A stretch of DNA of 58,791 bases, filler included, from Circinaria calcarea (Eukaryota): the NCBI GenBank assembly GCA_051942165.1. It is 10 parts of 10 records of this genome, joined end to end, with 100 filler letters (N's around TTAATTAATTAA, not from the genome) between each part and the next. Parts side by side here need not be neighbours in the genome. Positions count along the whole stretch, not along the records: positions 23,576 to 29,365 come from JAVECS010001785.1; 9 more parts are not named here. One strand, given 5' to 3'. The position numbers and the translations under genes were made by a program. Numbering within the stretch: position 1 is the first letter of the stretch; every line of letters starts with the position of its first letter. Under the pieces are notes generated by a model that saw only the letters and a list, made by a program, of their open reading frames with translations, had not been told where the DNA came from and did no database searches. Below are positions 1-58,791 of this stretch, piece by piece.

Positions 1-112
1 GGGAAGGAGGGTCTCCCCGGGATTTCTTTGGCTTCGGAGGAGCCACGACAATGCAGTCGCCCACATCTGCGACATCCTCTTCCGCTACTCGAGTTCGTTT
101 GGTAGATTGCAT
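1..112 (-). CDS. Possible 5' end of a hypothetical gene (MQSTKRTRVAEEDVADVGDCIVVAPPKPKKSRGD...), running off the window edge
   Basis: ATG at 112 on the minus strand, open to position 1. It is preceded by a canonical minus-strand intron GTAAGT...GCTAAT...TAG at about 140-185 that would lie in the 5' UTR. Confidence 0.3.
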   Translation of the reverse strand, partial: MQSTKRTRVAEEDVADVGDCIVVAPPKPKKSRGDPPS

Positions 113-1168
113 GATCGAAGTTTGATATAGTTTGTTTCTCTACACGTATTAGCACCCAGCATATCAACGTCTGGAGGTCACTTACAATATTCAATGGGCA
201 ATGCTGAAGAGAGAAGAGACCATCCCCGTCCACCGACTATCTTCCCAATGCCCCCCAGCGTAGCCCTGCAATAGCCTGCCTACCAGCGTATGCCCCCAGC
301 ATCTTCCTCAGAGGCTTGCCCGTTGCCCCATAACTGACGTGACGCCGGACATCGTGAACCGGTTATTTGGCGTGTACCCGAGCTGCCGGGTAGGCTTGGC
401 AGGAGTATCTACCGACCCACCGGGTTTCCCCATTTGGCTAGACTAGCCGATTGAAGATCCAAATTTCACTTCCAACGAGAGGCTGGTTGCTCGCATGTTG
501 GAACCGAGGGCATCCATCAGCCTAGATGTGCGCGATGGATGTACCGGCTCGCATATGCGCAATACTACCAGCTCTGCCGACTTGAAGCCATTACCTCAGC
601 GATATGCTCAGAGTGTTGCGCCCACAAGGATATGTCCACAGCAGTGATAGGCCCCACAGTGACATGCCCACAGTGATGGGCCTTCTGGTGGTGGTGAACC
701 ACGAATATCGAGGCTTCCGGCACAAATTGCCGTTCGCGCGATGACCGTGGGCTTGGCAAACCCTCATCGGGTTAAACTGCCAAAGATGGCAACGTGTATC
801 GAGGAACCCCCCGTATCGTTATCGTGCAATCAGATTACTCGTGACGACAGCATCGATGACCTTTATATCCCGACTCAACGGATTAGCTGTAGTGGAAAAT
901 ATATATTGGGCTCTCTTCCCCTCCCCAAATGTTCTCTTTTTTTCCCTAAGCAAACCTCTTCGTAAGCTCAAACAAAACTCTCCAGATGTATGTATCTTTC
1001 CTTTCCACCTCGCCTCTCTTCCCGCAACCTCACCTTCCTTCCTGTCCTCTCCAGTTCCCCACCTCATCTCTTCATTTCCTTTCCTCTCTTCTCTTCCTCT
1101 CCTTGTCACCTCCCATCTCACCTCTCCACTGGCTAACCTAATGTGTAATAGTACCCAATCCAAATAAA

Positions 1169-1633
1169 ATGCCTCACGAAATCCACCGTCATGTCCATTA
1201 TTACTCCGTCGCCGCCCCTCCGCCTCCCCCACTATCTAAAAAGGCCAAAGGGCCTGAATCAAAGGCAATTAAGGCGGGCCGAGTCGAGAAGAAGGAGAAG
1301 GAGAAGGAGAAGGAGAAGGAGAAGAAGGCTGTAGAGAAAGTTGGGGGTTGGGCCATCAAAAAGGAAGAAGGAGGAGAGGAGAGGGTTGAAGGGGGGGATG
1401 AAAAAGGGATAAAGGTTGAGGGGGAGATGGAGGAGGAGAGGGAGGAAGAGGAGGAGAATGGGGGAGGGAAGAGGGAAGTAGGGAAGAGGAGGAGGCGAAC
1501 GAACGGGGATCATCTTAAGGCAGCATACGAGAAAGGATTCGCTGCAGGGCGCGCAAGCGCGCAGGAGGAGGTTTCCCGGTTGGAATCAGAGATCGAATGC
1601 CTAAGGGCTAGATACTATCAAGTAGACGAATAG
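1169..1633 (+). CDS. Hypothetical Lys/Glu-rich protein (154 aa) with basic NLS-like patch and C-terminal coiled coil
   Basis: ATG-initiated ORF; upstream pyrimidine-rich intron-like segment GTATGT(988)...GCTAAC...TAG(1151); (GAGAAG)n repeat encodes KEKEKE; KRRRR motif. Confidence 0.45.
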   Translation: MPHEIHRHVHYYSVAAPPPPPLSKKAKGPESKAIKAGRVEKKEKEKEKEKEKKAVEKVGGWAIKKEEGGEERVEGGDEKGIKVEGEMEEEREEEEENGGGKREVGKRRRRTNGDHLKAAYEKGFAAGRASAQEEVSRLESEIECLRARYYQVDE

Positions 1634-2068
1634 AGAATTGATATGATTTGGACTTCACCTATATGTACTTAAGATAGTTTAATACGACGGTGATTATCAC
1701 CGGAGTGCCTGCACCATGCAAAATATTAATGGAATTGCTGAATTCTATCTCCTTTTACGCCGAATATCTGCCACGCACTCCGATGATGCTATTCACTACT
1801 CCCACGTACATTCTCCTATTACCACGCCCCCCCCCCACTTTTTGTTATGCTCACTCACCCCTAGATTGTAGAATATTTTATTTCCACGCACCCCTTAACT
1901 ATACATGCCCATGGCTGTGGTTCGGGTGGTGCGAGAAGGGTGAATTGCCTCTCTTTTCGCTCGAATATGTGAAAAATGCCACTAGCCATAAAAGACACCA
2001 TATCCCCGACGACATCCTAACCCCTCGTCTTTCCTCTACTACACCTCGATTCACTTCGCCCCAACACA

Positions 2069-2832
2069 ATGACTTCCCCGAAATCTTTCCGCCAGCTCAT
2101 CGGCGTCTCCCCATCAACCGCCTCCCCGTCTGATCCTACGTGCGCCCTTATAATCATCGATGCCCAGAATGAGTATGCAATTGGCCTGCTGAAGACCGCC
2201 AATGTGTCTAGTACGAGAAAGGCTATCACAGAGTTGTTGAAAAGATATAGAGGTGCAGGGGGAAAGATCATCCATGTGGTACATAAAACATCGGAGCAGG
2301 CCCCGGTGTTTACGACTGGGAAGGAGGTGGGGAACGAGTTTGAGGAGCTGGAGGTTGAGCAGGGAGAGAAGGTGAGTTGCAGGAGGTCTTTTGGCCAATC
2401 GAGGCATGGAGGACGAAGGGTTTATCCGGCATGCTGAACCGAGGAAGGTAATCGAAAAACGCCACCCGGGGTCCTTCAGAGACACAGATCTCCACGAATT
2501 TCTGCAAAGAGAGGGGATCAAGAAGGTGGTATTAACTGGCTATATGGTACAACTAAACGTACACCAAATCATCTTTCGGGTACTAACGTCCTCAGGCGCA
2601 TGTATGTGTCTCCACCACAGCTAGGCAGGCAAGTGAACTGGGGTACGATGTGGTTCTGGCCGGGGATGCCATTGGCGATAGAGACATTCCGGGCATTGGT
2701 GGGGAAGAGCTTACCAAGGTGAGCGTAAAGAACCTTTCCACCACAAGAGGGTATTGATGAGTTTTGCAGGTCGTACTTTGGGAGCTTGCAGATGCGTTCG
2801 GGACCGTTGTGAAGTGCGATGAAATCCGGTGA
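2069..2832 (+). CDS. Isochorismatase-like cysteine hydrolase, 4 exons (2069-2371, 2448-2546, 2596-2718, 2770-2832)
   Basis: [11 protein letters not shown] (catalytic Asp), IEKRHPGSF (Lys), [13 protein letters not shown] (Cys) and GYDV. Three GT-AG introns join the exons in frame. Confidence 0.93.
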
Positions 2833-3166
2833 TTTGGTCTGGATTCTTCCATCAAAATCATAAGTTATAGAATTGTTAATAACAAAGTAGCGAAACATAA
2901 GCAACCTTGATTAGTCCACGTATAGTTAGTACTGTATCCTAATTTTAGTGTTGAACGAAAGCGCGAATCGTAACATAGCTTGACTTGACGAAAGCAACGG
3001 GCGAAGGCCCCTATGTATAGACCCGCATAACGTTACTCGCCAAATTTTCAACATTAAGCTCCGTAGCACGTGATATATGCAATCCACAATAGAAAGGACT
3101 TCCTCTTAGTTACTCAGTCTTCTCTTAATTCCTACGTTCCTTGGCGACGAGGCAGGGTAAATTCTA

Positions 3167-4264
3167 ATGGATATGGCTTCTAAGTTTAAGATTGGTCAAG
3201 TTCTCCAAGGCAAGCTTGGGACTTATAGAGTTTCTGAGAAGCTTCATCGAGATATTTGGAGCGCAGTGTGAGATAATCCCTAGTTTTGAGTCTTCCCCTT
3301 TTCTCATGTTTCTAGTTGTACCAATAACGGGATGGTTATTGTCAAAACCGCTCCACAATATCGCTTGGACAACGAGCGTGATGTTCTTAAAAGTCTTCGG
3401 GGTCGATCGTACATTCGTCAGCTAGTCGATGAGGTCGAGGATCCCCCATCCCTGGTTTTAACACACCTTGATGATAATCTGCTTAATGCGTCGAACTCGA
3501 AAAAGCTGAAGAGAGGAGATATCAAATTTGTTGCTAAAAGGGTACTTGAGGCTTTGAAAGTGTTTCACGAGTTTGGCTACGTGCATACAGGTACGGCGGG
3601 TTCTTTCAATATACAACTCGGTCATGAATCATGCCAACTGATATCAGATGTCAAACCGGATAATATTCTCGTTAATTACGACACCGGGTCTAATCGATTC
3701 AGCGATGTACAGCTAGGTGACTGTGGGGATACTTTTCGCGTGGATCCAAATACAGACCCCAACGAAAATGGGCACATAATCGGGGCAGCTATCTTCCGCA
3801 GCCCTGAAGCAACGCTCAATCTGAAGTGGGGAACTCCAACAGATATTTGGTCATTTGGTGCTACTGTAAGTAAAGTGGCTCCTCGCCGCACGGTCTGCGT
3901 TTTATGACCTTTGATACAGCTTATAAGCTTGATTTTTGGAAAGAGCTGGCACATCTTTAAACCTGATAATCTGGACCCAGACGATGAAACTTTCCCGCTA
4001 CATGTTCTGATAAAGCAAGCCAATTTCTTTGGACCTTTTCCGCTGAGCTATCAGGAGATAGCAGACGACGAGAGGCTGTATATTCTCACGGTTGTCATGA
4101 ACTACATCAAGGAAAACGTGAAAAGAAAGCCCTTTTCTATGGTTCAGGACCGGGAACTTATAAAGGAAGACCGGGAGTTCATTTGTAAGATTATGAAGCT
4201 CGACCCAAGGGATAGACCTACTGCAGAAGAGCTTCTAGGAGATGAGTGGTTCAACTTTGCATAG
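3167..4264 (+). CDS. Fungal Ser/Thr protein kinase (CMGC/SRPK-like), 4 exons (introns 3268-3315, 3591-3647, 3866-3920)
   Basis: VIVK, HTDVKPDNIL catalytic loop (split by an intron), LGDCG, FRSPE, TDIWSFG and DPRDRPTAEELL motifs. Confidence 0.92.
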
Positions 4265-5799
4265 GATGGGCGTTCCACGTGGATTGCTGGGTAGATGGTG
4301 TCTGAAATATTCTGCGTCATAGCCAGGCCAAGATACTTCTGTGCTAGGCCGTGGATACTTTGCAAATTTGATGTAAGATAAGGTTTCTTATTGCACCGTG
4401 AAGCCATTATTATTCTTATTGACTTCTCAACCTACCAGCCCCAGCAGTCGTACGCTTCCTTCCCCCCAACTCCCTTTAACTTGGAACCAATACCGTCGCA
4501 ACTCTTCAAGACTGCCAACCCATTAGCCTCATCAGGACCAGATCAATATCTCCATACCTACCATGAAAAGCCAGCAGCCAGACCTGGCCCCAAAAACCTT
4601 TATCGCTCATTGCTTCTTTTCCAGCCCCGTTCTCGGGAAATGTAGGGTGGTAATATACTTCCCATTGCTGTCCATACAGACTCCGGTGTAATGAAACCTG
4701 GAATCGCTCGAACTAGAATGATCACTCTCACTATAACTGGCGAGTTAACTCCTGTACTGTTTGTTCGTGCTCTAGCCTGCTACTGACCGCGCAACCACTT
4801 CTGCGGTCCCTTCGGGTAACGGTGTGGAAATTTCCTCGACCGCCTTTTGGAAGCCAGGTTTGATTGCGTCTGCCATGGCTTCCGGTCTCTTCCACTTCTC
4901 CGTTTCGGTTGCCGCTGATAGAACCAGTTCTTTACCACCCTTCATTATCGTAGCCAAGGCCTTGCGGCTGATAATTAGATTGGACGCTATACTAGAGTGG
5001 TTTGTGGCTCAAATGTCGAGCTGGCAAATTAATCGGGAAGGAATGAGCTGAAGGTGAAGGGTAGATAAAGCTGGGGAAGGGCTTTGAAAAGCCTGTGGGA
5101 ATTTGATTAAAGCGATGGCATCAGTGAATCAAGTGCTGGACGTGAATTACATGATTTCAAACAATACCCTTCAACATCTCCAGCGAACAGGCAATAGGCA
5201 ACAACTCACGAGAATAGGCAACAGTACACAAGAATAAGCAATAGGTAGCAATTCTCACTGGTAATTTATAGCGGGAACGCAGTGGGCTAGCGTTAGCTCT
5301 GAAACCCTTATTCAATTAGATTCGGGTTCTTATTTATTTAAGTTAAAGACTCCCTCTCGTCTAACAGAAGAGTAGTATTTTATTGATTTAGCTTTCCCAC
5401 TTATTAGTTCTGACAATGCCTTACATACTTAATACGCACCTCAAAATCGACACTATAGCAACCCACCCAAAAGACTCAACAACCCCATCCTAGGCCCAAA
5501 CTCAAGACTTCCACATCTGTCAAAGAAACTTCAAGAGTTCCCATCCCCCGTTCCTAACCCCAGCATCCCTACCAGCAACAACTACCTTCGGTCTCCAACT
5601 CATGAAAAACCACACAGCTCCACTCTCCCGGTCAGAACATCCTTCCGCCTTAAATCCAAAAACTGCCCCCTTTCCCCAAATCAAACCAATCCTCCCCCCC
5701 GGCATTCCCCTACCCATTTCTTACCCACAAAGTTCCACAAGCCGTCAAAACCAATCTCTAATACCCTCGCTCCCCACTCGGCACACATCAGTACGGAGA

Positions 5800-5899
5800 N
5801 NNNNNNNNNNNNNNNNNNNNNNNNNNNNNNNNNNNNNNNNNNNTTAATTAATTAANNNNNNNNNNNNNNNNNNNNNNNNNNNNNNNNNNNNNNNNNNNN
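5800..5899. other. Artificial contig spacer
   Basis: N44-TTAATTAATTAA-N44; stops in all six frames. Confidence 0.99.
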
Positions 5900-8052
5900 A
5901 ACCCATGACTGGTAACTGGTTTCTAGAGTCGGAGGAGTTCAAATCCTGGCTGGAACACACGAACGGTATCTTCTGGCTCTACGGTATTCCCGGATGCGGC
6001 AAAACTGTTTTATGCTCCAGTGTCATTGAACACGTGAAGACTCTCTGCAGTGGCGACTCTACTGATGGTTATGCCTACTATTACTTTGACTTCAACGACG
6101 AGAGGAAGCAGAGATTAGAGGGATTACTGCGCTCAATACTTGCGCAACTCTCCAGCCAAAAGGTCAAGTTGCCAAAGGAAATCCAAAGACTGTATGACGA
6201 GAGTACAAGGCATCAGCAGCAACCTAATCTGTCCAGTCTCATGGAGACTTTCTTCCTTTTAATCAGACGCTTTAGACGGGTTTACCTCGTGGTAGATGCT
6301 CTGGACGAATGTACCGAAAGGGAAGACTTATTAAACTTCATCAATGAGGTCGCGAATCAGAAGGCTAACAATGCGAGTATTTTGGTGGCGAGTCGCAAAG
6401 AGCAGGATTTTGTGACGGGACTCGAAGACATCACAACAAAGAGCTTGTGTGTTCAAGACGCACCAACAGAGCACGATATCAGATTATTCATCCAAAAGCG
6501 CCTGATGCGAGACCCAAAGTTAAAGAAACGGCCCGAATCTGTCAAAAGAGAGATCGAGCAATCATTGGTAGATGGGGCTCATGGAATGTAACGAGGATAT
6601 TTTCATTTATAGTATATTCACTTTTTGGATGAGCGCTGATTTGTTGTTGAAAGGTTCCGCTGGGTTGCTTGTCAGCTAGAGGCTCTCGGCACCTGCTTAA
6701 GCCCATCAGCCATTCTGACAGCCCTCCAAACTCTACCCAAGACATTGGATGAGACTTATGGCCGAATTCTGTTGAACATGCCGGAAGATTATCGGACACT
6801 AGCGTTTACTGCGCTTCAATGGCTGGCTTTTTCAGAAAGGCCCTTACGTCTTGAGGAAGTTGCTGAAGTAGTTGCGGTGAAACCTGGATGTAGCATCTTC
6901 CAAGAAATTGACCGGCTCTTCGACCCCTGGGAAATTTTGACAGTCTGCTCCAGTCTTGTTGTTTTCTCGGAAACGACAAAGGAGATGCGACTTGCACACT
7001 ATTCCGTGAAGGAATATCTTCTCTCGGATCGCATCAAGAAAGGCTTTGGGGCTAATTTTCACCTGATGGAGGTATCCGCACATAGAAGCATGGCTGAGAT
7101 CTGTTGTACTTATCTCCTGTCGTTCGATAGGCCCGATTCGCTAATTTTACAACCCCTAAAGGATTTCCCGCTGCTCCGTTATGCAGCTGAAAACTGGTAT
7201 AAACACGCTCGGATAGTACAGACGGACTCCCAGGAGACACTGAATACAATGATCTTTCGGCTGTTGGATGAAACAAGAGATTCGAGCTTTTACAATTGGT
7301 TACGAGTATTTCAGCCTGATAGACCATGGTACGGGCAGAAAATGCAACTAGACTTGACAGAAATAGGTCGTCCGGTGTATTATGCGTCCTATCTAGGACT
7401 ACTGGAAATGGTTAAAAGACTACTGGAGACTGGAGGGAATGCCAACTCGATTGGTGGCTACTACGGCAATTCGCTGCAGGCGGCAGCGGTAAGAGGATAC
7501 GAGAAGGTCGTGCGGCTCTTACTGCAGCGTGGTGCAGATATCAACTGTCAAGGGGGCGAGTACGGGAGCGCACTGCAGGCGGCCTTCGTGGGTAAGCAAG
7601 AGCATATCGTCTCACTGTTGATCGAGCACGGCGCCGACGTCAACGCTCAAGGCGGATACTACGGTAACGCACTCCAGGCAGCTTTGACTCAAAACCTTGC
7701 CCGATATGTTCCAACGCTAATAGAGATGGGCGCCGACGTCAACGCGCAAGGCGGTCAGTTCGGCAATGCCTTGCAGGCGGCTTCGAGATACTGGCACGAA
7801 AGTACGGTCGAGTTATTGGTCGAGAAAGGGGCGGATGTGAACGCTTCGGGTGGATATTATGGCCACGCGCTGCAGGCGGCATCTCGAGGGGGCAACGAGA
7901 ATATCGTCCGGCTATTGCTGGGGAAAGGGGCTCGAGTCAATGCCCCCGGGGGATCTTTTGGCTGCGCTCTCGAAGCGGCAAAGTGGAGCCGGAATTGGAA
8001 CATCTTTTATATTCTATCGGAATGGGCATCTGATAAGTCGGTATTAAATTAA
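5900..8052 (+). CDS. NACHT-ankyrin NLR-like protein, 5'-truncated by the contig edge; intron 6588-6653
   Basis: Walker A GIPGCGKT, Walker B YLVVDALDEC, GMFRWVACQL across the intron, AHYSVKEYL, and about six GGxYGNALQAA ankyrin repeats. Confidence 0.93.
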
Positions 8053-11000
8053 CTGAAATTCGATATACTTGACAATTTTCTATGGAATGATTCTCTGAAA
8101 AAAGAAAAAAGTCAGCTTTGCTGAAAATAGCGAAAAAAGGGGGCGGATTTTTGCTAATTGGGCGTGTCTTTTATTTCGCACCAATATCTTAGCCATTTCC
8201 ATCCATCTGTAAGGGCCTCTGGTAGAGGACCCCTACGAACCCTACGGGTGAACTATATACCGAGGCCACGAGGTATTGGCTTAGCGAGGAAGGTTTTCTC
8301 GCGAAGCGTTACACCAGAATTCTTTAGCAATAATTCATACGCTATGCGAACTAATTGAGCACATTATCACACAGTTTACCGATCCTAAATCGTAAGATCA
8401 CTATACGATTCGTAAAGGATCCTTACAAGCTACCGGGGTATCTCCTCCAGTTGACGCTTCTGCAAGCACCGACAAACCACAGAGTGTTTAGTCCAACTTG
8501 AGTGGAATATGAGCCGAAGGAACTGCTCCTAAATCGGTCGGAGATGTGGAGGCCGGCATGAGGTTCGGGGTGCTAGTGTGTTGAAGGATTATAGTAAGAA
8601 TAGGCTGTGCCGACCATGAAAACAGGCAGAAAGGTTTGTATGTAAGAAATGCACGAAATGAGCATTAAAGTGCTTATCATGAAGCGAATTTCCGGTTAGG
8701 GTCGTTGATAGATCTGTTGATGGGAAAAAGAATGCCTAGGTAAGTGGAAGGGGAGGAGGCAAGTCTGTAGAAAGTGATGGGAATGTGTGATTTAATGACA
8801 CGGGAGATGGGCAATCGCGTTTGGAGATATCCGCCATTCATCCTATATCAGTGACGCGTATAGTACGCCGGTTGTACTTTGAGAGCAGCCGCAGCGGAGA
8901 GGAGCTTACAGATGACCTACAAGTAGTAGTCGCTGTGGCGAAGGATAAACAAACGGATGTGGATTGTACTGGTATGGCATATCCGTTCCCGTTCGGATTT
9001 CAGATGGTTTATGTAGAGGCTGCAGAAGAGGGGTAAGTAGGTCACTGACGTTCTGTATTCCTAAGGAAGCACTTGGACGAGATGTTTCGTTCACTCTAGA
9101 TACTCCTGAAACTCGTTCCTAGCTCCAACAGTGACTATGGTAGAAGGGGATATCAGGTTAGATGGTGTTACTGCCTTCCGCGGAAATACAAATCTAGGTA
9201 GGCAGCGAATCGTGCGACCTTGAGGCATGCGTAAAGAGCGAAGCAACATAGCGTGGGGTTAGACGGGAGGAATTAGCTAATTCGAACAGATCCCACACCT
9301 AAAGAAAGGGTATACGTGAACCAAGGATAGGAATAACACCAAATGGAGGAGAATACGATTGATTTGAGGGGAGATGTCTCTCCTCCCGAGGATTGAAAGT
9401 GACATTTTCTGGCCTCGACTCTCTGATCGAGTAGATAGACTTTGATAATCTCTCGATAGTCTGATCATCCTGTAGTGTTTGGGTGCGAGATAAGTTATCT
9501 TCGAGTTTGGAAAGATGACTTCCCGGGCGGTCCAATGAAGTCCAACGGCTCCAACGACAGACATTTTCCTGTGAGGAGGAACTTTTGCATCAGTGGAGAC
9601 ACGCTGGAGCATGCAACGGGACTTGATACAAAGTGGAGAGCATCGAGGATGAACCAAGGGATAAAGATCCTAGGGAGCCTCCTCCCATCTTACGTATGTG
9701 GTCTTTTACTCTCGAGCCTGTAACAGATTTGTACCCTCCCAGCCCACGTAAAAGCTTCTCTTCTGGTGAATTATCCGCTAACACCGGAAAACTCATGTAG
9801 GAAACAAAGAGACAGTAGTGATGAGACTGAAGAAATCAGTAGTCGCCCCGTACTGCCAAGGCTATTGGCATGGACAACGGCATATGTATTACTCCGTAGC
9901 GCCGAGAGGTTCACCCCTGGGCCTGGCCTGTTTAAGAGAGTCACGTGATGACTCCACATGGCTTTTCGGCAGATTGTTTCATGTACTGTAAATACATGCG
10001 CGCCCAGCCAGCCAGCCCAGCCAGCCAGCCCAGCCAGCGGAACCTGTCGAGCACGAAAGTTGGCGTGATAACGGATTACCTGCAGCCCACTTTCCGTGCA
10101 ACTCTTAGGTACGGAGCACTCCACCTAGCGAAATCGTTGAAACTCAATTACCAGCGCCAGCTTATCGTCTACCGAGGCAAATTTCCCACGACAGAAGCGT
10201 TGACACGGGATCAAGAGGATTTGTCGACAGGTGCCCACACTGCCTGTCTGCAAACGACCTTTCCGGTGCGGAGTCGTCTTCTACATTGGATCTCCCGCCC
10301 ATGGGTCCTGCGGTTGACTGCCCCGAGGGACCGCGACAGCCTAACCGTTTGCAACTTTCTCGGAGAATTAGATCAAACATTATTGTCAGCCTAGCTCTCA
10401 CTCGTCCATCGGCAGTTGGAGAAAAGATGTCCCGTAATTGGACCCTGGACCACAGAAGATTAGGCTTACTGTCCTGTGAATTAGGACATGCAGTCATTAC
10501 CTTACTTTATCGATTTGACCCAATACCGGTATTGGGACCCTGTGGAGTCGGCATACTGCCACACCGTTGTCACAACATGCTTCGAGAGGAAAATCAACGG
10601 GGCACAAAATCGTTATTCTTCAACGAGGTGAGGCTTGGCAAGTGATATTTCTGCTCGACTCGCGTGGGGATGCCCGAACTTCAGGGCAAACGTCTCCGGA
10701 GTACGAGTCCCTACCCCCTGTACATATCGTGAGGCAACCCGGCCGTCTGCTAGAGTAGCCCCGCGATCTTTGCCGGGCCTATCTCTCGGAGTCATCTCCA
10801 GCCTCGTCCCCCGTTTCAGCCAGTCATTGGTCAGATCCATCGGATCCCTGGAGTCGATCACGGCAATTCTAGGCTTGTTTGTCCCAGGGTGCGCCACGAG
10901 ACATCGACAGAGGAGGAGGGCGCGATCTTTGCTATGGCCCTTCCTCCTGAACTACTCGGTATTATCTTTCATTATTTCATCACCATCACCTCCACTACCA

Positions 11001-11294
11001 CTACCCTCCTCCATCACCGCCCACCAACTTTTCTCCATCACTTCACCTCCCCGGTATACAGCATCGTTTCTTCTACCTACAAACTGCTGCAGTTCGAATG
11101 TCTTGACCCTCAGCTTCATCGTGTCAATTACTTCAAGCCAGGTGCCCTCTGGTGCCTGAGGTACCATCACGATCCCTACGATCGACTTTGTCTGACTCCA
11201 ACTCAAGTCGAGGCGCGTAGCTGGTCTATCTCCATTGGTCAAATTAACGGTCCTACCCGAACTGAGACGTAAAGACACCGACAAACTCGGTGCA

Positions 11295-11675
11295 ATGGGT
11301 CCTTCACTGCGGGACCATTCGTCCTTTGTCCGTCCAGCTACACGAGAAAGGCCTTCTACCCATGATCAGAATGACCATCTTGTCGTCGTTCCTAGCCGGA
11401 CCTCCTCCCTTCATTCACGCATCACCCAACCCATCCCGTCCACTCTCAACGCGAAGCCCACCCAAAGGACGCCCAAGACCCTGACCCATGCCTACATGGT
11501 GTGCGGTGTGGGTCGGGAGCCATCACAGTGGCTCAAGGCGCCAGTTCCGACTCAAGGCAAGATAGGCCACATGAAGGGGGCCGTGGCCCAGTTTTGGCTT
11601 CCTGAAATACTGGGGAGCAGCCCGAGAATCGAGCAAGACAACGAGATTGCTCGGGCCCTTCACGCAGCCATGAGG
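11295..11675 (+). CDS. First exon of a probable fungal DENN/uDENN-domain protein; rest beyond the contig edge
   Basis: HAYMVCGVGREPSQW...FWLPEILGSSPR block recalled from fungal DENN proteins; GTGAGT donor at 11676. Confidence 0.65.
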
Positions 11676-11692
11676 GTGAGTGACCCTGAAAC

Positions 11693-11792
11693 NNNNNNNN
11701 NNNNNNNNNNNNNNNNNNNNNNNNNNNNNNNNNNNNTTAATTAATTAANNNNNNNNNNNNNNNNNNNNNNNNNNNNNNNNNNNNNNNNNNNN
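11693..11792. other. Artificial contig spacer
   Basis: N44-TTAATTAATTAA-N44. Confidence 0.99.
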
Positions 11793-13116
11793 AGCTCGTA
11801 CTGTTCGAGACCAACTATGGCACGTCCTATCAACCTCAGCATTACCTGGTCTTTGTACTTCTTGGGGTTGCCGGGGGCTTATTCGGTGGTGTTTTTTGCA
11901 AGGCCAACTTTTTGTGGTCCAAGAGCTTCCGAAAGTACGGGATAATCAAAAATCATCCGGTTTTCGAAGTCTTCCTCGTGGTATTGGCGACAGCCCTCCT
12001 CCAATATCCCAATCCCCTAACCAGAGAGCCTGGCGACGTCATCATCAAGAACCTACTGATCGACTGCCGCGATACTAATGAATCTTGGGTGTGCCAGATG
12101 GAGGCTAGAAATCAACGTTCTGGCTACATAGGGTGGCTCGTGTATGGAACGGTGGCCAAGTTGTTCCTTACCATCATCACGTTCGGCTGCAAAGTCCCTT
12201 CGGGCATTATCATTCCGGCCCTCGACGCTGGGGCATTCTTTGGAAGACTAGTCGGACAGTGGATCACTACGATCTCTCCTGGTATATTCGCAATGGTTGG
12301 CGCAGCTGCGTTTTTGGCAGGCGTCTCCAGGATGACAATTTCCTTGTGCGTGATCATGTTTGAGGTAGGTTTGCCCACATTAAGGCCTACGCTGTAAGAA
12401 ACTGACAGCCTTGTAGCTGACCGGCGAGTTGGAGTATATTGTTCCGCATATGATTGCAATCTTGGTAGCGAAATGGGTCTCCGATGCCTTGGAGAAAGAA
12501 GGAGTGTATGATCTCGCACAGACCGTGCTCGGTCACCCGTTTCTCGATCTGGACAATTCCATGAGTCTTGTTCAAAAGGAGGCTGCCTTGGTCGAAGCCC
12601 TGATTCCTCCACGGCAGACCATGCACGAGATCACCGTCGATGTCCCCAAAGACGGCCTCATCGCCGGCACCATTCTCGAGGAGAAGCTGGAGCGTCTCAA
12701 GAGCAGAGGGCTTATGGACGCTGGCCTCGTCCTGGTTCAAAATGGCATGCTCCAGGGCTACCTCGCCGAAGGCGAGCTGGACTTTGGCCTAAACGAGTTG
12801 GCCCGGACCTGGGGCTCTACGTCGCGGATCCGGTTGCTTGGGAATGCGGACGATGGGGAATTTGACCTGTCCATGTTTGTCGATCGGACGCCGTTGACGA
12901 TTTGCGCGCAAGCGCCCATGGAGTATGCGGTGGAGATGTTTGGGAAACTGGGCTTGCGGTATCTGTGTGTGGTGGAAGAGGGGTCGGGAAAGTTGCTGGG
13001 GGTATGTATACGAGCAAAACCTCTCGGATTCGATATGGCTTTTCTTTGGGCTGACAAGGCTGCAGGTCATTATCAAGAAACGGCTTGTAGCCTGGCTGGA
13101 AGGAATCAAGAATTGA
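11793..13116 (+). CDS. CLC-family chloride channel/antiporter with CBS domains, 5'-truncated; introns 12365-12416 and 13002-13065
   Basis: VPSGIIIP, FAMVGAAAFLAGVSRMT, VIMFELTG and GVYD motifs; C-terminal CBS region (DRTPLT, FGKLGLRYL). Confidence 0.93.
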
Positions 13117-13779
13117 GTCCATCCATGATTATCCCTCTTGTACTTATTTCTTCGTGTATCCTTTCAGCCAGCCAGTCCGTCCGCACAGAGAGTGATGGGA
13201 TATTATGACCCACCTGTTGTTGCTATCTCACTCCGAGGTCGCCCCAGGCCTCTGAGGCCAAGGAACCCTTACGATATCTCATACGTGTTTGACTCTCAAC
13301 TTTAGTCATGGAAAAGTTAAAGCCTGGTCCTTTCAACCGCCATTTTGGATGCTTCAAATAATTACACCCGAGAATACCGAAAGGAAGTTACTGTCACCGT
13401 GAAGACTGGCTCTCCATTTAGGCGGCTTCAAGGCCTGTAAACTAGATTCAACCCCCGCATATAGGAGATTAAGGGTTCGTGGCCTGTGAGTTAGTAAGGA
13501 TTGTATTAGGGAAGGTTATAGGTTTCTAAGCTTGTTGGCGTGGGATTTTCCGAGCGGTCTCTGATATCTCTTGAGCTTCAGGAGGCGCAGTTTGTATAGA
13601 GGGGCATGGCATGGATAGGGGTCGGGTGGCTTAGCGACTTAGCTTTAGGGTTAGGGTTAACGTCATGGAGTCAATCCTTAGCTAGGGTGGGAGATTATGA
13701 TTTGTCTTCCACCATCATATATGTTGTCAATCTGGGGCTGTATCATAGACTGTTGCCAACACCGGTAGGCCCTAGGCTG

Positions 13780-15504
13780 CTATCGTACACCAGTCTCTCC
13801 AATCCTTGCTGACCGCCACCGCAGCCCCCATCGGACCTCAGCAAGTATCATAGGCACTGTCAAGAGGCACACGGCCGCAAAGACTGTAAACGTCCACCCT
13901 GCCCCGATGCGCGCAATCATCAGCTGGACGACCGCAAGTCCGGAGGCCGAGAGAGCGCAGCGGACGATATTTGAGGACGCCTGCACCGTGGCGGGGTTCC
14001 TCGGATGCAGGTCCGTCAGCAGGGTGCCGCACATGTTGAAGACGCCGGTGATGGAGGCGCCGATGAAGAATTGTAGGATCAGGGGGACGGAGACGTGCTT
14101 TGGAGTGAGTTGAGGTGAGCTTGTTGTGCTTGCTCCGCAGGAAAATCCCCAGAGTTAGGGGACAACATACCGCTTTGGTGGTGAGGGCCCAGCCGTAGCC
14201 GGTGATTGTCGCGATAGCGATTGCGATCGTGTACCAGCTGCTGCGGAAGCGCGCGGACTCGATGGGGAATTTGGCGACGTCGTCGCCTTTTACCTTGTCA
14301 GTGGTGATACCTTGACTCTTTGCTGTGAGCCGGTAATCTCGATTCATAATTTTACCTCTGAGGTTTTAGCGAAACCCCTAGGTGCAGAGACAGGGGCATA
14401 CCAAAAGTGTAGGAGGCTACCACGCAGCCGAATCCAAAGGGTAAATAGATCAGGCCAGCCTTGAGTTCGCTGAAGCCGTATAATTCGATAAAGAGCGAAG
14501 AAAGAGACGCTTGGATGCAGGAATAAGTCATATAGAATATGCCGTTGATAGACACTATCAACACCGTGTCTTTTTCACGCAGAAGGAGCAAGCATTTGAG
14601 TGGATTGGGAAAGTAAATTTGCCTTTTCAGTTGGGACTCTTCTCTGGTTGGTGTATATGGTCGTTGGGAACGCAGGATCGAGCCAAGGGTCATATTGATA
14701 CCCTTCGCCGGGACACTACCATTGCCCACCACGGCACGAGATGTCTCCGGCAGAAATACCACCAGGACAGCCAAACAGAAGCCGGATATCATGGTGAGAA
14801 ACCAGAAGATCCAGGGCCAGCCAGCACGCTCGGCAAGGCCACCACCCAATACTGGTCCTAGACTCGGCGCCACGTTGGGTCTTGCAGTACCATCTATCAG
14901 ATGTATTTAACCGAAACGTAAACACAGTGTGCCTTACCCACATAGCACCGCACCGACATAAGAGCCTCGCTCTGCCGGGCTTGCGATGTCCGCCACTACA
15001 CCATAGGCGATCGATATGGTTCCTTGGGAACCATCAGCATCGTCACTTTGATCGTCCGGACGAGTAGCTACCAGAGCTCCCGGCGCTTTGTACCATTCTG
15101 AGTACCAGCAATGCCGGGTACGACCGCTGCACTGCCAAACCTAGATTGGCTGCCACATAGATGAGGAAGGTGACGATGTAAACAGGCCGTCTGCCCACCT
15201 TGTCGGCGAGGTCACCCACGATCGCTGGAGTGACTCCAGACACGATCATGTAGGACGTAACTGTCAAATTGATCAACTGGATTGTGACACCTAGATCTTG
15301 TGCAATAGGTTTGATCGCTGGGTAGTAGATAAAACTACTTAGCGGCGAAAACATGCCCGCAAAGGCCACGAGGCATACTATCCGCTTCTTTTGTGCCTTG
15401 GTGAAGTTCGAATACACAGTGGCAGAGCTATCCTCATTGACGACCGCTACGTCAGGTGTAGGCGCCACCGTTGTCGGCGCATCCGTCTGTATTCTTTCTT
15501 GCAT
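13780..15504 (-). CDS. MFS drug:H+ antiporter (DHA1-like), 5 exons (introns 15023-15071, 14881-14937, 14356-14401, 14098-14170)
   Basis: FSPLSSFIYYPA, GDLADKVGRRP, LRMVQSAGSS, GPVLGG and LPETSR motifs; multiple TM helices. Confidence 0.92.
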
Positions 15505-16617
15505 TGTATGATAACTCGAGGGTTACCTTCAAACCAAGAAGTGTGAAATACAAGTACATAGGTTGCAGGCGACAGTAGAAGTATGAGCTCGCCTTTGGTC
15601 AATTCGCAGAGGTTGTTCGATAGCTATGGAAAGGACAAGAAGTGGAAAGGAAGTTTCTGGGAGAGAGGCTAGGAGGTTGTGTACCATAAGGATCTGAAGA
15701 AATTTGAAGCGAGAACAGAATACAATCCATCCCCGTTTTACCTCTTTCGCCCTCGCAGAGATTTTACTGTTAACAGGAAGGACCTCCGGATATTATCAAA
15801 GGTTCACAAAAGAACTGCATTCATACTGCAGCAGGCTCTCAGTACATATTCATGAGAGTCATGATAGCTGCTGGGTTGGGTTCAACGTCAAGCTAAATAC
15901 AAAGGTTTCTCAATGTAACGTCTTCGATCACGAGGGCCCACCTCCTCAAGTAATTCGTTTATGCTCCGCAGACACGCGTGCCTTACGTTGCGCGGTTTCC
16001 ACCTCCAGAGCCGCTTCCTCATTCGAATCCACCACCCGCCTCCTGCCAAAATCCTCCTTACATCTTGAGCCTCTAGTTAGCTCAGAAGGATATTAACCTT
16101 CTTGACAATGAGATTTAGCACGTCAAGGCATAGTGGGCTTAAGAAGTCTCGTTGATCCATCACTTGAGAAGATTCTGTTGCAAAAACGGATATCATGCAG
16201 AGTTTTGATAACATGGAGAACTGGGGGTCTGGTGGTTGATGCTCTAGACAAAGCGCGTCCAAGATAAGACAGACGCATGAATGATTAGACTTCACCATAT
16301 ATTTTCCTGTAATGTAGCCTGGCCATACAGCACCGGAACAGGTCTTTCCTTCCCCGATGCACGGTTGCCCTAAGCCCTTGGACCTCTCCCCATATTAACA
16401 AGCAGTTGAACACTGGACGTCGGACTCCTAATTATAGTTTTCTTCCCCCATGACCAGAGAAGCGTACGAACGGGCGTCCAGCATGTTGTCTATCTTTATG
16501 AATAAAGAGGGCATAGAAGACTTTTAAAAACGTTGGTATCCATACTCATATTTACTTGAAAACCCATCACAGCACCCCGAATAATCGATCGGACATCCGC
16601 AAGATAAGGTAAAACGT

Positions 16618-17584
16618 TCAGAGCTTCGAAGAGCCCCTTGGCCGCTCCATGGTTCTAGTCTTAGTCTGATAGTTTTTGACGAGCTGCCTTACCGCTAGAT
16701 CAAGCATTACATCTTCGGAACCACCCGGTATTCGAGTACCAGGGACTTCACTATAAATCTCTGGCTGGTATTAGCTGTGATCCTGATACTAAAGTAGTAA
16801 AGACTAAAACTTACTTTCAACAAGCTCACCCTGACCGCTTTTTGTAAGGCCGTTGCCTCCAAAGAGGAGCACAGCGCACCTTGCACACTCATCCAGAATT
16901 ATACCAGCTCGTGCTTTGGCGAGCGCCGTCAAACCCCCTAACTCCACGTCCGCTTCCACTTTGGTAAGTTTCGTCATTTGATATACGAATTGTTCGATCC
17001 ACGCCCATTGACTCTCGAGAATAGCTCCACATTTCGCCAACCGATGTCTTACCACCGGCTGCTCCATAAGGATCTTGCCAAACGCTTCTCTTCTGAGACA
17101 ATATTCGAAGGCACTCGATAGGGCAACTCTGGCCTGCCTTGTGACGCCAATGGCGATGGTCAGACGTTCGTGATTGAAGTTCGTCATTATATATCTCATA
17201 CCCATACCCTCCTCACCAATCAAGTTGGATACCGGAACACGGACATCTTCAAGGCTGATATATGTTGTGCCTGAGGAGGTTGGACCGGTGACTTTCAAGG
17301 GTCTCATCGTCACACCCGGATGCCCTAACAATGGTACTACAAGAAGAGAGAGCCCACCAGGTCCGGACCCTGATGTACGAACCGCCATAGTGGCATTCGA
17401 TGACCAGATTCCATTGGTGATCCTACATGGGAGTAAGTATATCATGAATACCCAGTTCCTTCTTTCTGCCGTACCATTTCTTCGCACCATTGACTATATA
17501 GTACCTTCCATCGTCGGTTTTTACAGCTGTTGTTTGTATATTGGCTACGTCCGATCCTGCTTCTGGTTCTGTAATGGCGATACA
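16618..17584 (-). CDS. Acyl-CoA dehydrogenase, 5'-truncated, ending in SKL (PTS1); two introns visible
   Basis: AITEPEAGSD, NGAKKWITNG, NFNHERL, LLFGGNG and IPGGSEDVM motifs; last codons TCG AAG CTC TGA. Confidence 0.93.
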
Positions 17585-17684
17585 NNNNNNNNNNNNNNNN
17601 NNNNNNNNNNNNNNNNNNNNNNNNNNNNTTAATTAATTAANNNNNNNNNNNNNNNNNNNNNNNNNNNNNNNNNNNNNNNNNNNN
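17585..17684. other. Artificial contig spacer
   Basis: N44-TTAATTAATTAA-N44. Confidence 0.99.
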
Positions 17685-18085
17685 AGAATGTATGGTGGCA
17701 TTACTACCTGAGTATGTAACTAAGTAACTACCTATGCTACGAAAAAGTGCTTTTATGGTGTGTGGAAGTGTTAAGCATGGACCTCCTAAGCAACACATGC
17801 TCGGTAAGCCCTATGACTTCCAACAATAACGTCGGATAGTGGGACAGCAGTTTTCGCAGAACCCACAGCCGACTTAGCTATAAGAAATAAGTACCGTCGC
17901 CACAGAGCCCGAGTCCCACAATTGGCCGGCTAAAACATCTCGTTTTCATTTAATATATCGTTTTATTGCAAGGCAAACCGGTAGGGCCACCTAGACCTCA
18001 GAGCTGGGTCGAGGTGAAATCCGACGTGAGCCGAGAAATCTAATAAATGGAAAAGAAGAAAAATAAAACTCACAGGCCCGAGGGC

Positions 18086-18108
18086 AGAGAGAGAGAGAGA
18101 GAGAGAGA
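18086..18108. repeat. (AG)n microsatellite
   Basis: Direct read of the AG dinucleotide run. Confidence 0.9.
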
Positions 18109-18243
18109 AAGAGATGCGGACGATAAGCGCATTAATTTGTAAACTGTTAATTAAGAAGTTAACAACTACAGGATATCCCCTTTCATAAGCCAAAATTTAT
18201 ATGAAACTAGGTTCTTGCCGCTTTCTTTCTCTTTCCAACTCAG

Positions 18244-18425
18244 TGTCATGGGTTAGCACCAGGCCACCCCTGGAGGGGCGCACATAGGCCCGGCGCAGCC
18301 CTACGGGCATGTATTTAGCTTCGTGCAGCCATTCTGGCCACATCCCATCCATCTTACACTGAATACACATACTATGCACTTGAGAGCACGCCTTCAGTAC
18401 ATGGCACTCAGTTTCCGGGGTGACA
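18244..18425 (+). mobile_element. Candidate solo LTR (182 bp)
   Basis: TGTCA...TGACA termini, with internal TATTTAG and downstream TGAATACA; no matching TSD. Confidence 0.3.
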
Positions 18426-19849
18426 CGTGGCGGCCAGTGGTATATGTAGGATTTATGTGTTTTCAGCATTAAATTCGCAATATAATAATAAAGCGTTGGG
18501 CAAGATTTCTTTTGACAGCCCTTAGCTGAAAAGAAACGCCTAGATAAAATTAGCGCCGATTGATGTAAAAGGAAGGCGAGATAAATACCGAGCACCAATT
18601 TTTTTTATCCCTTTCACCACTCAGATCGAAAGGGCATGTGCCCGCAAGAGAAGCGGTGGTATCAGCACTCCCTAAAGCCGTTAGGCGTATAGCCAAGCTA
18701 TAGCTCATCATCCTAGAATTTATGCATGTTTATTAGCTCCAGGATATTTGCCTATCAGCACCTCGCCTCTGTACATCCCCAGGTTTGTGGTTATAATGCG
18801 TCGCAGTTGGGATCTCCCTAATACATCACCACATGTGAAGCCAATTTAGGAGCCTTCTCCAAAACGACCCGCTGTTATATATGTCCCGAGTTCATCTGCC
18901 CCAAGATTGGATATTTCAACCCGACTGGGTTATATCGCGAAGACAATCCTTCCCAGCCCCTTCTTGGAATTTTATCGTCCGTGTCTTTCAAGCCCGCGTA
19001 AATGTTTCCCTTCGATAGCCATCATCTGGACTTGATTCCTGGGCGGTCCAAGCGTACTTGCTGAGACTTGACAATCTTTGGGAGTTCCAATTAAAAGTAT
19101 AGATACAACGTGGTGCGTGAACGGAAAGATACTATGTTTTGATAGTTCTGGTGTATCAGATTTCACGGTTCACTAGGCCTCACCTACCCCCTACCCGGGG
19201 CCCTCTGGGGTAGGGTGCTAAATCCAGGCCGCAGGGGGGTGAACAGGGGGATGGGGAGCGACAACTAGAGGGTATAGGGTGGAGGTATCGCTATTGAAAC
19301 TTTCAATGCAGCCGAGCTTACGTATCAGCTGCTTATTGTATCGTCTCAGATCGACTGTTCTAGTGAACAGAAGTTGCTATTGCACTTGGTCCAATTTTGC
19401 TCCGCAAGGCTGCTCTCTTCGATTTCCGGTCGGCCTTGAAATCGAATCTCTCGTACTCTTCAAGCTTTTTGCCCGTCTCGCCAGCCAACACCATCAATAT
19501 CCAGTCCAGCTTAAGCTTATGGACACGATCGATCCCACACGAAATATGATTATCAGTCTTTCTTGGCTATATCTCGAAGAGGTATACCATTCATTCCATT
19601 GAGTGGAGTTCTTGCTGCGAATTCAAACGTTTCACTACTTTTCTTGGCCTGTCGTTGTTCGAAAAAAGCCTCCTCTCGCTATGCTGATCGGCTATGCCGC
19701 TGCTTACGAGCTTTCTGATTTTCTTTCAATGCTTTAACCACCCAACGCACAAATTGACATCTTTTCAGCTGGTAGCATATGCTTAGTAACTGGGATATTG
19801 AAAGGGGTCTGAGGTCTTGGTAGGTAGGTGCCGAAACAAACATGTTTAG

Positions 19850-21191
19850 CTTAGAAGTACATTTGCTTTATCAAATTTCTCTTCTTCATTCCAGCCTCAA
19901 TAGTAATGGCCGCAGTACTCGGGATACCTATTAGCCAAATAATCTCGTATATCTGTTAAAGGACGTCACCAACGCGTAGAACTTGCACGTTTTCTTATTC
20001 CAGAATGAAATGACTCTCAACGCTGTTGCATCAAAGGGTATGACTATAGAATGCGCATGTTGAGAAATCATTGCCGATTTCCGTCGCTCGTTTTCGCCGC
20101 TGCTTCCAGGCTCAGCTCCGAATTTCGCCTAGGTTTTTCCGATTCCCATAAGGAGATAAATTCCTACCCAGACTCCCTAGGAACTTGCTCTGAATGGTTT
20201 AGAATTTCCGCAGCAGTGGGCGCGCATATAACTGGCGGCACGTTAACCTTCAGCAGTTAATAGTAGCTCTGGAATTGGCACTGATTAGCTATACGTCGGG
20301 CGGGGCGTGGCGGCAGCCGATCGTGCGTCGGAAATAATACGAGGTACCGCAGTCCTGGAATTGCTCGTGCTATTTAGTCATATTCGCGGCCGCAGACTTA
20401 TACCCGAGCTTGGACAGCTCAGGGTTTAATAACGCCTGGCATAGTACGCGATGTACAGCCATATTTATATGCTTTTCGCCTGTCTCCGAGTCTCCGTCTG
20501 CCACTTTATTCTCGATGTTGTCCAGGTAAATTTTCATAAATATTTTAAGTTGCTTTTGATCCGGTTGTAGTTCGATCGTATGGTATTTGTATATGCACAC
20601 AATATTTCCAATTCTTTTAACGGCCCCGAATACGTTTATTTCGTCTGCTATCGTCCGACGCATTTGAAAATTCCTCTAGAGGCTGGGGATTACCTTCTGG
20701 GCAACGTGAACTGACATCTGATTATCATCTCCGAGAGTTAAGGCGTGGCGTTTGAATGCAACGGGATCGAGAAGATGGAGAAAAGGACTCAGGTTGACCG
20801 CGGTCAACCTGAGTTCATCAGCCGTGGCCGTAGCACCAAACTCTGTATTATGAAATAGAGATCGATTATTAGGAGAACGTAGATCCAGAGTCCGCTTAAA
20901 CATCCTCTCATCATCCGACTTCAGCTCCTCTCGGCGTGATGGAATCCCGCCTCTACTTGCGTGTTGCTGGACCTTGCACGTCGAGTATACCTTGACTTAC
21001 TATTCCTGGCGGTCGCGCTTCTGCTTCGCCCAGAGATAAGACAAGTAGCTATCGAACCTTGTTGGGACGTAAAACAAGTGTTTTTTGGGTGAGAAGGACT
21101 GCGGTACTCCCGATTTTGGAGGTTGTAAGTAGGCAGCTACTCTTTTTTCTGTCATCGAAGAAGTCTCTGATGACGCCGCCATAAGACGCAA
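19850..21191 (-). pseudogene. Degenerate coding relic, possibly a SNF2-like/P-loop helicase
   Basis: Collinear fragments broken by stops and frameshifts: SYLSYLW, LHLLDPVAFKR, FQMRRT, HTIELQ, HRVLCQALLNP, K*HEQFQDCGTSYYFRRT, ALVTSF. Confidence 0.35.
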
Positions 21192-21290
21192 CTGCTCAAG
21201 CTATTCTCTGGTATAGGGAAGATGGGGAAACCAAGAGATATTTCGTAGCATAAATTTTTAGGTAGCATAATCCTGGCATCGTTCTTTATC

Positions 21291-21314
21291 ATATATATAT
21301 ATATATATATATAT
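21291..21314. repeat. (AT)n microsatellite
   Basis: Direct read of the AT dinucleotide run. Confidence 0.9.
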
Positions 21315-22284
21315 CTTTGGCCAATAGCAGCAACTTCTCCATATCTTTACCAACGGTCTGGTTAGCTTACCCCGAGTTGTGCAGCACTTCTAAGTACACC
21401 GCGATTAGCCCTTGTCCCGTCCTTTAGTAGTATCTAAATGGATATCTCTCTATGAAGAAGTATCTGTCAGATACACTCATAATAAGTGCAGCGTATCCGA
21501 CGCCAGACCGGGAGTGCTGAGCTATCTGGGATAGTTGTTGGTCTTGAATTGTCAGTGGCACAGCATGCTCTATTCGAAGTAAATTGCATGGGCGTCAACT
21601 GGAAGATACATAAGCAGAGCGCGTTTATCGCTATCATAGTCGGAGACCTAGCGGTTGGCTTGGATTGTACCAGTTCTTGAATTACGCTGTTGCGATATGC
21701 CTTAAGGGACAATAAATAAAGGCTGAGATGCGGGTCAGCTGGTTCCATATGAACAAAAATCCGGTCAGAAACAGGCTTCTTCAACAACCTCAGCAGAACG
21801 GACCTCTATCTCTATCCCAGACGAACCCAGAGACCAATAGAAATAGCGTCTGAGAAGCGTAGCTCTCTTCTAGAGTATAACCCTCATAGGGTATTCCTAA
21901 AGGAGGCTATGGCTACTCCAAGTTTCCATATCTGAATGCTCGCAGGGATGAGGAACAGCCAAGACTGTACCTACATATTATCGAAAGAGCGTCAATCCAT
22001 GAAGAAAAGTAGATAGCCAGAAATCATTCCTGTGGCGGTGTTCCCACCAGGAAAAACGATGAGTCGTGACAGCTGTATCAAGATGTTCAAAAGTCAAGGG
22101 GCGCTTCAGTAGATCAAGCGCCGGCAATTAATGACATGTATATCCCGCTAATTTCCAGCGAGGAAGGGAGGATACCCGCGCCAAGGAAACCGTGAAATAC
22201 AAGCCTAGAAAATCCCCAAGCCTGAATACATTCGGAGCTAGTTACTGTATACTCCGCACACCAACTAAACCACATCTTATTGCG

Positions 22285-23475
22285 CTAAACTATTACCTCA
22301 GGTAGAGCATCAGTCTCTCTAATCCGCGGAAGCGGTTTCCCAAGGCTTCCATCCCGTTCTTCCGCTCTATAGAAACCTTCATAATATGGGGAGTATTGCG
22401 TAGTATCGGTCTTGGACAATGGTTTTCTAAGGTACGATCGTATAAAAGTGATGCCGGAGGGTATCTTCTCATGCAGGAACCTGTATAGGGGTAGCATAGC
22501 CGGGAGGTTGACGGCGATTAGGCCGATGTTTTCCTCGAGACTTGTAGAAAGGAAGGTTCAGCGAGTGCTCCACTTATAAGGGGTGGGACGGTGGGAGAAA
22601 CTTACAGTGCCCAGATTTCGATAGGGATGATTGACCCTGTCTCGTTGCTCAGTTGATTCGAGCATGGTACAGCCGAGTAAGCGGTGCAAACTTACATGTA
22701 GGGTCACTGCGGTCTAGTATCACCCTGAACAGAGCGATTCGAACGACACAGCATGCTGTAGCTCTAGAGGAAACCATGGCATTAACTTGGTTTGCCTTCT
22801 TCTGGGAGCGGAAGGTACATACAGTAGACCCATCCCCATCAAGCCGCAGATTGCTATCTTTGTTCGCCGAGAAATCTGTACATTCCATAAGACTGCAACC
22901 GGAAGGCTTGAGCAGATGAAGTCGGTGATCACGGAAAAGACTAGAAACAGACTGTATCAGCATTCTCTCCCAAACAATATAGGTAATTAGGGTCGTACCG
23001 CCCTGAAAGTAGCCCCAAATCAGGTATACATGTACACTCCAGCAATGAGCTTTGACCCTTGGATCCCATAGGCCTGACATTGGTCTGCACTGGAGGATAA
23101 ACACAATAGCGCATGAGGAATTGACCGCCACCAGACCAACGATCAACAGCCAGATGAACGATTTTAGCCGTTTACTATTCGGTATGCGCATGAGGAACAA
23201 ACAGATGGAGACCTTTGTAAGGCACGTAATTATGATAAGAAACAGCTGGGCCAGGTCAACGTATTTGATACCTTCAACTACTTGAGGTTTGGTGAGGTAA
23301 TAGATATGCCTTCCGCCACTTGTTTGAAACTGTTTGGCATTAAAGGCCGTGGATATGGTACTTAGGACCTAATTGGATGTCAGGGAATTGCTTGGATCCG
23401 CCAACAGAATTCTTACTAATGCCATAGCTATAGTATAGTCGTCCCATCCCATCTGATGCACAATGAATCCCCGAG
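22285..23475 (-). CDS. PTH11-like (fungal rhodopsin-domain) integral membrane protein, multi-exon, 5'-truncated
   Basis: MGWDDYT, GGRHIYYL, KVSICLFLMRI, QCRPMSGLWDP, TDFICSSLP and EENIGLIAVNLP motifs separated by GT-AG introns. Confidence 0.88.
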
Positions 23476-23575
23476 NNNNNNNNNNNNNNNNNNNNNNNNN
23501 NNNNNNNNNNNNNNNNNNNTTAATTAATTAANNNNNNNNNNNNNNNNNNNNNNNNNNNNNNNNNNNNNNNNNNNN
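23476..23575. other. Artificial contig spacer
   Basis: N44-TTAATTAATTAA-N44. Confidence 0.99.
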
Positions 23576-24221
23576 TGAGACTTTCACAATGGCCACCTAT
23601 ACCAAAATCTTCCTGCAGTTCCCTCCTGACCAAGTTTTCTGGAATACCTCGACCCAGTTCTTCCTCTATGCAGATCCCAACGAACGTGGCTACTTCCCCC
23701 TCTTCCAATCCCTTGATGGGCCCGGATTCCTCCCTGGTTCAGGCATTCTCTTTGTCACGGTCGTTTCCTCACAATCCTACCGTGTCGAAGCTCAGAACGA
23801 CCAAATCACCAAGGAACAGGTTCTTGCGGTACTTCGAAATATGTTTGGCCCCGAAAATGTGCCGATGCCGACTGCTTTCATGTACCCACGGTGGAGCCTG
23901 GAACCCTGGGCTTACGGCAGCTATTCAAGCTGGCCGCCCGGGACGAGTCTGGAAATGCATCAAAATCTGAGGGCGAACGTCGGGAGGTTGTTCTTTGCCG
24001 GTGAGGCAACGAGTGCGGAGTACTATGGTTTCCTTCATGGGGCTTATTTCGAGGGGCAAGCGGTCGGAATGCAAATCGCCGGCTGTCTGGCGGGAAACCA
24101 GACCGCGTGTGCAGGGAAGGTGTACTATGAGGTCTTGCACGGAACGACGCCGCTGGAGGAGTACAACGAGACCAATGGGTGGGACGTGACGAGCTTCCAG
24201 ACCTATGGGATTGTGGCATAG
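23576..24221 (+). CDS. Flavin-containing amine (polyamine) oxidase, 3' part
   Basis: YTKIFLQF, PWAYGSYS and RLFFAGEATSAEYYGFLHGAYFEG motifs. Confidence 0.92.
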
Positions 24222-25436
24222 CGCCCTAGGTGGAAGTAGAGACAGCTAATGTTGTTAGATACGATGGGATTGTAATCTTAGATCGATCCAGACTTGTTGA
24301 TATCTAATGAAGTACAAGACATCTAGTCATTCATTCTCCACGCATCCTACTGCAAGTCAAGGCATTCAACGGACCCCAACATTTAATCTGAGTCGGTTAA
24401 CACTAAGACCGTTGAGTGTACTGTGACGCAATATTCCTATCGTTACGGAGACTGACGTTTACCCCTTGCAGTTCCACAGTTTTTCTGTTTAAACAATCTG
24501 CATCAACTGAAGGGCCCTCAACTGTAAACGTATCCGTCTACGAGAGTGGGGCAAGAGTGCATGAAAATTCCATCGCATTTCGTTGAGCCTGCCCGTAAAG
24601 AAAGATCGATCCTATTGGCTGTAGATATATCCTTAGCAGATACGGAGTACTCTGCAAGCGTATCATATGAAGCACATTCTCTCTTGGGATTGTTGGTTAA
24701 TGCACTGAACCATATCGGTAGTAACAATTGGAAGAGTCTTAAGGGGGTGGAAAGGAAAATTCCCGACGAAAACTCGGGGATGCGCGTGAACAATGGTGAG
24801 TGTTTACTAGCAGATTATTATGGTACGGTTTGTGGATTCATTTTGGGAAATGGTGTGTAGCTTGTGGGCAACTTTCGAAGGAGCAGAACGGTTAAGCAAA
24901 GAATGTTGTGTCCGCTTGTGGGGGATGGTCGACTAAGTAAGCAAATGAACTCCAGGGCGTGCACGTAAAAACTTACGGAGCGTTGTAATACATAAACCCA
25001 GTTTTTCAAGTTTCTTTCAACTATAGCAAGCTAACCGAAAAGTCGGATGTGGAAAGGCAAGGCCCGGCCCTGGATATAGGAGAGTAATTCCAACACTGAG
25101 TTGTAACTCCATGGTTCCACGGAAACAAGTATGGTTACTCATGTGATATATAATAAGTAAGGTCAGTACAAAAAGCTTCCTTCATCTCCGTTGCACGTTC
25201 CTCTTATTGCAGACTTTTCCTAGCAAGGAGCCTGATAAAGGCCTCCTTTTAAGAACTTTCATAATTAGACTCCTATGGTCTAGCTTCCTAGTGCCAGTTA
25301 CTGACCCTATCTCGGATTATGCTACAGCTGCAAAGTGTATTCTGGGACACTTCCGCGGTCAGCTCAGTCTTAAACCTGCTATTGCTTGCTGCCACGTAGA
25401 GATTCCAAGCTACTATAAGCTTTGCTGCTTGGCAAG

Positions 25437-25897
25437 TCAGACCTCTACCTTAAACAAGGTCAAATCGCTAAAGTTATATAAGCCCCATTTGTAGTCGACG
25501 CCATCATACTTCAATATCCTGCGGCATCAGCGTTGGCAGTTTTCTTTGAATTTTCTCCTCGGTAGGAAGAATCAATTTAGCTTACGTCGGAACTTTATCA
25601 TCGCTCTTTCCTTCAAGGCCTGTCGAGTGCGGCTCAGGCCACTGCTGTATGATCGTTTGGGAATCGGCCTGATTAATGGATGTCAGCTATCAGCGGACGA
25701 ATTTGCAGCATACTTGGAACCCACATTCCCCGTCTGTGCCCAAGCAATACCGGAGTATGTTGTCCCTGTCAATGTTAGGCTGAGCATTTGGTTGACCAAA
25801 TGATCCCGTAGACTCGTGAGGATAGCCTCTACCTACCAAAATCTACGGCCACTAAAATCTTTATCTTCCGGTCGAGAACTCTTTCATTGATGGCCAT
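25437..25897 (-). pseudogene. Truncated HSPA12-like Hsp70/actin-like ATPase (88 aa; exons 25897-25837, 25765-25725, 25668-25586, 25518-25437)
   Basis: Spliced translation MAINERVLDRKIKILVAVDFGTTYSGIAWAQTGNADSQTIIQQWPEPHSTGLEGKSDDKVPTILKYDGVDYKWGLYNFSDLTLFKVEV*. Shows the phosphate-1 motif DFGTTYS, QWP, KVPT and KWG, with three canonical in-frame introns. No recognisable remainder downstream. Confidence 0.85.
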
Positions 25898-26972
25898 GTG
25901 TGAAACGTCTGGCTGTCAAACCATCCAACTTAGGGGTAACAGTTCATGTAGAGTGTCCCAGAATACTATCTGTGATTTCAAGTGCTTTCGATGTCTGAAC
26001 GGACAAGATCTACAAATAATGGAACTTTGAAACCGTCCTTTATGGTTTTTCAGCCTCGTATCACCCACCTTTTTGAGACGAAGTCTTTGCTTGGGACAAT
26101 AGACATGATAGCCCCGAGGCTTTGGGTGGGGTGGCCCACAGTAACTGTCACGGTGCAACCCCATACTATTCGATTTAAGCTGTAGTAATATGGCTTGGCA
26201 CCCATGCGGCTCGCATATAGAGTATGTATAGGGTCCGGTACTCATGCCATGTTCGCGAATGACTAGTGTCACTACGATCATGTTATCCCACATTGTTCTT
26301 CCCCTTTATAGGATATATGGATTACTACCAATTCATATTGATGTCAAGGCAATTATTCTGTGCCATGATTGCACTTTCTAACAGTACCGAGGGATATTCC
26401 AATGAATAAGGGGGCTGCCAATTTTGCCTCGTCTGCTTGAACCGTACGAAGGAGTTCGTATTTAGTCTTCCACGATGTGACCTTGGACTTTTCGCTCAAT
26501 CCCGCCCCCGCTCATAGTGGAAGACTAAGTACGAATTAATTGCTGCCAATATGACACTTGATCGCCGATGGGTGGCTTTGCCTGACAATTCCATGCAATC
26601 AGCAAGTCGTGTAACCACACAGATACTTAATGCATTATGCGCGTGGATTTCTCATCACACCCCACACCCGGCAAAGTGATTGATAATTTGTTTCCCTATT
26701 GGATTCATGTAAGTAACAACGTATGATAAGCTAGGAGCTAGAGCCTCAAAATTTAAAGCTGTAACGGCCGAAATCTAGAGAGTCCTCGCCATAAACACAT
26801 AACGCATTCTTTTGGATATTGAAGCTGTGGAAAAAGCTCAAACCATTATCCGTTACCGATGTATCACAGGTGAGGATCGAGGAAACTAAGTAGTCAAAGT
26901 CAAAAGGGCACGCACGGTATCCGAACTTGAAAGAGATCAGGTACTCACCGTTGGGTGCGATTGACATAGAAT

Positions 26973-28829
26973 ATGGCAGAGACAGCAGCACCTTCAGATC
27001 TTATGACGCTTTGTAAAGTATGGCTAGGATTCATCCCCTCCCTCCTCTTGGATGTCTAAAACTGAGATAATGTGCTGATCTTATATGAAGGAACCGGATG
27101 AACTTAGAGTCCCCTTGGTGATTTCTGGCCCTAGACAGTCACAAGGAGCAGACATAGAGCATATCGAGTTGATAGAGGCGAAAGAAAAGCTATGGAACCT
27201 AAGAGAAGAAAAATATCGCTGGACCGAAGAACACGAGCTCTTGAAGGCCGATTTAGAGCAGTGCAAGTCAGCACTTTTCGCATTGCAGCCACATACTCAA
27301 GTCTCTGATACAACTATCCGAAACGATTTCGAACAAATCCACAGATCGATCGAAACATGGGTTTTTGAAGTCATGGCTGATACCGACGACAATGCGCTTT
27401 TGTATAGCCGATGTCGGAACCAGCGTCGAAAAGGGGGGAAAACAAAGCGGAAATCGAACCTAGAGACTTTTATAAGAGAGGCTGATATCTTCCATAAAGG
27501 GCCCTATGGGTGTTCCAACTTTTTGATCCTGTCCATAGTAATACAGTGGGCTCTAGACGAACATGTGTTCAAGCAAACGTATCCGATTAGTCTCTCCCCT
27601 GAACAGATCGCAGTTGTCACGGATATTGAAAGGGGTATGGGAAGTCTAAGTCTAGCTAAAGGTTCGTCATCTGCGCGATCAAGTGACTTCCTATCGAATT
27701 CATAGCTAACCAGGATTTAACAGAACGATTAGCCATAGATAAATGGAGATCTGAGACATTAACAGCGCTTGCCGCTCTTCCAGAAAGCGGAAATCGAGGA
27801 GCTGAACAATCGAACAGAATATTAGGTCAAGTAAAAAAGGATCTAACTTCCTACTTACTCGAGGCCGCTGCCTTCGCTAGACTTGAAGCAAGATTCCAGC
27901 GAGATATTCTAGATCCAGCTATCAAACTGCATCAGGACATGAAGACTTCTAGTCGCCAGTATGAACTAATCGTCGAAGACTTTCCGAAGGAGTTATCTGC
28001 ACCGCAATTACTCAATGAATGGAACCTGAAAGACGCTGACACATGGGGACCGGTGAAGAGAGATACCCAGATCGAAACTCTCTTGCATTTTCTACACCCA
28101 TCTCTTATCCGACTGGGAATTGGAGGCGTGTCCCGCTTGGTTTTGTTGAAACCGGTCGCTATTGTGACGCGTCCAGGAAGGAAGGAAAACTCGACTTTAC
28201 AGACCAAAAGGGGCGAGGTTTCTAGAGACTCAGCAGTAAGGCCGAAAAGGGGTGAACTTAGCGACTACCTCGATCACCTCACACCGTTATCGATCCAGCG
28301 GCATATGTCTCCAGAGAGAAATCTCGCAGACAATACATCCTTATTTAACGGGTCATCATCTTCTTCAGATGATGAATGGCATGGACCTGCATCTCTTCAA
28401 CATGACACCGCTGACAAGGATATGTTAAATGATCATGGTATTCCTACAACTCACCCTTCAGGTTTCACAAATAGAAAAAAGCAGTCGAAGAGAAGAGAGA
28501 AGAGAAGAGAAGAGGAATCATATGAGCCGCGAGTTTCGACTAAGATCGAAGTTGAGAGAAATGCAGGGAGTTATCCCCCTATTTCGTATGCGCGATTGGA
28601 AGAGGAAAGGAGGTCGAGTACATCTCTGACTTTCCCAGCTCGGGCTGCCACACCCCACCTAGATGAGAGGAGGCAGACCACGTTGCCGCCTGTCCGGGGT
28701 AGCTCCATCGATGTAGGAGGCTCAAGCTCTTTCTTTCGTAACTTCAACCTGAGCCAATCGCTACGCTTGAAGAATCCCAGCATAAATGGGCCTCCGCGCA
28801 ACTATGACCAGCATGGTCGGAATCATTGA
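26973..28829 (+). CDS. Hypothetical coiled-coil protein (573 aa; exons 26973-27017, 27091-27661, 27724-28829)
   Basis: Two canonical introns join the ORF-track fragments into one 1722-nt frame. Contains an N-terminal coiled coil, FALQPHTQVSD, KWRSETL, ILDPAIKLHQDM, LHPSLIR...VLLKPVAIV and a disordered tail. Extra upstream exons are possible. Confidence 0.8.
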
Positions 28830-29365
28830 ACTCGTGTACCTCTATAAAGACAATATCAGCTGGTATAACCAACGTTGCCTCGCCTTTTACATTCATATTC
28901 TTCGTTTCACCTACACTTTAGTTGTGACCGTAAATCCAGCTCCGTTCGATTTCCCATTAGCTCTATCTAATCTAGCCTTCGGGACCCCCCGGTTCCCCGG
29001 CCCCCCTTTTCCTTAGAAAATCCAAGAGAGAGGGGGGGTAGGATAGGATAAGAAAAGGATAGGACGGCAGAAGAGGATAGGAGGATGGGAGGACAGGGTA
29101 AGCTAAACACACGTGAATTAAAATAAGCAACCAGATCCAGATTCAGATCGATACGATAGGAAACCACTCTTTCCAAGGAAACCCCCTCCCCGGCCCCCCT
29201 CAAAAAAAATGGTGCCAGAAGAGCAAAGGCAAGGGCGAGGGCAAGGGCCAGGGGAAAAACGGATGGGTTATTTAATCCATCTGTCTAGTCGTTAGTACGT
29301 AGAGTTGGTTGAGAAAACTGAAAAGCAAAAGAACCTTGCCCAGTCTCCCTCCGCCAACCCCCAAC

Positions 29366-29465
29366 NNNNNNNNNNNNNNNNNNNNNNNNNNNNNNNNNNN
29401 NNNNNNNNNTTAATTAATTAANNNNNNNNNNNNNNNNNNNNNNNNNNNNNNNNNNNNNNNNNNNN
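29366..29465. other. Artificial contig spacer
   Basis: N44-TTAATTAATTAA-N44. Confidence 0.99.
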
Positions 29466-30960
29466 GGTCCCAGAGGCCCGTTCACGTAATGATACTGGCC
29501 AGCAAAACGGTACTGCCGGTCGTCGTTGAGCTGGTAAAACTTGTCGCCCCAGTGCCCGGCAAAGTAGAACCATTGAGTGGGAGCGTAAGGTGTCGTAGTA
29601 GAGGAGCGTAGAGTATCGGACTTATAATCGTATTTGTAAGTATGCGAATTGAGTACTGGATCCCATAAAGGACCGCGGTCGGTCTGGTCATGAAGAAGAC
29701 CGAATGGCAGGACATATGTGTGCGTGCCAGGTGTAGCATACATAGCGTGTGTACCAGTTGCAGAATATATAACAGGCTAACAGCCGTCAGTTAAGAGAGC
29801 ACTGATGGCAACATTTGGGACGGATTGCTTACTCTTTTGCCGTACTTCTCAATCGCATCGTAGCTGTGGGCGGCACCAAAATTATGCTCACTCAGGTACA
29901 CGGCTTTCGGTTTTCCGTTTTGAAATCGAACCATGGAATGTTCCCAATCCCCCACGTGATTGCCGAAGCGGATGTTGAAGACCTTATTACCAAGGTTGAA
30001 GCTGTAAAAGTAGAACCAGAATGCGTCGACCACACCGTTACCTTTATCCACCACAATAAGGACAGCCGGTGCACTACTTCGTCCTCCCATGTCCTGCCTC
30101 TTTGGGGGACTGTCGCCATCCTGCTCGTCTCTAGCTGCTTCAAGGATGGAGACCTGGGCAGAGACACCATTTGGAATTATATATGCATCACCCAATGGAT
30201 CTGCCTCTGTTCCTACTCGTTCTGAATCACTACCCTCACCGGCTTCATACCATCCCTCTCTTTTAGCCGCACTATCGATGATTTCTCCCACAATCGTATT
30301 CTCCCAGTGAATTGTGTGCGTTGGATCGTTGTGAACCTCATCTTTGAGATTTGACTTTTCCGGCACATTTGATTTTCCGCTTAGCCATTCCGGCACCTGC
30401 TCTGGATCGTCGTCGCTTGTAAGGTATACAAATCGACCGGCGGTCCATTTGTTGAGAACATCCAGATGCGTAAGATTGGGACTATATTCCTGTATCGATG
30501 TGTAATTCAACTTGGGGGTAACGTGTTGTAAGTGATCGGCTATGTCACAAGGCCAGAAATCTTCTCCGGAGTAGAGGTGGACAAGCGGTGCATAATCAAA
30601 TACGTATTGTGGTATTTCCCGCAACACCCGCTCGTCATGAGACCAGTTCGATGGTCGAGCCTTCCTGTCATGCCACTCATTGTCATGAATATGTGCTTCA
30701 TGCAGAACATCCTGATTTAAACGCTCTGCCTTGTGTCCTAATCGAATCCTACTTCGCCAGTGAGTAACACCACAAATCCCCGCCCACCTACAAGCGGTTC
30801 GGTCTGCGAACGAGTGAGAAGTGGCGATCCATCGAGGATCTTCCTGTGCTTCAATACTTGGCTGACCTCGAGGATTGAGCAAGGTGAATAGACTGAAGAA
30901 ACTTGCATAGCTTAGGCATACAGATAACACGGTAAACCCTATACGCCTCGGAAACGACAT
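29466..30960 (-). CDS. Vps62-like protein, 3'-truncated; intron 29777-29832
   Basis: YAPLVHLYSGE, VDAFWFYFYSFNLG, GNHVGDWEH, GTHAMY and TDRGPLWDP motifs. First in-frame ATG is 30960, followed by a signal anchor; the frame stays open to about 31278, so the true start is uncertain. Confidence 0.85.
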
Positions 30961-33006
30961 CTCATCGACGGACGCCTCCAAATTGCTTGATAGATTACTG
31001 GCGATGGTGCTGGCTAAAGGCGATGGCACTTGAACTTCATTCGCAACCTTGTGAGCTCTAAGGCCAGGGAAAGCGTCGAGACCGTTGCTGTCTTGCAGAA
31101 TATCGGACTCGATTGTTGTGGCAGGTATTTTGATGAGAATTGATTCTTCCGAAGAGACGGTGTCGCAACTTGGGCCGGCCTCTGGAGGACAAGAAGGGAA
31201 AGAGACGGCAGGTATGTTTGAGGCATCGCGTAAAGAAAGCAGTTGTTGGCAGCTATGGTATATGTCGAGGCCAGCCACTAGAGTTGAGAGATTTCAAGTT
31301 AGCATTCCATGGGCCCATTGTTTGTAACGCGAAGACGTGAATGAAGAAGCAAGCGTCCATGTCTCCTGGGTGGTTTCAGTCCACGTTGCCTGTGTATTGA
31401 AATGGTTCTGGCGCATCAACAGTGGCGATGTGCAACATTGAGTTGCTAAGCCCCCTTTGCAACTCCGGTAGCAACTTGGAATGATTGGAAACGCATGATT
31501 CCGATCTAAATATTTCAGAGAGAAGAATAGGATTTTTTAACAAGGCAAAATGGATGAATGGAAGATTGCCAACATATGTTGGAGTTTGGAACATTAATAC
31601 AACTCTACAAGGACTTACTGTTTGCGGCACGGCTTGCCTGTGCACAGTCTCAAAGACAACCGGTTGGATCCAGACGGTAAGTGATGGAGACCAGCTCACA
31701 GGGAATGAAGGAGATGAGTAAGGAAGATAAAAGTCAACATCGGACAGGCTTTGGATGCTGCAGCTACTGGTAAACTCCGAGATCGCCGAAGACTTGCCAC
31801 GCAAAGGTAGTACCAGTGGTAGCACCATCCATCAGATCGGGGCTAAAATAAACTTCCCGACGTTTGGCTAAAGCTTGTCTTACGAGGGGTTTCAGCCCTA
31901 CCAGAAGAGGAACCGGCTTCACAGAGTTGCCGGCCTCCAGTTGTATTAGATGTGAATTTGCACGGTAGGCATCATCTTTGAACCTTTGCGCATATACGTT
32001 CTGGCATATACCTTCGGGCATAATTCTGACTCCGGGTTAAAGCTATCCCGTGTGGTCTGGTTATAGAAAACCATGGCTACTTGTTCCAATATAGTTGATC
32101 TTAACATTATACCTAACACACCACAATGCTCTATACCATAGTAGTTCAACGGTTACCTCCAACATGCTGAACGAATGAATTTACCGGGGAGATACCAAGG
32201 AGAGGCAATAAGCTAGACCATGCTTCACGCTCAGAGGATCGGCGTGAAACCGACGTATGGCCAAAGAGCAGCGCATTTCAGCCCGTTCCGTCCATACTCT
32301 AAAGTCCGATGTTGGCACTTGGTTCAAGACTACGCATGTAGGGATTACTGTCCTTCTCCATCACTTCTAGGCTCGTGTTCTCGGTGTGGTCTCTATCTCA
32401 TTTCACCAAAAGTTGCATTTCTCAAGATATTCTAGTCGACCATCTAGGTAGAGGGCAGGCTCGTCACCCAGGTAGGATTTTACTCGCCGCCAAGGTGTAC
32501 ATTGTGCCCAAATCAGAATGCGGTAGGGCAACTCAGTGGGGTTGGAACTGACTGTTGCGACGCGAGAGCCATGTATGATCAATATAATATTCCTAGACAC
32601 CCGAGCTGGCCAATAGGTCTGGGCCCAGTGTGTGCGTAGAATAGCAGCTGATATACCCTTTACCCTTCAAATGTAAACAATTAATACGCGTAGGTAGTTG
32701 GTCGTGTGAAATTATGCTTCTCCATGACTGTTTTCAAGGGTACGGTAGTTATTTTCACTGAAAGTCATCGGGTTGTGGTCCTATTTTTAGGACACTGTCG
32801 CAAGGCTGACTTGGTGCGACACTAAAGAAAGTCTGACACATTTTCGCGCAACCTTCCCCTTCTCCCTCAGACAGCTCAGCCCTCAAATTTCGCGGTCCAT
32901 CAACGACCTCTTTGATTTTCATCACATCTCAGCCATCTCCACCATCTTCAATCTTTCCACCTCGAACATCACCGCATTCGATAGAGATTCTCACTTGCCC
33001 ATCACC

Positions 33007-34080
33007 ATGTCTCGTGGTGGCGGGACGACCCTCTACGTGACCGGCTTCGGCCATGGTACACGAGCTCGCGACCTTGCCTACGAATTCGAACGGTACGTCA
33101 AAAACGCACGAGTAGTCGAGTCATCGACCCCCTCCCCCGAACCTCCTGCCTCGTCGCACTTGCAATGCGAGAATTCGTCTCGATGAATCTTCTTCCCCTG
33201 CGCGAACGAGCGTCGCCCGTCCTTTCCGTCTCCCTTGTTTCCCCCGTATCTGTCCTGGCTCGAAGCCGTATTCGTCCAACGAGATCGATACCTTCGTTTC
33301 CTCGTCCTCCTTTATCCTCCCACCGTCTAGGTACTTCGATGGCGGCGAATCTAACGTTTCTACTCGCAAAGCTATGGCCGTCTCGTGCGCTGCGATATTC
33401 CAGCCCCAAGGAGTGCCGCTAGCAGACTGTACGTTTTCCAATCCCGGGCATCCCTGATGTCACTCCGACGCAGCGACCGCTAACACGACAAGTAGGTTTG
33501 CCTTTGTGGAGTATGAGAGTCGACGCGACGCAGATGATGCATATCATGAGATGCACAACAAGCGCCTCAATAGAGATGACATGTTGAAGATTGAGGTACC
33601 GTCTACGGACTACTCCTACACGCTGGTTCGGCTGTGAGATGCTTATCGTTGAATTAGTGGGCTCGTACTCCTCCCTCTGCTTCATGGCGCTTCGATTCTG
33701 GTCGTGATCGTGCTCCAGGTGACCGTGGTGATCGTGGCTCAGGTGGTCGTCGTTCGCCTCGCCGTGGACGTACTCCTTCTCCGCCCCGTCGTAGCGGCCG
33801 CGACTACTCCCCACGCAAGGATGATCGGCGTGATCGTGACTACGATAGGCGTGACCGTGACCGTGACCGTTCCCGAAGTCCAGACGATCGAGACCGCGAG
33901 ATGAAGGATGTTGATGTTCGTCATCGTCGGGACGATGATGATCGCGAGAACGGCACAAACGGCGATGACCGTAAAGGTAGAACCATATTTGATTCTGAAG
34001 GGAACGCAATTGCTGAATACGATCAAGTCGCTATGGACTCCCCTATCCCTGCTCATGATGAGTTGGATACGGCAGAGTAG
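33007..34080 (+). CDS. srp1: SR-family RRM pre-mRNA splicing factor (Srp1-like), 5 exons (33007-33092, 33372-33428, 33496-33595, 33658-33976, 34028-34080)
   Basis: TLYVTGF (RNP2), RLFAFVEY (RNP1), IEWARTPPSASWRF and an RS/RD-rich tail; four canonical introns. Confidence 0.9.
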
Positions 34081-35254
34081 ATGATTCCTCTCGGCCTGGT
34101 TTCAACGATTTGCAAGTTGAGGCACTCTCGCCTAGATTTGCTTCATATCATCCAGGCACAGGGGCAATCGTTTGCTCAAATGCCCTAGAGTACGGGAAGG
34201 CGGAACCAGAAATGAAGCTTGCTAGGTGAAAAGTTTAGATTGGTCAAGTTAAGGATCTCGTTTTTCATTTGTCGTCTGCTGTCCAGGTGCTTTACTCCCA
34301 ATTCTTTGGCGATTGAGAGTGCGAGGCAAACAAACTGATGGAAAGGGAAAGGTGTGGTTTATGTGGCCAGCAGTTCGAGTCCTTCCTGTCGTACCTTCAG
34401 ATTCCTCGCATCGGTCGATCGCTTGTTCGCTCAGATCTTCCTGTACCGTCGGCGAGACCTCAATCAAAAACTCGTTTACTCTCCTCTTCGCGATCTCGAC
34501 GGCACTTCATGCCCTGTCCTCCCACGTCCTCCCACGTCCCCGTTCCGAGTCTGTCCTACTTCGTCCTCTTTCCCGTCGTCCAGCATCGAATCACGATCCG
34601 AACTAACCTACAGTGGCACATGCGTAACTTTTTATACATCACCCATATCTACTAACAAACAGCTAAATTTTAACTATATTACTGGAGGAAATCACTCTCT
34701 AGGATTAAATACCTAACCACCTCATCTTAGCTTATCATAGGACCTCCACGAACCCCTGTATCCCCTGATTCTTGATTCTTGATTCTACCGATATCTGTTC
34801 TAGTATATATGATGAGACGTGGCGACTCGGTGAATTGTAACTTCAAACTCGTCTATCAGAGGACATTATAATGGCTTCCATAACACCTACACCCCTTTTA
34901 CAGAGTGCATATTAGTCCATCCCCTATAAATTTTAGCCGTGTGTTTTCATGACTCCCACGAACCTGAAGCAAACTTCTCACCAAACCGTACGACACTTGT
35001 AAACTGGAATTCCCCACCAAATTCTGCTGTAGCAACTGTTCGAAAAAGTTAGTAGGGATTCCCAGACCGATAGCCTAAGCCACCGAACCCGTTCAGTGCA
35101 TTAGATTACTGTTCCCAGAAGTCCAGAAATACCCGGTATCTTCTCCTTTTTGCTCTTGCTCCCTGGCTCTCTATCCCCAGCTCGCTATCCTCAGCTCTCT
35201 ATCCCCCCCCTCACCCCCTTCCCTAGAACATTCCATTCCTCTTTTCCTTTTCTC

Positions 35255-35354
35255 NNNNNNNNNNNNNNNNNNNNNNNNNNNNNNNNNNNNNNNNNNNNTT
35301 AATTAATTAANNNNNNNNNNNNNNNNNNNNNNNNNNNNNNNNNNNNNNNNNNNN
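35255..35354. other. Artificial contig spacer
   Basis: N44-TTAATTAATTAA-N44. Confidence 0.99.
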
Positions 35355-36701
35355 GGCCAGTAATGACGAACCTCTTCTGCTCTTTGGCACCTGAAGCCTT
35401 TTCAACACGGAAGGCGCTCTGGATTCGATCTAGTAGCTCGGAGCGTCCAGTGAATAGACTGTTGACTGTACCGCGAATCATCCAAGGCCGGGCCAACTCG
35501 GCATCTAAACGCAAGCGGTCAGTCTCTATGCCTGGATGTGAATGCTACATCTGTGCAATCCATTACCTACCCTTTCTGCAATACCGATCAGCCACCATGG
35601 AAGGACCATCTCTGACCATCCTCCGGATCTCCGGCAGTAGTAGAGTAAAGTTGCTGTCATCCACCCCGCTGAACTTGTTAAGTCCCGAATGGTCGGTGTG
35701 CATATACATAATCCTCGTCCCGATTAGAGTAGCTGACTGTGGACTTACAAACTGCTCGTGGTTAGCAGGTGAGATGGACAGGCCGAGAGAAACGTAGCCG
35801 AACCTGTGTGCTCAAAGGCCCATAATCAGCCTCTCTGTTCTCGTAGAAGCACACAATATTATAACCGTTATAACTGCCCCAGAAGTCTATTGAAAGAGCA
35901 TGCAGACTTCGAGTATCTTTCATCAAGGTCTCTAACAAAGTATACTTGAGCCCTCCCTGCTGGGCAATCCGTACAAGCTGACCTATCCACTTCCCGTATA
36001 CCGCTGCACCGCTTCCTTGGAATGGCGCGCCAAGGAATACAATGCCTGCGACTGAGCGGCGAAGGTCGATATACTCACGGTGATGGACGGCATGAACGAG
36101 TGCCTAGCTCCATTAGCAGGTGACGTTCAGCTGAACAGCTAATATGTAACAGACCTGCTGGATGACAAGGCCTCCAAGACTATATCCGATCAGGACGAGC
36201 GGCCTTTGACGTTCCTGTCATTGCGCTGGCTTTAGAGACAAAGCTAGCTGGGCAAGGGTCTACACGACAACATACATTCGCATCCTGTCTGTGCTGGAAC
36301 GGGACGTTCAACAGTTGCCGGCCGCACTCATATAAGCTAGTATTAACCCGGCGGTCTTTCCAGTCCGACTCGTAGCTATATGTGCATTCTGGAATTGTGG
36401 CACCAGTAGGTCCCGAAGCCACATCACCTCCACTAGGCCATGTTTTCCGTCCTTGCCTTGCGCTTTATTGTTCTTCCAAAATAGCCTGTCCCTAAACCTC
36501 TTCGGTTCAGTATTTTCTTGGGCGGGGACTTTCTTAGCCATGTGTAAAACGTGTGAGCACCCAGCCCTTGGACGGCGACAATACTGTGCAAGGTCAGCAG
36601 GGTCTGGACTTGTTGTTAAGCCTGGCTTACTCGACGTCTGGGGTAGATCCAGGCGGGGACCAGAACTTGAGCCCGCTGTCTTTAATCTTCTCTTGCGCCA
36701 T
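35355..36701 (-). pseudogene. NLR-like gene with SesB-like alpha/beta-hydrolase N-terminus and start of NB-ARC; two frameshifts; 3'-truncated by the contig edge
   Basis: DIVAVQGLGAH, WLRDLL, YSYESDW, GYSLGGLVIQQAL, GIVFLGAPFQGS, CFYE, DHSGLNKF, then VNSLFTGR...RFVITG. Frame breaks near 36539 and 36375. Confidence 0.85.
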
Positions 36702-37719
36702 GCTACTTGATCCCCTCACGGCCTGAGCTAGTAGTGCAGCTATGAATAGAGGGTGAGGTTGCGGAGCGGATTGATCATGTTGCGCGCACAGCGATAGCCA
36801 GCTGTCACAGTCACATGACGTGCGGTGCTTGGTAGCTGACAGCGGAGCTGCGCGATAAAGGGCATGCACCCCATTCGAGCTGCAGGGCCCAAGCTTTGCC
36901 TCAGTGCCACCTCCGCAAGCTCCGGAGGCCTCAGACTTCTTTCGTACTAACTCCGCGTAAAAAAGGTTATTCCGTTCCGATATTATGTAAACCTTTTTTG
37001 AAAGAACGCGCACGCTATTTTGAGCATCTACTAACTACATACAGCTGAAAAATACGCGTCAGCGAAGCAAAAGCAGTCTGAGACAACCCAAGCTCCCGCC
37101 CAGCGTGGATTACAATACTTTAGTCGGCACGGACCGGCCCTCGCCGGAGGACCTACCATAGTATAGTCAGAAATTTCATGGTTCGGCGCAACACCACAGG
37201 CACTACCATGTGCACGCAGCATTGCAATTCGCTACCACTATGATAAAATTTAAGTAAGTGCATTCGAAAGAGCTCATTGAGCGCATTCCAATGCCGTTGA
37301 AATTTCAAAAATCGAAGAAGAACTGCGTGCGCAATAGCCGTTGGGGAGTTTGCAATTGAATCGCACATTTTGCTGCCGAATTATGCATTATGCGATTCGC
37401 TCCGAGTAGAATTCCCACCACCACGTGCAATGCGCCACTACGGAGTACGGAGTAAATCCGTAGAGCGTACTCTGTAATATTTACATCATACTCTGTACTC
37501 CGTACTCCATACGGAGTAATAACAATGTTATTCACGAACATTCTTCTTACAGAGAACATCTAAAGGCCCTGATTGTGCCCTCTTATTGCCCTGCAACGCT
37601 CAAAACACCTTTCTATTCTGCCCTGCTCGTGTAAAGGCGTGCGAGCTGGCACGAATTTGTGGTGACATACAAACGCGTTTGTACAGATAGGTAGTACGGC
37701 CCTGGATTGCGACCTGGCC

Positions 37720-39780
37720 AGCTTTTTTTGACCTGGATTTATCGGATAAGATTAGTTTAGATTTTTTTTCCGGTATGCCAATCGACCTGTCGAAAGTATA
37801 ACCTACTGAGTTTAACGATTCAAAGATGAAACCCGCCCGAATCTTCCTTTTCGTGGTTTTGATGCCTACGATTTTGACACCGCCAAAAGCTACTCTAGAT
37901 AAATCTCTCCATCTGGTTCTATAACCTCTGGTGTCCTCTGTTCGGCTTCAGGACCTCTGCAGTACCTTTGATCGTTCAAGAAGCTGGCTTTCGACTGTTT
38001 TTCGATGATATTATCGTACGCCTATACAACGATTGGGAGAAGCCGCTGCGCTGGAACGCTGAATGGATTACAATTGAAGAATCAGGCCATTTACGGAGGT
38101 AATAGAGGGGCGCTGGGGGTGGGCAGTGCAACTGGGGTTATATTGACGGGACTGCACGAAGGATCTACAAGAATCAATGGCTATGTGGTATACAGAGTAT
38201 AAAAGCAATTATTGCTTTAAGATGCAGAGTTTGGTCACCCCGGACGGTCTGATGACCAGTCCTATCGTTCGTTACATTGGGATAAGATCTGATTACGGAT
38301 GGTACGAGAGTCTGAACTGCAGGGTAGATGACGAGAAGTGTCCCCCCCCCCTTCCTCTCGGCTGGAGCCTCCTGCTTGAATGCTATTCTCATTAGCGTAT
38401 TTACAGCTTCTAAACAGATTCCCCCTACGAACGCCTTAACCAACGGCTATAAGGCCTGTAAGGGTCTCCTCGGCATTATGGGAGCTTATGAACGTCCCAA
38501 AGGAGGAAAGCTAACGCATTATCAACATGAGTACAACACGGCTATGTCTAGTTCTCGATTGTCAGTGCAATATGGTTTCGATATGTCAGAAAGGTTTGGA
38601 GATAGTATTTCCAAGGATTAAATGAAAGTCAGTGAGCCCACTCCCCTTATTCCATATATTATTTCTGTTAACATATTGATGTTTATCGTCTATTCTGGCC
38701 TATTAGGCCGCATTCATACTCTATTTAATATGCGGACCTGCTTTCTAGCCTAACCAAACATGCTATCGGTTTGACTTACCCCCTTCATCTCTAGAGTAAG
38801 TTCTTAGACAGTGCCTTTACCGGTGCCAAGCATCTATAGGGGAGTCCTCCCTTCTTCTTTGAGCGACTTCTAACTTCATTATTCCTGCGATCGTTTGTAT
38901 GCTCCTCCCATGCTTTCTAACTATAACCTCGACGGCGTCGATCGGCTCGCTATATATTGGTGGGCTAAGCTTATGCCGTTACGGTAGGTCAAGAGTTTGT
39001 GTTATGATCCATAATATTGGTTTTGCGCCGTTTAAGGGTCTTGTCTACTACATCCCAATTTGTGATGCTGCTGACATTACAGTAGAGCTTTTCTTCATTT
39101 ATTTCTGCCTCCACTGCCGGCTTCCCGTCCTACTCACTTCATATGCTCACCTACTACTCCACAGCCTCAACGGGCTCAAATATACTAATGGTCCTCCCCG
39201 TGCTCTTGCTTCCAGCTTTGCCTCGCTCCTCTCGCTTTTTGGCGTCGCTCTCGCCTCCGCCTTGCTTTCAATACCCGAGTCGTCTTGTTGATTCGTCTTT
39301 TTCATGCTGGGCTAGCTTGGCAGCTGCCTTACTCCCTCTTTTCCTGGATGAACTCCGCCTGCATTTCCTGATAATCATCTAGAACCTTTATCCATTCGTT
39401 AAGGGACTGATCTCGTTCCTCCTGCCCCTCGGCAGAGGCTACTCCATGCTTGTTGATATAAGCTTTCCGCTTTTCTTGCCAGTTGTAGTAGTAATTGCGT
39501 ATAGCGTGAAGATCTTGGCTAGTATTTGGCTGGAACGTCAATTTTGATAGAGTTGTGTACCGTGTACGACTCGCCGACATTGTTTTCTGTAGGATGAGCC
39601 CGCCCGCGTTGTCATTTTTCCTGATGCCCCTGAATTTCCTTTAGTAGTTGCTTTGCCTCGCTTGACCCCTTGGCTGTAGTTGTTTCGGAAGCTGCTGCTG
39701 CCTTTGAGACGTTAGGTAGAGGAGGGCTGCGAGGGAGGGGCCTGAAGTAGACGATACCTGAGTTTCGGGTAGCTTAGTAG
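37720..39780. mobile_element. Degenerate PIF/Harbinger DNA transposon: DDE transposase relic on + (about 37720-38810) and convergent second-ORF relic on - (about 38820-39780)
   Basis: FDRSRSWLSTVF (37967), WGYIDGT (38133), FKMQSLVTPDGL, YNTAMSSSRLSVQYGF and NMRTCF..NQTCYRF; many stops and frameshifts; TIRs not identified. Confidence 0.8.
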
Positions 39781-41142
39781 AGAAAGGGTCAAGAGGAAAC
39801 ATATTGTTGAAAAAACCCCTCGGTTATATTTCAAACGACTGGCCTAGGTGTATAGGAAGCCTTGAAATCAAGTATATCTTCGCGAGGAAGCCCTAGCTGC
39901 TAGATGTGGTTAAAATAGCGATTTTGGACTGCTTTGTACACGTTTCTACTATTCGTTTTACATCTCAACGTGTAATTTACAATTGCAATGGAATTGCAAG
40001 GGTTGCCTTTGCTGGAATGATGTGGAAATATTACAGTTTCGGTTTATAGCTATATTTTCGATCTACATCAGCATTCCCCGATCGACATTTGCCTAATTTA
40101 AATATTATAATAAAACGACCTTATATCTACTTCTTACTTTCATCACGTGCGTGTAGAACCCAGTCCCCCTTTTTCTGAAACCCAATTAATCCTCCTTTCC
40201 TAGCAACCCCCTCCCTTTTCCTAGCAACCCTTCCAATCAATCCTCGTTTCCTAGGACCCAATCCCTCCTTCCTAGACCTCGAATCCCTTTTTTAATTCCG
40301 TCGTAGCAACTGGATGATACCTCCACCGAAGTATCCCGGTTGAAAAAGAGACAAATCGAGATAATCCATATAGGTCGGGACTCATCGCCACGGTGTGCTC
40401 TTCTACGTCTGCTGACGCGCCGTCGCGCTGGGGAAGCCAGTCGATCCTGCAAAGGAAAGTGTGGTGGTGGTTACCGTGGTGGGAGCGAGTTTGGAGTGAG
40501 CTATAGGGGTTTAAAATTGCAAAACAACAATAGTATCAATTCATTATATGCAAGGTACTGCAGGTCGAATTTCGATAGTATCGGTCCTGATCCTATTCAG
40601 ATGGTCCCGGAATGCCATGTAAACCACTACTCAAGTCTAGATATGTTGATAACGTCCCCGAGAATAAGCCATCAGGTAATTATACCCGTGTTGAGGAAAC
40701 ACGATCAGAAAAACACAATTACTACATGAAATAGTTATCTTCACCCCTTGTCAAACGCGCTGGTGGTTTCGCATCAAGGTGAAAGGGAGAATTTAAATGG
40801 AGATACTAGGCTGTTCTGAGCACAAATTACAATGATTTATATACTCTAACGACCTTATCCTCCCAGGGGCAATATGCTGGCTGTTATTGGCGGATGGCAT
40901 GCGGACATTGGAGGGCTTTCAAGAAATATATCCAATCGTGTCTAAAGTGGGAGGCAGTTGTCAGCGGGGAGAAGGTGGAAGATTTGGAGCTCGACTGGTT
41001 GGTTCATACCAAGCAGCTGAAACTACCTCGACCGGATGAAAAGGAAGCGGAATGGTTCGTTGGTGGTCCGGGCTGGAAAGGCGGTCCTCATGGGATCTCT
41101 ACAAGGTGGTAACGGCTAAATCTGTAGTGAGCGTAAGCCTAA

Positions 41143-41242
41143 NNNNNNNNNNNNNNNNNNNNNNNNNNNNNNNNNNNNNNNNNNNNTTAATTAATTAANN
41201 NNNNNNNNNNNNNNNNNNNNNNNNNNNNNNNNNNNNNNNNNN
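41143..41242. other. Artificial contig spacer
   Basis: N44-TTAATTAATTAA-N44. Confidence 0.99.
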
Positions 41243-41243
41243 C

Positions 41244-41468
41244 GACCTCACCAACCTCGACATCTCAAACGGCCAGTGCCTCAACACCACCATCAAGCAA
41301 AACGTCACCTTCAGCTACCAAGGTCTTCCCTTTGGTCTCAGCAAGACGACCGGTTCTAACACTACGGGGGCCGCGTCGGGGAAACTATCAGCCCTGGGTA
41401 GCTGGGGTGGTTTATGGAATTGGAGTGCACTGGCTGTGGTGATGGTGTTGATGCTGGGGGCGTTGTAA
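41244..41468 (+). CDS. 3' end of a probable GPI-anchored protein
   Basis: Open frame DLTNLDISNGQCLNTT...TTGSNTTGAASG...WSALAVVMVLMLGAL*: N-glycosylation sequons, small-residue linker and hydrophobic terminus. Confidence 0.55.
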   Translation, partial: DLTNLDISNGQCLNTTIKQNVTFSYQGLPFGLSKTTGSNTTGAASGKLSALGSWGGLWNWSALAVVMVLMLGAL

Positions 41469-42394
41469 ATACCTATACTTGTTGCGTATGTGCTGCGGGT
41501 GAGAGTTTTGCATGTTCTTCGGCATGGGCCTAGGTCTGGGCTGGGATTGGGCATTTTCCGGGGTTTTTGGCGGTCTTCATGATCCTATTCCCCACGGTTT
41601 CTATGAGGAGGGGTGGGTTTTTTTTTTGGCGCGCACTCGCGTGTATAGATTGGGGAGAGCAGGGAGGTTTCCCAATATTTATAGCTTGCGCACAATACGC
41701 ACTGCAAATGCCAATCATTGGTATTGACCTGCAGCGAAAAGCAGTTATTATATCCGCAGGTAAATAAAACACCAAAAGACGTAATCATTGAAAAAAAATA
41801 AAGATACACTTTATTCCAGGGGGAGGGTATGTTTTCGACGGAAGGAAATATAACAAGGCAACATTGTTTGTCAGGATAGGGGCTAGGCAGGGCTAATCTT
41901 GGGGTATAAAGCGATTATAGAGACGGACACTGCTCCCAGTTCTGGTCTGCAAGGGGTTTGTGGATTAATGGATGGTAATACAGGGTGGAATCAGCTGTAT
42001 TGGCTATGTGTAACTACCACTCTATGTGTATGGACTTCACTATGGAACTATATAACCGAAAAACCTTCTGGTATCATGGGTCTTTGCGTTCGGTGGTTAG
42101 TTTAACCACCCCCGAATACTCATTCCTCCTCCTGTAGAACCCCCTAATTCTTGATAGGGGTATTATTTGCTTAACGCATTAATGATTTGTTTTTTCCTTC
42201 TTGTTTTTTAGAATTTTTTTTGGGGTAAGGCCGTGGAGTACTTTACTTTACTTGAAAAAGTTATCTATGGCGAAGGTATGTGGTCATGTGAGGTATGAGT
42301 AATACGAATGGTTATACGCAAGTGTATTGGAGAAACTAATCGTTATGGTAAGGAGGAAAGGAAACTATGTGCGTGAAAAGGTTTTTTGATTATA

Positions 42395-42549
42395 CTTTGG
42401 TCGGAAGGGTATTAATTGCTAGCGTGGCAGTAGTAAATCACTGCCTAATACAGCTGGAGCCTCGCTGTCCACCAGTAAAAACCGATCAATTAATAAAAAA
42501 GTTGGTGGCTTTAGCGTAACGCTCGCAATTAATACCCATCCGACCAAAG
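42395..42549. mobile_element. MITE of Tc1/mariner type (155 bp, 31-bp TIRs, TA target duplication)
   Basis: Left CTTTGGTCGGAAGGGTATTAATTGCTAGCGT (42395-42425) versus reverse complement of right (42519-42549) CTTTGGTCGGATGGGTATTAATTGCGAGCGT: 29/31 identical; TA on both flanks. Confidence 0.85.
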
Positions 42550-43244
42550 TACGCCAAGACTCCAGTTAAGCGAGGCCTCGCCACCCCCCCTAGGCGTAGA
42601 GCATGACACTCAGGGAGCATCGGGGGCAAACAATACTTGTCCGGGGGCGATATTGGTGGGGTCAGTGCGGGTTAGCAAGCGAAGTCGCTGACCCGCCCGA
42701 ATAAATAATTCCTGTTGAAGGTTCAGCGGGGAGTGGCTTAAGCAATGCATCAAGGCGGTATTCAATGTGTAGGCAATAATCGATATGTTGTGTAACGTGT
42801 ATAGTTCGCAAAGTGCGAAGCCAAGGGGAAAACTCTACAGCCCACGCTAGTACCTAATATGGGCAGTACAGAACTTCTATATAGCATGCTTGGCTCTCTA
42901 TTTAACAGTCTCTAATAAAAGTTCTAGGCTAGGGCCTTTCCCATCCACGAGCAAAGGTAAATGGGATGATTAGCTAAAGGGGGTTTGCTGTTCTGATATT
43001 CCGCGCGCCTGCCTAAACATTCATTCTCCGAGCATTATTAAAAAATTTCAGCGGAACGCCGGAATTAAATCGTAGGTTATTTACGCGGTGGCAGCTTCCT
43101 ACCATGGATAGCCCCCCTTTTTTCTTCTTTGATACAGACAGACACCCGTAAAGGTCTTTTTTGTAGGGAAAATAAATAGAATATCGGACCGCATTATACC
43201 CGAAATCCAATCCTTATCATCCATTCATTATTTTACATTCACAT

Positions 43245-45297
43245 TTACCCAAAATCAAACCTCTCCCGCCCCTTCTTGACGAACCGTAACGGCACAAACC
43301 CGTTGCGCAGCTTAATCGTGATCCTCGTCCCCATGGCATTCCGCAACAGCCACCTCGCCTTCGCCCTCGCCTTCTCCCACACGGCTTTCCGCTCCACCGA
43401 ACTCATCTTCTCCACCTCCTCGTCGCTCGCCCACTCGTCCACAGCGAGCTCGACGCTGTACTCTGTAAACGTGGCGGCGAGGACGGCGAGGATCTCGACC
43501 TGGGCGAAGCGGCGGCCGATGCAGGCGCGGTAGCCTTCACTAAAGGGGATATAGGCGCCTTTGTGCGGACGGAAGAGGTTCGGCGCCGTATCGGGCGCGT
43601 GGTTGATATTGAATTCGTCGGTTTCGGATATTCCATTTTGGAAACTTGAGGCGTCCAAGTTCGACCTCGGTTTGGCCTTGGACTCGGATGGACTGGTAAA
43701 CCAGCGCTGGGGTTTGAATTCTTCGAGGTCGTTGTCGACGTTGGATGTAGGATAGATTGTGTTAGCGGGATCGGATGGTGGTCCCGTGGGCCAGTATTTA
43801 GGGTTTCGATGGACCGCTGTGGCAGAAAGGTTTAACATAGTTCCGGCAGGCATCAGGCATTTCTTGCCCTCGAGAATGATGCTCTGAGGTTGACTGGATG
43901 TGACAGACTTGGGAATATTGACGGCCGGTGGTATGAGGCGAAGGACTTCGTTCATTACGGCGCCTGCCATTCCACCGAATAATTTCGGAAGATCCCGCTC
44001 ATAATCCCACTCGCTTCTGGGCATTTTTTGGAAGATCTCTTTCAAATCTTGCTGGAGTTGACGCTGAGAAGAAACATGCATGGCAAGGAGGATGAAGGAG
44101 AAGTGAAAGATGTTTGCAGAGGTCTCGTGTCCAGCTACAATGAATACAAAGGCATTGCCTAATATCTCGTCATCGCTAAGGGTCTGGCTGGCAGGTTTTT
44201 GATCCTTTTCGAGCAAAGGGGCAGCCTTCATGTTTTCCGCCGTGTATCCAGCCCCTTGGATCAGTGCGCCCATCAAATCCATACCCTCTTGCTTCTCGCC
44301 TGCCGCGGCTTCTGTTTTCTTGGCCTCGAATAACTCATTCATGTACATCTTCCACTCGGTATACGATGTGTAGGCCAATTTCGTACTTTCAAACGGAAGA
44401 GTTTCTAGGAGCAGGCATTAGCTATAGGTAGCGTGATTCAGATGAGTAAAGAGGAGACGTACTAAGAAGAAATCGAGGCATGAGTATGACTGGCAGCAGA
44501 TTGTGTAGCAGCGTTCCCAGTGCATCCGTATAGGTCATGGTATGTCCAGCACCCATCTTCATGCTAGTGATACCAACAGATCCAGAGGTTCTCTTCGTTT
44601 CCTTTTCAGTCGCCGGTCCATCCTCAACGCCTGGCCATAGAAGCCGCACACCGAAGCCGGCTCGGCTGATAATATGGAGACTCAACCTCATCGTGTCCTC
44701 CGCGACCTTTGTCAACGTTCGCACCTCTTCTCCACTAGGCCCTGTCCAGCTTTGGAACATTGCTTGCGCTTGGTGCAGACTTTCCCCCCACACCATGTGG
44801 TTGTTCTTCTCCGTGAATGGGGGACTAGCAATCTTCCGATGCTGCCTCCATACTTGACCCTCTGTCGATACCACATTCTTTCCATATATATCAAGGGCGC
44901 GGTACAGATCTACGGGCTTGGGAAAGTCGTTCCTCCTTGTTGTGATTTGACTGATCGCATTGGCGTCCGCGCACCAGATCATATTGCCACCGGGCGCAAC
45001 CACAATGAAGGTGTCGGCGCCGATGTTCTTGTAAGCTGCATATTGCTGCTCCCAGGTCCATTCCGTTGGCATGACATCAAGCCAAGGGGTCGTCCATTTT
45101 CTAGGTAGTCTTCGCAGGAATGGTAACAGGAAGTTTTGGGTCGTCAGCCAGACGGGCGAGTAGAAATAAATTGGTACTATTACATAGCGCATGTTTGACG
45201 CTCTCGCAGCCGCCAAATTCTTGGAGAAAGAACGATAGGTGGCAACAGTATAAGCCAGGCCAGCAGTAAGCACTGCCAGACCTATCAAGGACATCAT
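43245..45297 (-). CDS. Cytochrome P450 monooxygenase, 2 exons (intron 44405-44462)
   Basis: N-terminal TM anchor, AGHETS (I helix), EVLR, PQRW and PFSEGYRACIG heme motif. Confidence 0.96.
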
Positions 45298-46131
45298 GTT
45301 AAGGGGCAGGACTATCTACTTCCTCTGACTGTAGATGTTTATAAGAACTTGAGATGGGACCTCTTGTCAGAAGAAAAGTCCGAGGTCGATAGAGGACAGC
45401 AGAGGGAAAACAGACAGATGGCGTCGAAGTGAGAGTTTTACATTATCTTCACTAGTATAGCCATGCAGCCACGATGATTCGTACAAACGCTGGTCTCCCG
45501 GAGTTCATTCCTACTACGTAGTATTTGTGGACGGTGGCTCGAGTAGGTAAAGGGTAAAGTAATGACATGGCTCGGTCCTTTTTAGCCCCGGAGTGGACGT
45601 TGAGTGCCAAGTCAAGGAAAAGATTGATAGGGGACGATGAAACAGTGAAATCATTCTGCAAGGCAAACCTCACCACAGCAGCTGTTGCTGAGAGGACAGG
45701 ACGCGTTCGGGGTGCATCGCGCAGCGGCCGAGGTGTGAGATGCATGACGCGCATTAAGGCTTATTCTATTCTAAAACGTATGATTCGCAATGATTGGCAG
45801 TCGGGATTTGGAAGACTGGCTCGGTTGATGGGCCACTGCTCATGTAACTCACACAAGAAGGGGGGAGGAATGCAAGAGGCCAGGCGGAGGGCTCTGTCCG
45901 CAGCTATACGGTAGCTTATACACCTGGAATACAAGGGATGAACATATGGCTGCTTTCAAGGTAAATAGTAGCTTCCAAGCTTGAAATACGCCTGATGATA
46001 TTATTGCCCCTTTTGAGACTGCCAGTCCGGATGCACATTCTTCCTACACGGTACACTGCTCGAGCCATATCCAGTCAGATTGCTTTTCGCCCTTCGCCCT
46101 TCCAATGAAACTCCTACCCCAATCCCTTGTA

Positions 46132-46977
46132 TCAAAGCAAGCCCAGCCCTAGGCCCGCAACGACACCGAGTCCACCGAGAAGTCCACCACCGAGTACTTG
46201 CGCTCCTGCTCCGGTGGTCGCAGATGCTGACGCAGCACCCCCAGACGCGGTCTCTGTCGCAGTGCCTGTTCCACTCGCGGTCCCGGATTCGGTGCCAGTT
46301 GCAGTATCGCTCGCCGTAGCACTCCCAGTCCCACTTGCCACCCCCCCTCCGGTTGCGGTGGGTGAGCCTGTACCGGTTGTCGTCGCGTTATTGGCCGTAT
46401 TCTGGATCAGGCTACCACCTTGCACCCCATTTGTAGGTTCCACATTGGCTGAAGCCGCTGCCGCATTAGCTTCAAAAGCTGGGAAAGATTCGGTGGCCGA
46501 CCTGATAAGTAATAATTAACCGTGGATGTTCTGATAAGTTGCTACTTTGTTGCCAGGGCAGCTGCAAAGAGGGAGAATGGGAGACACATACGGGTTGATG
46601 ATGGCAACCATGCCAGCTTGGCAGTGCTGCATCTGAGAGCAATACAGATAGATGGGATTCGTGTCGTTGATGGAGATAACAAATGAGGTCAACGACTGGT
46701 TGGCGGATACCGGCACATAACCCGAAAAAATACCGTTATCCAACGGAGCGCAGGGACTCTCAAAGGAGCTTTGCGCGACACTATGGTTCTGTGGATAGTA
46801 GGCGAATTGTACTGTAGCGCCCACGGGTGCAAATATCGTCTGAGGATTGAAGAGGAGGCGGCCCCCCAAACCGACAGTGACGGTGAATACAGTGGAATTG
46901 GTCGTGGTGTTGGCTTGGGAAGCTACCAAGCTGCTGAAGCCACCCAAGGCGAAGAGGACGAGAGTTGAAAGCTTCAT
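46132..46977 (-). CDS. Secreted cupredoxin-like Ser/Thr-rich, probably GPI-anchored protein (intron 46502-46591)
   Basis: Signal peptide; NHSVAQSSF and YCSQMQHCQAGMV (H-C-H-M copper ligands); S/T/G-rich stalk; hydrophobic C-terminus. Confidence 0.9.
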
Positions 46978-47029
46978 GTTGTGATTTCTACTTCGATGAC
47001 TGTGGAGACTGGCTGTAAAGTTAGTAGCA

Positions 47030-47129
47030 NNNNNNNNNNNNNNNNNNNNNNNNNNNNNNNNNNNNNNNNNNNNTTAATTAATTAANNNNNNNNNNNNNNN
47101 NNNNNNNNNNNNNNNNNNNNNNNNNNNNN
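47030..47129. other. Artificial contig spacer
   Basis: N44-TTAATTAATTAA-N44. Confidence 0.99.
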
Positions 47130-47160
47130 GGGATGGGATGGGATGGGATGGGAATGGGAT
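47130..47160. repeat. (GGGAT)n simple repeat at contig end
   Basis: Direct read. Confidence 0.85.
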
Positions 47161-47350
47161 TTCTCGTATTTCATCTTCGGCGGAGGGGTTACGAGTAGTA
47201 GTTGGGGTTTTGGGCTGCGGTAAAATATGTATTTTATACGTCATTGGCTTTGGAGAATTATTTACAGTATGGAAATAGAATTGTAATATTTCGCAGCTTA
47301 TTTAAAAATTATATCGAAGAGTAATGCCATTTTCGAAGCACTCTTGATTG

Positions 47351-49659
47351 TCACGCAAATGCAAATGCTATTCTGCGGTCCTCCGTAGAAATACCCATTC
47401 TGATGCAACAATTAAAACACTGGTCGTCAACGACGTAAGTGTCTTCCATTATGTACATACTTCCGCATGCGCCTAATACAGCACACCTAGATAACATGTC
47501 GCCACGGAAGATGTCAATGTCCGTCTCATTCAATCGATATATCCGATAGCGCTCCGTTCCAAGTTGCAACTGGCAAATACCTTGCACTGGGAAGCAAGAT
47601 TTTCTTCCACAGGCAACAATACCTCGAAATTGCTGGATATAATCAACGAGACTTGAGGGGGATACTTGTAGTCGCTGCGTAGTGGAGTTCCCTAATCCCC
47701 GAAACTCAAGGCGTATTTCCAATTTTCTGCTTTCTCCTTTACAATTACCAGTGGATACTGATAGGTTGCAGAAAATATAGCTGGAAGATCTGGACGATTG
47801 TCGTTACTCCAGGGGCGACGTGGATAATCTTCGAGAAAGTCGTAAGCCTTCGAGTCCAACTCAATTCGGCCTTGTACAATATTGATACGTCCGGTAGATT
47901 CTTTCGAGTCGGATAGCTCACGAAGAACATCTAAGTAAGCACACAATCCCCCTGCACAGAGAGCAGATACAATCTCGCTTTGAGGGCCCTTGATCTGAAT
48001 GTTGCACCCCGAGAAGAGCCGCAAGGCACGGAATAGACGAGCACCTGCTCCTGCGTTATATCTGTCCCATCGCTCGTAATTTTCGTCGGCATAGAATGAG
48101 TATAATACTGGATCCATTTTCTCGAATTCTTTGAAGTCTAAGTCGTTTATTTCGAAGTCCGTGTCGTCTTTAGTCCATCTTTTCTCATACTGTTCTTGAT
48201 AAAACAACTCGATACCGCTTAACGTAGGGTACAAGCCGTTTGGCACCGTAACGTCGCTGAGACAGCGAGCTAAGCTTATGATGGTATCGACAATAGCCGG
48301 ATAGCAGTACTGATATTTATCAGGATCATTTTCAAATCCTCGACACAAGGGGCAATTGCAGGCACTTCTTATAGCAAGGAGGTTCGTTTCATACATTGTC
48401 TTGGCGTGGGCAAAGCTTTTCCTGATACCTTCATCCATATATCCTTTCAAACTTGCGAGCTCAGGAAACCATCGGATGACATTTTGAATAAAACCTCTTC
48501 CATAAGAAGCACTACCGTACGTGCGGTTTTGCTGGGTATACAAGAAAGGGACTCCTTCTTCAAACAGTGCAACCGCCTTGAAAATTCTAGCGGCATTACC
48601 AATAGCACAACCTAGAGCTCTTGGCATTTTCAAAAGCAGTACCAAATCCGCACCAAAAGCGGACGACAATATGGTGTCCCAAGGCACCCGCCCACCAGTA
48701 AATACCGTGCATTCAATCAAAGCTTGACGTGGAACCAATTCAATGGCGTTCATTAAGACAAAGGTCTTTCCAGTGGTGTGTATTGAGGAATTTGTATGAT
48801 TGAATGCTGGATCACGCACCCCATCGTCGAAAATGATTAATAACTGTGGGAATTCTCTATTCCTATCTTCTTCTTCCCCTATGTTAGAGTGAAGTACGGA
48901 TCCCTGCCGGTTTGTTACGTTGATTGAAAGACCGAAAACCCATTCTCCTATAGCAGCCAAGCAGCCTGCATCCGCAAGTCCAATGATTGTAATGGACGCA
49001 AGCTCGCCACGGGAAACCCTTCCTAAAGCTAGTAAAGCTTCTGCAATGCTTTCTGCGTCGTGAGAGGAGGATTGCCGCGATTCCCACGGTCGCAGCTGTG
49101 ATGATGCAGAATAGAGATCCACATAAAACCTTACTCTGTTTGGGAAGGAGGTAGACGAAAGGATGCCGGCAAATGCCTTCAGTAAAGCCTTCCATTGTTG
49201 GATGGAAGGTTTCAGGTCTGCTGGGGCTTGACTTGAGTTAACCATCCCGATGAAAACCTCAGCTGTAATGTTTTCCTGATAACACTCCGTTAAGCCTCCG
49301 CAGAGAGCCAAACACACAGCTCCTTGTTCTGTGGTAGCTAAAGTCCGTACTACATTTTTCACCCTAAACCTAAACTAAAGGGTATCTCCAATGCTACGAT
49401 AAGAATGCAGACTTGCCATTGCTTCCTCAATGTGGGTACGGCCAATTGGAGCTAACTTGAAATTATTGCATAGTGCTTGTGCGACGACTGCGGTATAAGG
49501 GTCCACGCCAGCAGCTGAAAACCGCGATAATACTCCCACAGATGCCGAAAAGGTAGTGGCGACTAACTGGCCCCATTCAACCGATCCTTGTTGAGGAAAG
49601 GCACTGACGCTCGCTAGGATACCTGACGAGCTGTCATTAAAGGTAATACGGTTAGACAT
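47351..49659 (-). pseudogene. Disrupted large (about 770 codon) intronless uncharacterised fungal protein
   Basis: Three ORF-track pieces are collinear: an in-frame TAG at 49375-49377 and a frameshift near 47720; Cys motifs CNCPLC and CFNCC. Confidence 0.75.
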
Positions 49660-51421
49660 CGTGCCAGACTGTGAAGGAGTTGTAGTCTGTTCGTGGTATG
49701 AATACTGTCTTATCCACAAGGCAAGAGATAGTGCTGGCAGAGTCCATGAAGGAAGGGAGGGGAGGTGATAGAGGCGATTAATTCCGATCAGGCTGAAGTC
49801 TCAGGCAACAAAAGAGCAGCCTGGTCCGTGCCAGTTCAGCTCCACTGTCCATACCCTGCGAGCCTGCCATCAGGGAATGCAGGCTTCGAGCAATAGCTCT
49901 CAGCCAAACTTGCTTATCACGAGCTCTATGATCATGCTGGAGATGTTTCGAATCAGTCGAAAGCTACTGTATATAATTCGATCGCGGGAAAGCGACGCTA
50001 ATAGGCGCGCCTTGTGGTTCTTTCTCAATAGGGAAAGGATGGTAAAGTAAGGTATATTTAGGAGTATTTTCCTCGAGTAGGAATAAACACTCTATTCATG
50101 TCCAAAAGGTGACCTAATCTTCGTGTGGCTTGTAGTAGTATATAGGGCATAACCGACATTCCTTTTCATCCCCCGAGTTTTTTTCTTAAGATCTCCTATA
50201 TGGTACACGCTCAATGAGTATGCCATTGCTTTGAAAAAGTAATGCCCTCTTGGCGTGCTTCCGCTTTTCTAGGTTGAGACTAATCCGAGATTCCCATTGC
50301 CATTGTTTTATCCATATGTCCCCAAGACATCAAAACTACTAGTTGAGGGCATGTTTGATTTAATACTCTGGTTCTTAGAGCATAGCGTATAATCCCGCCA
50401 AACTGTCCCAAAGGAGGTTTTTTGGCTCGATTTTCCTTACGGAGGGTAGACCCTGTAGTCAAAGCTTTTGGAGTTCGACAACGTCCCCTCGTCCCTCGTC
50501 TACCGTTGGCACTCTTACCTACCGTTCGTCATGCTCGGAGAACAGAACTAATATCAAGATACCAGTCGCAAAAGGTTATATATGTGTGTGAGAGGTAGTC
50601 GGGTAGTCTTCATCGACGGCCTCTTGATCTCTATTGCGCAGAGCCGGTTTTCATAGACTGGAGGGACAGGTAGTTTCTCATGAGTATCTATCTCTTTATA
50701 TCCCCGTCATGTTTCGCCTTGCTTCTTAATCAATGCCTTCTCGTTGCGTGCCAACGGCTACCTGTTTACATGTTCCACAGTCATGGAGAAGGTGGAAATC
50801 TGGGATGTAGGTGTCTTGCTATCTCTCCGTCTTGGACTTCAGCCGTCGGCCCTTGCCCTCCTGTTTTTGGCCCAGGGAAGGTACTCGAACATGAGACAGC
50901 TCCTTCTCAACTTCCTTCCTCCCCATTCACCCGATGGCCTTATATCTCTTTTGTTCTTCTCACCACAACGTCCAATCTCCTTCAGTTGCTCACGTCGCCG
51001 TGACTTTCTCATTGGCCTGTGGGAATGTCCTATGCTATCCTTCTTTTACCCTATTTGCAGCAGTCAGTAGCAGTATACAGAGATTATTGTTAACTATCGG
51101 AGTACGGACACCATTGCATTCACATCCTGCGGTCAAGCCATTCTTTGCTTTGGAGCCTTGTTCAGCAAACTTGCTGGCAAGAATCTGCTGGCTGTGCACA
51201 AGTGTTGTTGTTTCGGTGGTATCGCGGCGCTGATTCGAATTGCAATCTCCGAACGCTGGCAGAGGCGAATATATCCTCCGGGCCCAATTCCGCCCTACCT
51301 GTCGACACTTCGCTACAGTAAAATCCTCCTGCAATCACCTCTGTACTCCTCTTACCACCTTGATTCCAGGCACGACAGGAAATAGCACCACCCTAAACTC
51401 TACAGACCCAGCATTACAACC

Positions 51422-52546
51422 ATGTCTACCAGACGTGCAGTTACCATACTACCTCGTGCCCTGCGCACTGCCACTGCAACCCGATGTCTTACAACCACGG
51501 TTACGCGTTTGAACAAGCCTATAGCAGAGAAGGAAATCCCTGTTGTTACTTACGTCGATGGCTCCGATCAGCCAGCGCATGCTGTCATTAAGGTCGACCA
51601 GGCCAAGCCAGTTGATAATGCAGCTACCATAACGGACGTTACAAAGAAGGCTTTTGCGCTCGAAAAGGATATTGTACACAAACTGCCACTAACGCTCAAA
51701 AGGTTTACACTGGATGGAAAGGTAGCACTTGTGACCGGGTAAGTACATTGTGTTATACAATACCAAACTCCTGGAAGTTTCCTCCTGGTCCTATGTGTGA
51801 ACGTATAGAAGTTTTCCCTACTGCACCAACATGTCTTCACTTTTCATTATGTCGATCTTTCTGGATCTTCTGCCGCTGCTTATATATGAGCACGGAGACC
51901 GTTGCCTGCTGCAGTGACACCCACACACGCTTACTGCGTTCACTTCATTGAATAAATCTGATTCCTTATGCGCTCGATTTTATCTACTTGCAACGCTGAC
52001 TTTTATTATGCAAAGTGGAGCCCGTGGCCTCGGTTGGAACATGGCTCAGGCCTTGGTGGAAGTCGGTGTCAAGGCGATTGCCCTTTTCGACGTGCAGCAA
52101 GACCTTGGCGACAAAGCCGCTGCAGAACTACACCAGTCTACCGGCGTTCCAGTACAGTTCTACAAGGTCGACATCCGTGACGCAAATGCCATTGCAGAGG
52201 TCGTGACCAAGGTTGTCGAGAAATTCGGCTCTATTGATGTCCTTATCAATTCGGCCGGAATTGCGGAGTATGCTTCCTTAATATCCTTAGATGAATATCA
52301 TTTACCAACCTGCTCATCTAGCTCGAACTTCAAAGCCGAGGAATACGACCATGCCGTCTAATTGACATCAACCTCACCGGCGCCTTCCTTGTCGCCCAAT
52401 CCGTTGGACGTCAAATGATTAAGCAGGACACCGGTGGCTCCATCATCTTTATCGCCTCCATGTCTGGCTCCATTTTCAATTTTCCCCAGGAACAAAGTTG
52501 TTACCATACTGTCAAGTCGTTTGGCAGATTCGAAATGTTAATGTAA
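51422..52546 (+). pseudogene. Short-chain dehydrogenase/reductase (polyol dehydrogenase-like) with presequence-like N-terminus; frameshifted and truncated; introns 51739-52015 and 52268-52321
   Basis: LDGKVALVTGGARGLG, LINSAGI, INLTG and GSIIFIASMSG. Frame break at about 52355, aberrant region after CY, then AT-rich sequence. Confidence 0.82.
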
Positions 52547-52549
52547 CAT

Positions 52550-52912
52550 TTCAAATAGTAATATGTCTTCGTTGACGGTTATTAATCCTTTCGATCTCCT
52601 TTTCATCCCATCGATAGCATATCCGAGCCATACTTGAAGATCTTTATCGGTTTATTAAAAAGGTTTTGCACGCTTTAGAAAAGGGTAAATAACTCCGGAT
52701 TCTACTTTTTAAAACCGGTTTGGGAAATCTTTATATTAACAGCACTATCGAATAATACTTATATATTAATAATAATAATTCGGCATTTTAATTTTTATTA
52801 AGAATTTAATTACCCGTTTAAATTTTATAAATATTAATTTATTTAATATATATTTTAATTATTTTTTTTAAAAATTCTTCTCAGTTCGTAAAATATTAAA
52901 TATTTTATCTGT
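52550..52912. repeat. AT-rich, TpA-rich tract, probably RIP-degraded repeat
   Basis: Progressive loss of G/C towards the contig end with abundant TA/TTAA. Confidence 0.55.
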
Positions 52913-53012
52913 NNNNNNNNNNNNNNNNNNNNNNNNNNNNNNNNNNNNNNNNNNNNTTAATTAATTAANNNNNNNNNNNNNNNNNNNNNNNNNNNNNNNN
53001 NNNNNNNNNNNN
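52913..53012. other. Artificial contig spacer
   Basis: N44-TTAATTAATTAA-N44. Confidence 0.99.
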
Positions 53013-53068
53013 CCAATAAAATCCTCGTTTGTGGTCCAGCCTCATTCAAGCTTGCAACAATCCAACCT

Positions 53069-54091
53069 CTAAAGCCGAATTCCACGGAGTGACCACCGAT
53101 AGGCAGCATAAGCCATAAAGGCAAGGAATACCAAAATGAACAGAAGAGCCGATAACCTTGCATAAGGAGTATACACCGGCGTCCTAGTCCTTGTATGGGC
53201 ATGCGGTAGAAGTGACGTTCGTTCATTCCGAGCTCGTTTGTCGTAAATACGCCGTCCTTGATAAGATTCACGAACAACAGGAACAGGACGAGGTTGATAG
53301 GTAGTGTACTGTGGTACATGGAAGAGTACCGGAGTAGGACATTTCCATACTGGTGAGACTGGTGCTGACTGTGCTCGTATTAGGTCTGTACTTCTCCTTG
53401 CGGAAGAGTGCATAGCTATCGGCTGATGAAGATTTTGGAGGTCTCTTGAGATGGATTGGGCGACTGTGGAGGAGAAAGAAAAAGGGGCAGACTGTTGACA
53501 GATCGAATCATTTCGAAGAACCGGAGGTATAGTGGGGGTAGATGAAAGCCTCAGCGGCAAGGTCGATTCCATATGGTCAACTAGAATCTGGTAAGATTCC
53601 GGTCTGAGACCATACCTCCTACCATTGCGATCGTAATCTACCAAAGCTCGAGAATCGACTGTTAATCGGGTCTTGGTCTTGACAAAAGAGTCCTTGCGGA
53701 GTTTAAGGTCTTTATCGAGAAACAGTTGAATACCCAATTCGGGGTGTGCCGAGGAGGGAAAGATTGGCAGGTGGTCAAGGCGGACGCTGACATGCCTGTC
53801 CTCGAGGTTTCTACCACCAAGTGATGTGATCTTTTCAATGTTAGTAAATCTTCTCAATGACTGGACTCTTTATCCGGGAGATCTGACAATTAATCCAATA
53901 ACTTGATACTTTGTAAGATCGATAAACAAGATCAGGAACGGGTGGTTGAAGCAGCCATCATCAACGGTTGAGCTTCCAAGTAAGTTAGTATCAATAGTGT
54001 CCTTGGCGGGCAACCACAAGATCGATCCGGCAGACAGATGACGATTTCTGCCGGATACGTCATATCTTGATATTCGACCTGATCGAGGCAT
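53069..54091 (-). CDS. Hypothetical tail-anchored protein (321 aa; intron 53831-53887) with PemK/MazF-like N-terminal motif pattern
   Basis: A phase-0 intron GTCAGA...ACTAAC...AAG joins two ORFs in frame; single C-terminal hydrophobic helix LSALLFILVFLAFMAYAAY. Confidence 0.7.
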
Positions 54092-56557
54092 CGTCCGCCG
54101 TTCGTTTTGTGCTCAGAAGCAATAAAGGGCATTGACAAGAGAACGCGCCGGGGTCAAGTTGGATAATTTGTATCCCCGCTTTCTGTGTAACAATAAGATC
54201 GGGTAAAAATATACTCTGTATGCTGACAACACGAGCTTGGCGGGGTTATAACCCATGATCAAAGATAACAACATCTTTGAACACGTCAACACTCGTACAC
54301 CGCGACCATAGGTGTGTCGCATCTTTTCCTGTCTCTTGCTCTCGTCGCTAGTTCGTATCATGACTAGGCTTATGCAGGTTCTCCGTCTGGGAACTTTCGC
54401 ACAATTATTCAATACCTTGTCGTCCTTCTGAGCAGCATCTGGCCATGGAATCGTCGAATCTCCCCGTTCATGGAGAATAGTCTTCGAGTTGTCATAAGAC
54501 ATGCTTTTGGGCCGTAATTTCTGCTTTGAAAGTAGTATCGTATGTCCCTCACAGTACATGGTGGACGATGCTATCGATGAGGGGTGGTGATGCGGTACCC
54601 AGATTTAGTCCATCCAGTATGAATATCAAAGACGATACTCTTTGGGGGCCAGAGAGTTTGTGAAGGGAAACCTCCGTACTTGCCCAATCGGAGCTGTATT
54701 CCAAAAGGTCAGAACAGTACAAGCTTCTGCGGTTTTCTATGCCTCGTATTGAATACCAGTGATAGATGCGGTTGGGGTATTTTGACATGGAGTGTAACGC
54801 GCTTTTGAAAATCTGCTACCGAATCGAATGGAGGGTTAAAAGAGACGAAGCGGGAAACATATATCACTAGCGAAAAGACCTCCTCAAACCATTACCATAT
54901 GCAACGTTCGCGACGGACATGAAGCCATTAGGAGGAATAGTAGTAATCCACCAGGAGAGGCCCAATTCCCAGAACAGCATGTTCTCTTAACCTGCTGACA
55001 GTGCGTAAGTGCGAATACGGGATTGTTGAATGTATCCATCCCTTTGGAGCTTAGAAGCGGTAGCGACAGGACCTCCAGAAGACTCTAGAAGATGGCAGTC
55101 CGACTCTTGCTTGCTTCTACCATCATTCGCTATGTTGTTCCACCATCTCATAACGCTAGCAATGACCGCCGCGGTATTTGTTTGCATTCGCACTCATCTT
55201 TGCCTTGAAGTCGCAGTTCCTTAATCTCTTGGAATAATCTTTCCTAGTTCTCCACTCCTTTACTCGGCGCATCTCATACGCGTAGTCAAAGCTTTCCATG
55301 GTCCATTAGGTTGCAGCTAAACATCCCATGTCTAGTATCAACATTGGATCTGGGTAAGGGGAGACTGAATGTATTGTATTCTCAGGACTCATGTGGCTGA
55401 ATGATGTAACATCATACTGCGCGCTTTCTCCTATCGGCGTATCATGATGGTAGTTGATAGGGCCATATGAGACGTGACATAACATAGCTCCACTGGCGCT
55501 CCTTGTCAAACAGAGGACAACACCGCGTCCTCTAGGCTCCCCTAGATTGAAGTGAGTAAAGCGAGTAAAGCGAGGAAAGAACGGAAGCCACAACTCATAT
55601 CAGTGTGGATAGACACCAGTACACAGTACCTAGGATCCCCAAGTTGGGCTTCGGACATTCTTTTGGCCAGAGCACCCAGGAGCCTTTTCTTATAATTTGC
55701 AATCCCAATCCATTGACCCATCCAGACATGCATTTAGATACCATGATAGCAATCGCAAGTATACCCAAGACTCGTAAGCCTAACCTAACCCACACCACCC
55801 TTATTCAAGAGAAACCGCGCCTTCCAAACCCATACGTCTCCCCCATAATGAATTGCTTCTGGACAAAATGCGCTTCCGTTCAATTATGCCATCCTAGATA
55901 TCCAAGACGTCGACGCCATAGTTGCAAACCGACCGAGACTCCTCGCAGCCTTCGCAGTCTTAGTAGACCAAGACTTATAGTCGTTGGGAAAAAAAAGAAA
56001 CGAAAAAGAAAAACCAAACCCCCAGCAATCTCGCCCCATTTGTTGATCCCCTCTATTTCCCTCTCGGCGAAATGATGTCACCCTGCATCCAATCATCCAA
56101 TCCACTTCAGGGGCGAAAAAAACTACGAATAGTATTCTCAAGTGAGACGGAACTATACTGTTATCGGATAATGATGATGATGATCCTTGGATGTTAAAAA
56201 GGTGTATCGGGGAATGATCCGACGGCTACCTGTGAATGAATACCCATCTACAAGATTCCAAGGCATTCCGACTAGTTGAAGGGAAAAAGTCCAAGTCCAA
56301 CATGATGTCTGTACATCTAGTGACTGACGTCATCGGAATCTTAATTCCGTGGAGAGAAGAGAAACCTTTCGGGACGTACTCCGTAGGGATATTTGAATAT
56401 TTGCGAAAACGACTTTAATGAACTCTAGCAAGACCATGTACCCTTCTCAATGTTTACTATTTTTAAAAAAAGCCCATAGTGCATTTCAAAATCCCTACAA
56501 TCCAATCTCCCCATTCTCAATCATCACTATCACATTACAGTCCCAAGACCCCCAATA

Positions 56558-57577
56558 ATGTCCCCCTCCTCTCCTTCACGCATCCTCATCATCGGCTCCC
56601 TAAACACCGACCTCACAACCCTAACTCCGCGCCTCCCCCGCGCGGGAGAGACCCTAACGGCGACATCCTTCCGCACCGGCTGCGGCGGAAAAGGCGCCAA
56701 CCAAGCCGTTGCCTGCGCCAGGGCTTCGCGGAGGCGTCCCCCGCCACCCGCTGATCCTCGCAATGTCAGCAATAGCTCCAGCCACGACAGCGATGATGTG
56801 AATGTTCAAGTTTCCATGGTCGGCGCCGTAGGGTCAGATACTTACGGGACTCAACTTCTCAATGAGTTAAGCGGCAACGGTATCGACGTTTCCGGTATTT
56901 CTGTGCACGAAAATGTCCCGACCGGAGTAGCGGTTATCATTGTCGAGTCCTCGACGGGCGAGAACCGTATATTGGTAATCCCCGGGGCGAACGCGCTCGT
57001 CACGTTCGATAATCTAGTGCCACCACTGCCAGAGTTAGTCGTTCTTCAACTAGAGATTCCTTTGCAAATTGTACTAGCGGTCATGAGGGCCGCAAGGCAA
57101 CAAGGGGTGGACGTATTACTAAACCCAGCACCAGCGGTAGAGTTACCAGTAGAGGCATTGCAGGGCTTGGGGCATTTAGTCATGAATGAATCTGAAGCGT
57201 CCATCCTAAGTGGAGGGGTCCCTGACAGCGAGGAAGCGGACTCGGACATGGCGCTGCAGAGCGCCTTACGAAAGTTTTCAGACCTGGCGGTTCAGCAGAC
57301 GATCATCACGCTGGGTGCTGAAGGTGTAGCGTACTCTACCGGACAAGGCAGTTTTGCACGGTTGGCGGCGGAAGAAGTAGACAAAGTAATCGACACGACC
57401 GCAGCAGGAGATACATTTGTAGGAACCTATGCCGTGGAGGTTGTGAAGTGGAAGCGGGAGCAGGGAGAAGGAACGTTTGATCTTAGGAAAGCAGTAGGGA
57501 AAGCGAACCGAGCGGCTGCGAGGACCGTTCAGAGAAAGGGAGCAATGGAGTCCATCCCGTGGGTGGATGAGGTTTGA
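56558..57577 (+). CDS. RBK1: Ribokinase (PfkB family), intronless
   Basis: GSLNTD, GGKGANQAVA, GENRI, LQLEIP, NPAPA, NESEA and DTTAAGDTFVG motifs. Confidence 0.95.
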   Translation: MSPSSPSRILIIGSLNTDLTTLTPRLPRAGETLTATSFRTGCGGKGANQAVACARASRRRPPPPADPRNVSNSSSHDSDDVNVQVSMVGAVGSDTYGTQLLNELSGNGIDVSGISVHENVPTGVAVIIVESSTGENRILVIPGANALVTFDNLVPPLPELVVLQLEIPLQIVLAVMRAARQQGVDVLLNPAPAVELPVEALQGLGHLVMNESEASILSGGVPDSEEADSDMALQSALRKFSDLAVQQTIITLGAEGVAYSTGQGSFARLAAEEVDKVIDTTAAGDTFVGTYAVEVVKWKREQGEGTFDLRKAVGKANRAAARTVQRKGAMESIPWVDEV

Positions 57578-58180
57578 AGCTTCGAACTATAGATACCTAT
57601 CCTCGAATCAGAGACGTTCGAAGTGATGTAAGTGTAGCAAAGTGATGCCTCGGAATGGGCGGGGTGGCAAAGGCACTGCTTACTTCCACAATGCCCTTTG
57701 AGGGGTTCAAATTGGGAAAAGATAGGGGAAGAGAGGACAAGCCAACGTGATCACTCCCTAGCTTAGCTCAAACGGGGGGAGGACGTCCTCAATCGCAGGG
57801 ATTGTTTCGTGAATATGACTATTGAGGTTGAAAGGAACAATCTGAACACGTCAATCTAATATGAAGAGCTTGGTTGAGGGTGAGGAGCCTTCCATGAGGT
57901 GCGCCATGTGCATCAGACGGTTTAAATAATCGTATCGAATTAATTTTCTAGCAAGAATAATACATGTCTCCCTTATTACCTTCACGACTTCTGGCAGTGA
58001 TCGTGATGATGACACTCTCTCCAACACTTGTAATTCATTCGTCCTCTGCATGGGTTTTGGCATTTGCGTTCCAACCTCTGCATCAAGGCTTTCTCCGGCC
58101 ACAAGCGGGAGCTTCGAAATTATTGGCCGGCAAAGGACACCGCGGTATTTACGGCACTACCTTTCGCAACGGACGGTAAT

Positions 58181-58791
58181 CTATCCTACCTTCCGGAACT
58201 TGCTCCTGATGTCCTCCTCATTAAACCTCCTTGTCTTACTCCTTAGCATATCTACTTTCTCCTCGTGGTTCATGTCTTTCTGCTCTCCAATGGGTACTAA
58301 ACACCTGGCGATATGGTCATAATCCTTCCGCATCAGTCTATACGTGAGCTCTAGATAGTCGATATTATGGAAAACAAGCGCTCGGCCATCTTGGTATTGC
58401 TTCTTCGCTTTCATAAAAGCTAGAGGGTGGTCACGCCAGTGGCGGAGGGGGTTGAGATGGTGGGAGGTGTGCCAACCATCGTTAAAGCAGAAACGGTTAC
58501 TCTGATAGAACGAGGATTGGATTAGACAAATGATTCAAGGGTAAAGATGAAATGAAATCACGCACTGGTACATCTATCAAGGTAATGCTCGATCGGAAAT
58601 CGGAATCTGGCTCAACTTCATCCACAAATGCATGCTGGCCCCAGTTTCCAATCATCATCGCAATTCGCATTTGCAAAAGAGGTATCAGGAACACGAAGAG
58701 AGTGGGACGAAAGTTGAATCTTGCGAGTAAGAAGATGGCCATGTACGAAGTGAGCTCGGAGAAAAAGCACTTGGCCGCCAATGTTCGTTTA
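58181..58791 (-). CDS. Fatty-acid-desaturase-like membrane protein, 3' part (intron 58502-58565)
   Basis: GNWGQHAF and FNDGWHTSHHLNP histidine boxes; canonical intron. Confidence 0.8.

Follow-up and report, generated by a model that had tools for sequence, protein, structure and literature searches.

A locus of the ascomycete Circinaria calcarea (assembly GCA_051942165.1) is best read, with a probability of roughly 0.6, as a copy, now decayed, of a two-gene unit that fungi conserve and in which a coiled-coil partner protein acts with an HSPA12-like ATPase of the Hsp70 family. The same two genes were found head-to-head and intact in other fungi, which hints that their products work together. 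Comparisons at the sequence level support the view that an HSPA12-like ATPase gene and a coiled-coil gene form a recurring head-to-head unit. In the copy described here the partner is intact (573 aa), and the ATPase has lost everything beyond its first 85 codons.

The window, by which we mean the whole stretch of DNA that was analysed, comprises 58,791 nucleotides in ten joined parts. The locus is a single 5,790-bp contig (JAVECS010001785.1, window positions 23576-29365) of a fragmented ascomycete assembly. Its features, in window coordinates, are the following.

23577..24221, + strand: 3' portion of a flavin amine-oxidase gene truncated by the contig end (E 7.7e-23 to Pfam PF01593, over profile positions 281-437 of 443)
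24219-24221, + strand: amine-oxidase stop codon, which bounds the space open to the Hsp70-like remnant; the two genes are convergent
24222..25448, - strand: expected site of the rest of the HSPA12-like gene (1,227 nt), where ATPase signal is absent
25449..25897, - strand: remnant of an HSPA12-like gene for an Hsp70 nucleotide-binding domain (four exons, 85 codons, phosphate-1 region to KWG)
25898..26972, no strand: shared divergent intergenic region, a presumed bidirectional promoter (1,075 bp, ATG to ATG)
26973..28829, + strand: intact 573-aa partner gene of an unnamed Pezizomycotina family, recognised by its gene model and homologues, without a Pfam family
27091..27661, + strand: partner exon 2, which encodes the coiled coil and the helical core's first half and aligns with full-length relatives
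27741..28166, + strand: second half of the partner core, with invariant or nearly invariant columns of alignment A1
28173..28826, + strand: partner C-terminal tail of about 218 aa, rich in Ser, Arg and Pro, predicted to be disordered from pLDDT and poor conservation

The partner belongs to an unnamed family of filamentous fungi

An earlier sequence-only reading of this DNA had placed a divergent plus-strand gene of 573 aa at 1.08 kb from the Hsp70-like gene, and this gene model was confirmed. Three exons (26973-27017, 27091-27661 and 27724-28829), separated by introns of 73 and 62 nt, are read through to a single terminal stop. The peptides quoted in that reading (KWRSETL, ILDPAIKLHQDM and LHPSLIRLGIGGVSRLVLLKPVAIV) were all present in the protein. 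Exon 2 carries the motifs LEQCKSALFALQP..QVSD..I, ILSIVIQWALDEHVF and YPISL, and the second half of the core contains KWRSETL (27741-27761), ILDPAIKLHQ, SS.QY, LKDADTW and a beta-rich block, LHPSLIRLGIGGVSRLVLLKPVAIV (28092-28166).

The same reading had called the protein an orphan, a description that we had to abandon. A homology search recovered 39 relatives, and the family amounts to 109 representatives at 50% identity (E<=0.001), all matching residues 1-170 of exon 3. Members include a named protein of the lichen fungus Lepraria neglecta (KAK3171508.1), against whose cluster the window protein scored E 3.8e-39, and orthologues in the Pleosporales are named from Alternaria, Pyrenophora, Parastagonospora, Bipolaris and others. 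The window protein is a member of this hypothetical Pezizomycotina family (KAK3171508.1; SNOG_07853 of Parastagonospora nodorum; CC77DRAFT_946282 of Alternaria alternata), for which no Pfam family assignment was found. The family motifs WRSETL, (I/L)LDPAIKLHQ, SSxxY, LKDADxW and LHP(S/P)xxRL...KPVxVV occur in it in that order, and these core motifs are invariant or nearly so across the 32 sequences of alignment A1. The window protein nevertheless shares just 33-47% identity with its nearest relatives, and by eye several nearly invariant A1 columns hold a residue in it that differs from the consensus.

Profile comparison joined the window family (A2, 42 members including the translations of both window exons) to the Pleosporales group (A6) with an hhalign probability of 96.0% (E 4.7e-9, 245 columns), and in the hhalign alignment the block LHPSLIRLGIGGVSRLVLLKPVAIV is paired with the FCVFPCLEKFGDEWGE block of that group. 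In the ESM Atlas, the homologue P0017 and the partner from metagenome locus L031 were both nearest to the same unnamed fungal cluster (0.95 each). A metagenome scan with A1 patterns gave 194 pattern matches, none of which was confirmed; the patterns fit the window's subfamily only, so the scan says nothing on rarity. A regular expression for the C-terminal motif was likewise too narrow, matching 11 of the 42 family members and missing the window protein.

The structural model of P0017 was confident over residues 1-350. It shows a long helix (6-48), a helical bundle extending to residue 266 (pLDDT >90) and six short strands (271-340); the helix and bundle answer to the part that exon 2 encodes in the window, and the strands to the second half of the core. 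Exon 3 of the window partner modelled alone was too poor to use (pLDDT 45.5). In both models the tail has pLDDT below 50, and its A1 columns are poorly conserved.

Comparison of the partner with GrpE and MIEAP

An Hsp70-type gene that neighbours one encoding a helical protein with a coiled coil and a small beta domain recalls the DnaK-GrpE and Hsp70-Mge1 systems (PF00012 plus PF01025), and the sequence-only reading had seen a GrpE/MIEAP-like motif at the end of the partner. On this basis the atypical Hsp70 might have in the partner its own nucleotide-exchange factor, GrpE-like (or MIEAP-like), whose dimerising long helix, helical bundle and C-terminal beta domain would pry the nucleotide-binding domain open in the way that GrpE opens DnaK. 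In outline the elements of the P0017 model follow one another as in GrpE, and the gene is linked to one for an Hsp70 nucleotide-binding domain. The profile evidence, however, went against the likeness. Neither PF01025 (GrpE) nor PF16026 (MIEAP) was found at E<=10 in the 42 A2 members (among 25 of 45 families listed, the others being single hits) or in 12 open reading frames from the metagenome loci, a total of 0 of 54 sequences. Aligned with E. coli GrpE, the A2 family profile obtained an hhalign probability of 0.2%; a homologue search with GrpE had returned only enterobacterial proteins of 88-99% identity, unfit for building a GrpE profile. A profile search of PDB sequences yielded coiled-coil chains only. 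Structure searches with P0017 (Foldseek against pdb, VIA wide and a VIA second look) gave generic helical matches with no GrpE among the matches listed, which cover residues 142-268 and so barely reach the beta domain.

The partner further differs from GrpE in having roughly three times its length, a far bigger helical core and an extended disordered tail. Its helical part has some 200 residues, against about 50 in GrpE (structure 1DKG). In contrast to the DnaK-GrpE pair, the genes here are divergent and eukaryotic and do not form an operon.

MIEAP/SPATA18 (PF16026) and the plant GIL1/IRKI proteins (C-terminal domain PF24994) are coiled-coil proteins with a folded C-terminal domain, as the partner is. 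Their clusters were the nearest Pfam-bearing ones in the ESM Atlas for two partner members that are about 14% identical to each other, with scores of 0.81 and 0.82 for the MIEAP cluster and 0.78 and 0.80 for the GIL1/IRKI cluster. These values lie below the 0.9 line under which the tool treats a match as a lead only, and PF16026 is carried by just 21% of the members of the MIEAP cluster; none of the 54 partner-side sequences matched either Pfam family. That such different members converge on the same cluster speaks for kinship, and the missing profile matches speak against it. Taken together, we regard a GrpE- or MIEAP-like exchange factor as unlikely.

The two genes recur as a divergent pair

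The reading of the locus as a copy of a two-gene unit depends on other loci. HSPA12-like metagenome loci were collected through the ATPase, by a DNA-pattern scan for the DFGTTYSG motif that located signature genes at 95 sites, so that pairing was counted from the ATPase side. The denominator consisted of the 37 HSPA12-like loci with at least 1.5 kb of upstream sequence, 21 of which are not of the metazoan-like type. A partner-family gene was present at 6 of the 37, and a seventh case was marginal; by no means all HSPA12-like loci have the pair. In all six the partner gene is upstream and divergent, the ATPase gene is intact, and the two start codons are 0.7-1.3 kb apart. The pair of an atypical Hsp70 and a partner described in the sequence-only reading is found as a divergent unit at these loci, and the window itself does not hold an intact pair.

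The gaps are approximately 0.7-1.3 kb at L079, L064, L073, L032, L031/L001 and L017, compared with 1,075 bp in the window. Family members used in tblastn matched L079 and L064 beside their HSPA12-like genes. The A2-only profile detected L079 (1e-17 and 2e-18), L064 (1.5e-9) and L073 (0.0076), and profile iteration alone added L032 (6e-5 before its own inclusion) and then L031 and L001 (2e-16 and 7e-15). The DNA of L031 and L001 is 94.5% identical, and the significant loci therefore number at most five independent ones. The ATPase neighbours at L031 and L079 genuinely belong to the Hsp70 family: with 43.7 and 32.0 bits they exceed the PF00012 cut-off of 20.6, the match covering the nucleotide-binding part only. 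Several further candidates were left uncounted: L006 and L038 (E 2.4 to 20), L033 (coiled coil only) and L122 (E 0.033). A contig scan with the A5 profile for bacterial HSPA12-like loci returned one locus, again L122, where the gene is interrupted in the eukaryotic manner. Heat-shock and STRE elements were not enriched in the seven shared intergenic regions (0, 3 and 12 observed against 0.06, 3.1 and 15.1 expected).

The pair could instead be a conflict, allorecognition or cell-death module, in which recognition or effector duties would fall to a fast-evolving partner and the ATPase would be the switch, with copies often lost or turned into pseudogenes. The partner does diverge far faster than the ATPase: between L031 and L032 the partners are 46% identical and the ATPase pieces 91%, and for most other pairs of partners BLAST finds no similarity where their ATPases are 37-50% identical. 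One half of the pair is pseudogenised in the window, and at L025 the pair is broken, the ATPase being 80% identical to that of L031, yet with a different, same-strand gene upstream. Rapid divergence is also what a coiled coil and a disordered tail would predict, however, and no HET, NACHT, TIR, pore-forming or other death-associated domain was seen in any member. The Pleosporales relatives, moreover, look vertically inherited, as genus-by-genus orthologues of 40-80% identity. We consider a conflict module improbable.

Compact fungal genomes contain many divergent gene pairs. The adjacency might on that account be nothing other than retained synteny around a bidirectional promoter, with proteins that are functionally uncoupled, and many HSPA12-like loci indeed have no partner: none was found at E<=0.01 in 30 of the 37 testable loci, 14 of these 30 being of the non-metazoan type. 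Against this, orientation and spacing recur even though the partners of the paired loci share just 13-28% identity with the window family, or none that is detectable. The six significant matches and the marginal ones at L017 and L122 all lie in the upstream-divergent position, and nothing comparable was found elsewhere in 360,719 bp of loci. We accord simple retention of gene order a slim chance.

The Hsp70-like gene of the window is a 5' stub

The reading frame of the remnant begins at an ATG at 25897 (-) and continues through exons 25897-25837, 25765-25725, 25668-25586 and 25518-25449 (61, 41, 83 and 70 nt), separated by GT-AG introns of 71, 56 and 67 nt. Together they make 85 stop-free codons containing VAVDFG|TTYSG, KVPT and KWG, the N-terminal signature of HSPA12A/HSPA12B-type Hsp70s (PF00012). 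The phosphate-1 motif DxG(T/S)(T/S) follows its hydrophobic strand and spans the 71-nt intron, and the HSPA12-like segment W-P...KVP(T/S)...WG is present as QQWPEP...KVPT|ILKYDGVDYKWG. Among 3,244 stop-to-stop pieces of the window, the two that scored highest against the HSPA12-like profile belong to the remnant, whose matches follow the order of the profile (positions 13-27, 25-50 and 52-65). Exon 3 shares 65.5% identity with the HSPA12-like gene of L079 over 29 aa (E 1.5e-8 in a small database).

Beyond the fourth exon the signal ceases. For profile positions 66-453, no match above the window-wide background was found in 24222-25448 among pieces of at least 8 aa. The phosphate-2 motif DxGGGT, EPxAA, TVPAxW and the adenosine motif GGxG were absent from all six frames of 24222-25960, and in total none of the five conserved ATPase motifs sought occurred in any frame. 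The segment 24222-25448 contains 18-24 stops per frame, and its longest open stretch is 98 aa. Pfam searches of 36 stop-to-stop pieces of the Hsp70 region (30 of them in 24222-25448) returned nothing, the pieces being too short to inform, and tblastn with the L079 exons against 24222-25448 gave a best E of 0.059 in an alignment that crosses stops. Some 390 further profile positions call for no less than 1,170 nt of exonic sequence, with introns in addition, and 1,227 nt are left before the convergent amine-oxidase stop; a full ATPase cannot fit. It is very improbable that the gene is complete and merely has micro-exons too short for the searches, for although the first four exons measure only 41-83 nt and tblastn failed to pick up exon 4, that reading meets the shortage of space, the missing motifs and the silent profile just described.

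The Hsp70-like sequence in the window is thus a 5' stub and not a gene, and the pair in the window is not intact. The spliced Hsp70-like gene of the sequence-only reading was real in its motifs, its short exons and its ATG, and goes no further than these 85 codons. Compared with HSPA12-type Hsp70s, it is without the phosphate-2, adenosine and connect motifs, and judged by its sequence this copy cannot be active. An assembly artefact in so short a contig is a conceivable cause of the truncation; the sequence from 24222 to 25897 is continuous, without any N.

Discussion

In an intact unit, the HSPA12-like ATPase and partner genes would be transcribed apart from a shared region of 0.7-1.3 kb and would presumably be co-regulated. 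The ATPase is an Hsp70 nucleotide-binding domain without the classical substrate-binding domain, and the partner consists of a coiled coil, a core of about 300 residues with helices and a small beta portion, and an extended tail predicted to be disordered. The partner is probably there to serve the ATPase, on which or through which it may act directly. Most likely it would be an adaptor or regulator that forms oligomers through its coiled coil and binds the nucleotide-binding domain with its folded core, and the disordered tail may bring in a client or may itself be the client. We rate direct binding of the two proteins somewhat short of an even chance. A role in nucleotide exchange is possible and would have no detectable GrpE kinship behind it. 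More broadly, the partner family may be a dedicated, physically interacting cofactor (an adaptor or regulator of the nucleotide cycle) of HSPA12-type Hsp70s, kept as a bidirectional pair across filamentous fungi and perhaps distantly akin to MIEAP/GIL1; this wider proposal is tentative, well below even odds.

Hsp70s of the HSPA12 type are present in organisms as far apart as fungi and humans, and bivalves have a hugely expanded set of them. Our literature search found no paper on a pair of HSPA12-like and partner genes. A 2026 review states that 'The function of HspA12 is presently unknown' and places HspA12A/B among the Hsp70 paralogs that are 'mechanistically partially or completely untested' (PMC13580251).

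Among the copies seen, the window partner is the sole one with a broken ATPase neighbour, and apart from this half-deletion the window's own instance is ordinary. It offers a natural 'half-deleted' state, in which the partner outlived the loss of its neighbour, and this bears on how far the partner depends on that particular ATPase copy; in the Circinaria calcarea genome the partner would either use another ATPase copy or be in the course of being lost. A gene kept head-to-head with an HSPA12-like gene despite drift to 13-28% identity is a concrete candidate partner. If the family is indeed a dedicated cofactor, it would provide a mechanistic handle on a branch of the Hsp70s that the 2026 review calls functionally unknown (PMC13580251).

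An HSPA12-like remnant opposite an intact partner gene

The window comprises ten contigs of ~5.79 kb each, the longest 5,799 and the shortest 5,779 bp, with N runs around TTAATTAATTAA as the linkers between them. Because these are separate contigs in descending size, held together by linkers, adjacent contigs are not genome neighbours. The locus under study lies entirely within the fifth contig (23576-29365), and on the remaining contigs the genes are those usual in a filamentous ascomycete (fungal rhodopsin-type domain, P450, MFS, ankyrin, PfkB, short-chain dehydrogenase). Two open frames on other contigs, 29794-31293 (-) of 500 aa and 47695-49374 (-) of 560 aa, matched no Pfam family at E<=1e-5. 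The locus has two features:

26973-27017, 27091-27661 and 27724-28829, + strand: three exons of the coiled-coil partner gene, from sequence reading and a script check
From ATG 25897, - strand: HSPA12-like remnant, four exons of 61, 41, 83 and 70 nt, 85 codons read

Reading and script agreed on the three-exon partner gene, as the sequence-only reading had described it: its introns are 73 and 62 nt (GT-AG) and its product is 573 aa with one terminal stop. The introns of the remnant are 71, 56 and 67 nt, also GT-AG, and at one junction the reading runs from KVPT into ILKYDGVDYKWG, the acceptor being CCGCAG.

The Hsp70-like motifs reported from ATG 25897 are indeed present. Since the exon pieces were too short for Pfam, a metagenome collection was scanned for back-translated DFGTTYSG. 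The closest locus was L079, whose identity to exon 3 of the window is 65.5% in a stretch of 29 aa and to exon 2 is 75-80% in 15-16 aa. The L079 gene continues for some 550 more residues with TVPAVWSD, SEPEAAA, DAGGGTVD and GGFG, and passes PF00012 (32.0 bits, cut-off 20.6). No motif of these types was found in any frame of the remnant region. We derived an HSPA12-like profile of 453 positions from 22 locus ORFs and ranked the 3,244 window pieces of at least 8 aa by their score to it. Exon 3 ranked first (positions 25-50) and exon 2 second (13-27), with exon 4 at 52-65, and none of the 3,244 pieces rose above background at positions 66-453. Exon 4 lies only 1,227 nt from the stop of a convergent amine-oxidase (PF01593) gene, and each frame of that stretch contains 18-24 stop codons. 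The missing motifs, the unmatched profile positions and the short remaining distance together indicate that what had been read as an Hsp70 gene is a 5′ remnant. The pair in the window is therefore not intact.

The partner gene belongs to a fungal family

The 573-aa product had been called an orphan; database searches with its exon-3 translation recovered relatives. A word-indexed search found 39 proteins at E<=0.001 (top foreign match 3.8e-39), and an exhaustive search found 109 cluster representatives at the same threshold; 43 of them reached 1e-10 or better and 7 reached 1e-30 or better, and each match was to residues 1-170. One cluster has a named member, which comes from the lichen fungus Lepraria neglecta and is annotated as a hypothetical protein. 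In a 32-sequence alignment the family has a conserved core (WRSETL, ILDPAIKLHQ, SS.xY, LKDADxW, LHPSxxRL...KPVxVV) followed by a variable Ser/Arg/Pro-rich tail. Full-length relatives have an extra N-terminal coiled coil and helical segment, which align with exon 2 of the window gene. No Pfam family was found in the members.

We modelled P0017, a full-length homologue of 551 aa with 31-40% identity to the window's exons, with a 42-row alignment. The model was confident at residues 1-350 (249 residues with pLDDT>=90, pTM 0.65) and ran from a long helix (6-48) through eight further helices bundled to residue 266 and six short strands (271-340) to a disordered tail. Exon 3 modelled alone reached a pLDDT of only 45.5, probably because exon 2 encodes half of the bundle. 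A Foldseek search of the PDB with the P0017 model gave no match at E<=0.001.

Kinship of the partner with GrpE, proposed from the sequence alone, failed by sequence comparison. PF01025 (GrpE) was absent at E<=10 from the 42 members of the family alignment, both window exons included, and from 12 locus ORFs; a PDB profile search with the family returned coiled coils only; and in hhalign the family profile matched E. coli GrpE with a probability of 0.2%. No GrpE chain was among the matches listed in three fold searches of the P0017 model, in which the beta domain was barely covered. The suggested likeness to MIEAP found no backing in Pfam either, PF16026 being absent at E<=10 from the same 42 members and 12 ORFs. 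In the ESM Atlas, residues 1-360 of P0017 and residues 215-516 of the partner at metagenome locus L031 (800-2347, -), two highly divergent members, had the same two nearest Pfam-bearing clusters, with scores of 0.78-0.82: a plant GIL1_IRKI_C/DUF641 cluster and a cluster of animal proteins, 21% of them carrying MIEAP, whose scores of 0.81 and 0.82 fall under the tool's own line and are a lead at most. These shared neighbours hint at a broader superfamily of coiled-coil proteins.

The pair recurs in metagenomes

The DFGTTYSG scan yielded 121 loci, 80 with 3-kb flanks; at 95 sites DFGTTY(S/T)G occurred together with a hydrophobic strand, as is usual in HSPA12-like genes. The loci were thus collected by the ATPase motif and only then searched for the partner family. 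With tblastn, matches were found in L079 and L064. A family profile of database proteins only detected L079 (2.4e-18 and 1e-17, two exons), L064 (1.5e-9) and L073 (0.0076). After these three were added it detected L032 (6e-5), spanning nearly the whole core, and after L032 was added it detected L031 (2.3e-16), L001 (7.1e-15) and, marginally, two adjacent ORFs of L017 (0.0088 and 0.041).

Because profile iteration can drift, the L031 branch was checked separately. The database relatives of the L031 partner are Pleosporales 'hypothetical proteins' (Alternaria, Pyrenophora, Parastagonospora, Bipolaris, Ascochyta and others). Aligned together, 30 of these proteins matched the original family alignment, which held no locus sequence, at 96.0% by hhalign (E 4.7e-9, 245 columns), pairing WRSETL with WRRATI, PAIKLHQ with TAADLQR, QY with RY and LHPSIVRL with VFPCLEKF. 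In the Atlas, P0017 and the L031 partner were nearest to one and the same unnamed fungal cluster.

In every matched locus, L017 included, the partner was encoded on the other strand and upstream of the ATPase gene, with ~0.7 to 1.3 kb between first methionines (1,075 bp in the window). No family match fell outside this position in 360,719 bp of loci. Upstream sequence of 1.5 kb or more was available at 37 sites, of which 16 had a metazoan-like N-terminal pattern and 21 did not. A significant partner was present at 6 of the 37 (6/21 of the non-metazoan type), or five if L031 and L001, 94.5% identical in DNA, are counted once; L017 is a marginal seventh, and 30 loci had no partner match at E<=0.01. 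The proposed two-gene module thus recurs as a divergent pair, while the window's own copy has decayed. The pair can also break in a close relative, as L025:834-4381 has an ATPase 80% identical to that of L031 and an upstream gene that is on the same strand and outside the family.

L006, L038 and L122 gave suggestive matches and were left out of the count. At L006:925-2539 (-) an upstream divergent ORF has AAKWRSLTV and SPMLVKYG...LLLKAFVV, resembling the two hallmark blocks of the family; with a profile E of only 2.4, it may be a very divergent partner. L122:3800-6520 was the single locus returned by a scan of genome contigs for bacterial HSPA12-like genes. In this record, titled Deltaproteobacteria MAG, the HSPA12-like gene is broken into short frames, as a eukaryotic gene with introns would be, and an upstream opposite-strand ORF has WRAQTV (partner profile E 0.033); the locus probably reflects eukaryotic DNA contaminating the MAG. 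Two metazoan-like HSPA12 ORFs, L036:1410-4730 (-) and L054:1032-3332 (+), stay free of stops for 650-1,000 residues ahead of the ATPase motif. This stretch, with no Pfam family at E<=0.01, may be a long N-terminal extension or just open frame.

A proposed role for the pair

Among the paired loci, identity is 37-50% between ATPases, and 20-28% or too low for BLAST to detect between partners. Between L031 (ATPase 3197-4591, partner 800-2347) and L032 (ATPase 2275-2838, partner 3665-5230), the ATPase piece is 91% and the partner 46% identical. That the pair is kept in one orientation despite such divergence makes chance synteny unlikely. From the conserved orientation and the shared region we infer that the two genes are co-regulated and that their products are directly linked in function. 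In its likeliest form, the coiled-coil partner would be an oligomeric adaptor or regulator docking on the nucleotide-binding domain, and its disordered tail would recruit a client or be the client itself. Heat-shock or STRE elements showed no excess in the shared intergenic regions, which argues weakly against a classical heat-shock role.

A conflict or allorecognition module would evolve fast in the partner and decay occasionally, as this pair does, but Pfam searches of partner members and locus ORFs found no death or recognition domain, and we consider such a role improbable.

A 2026 review (PMC13580251) describes the function of HspA12 as unknown and HspA12A/B as mechanistically untested, and a search of literature listings found no account of an HSPA12-like/partner gene pair. 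As such, the pair is a so far undescribed form of the chaperone-plus-cofactor theme and worth testing, and the window copy is a half-dead instance of it.
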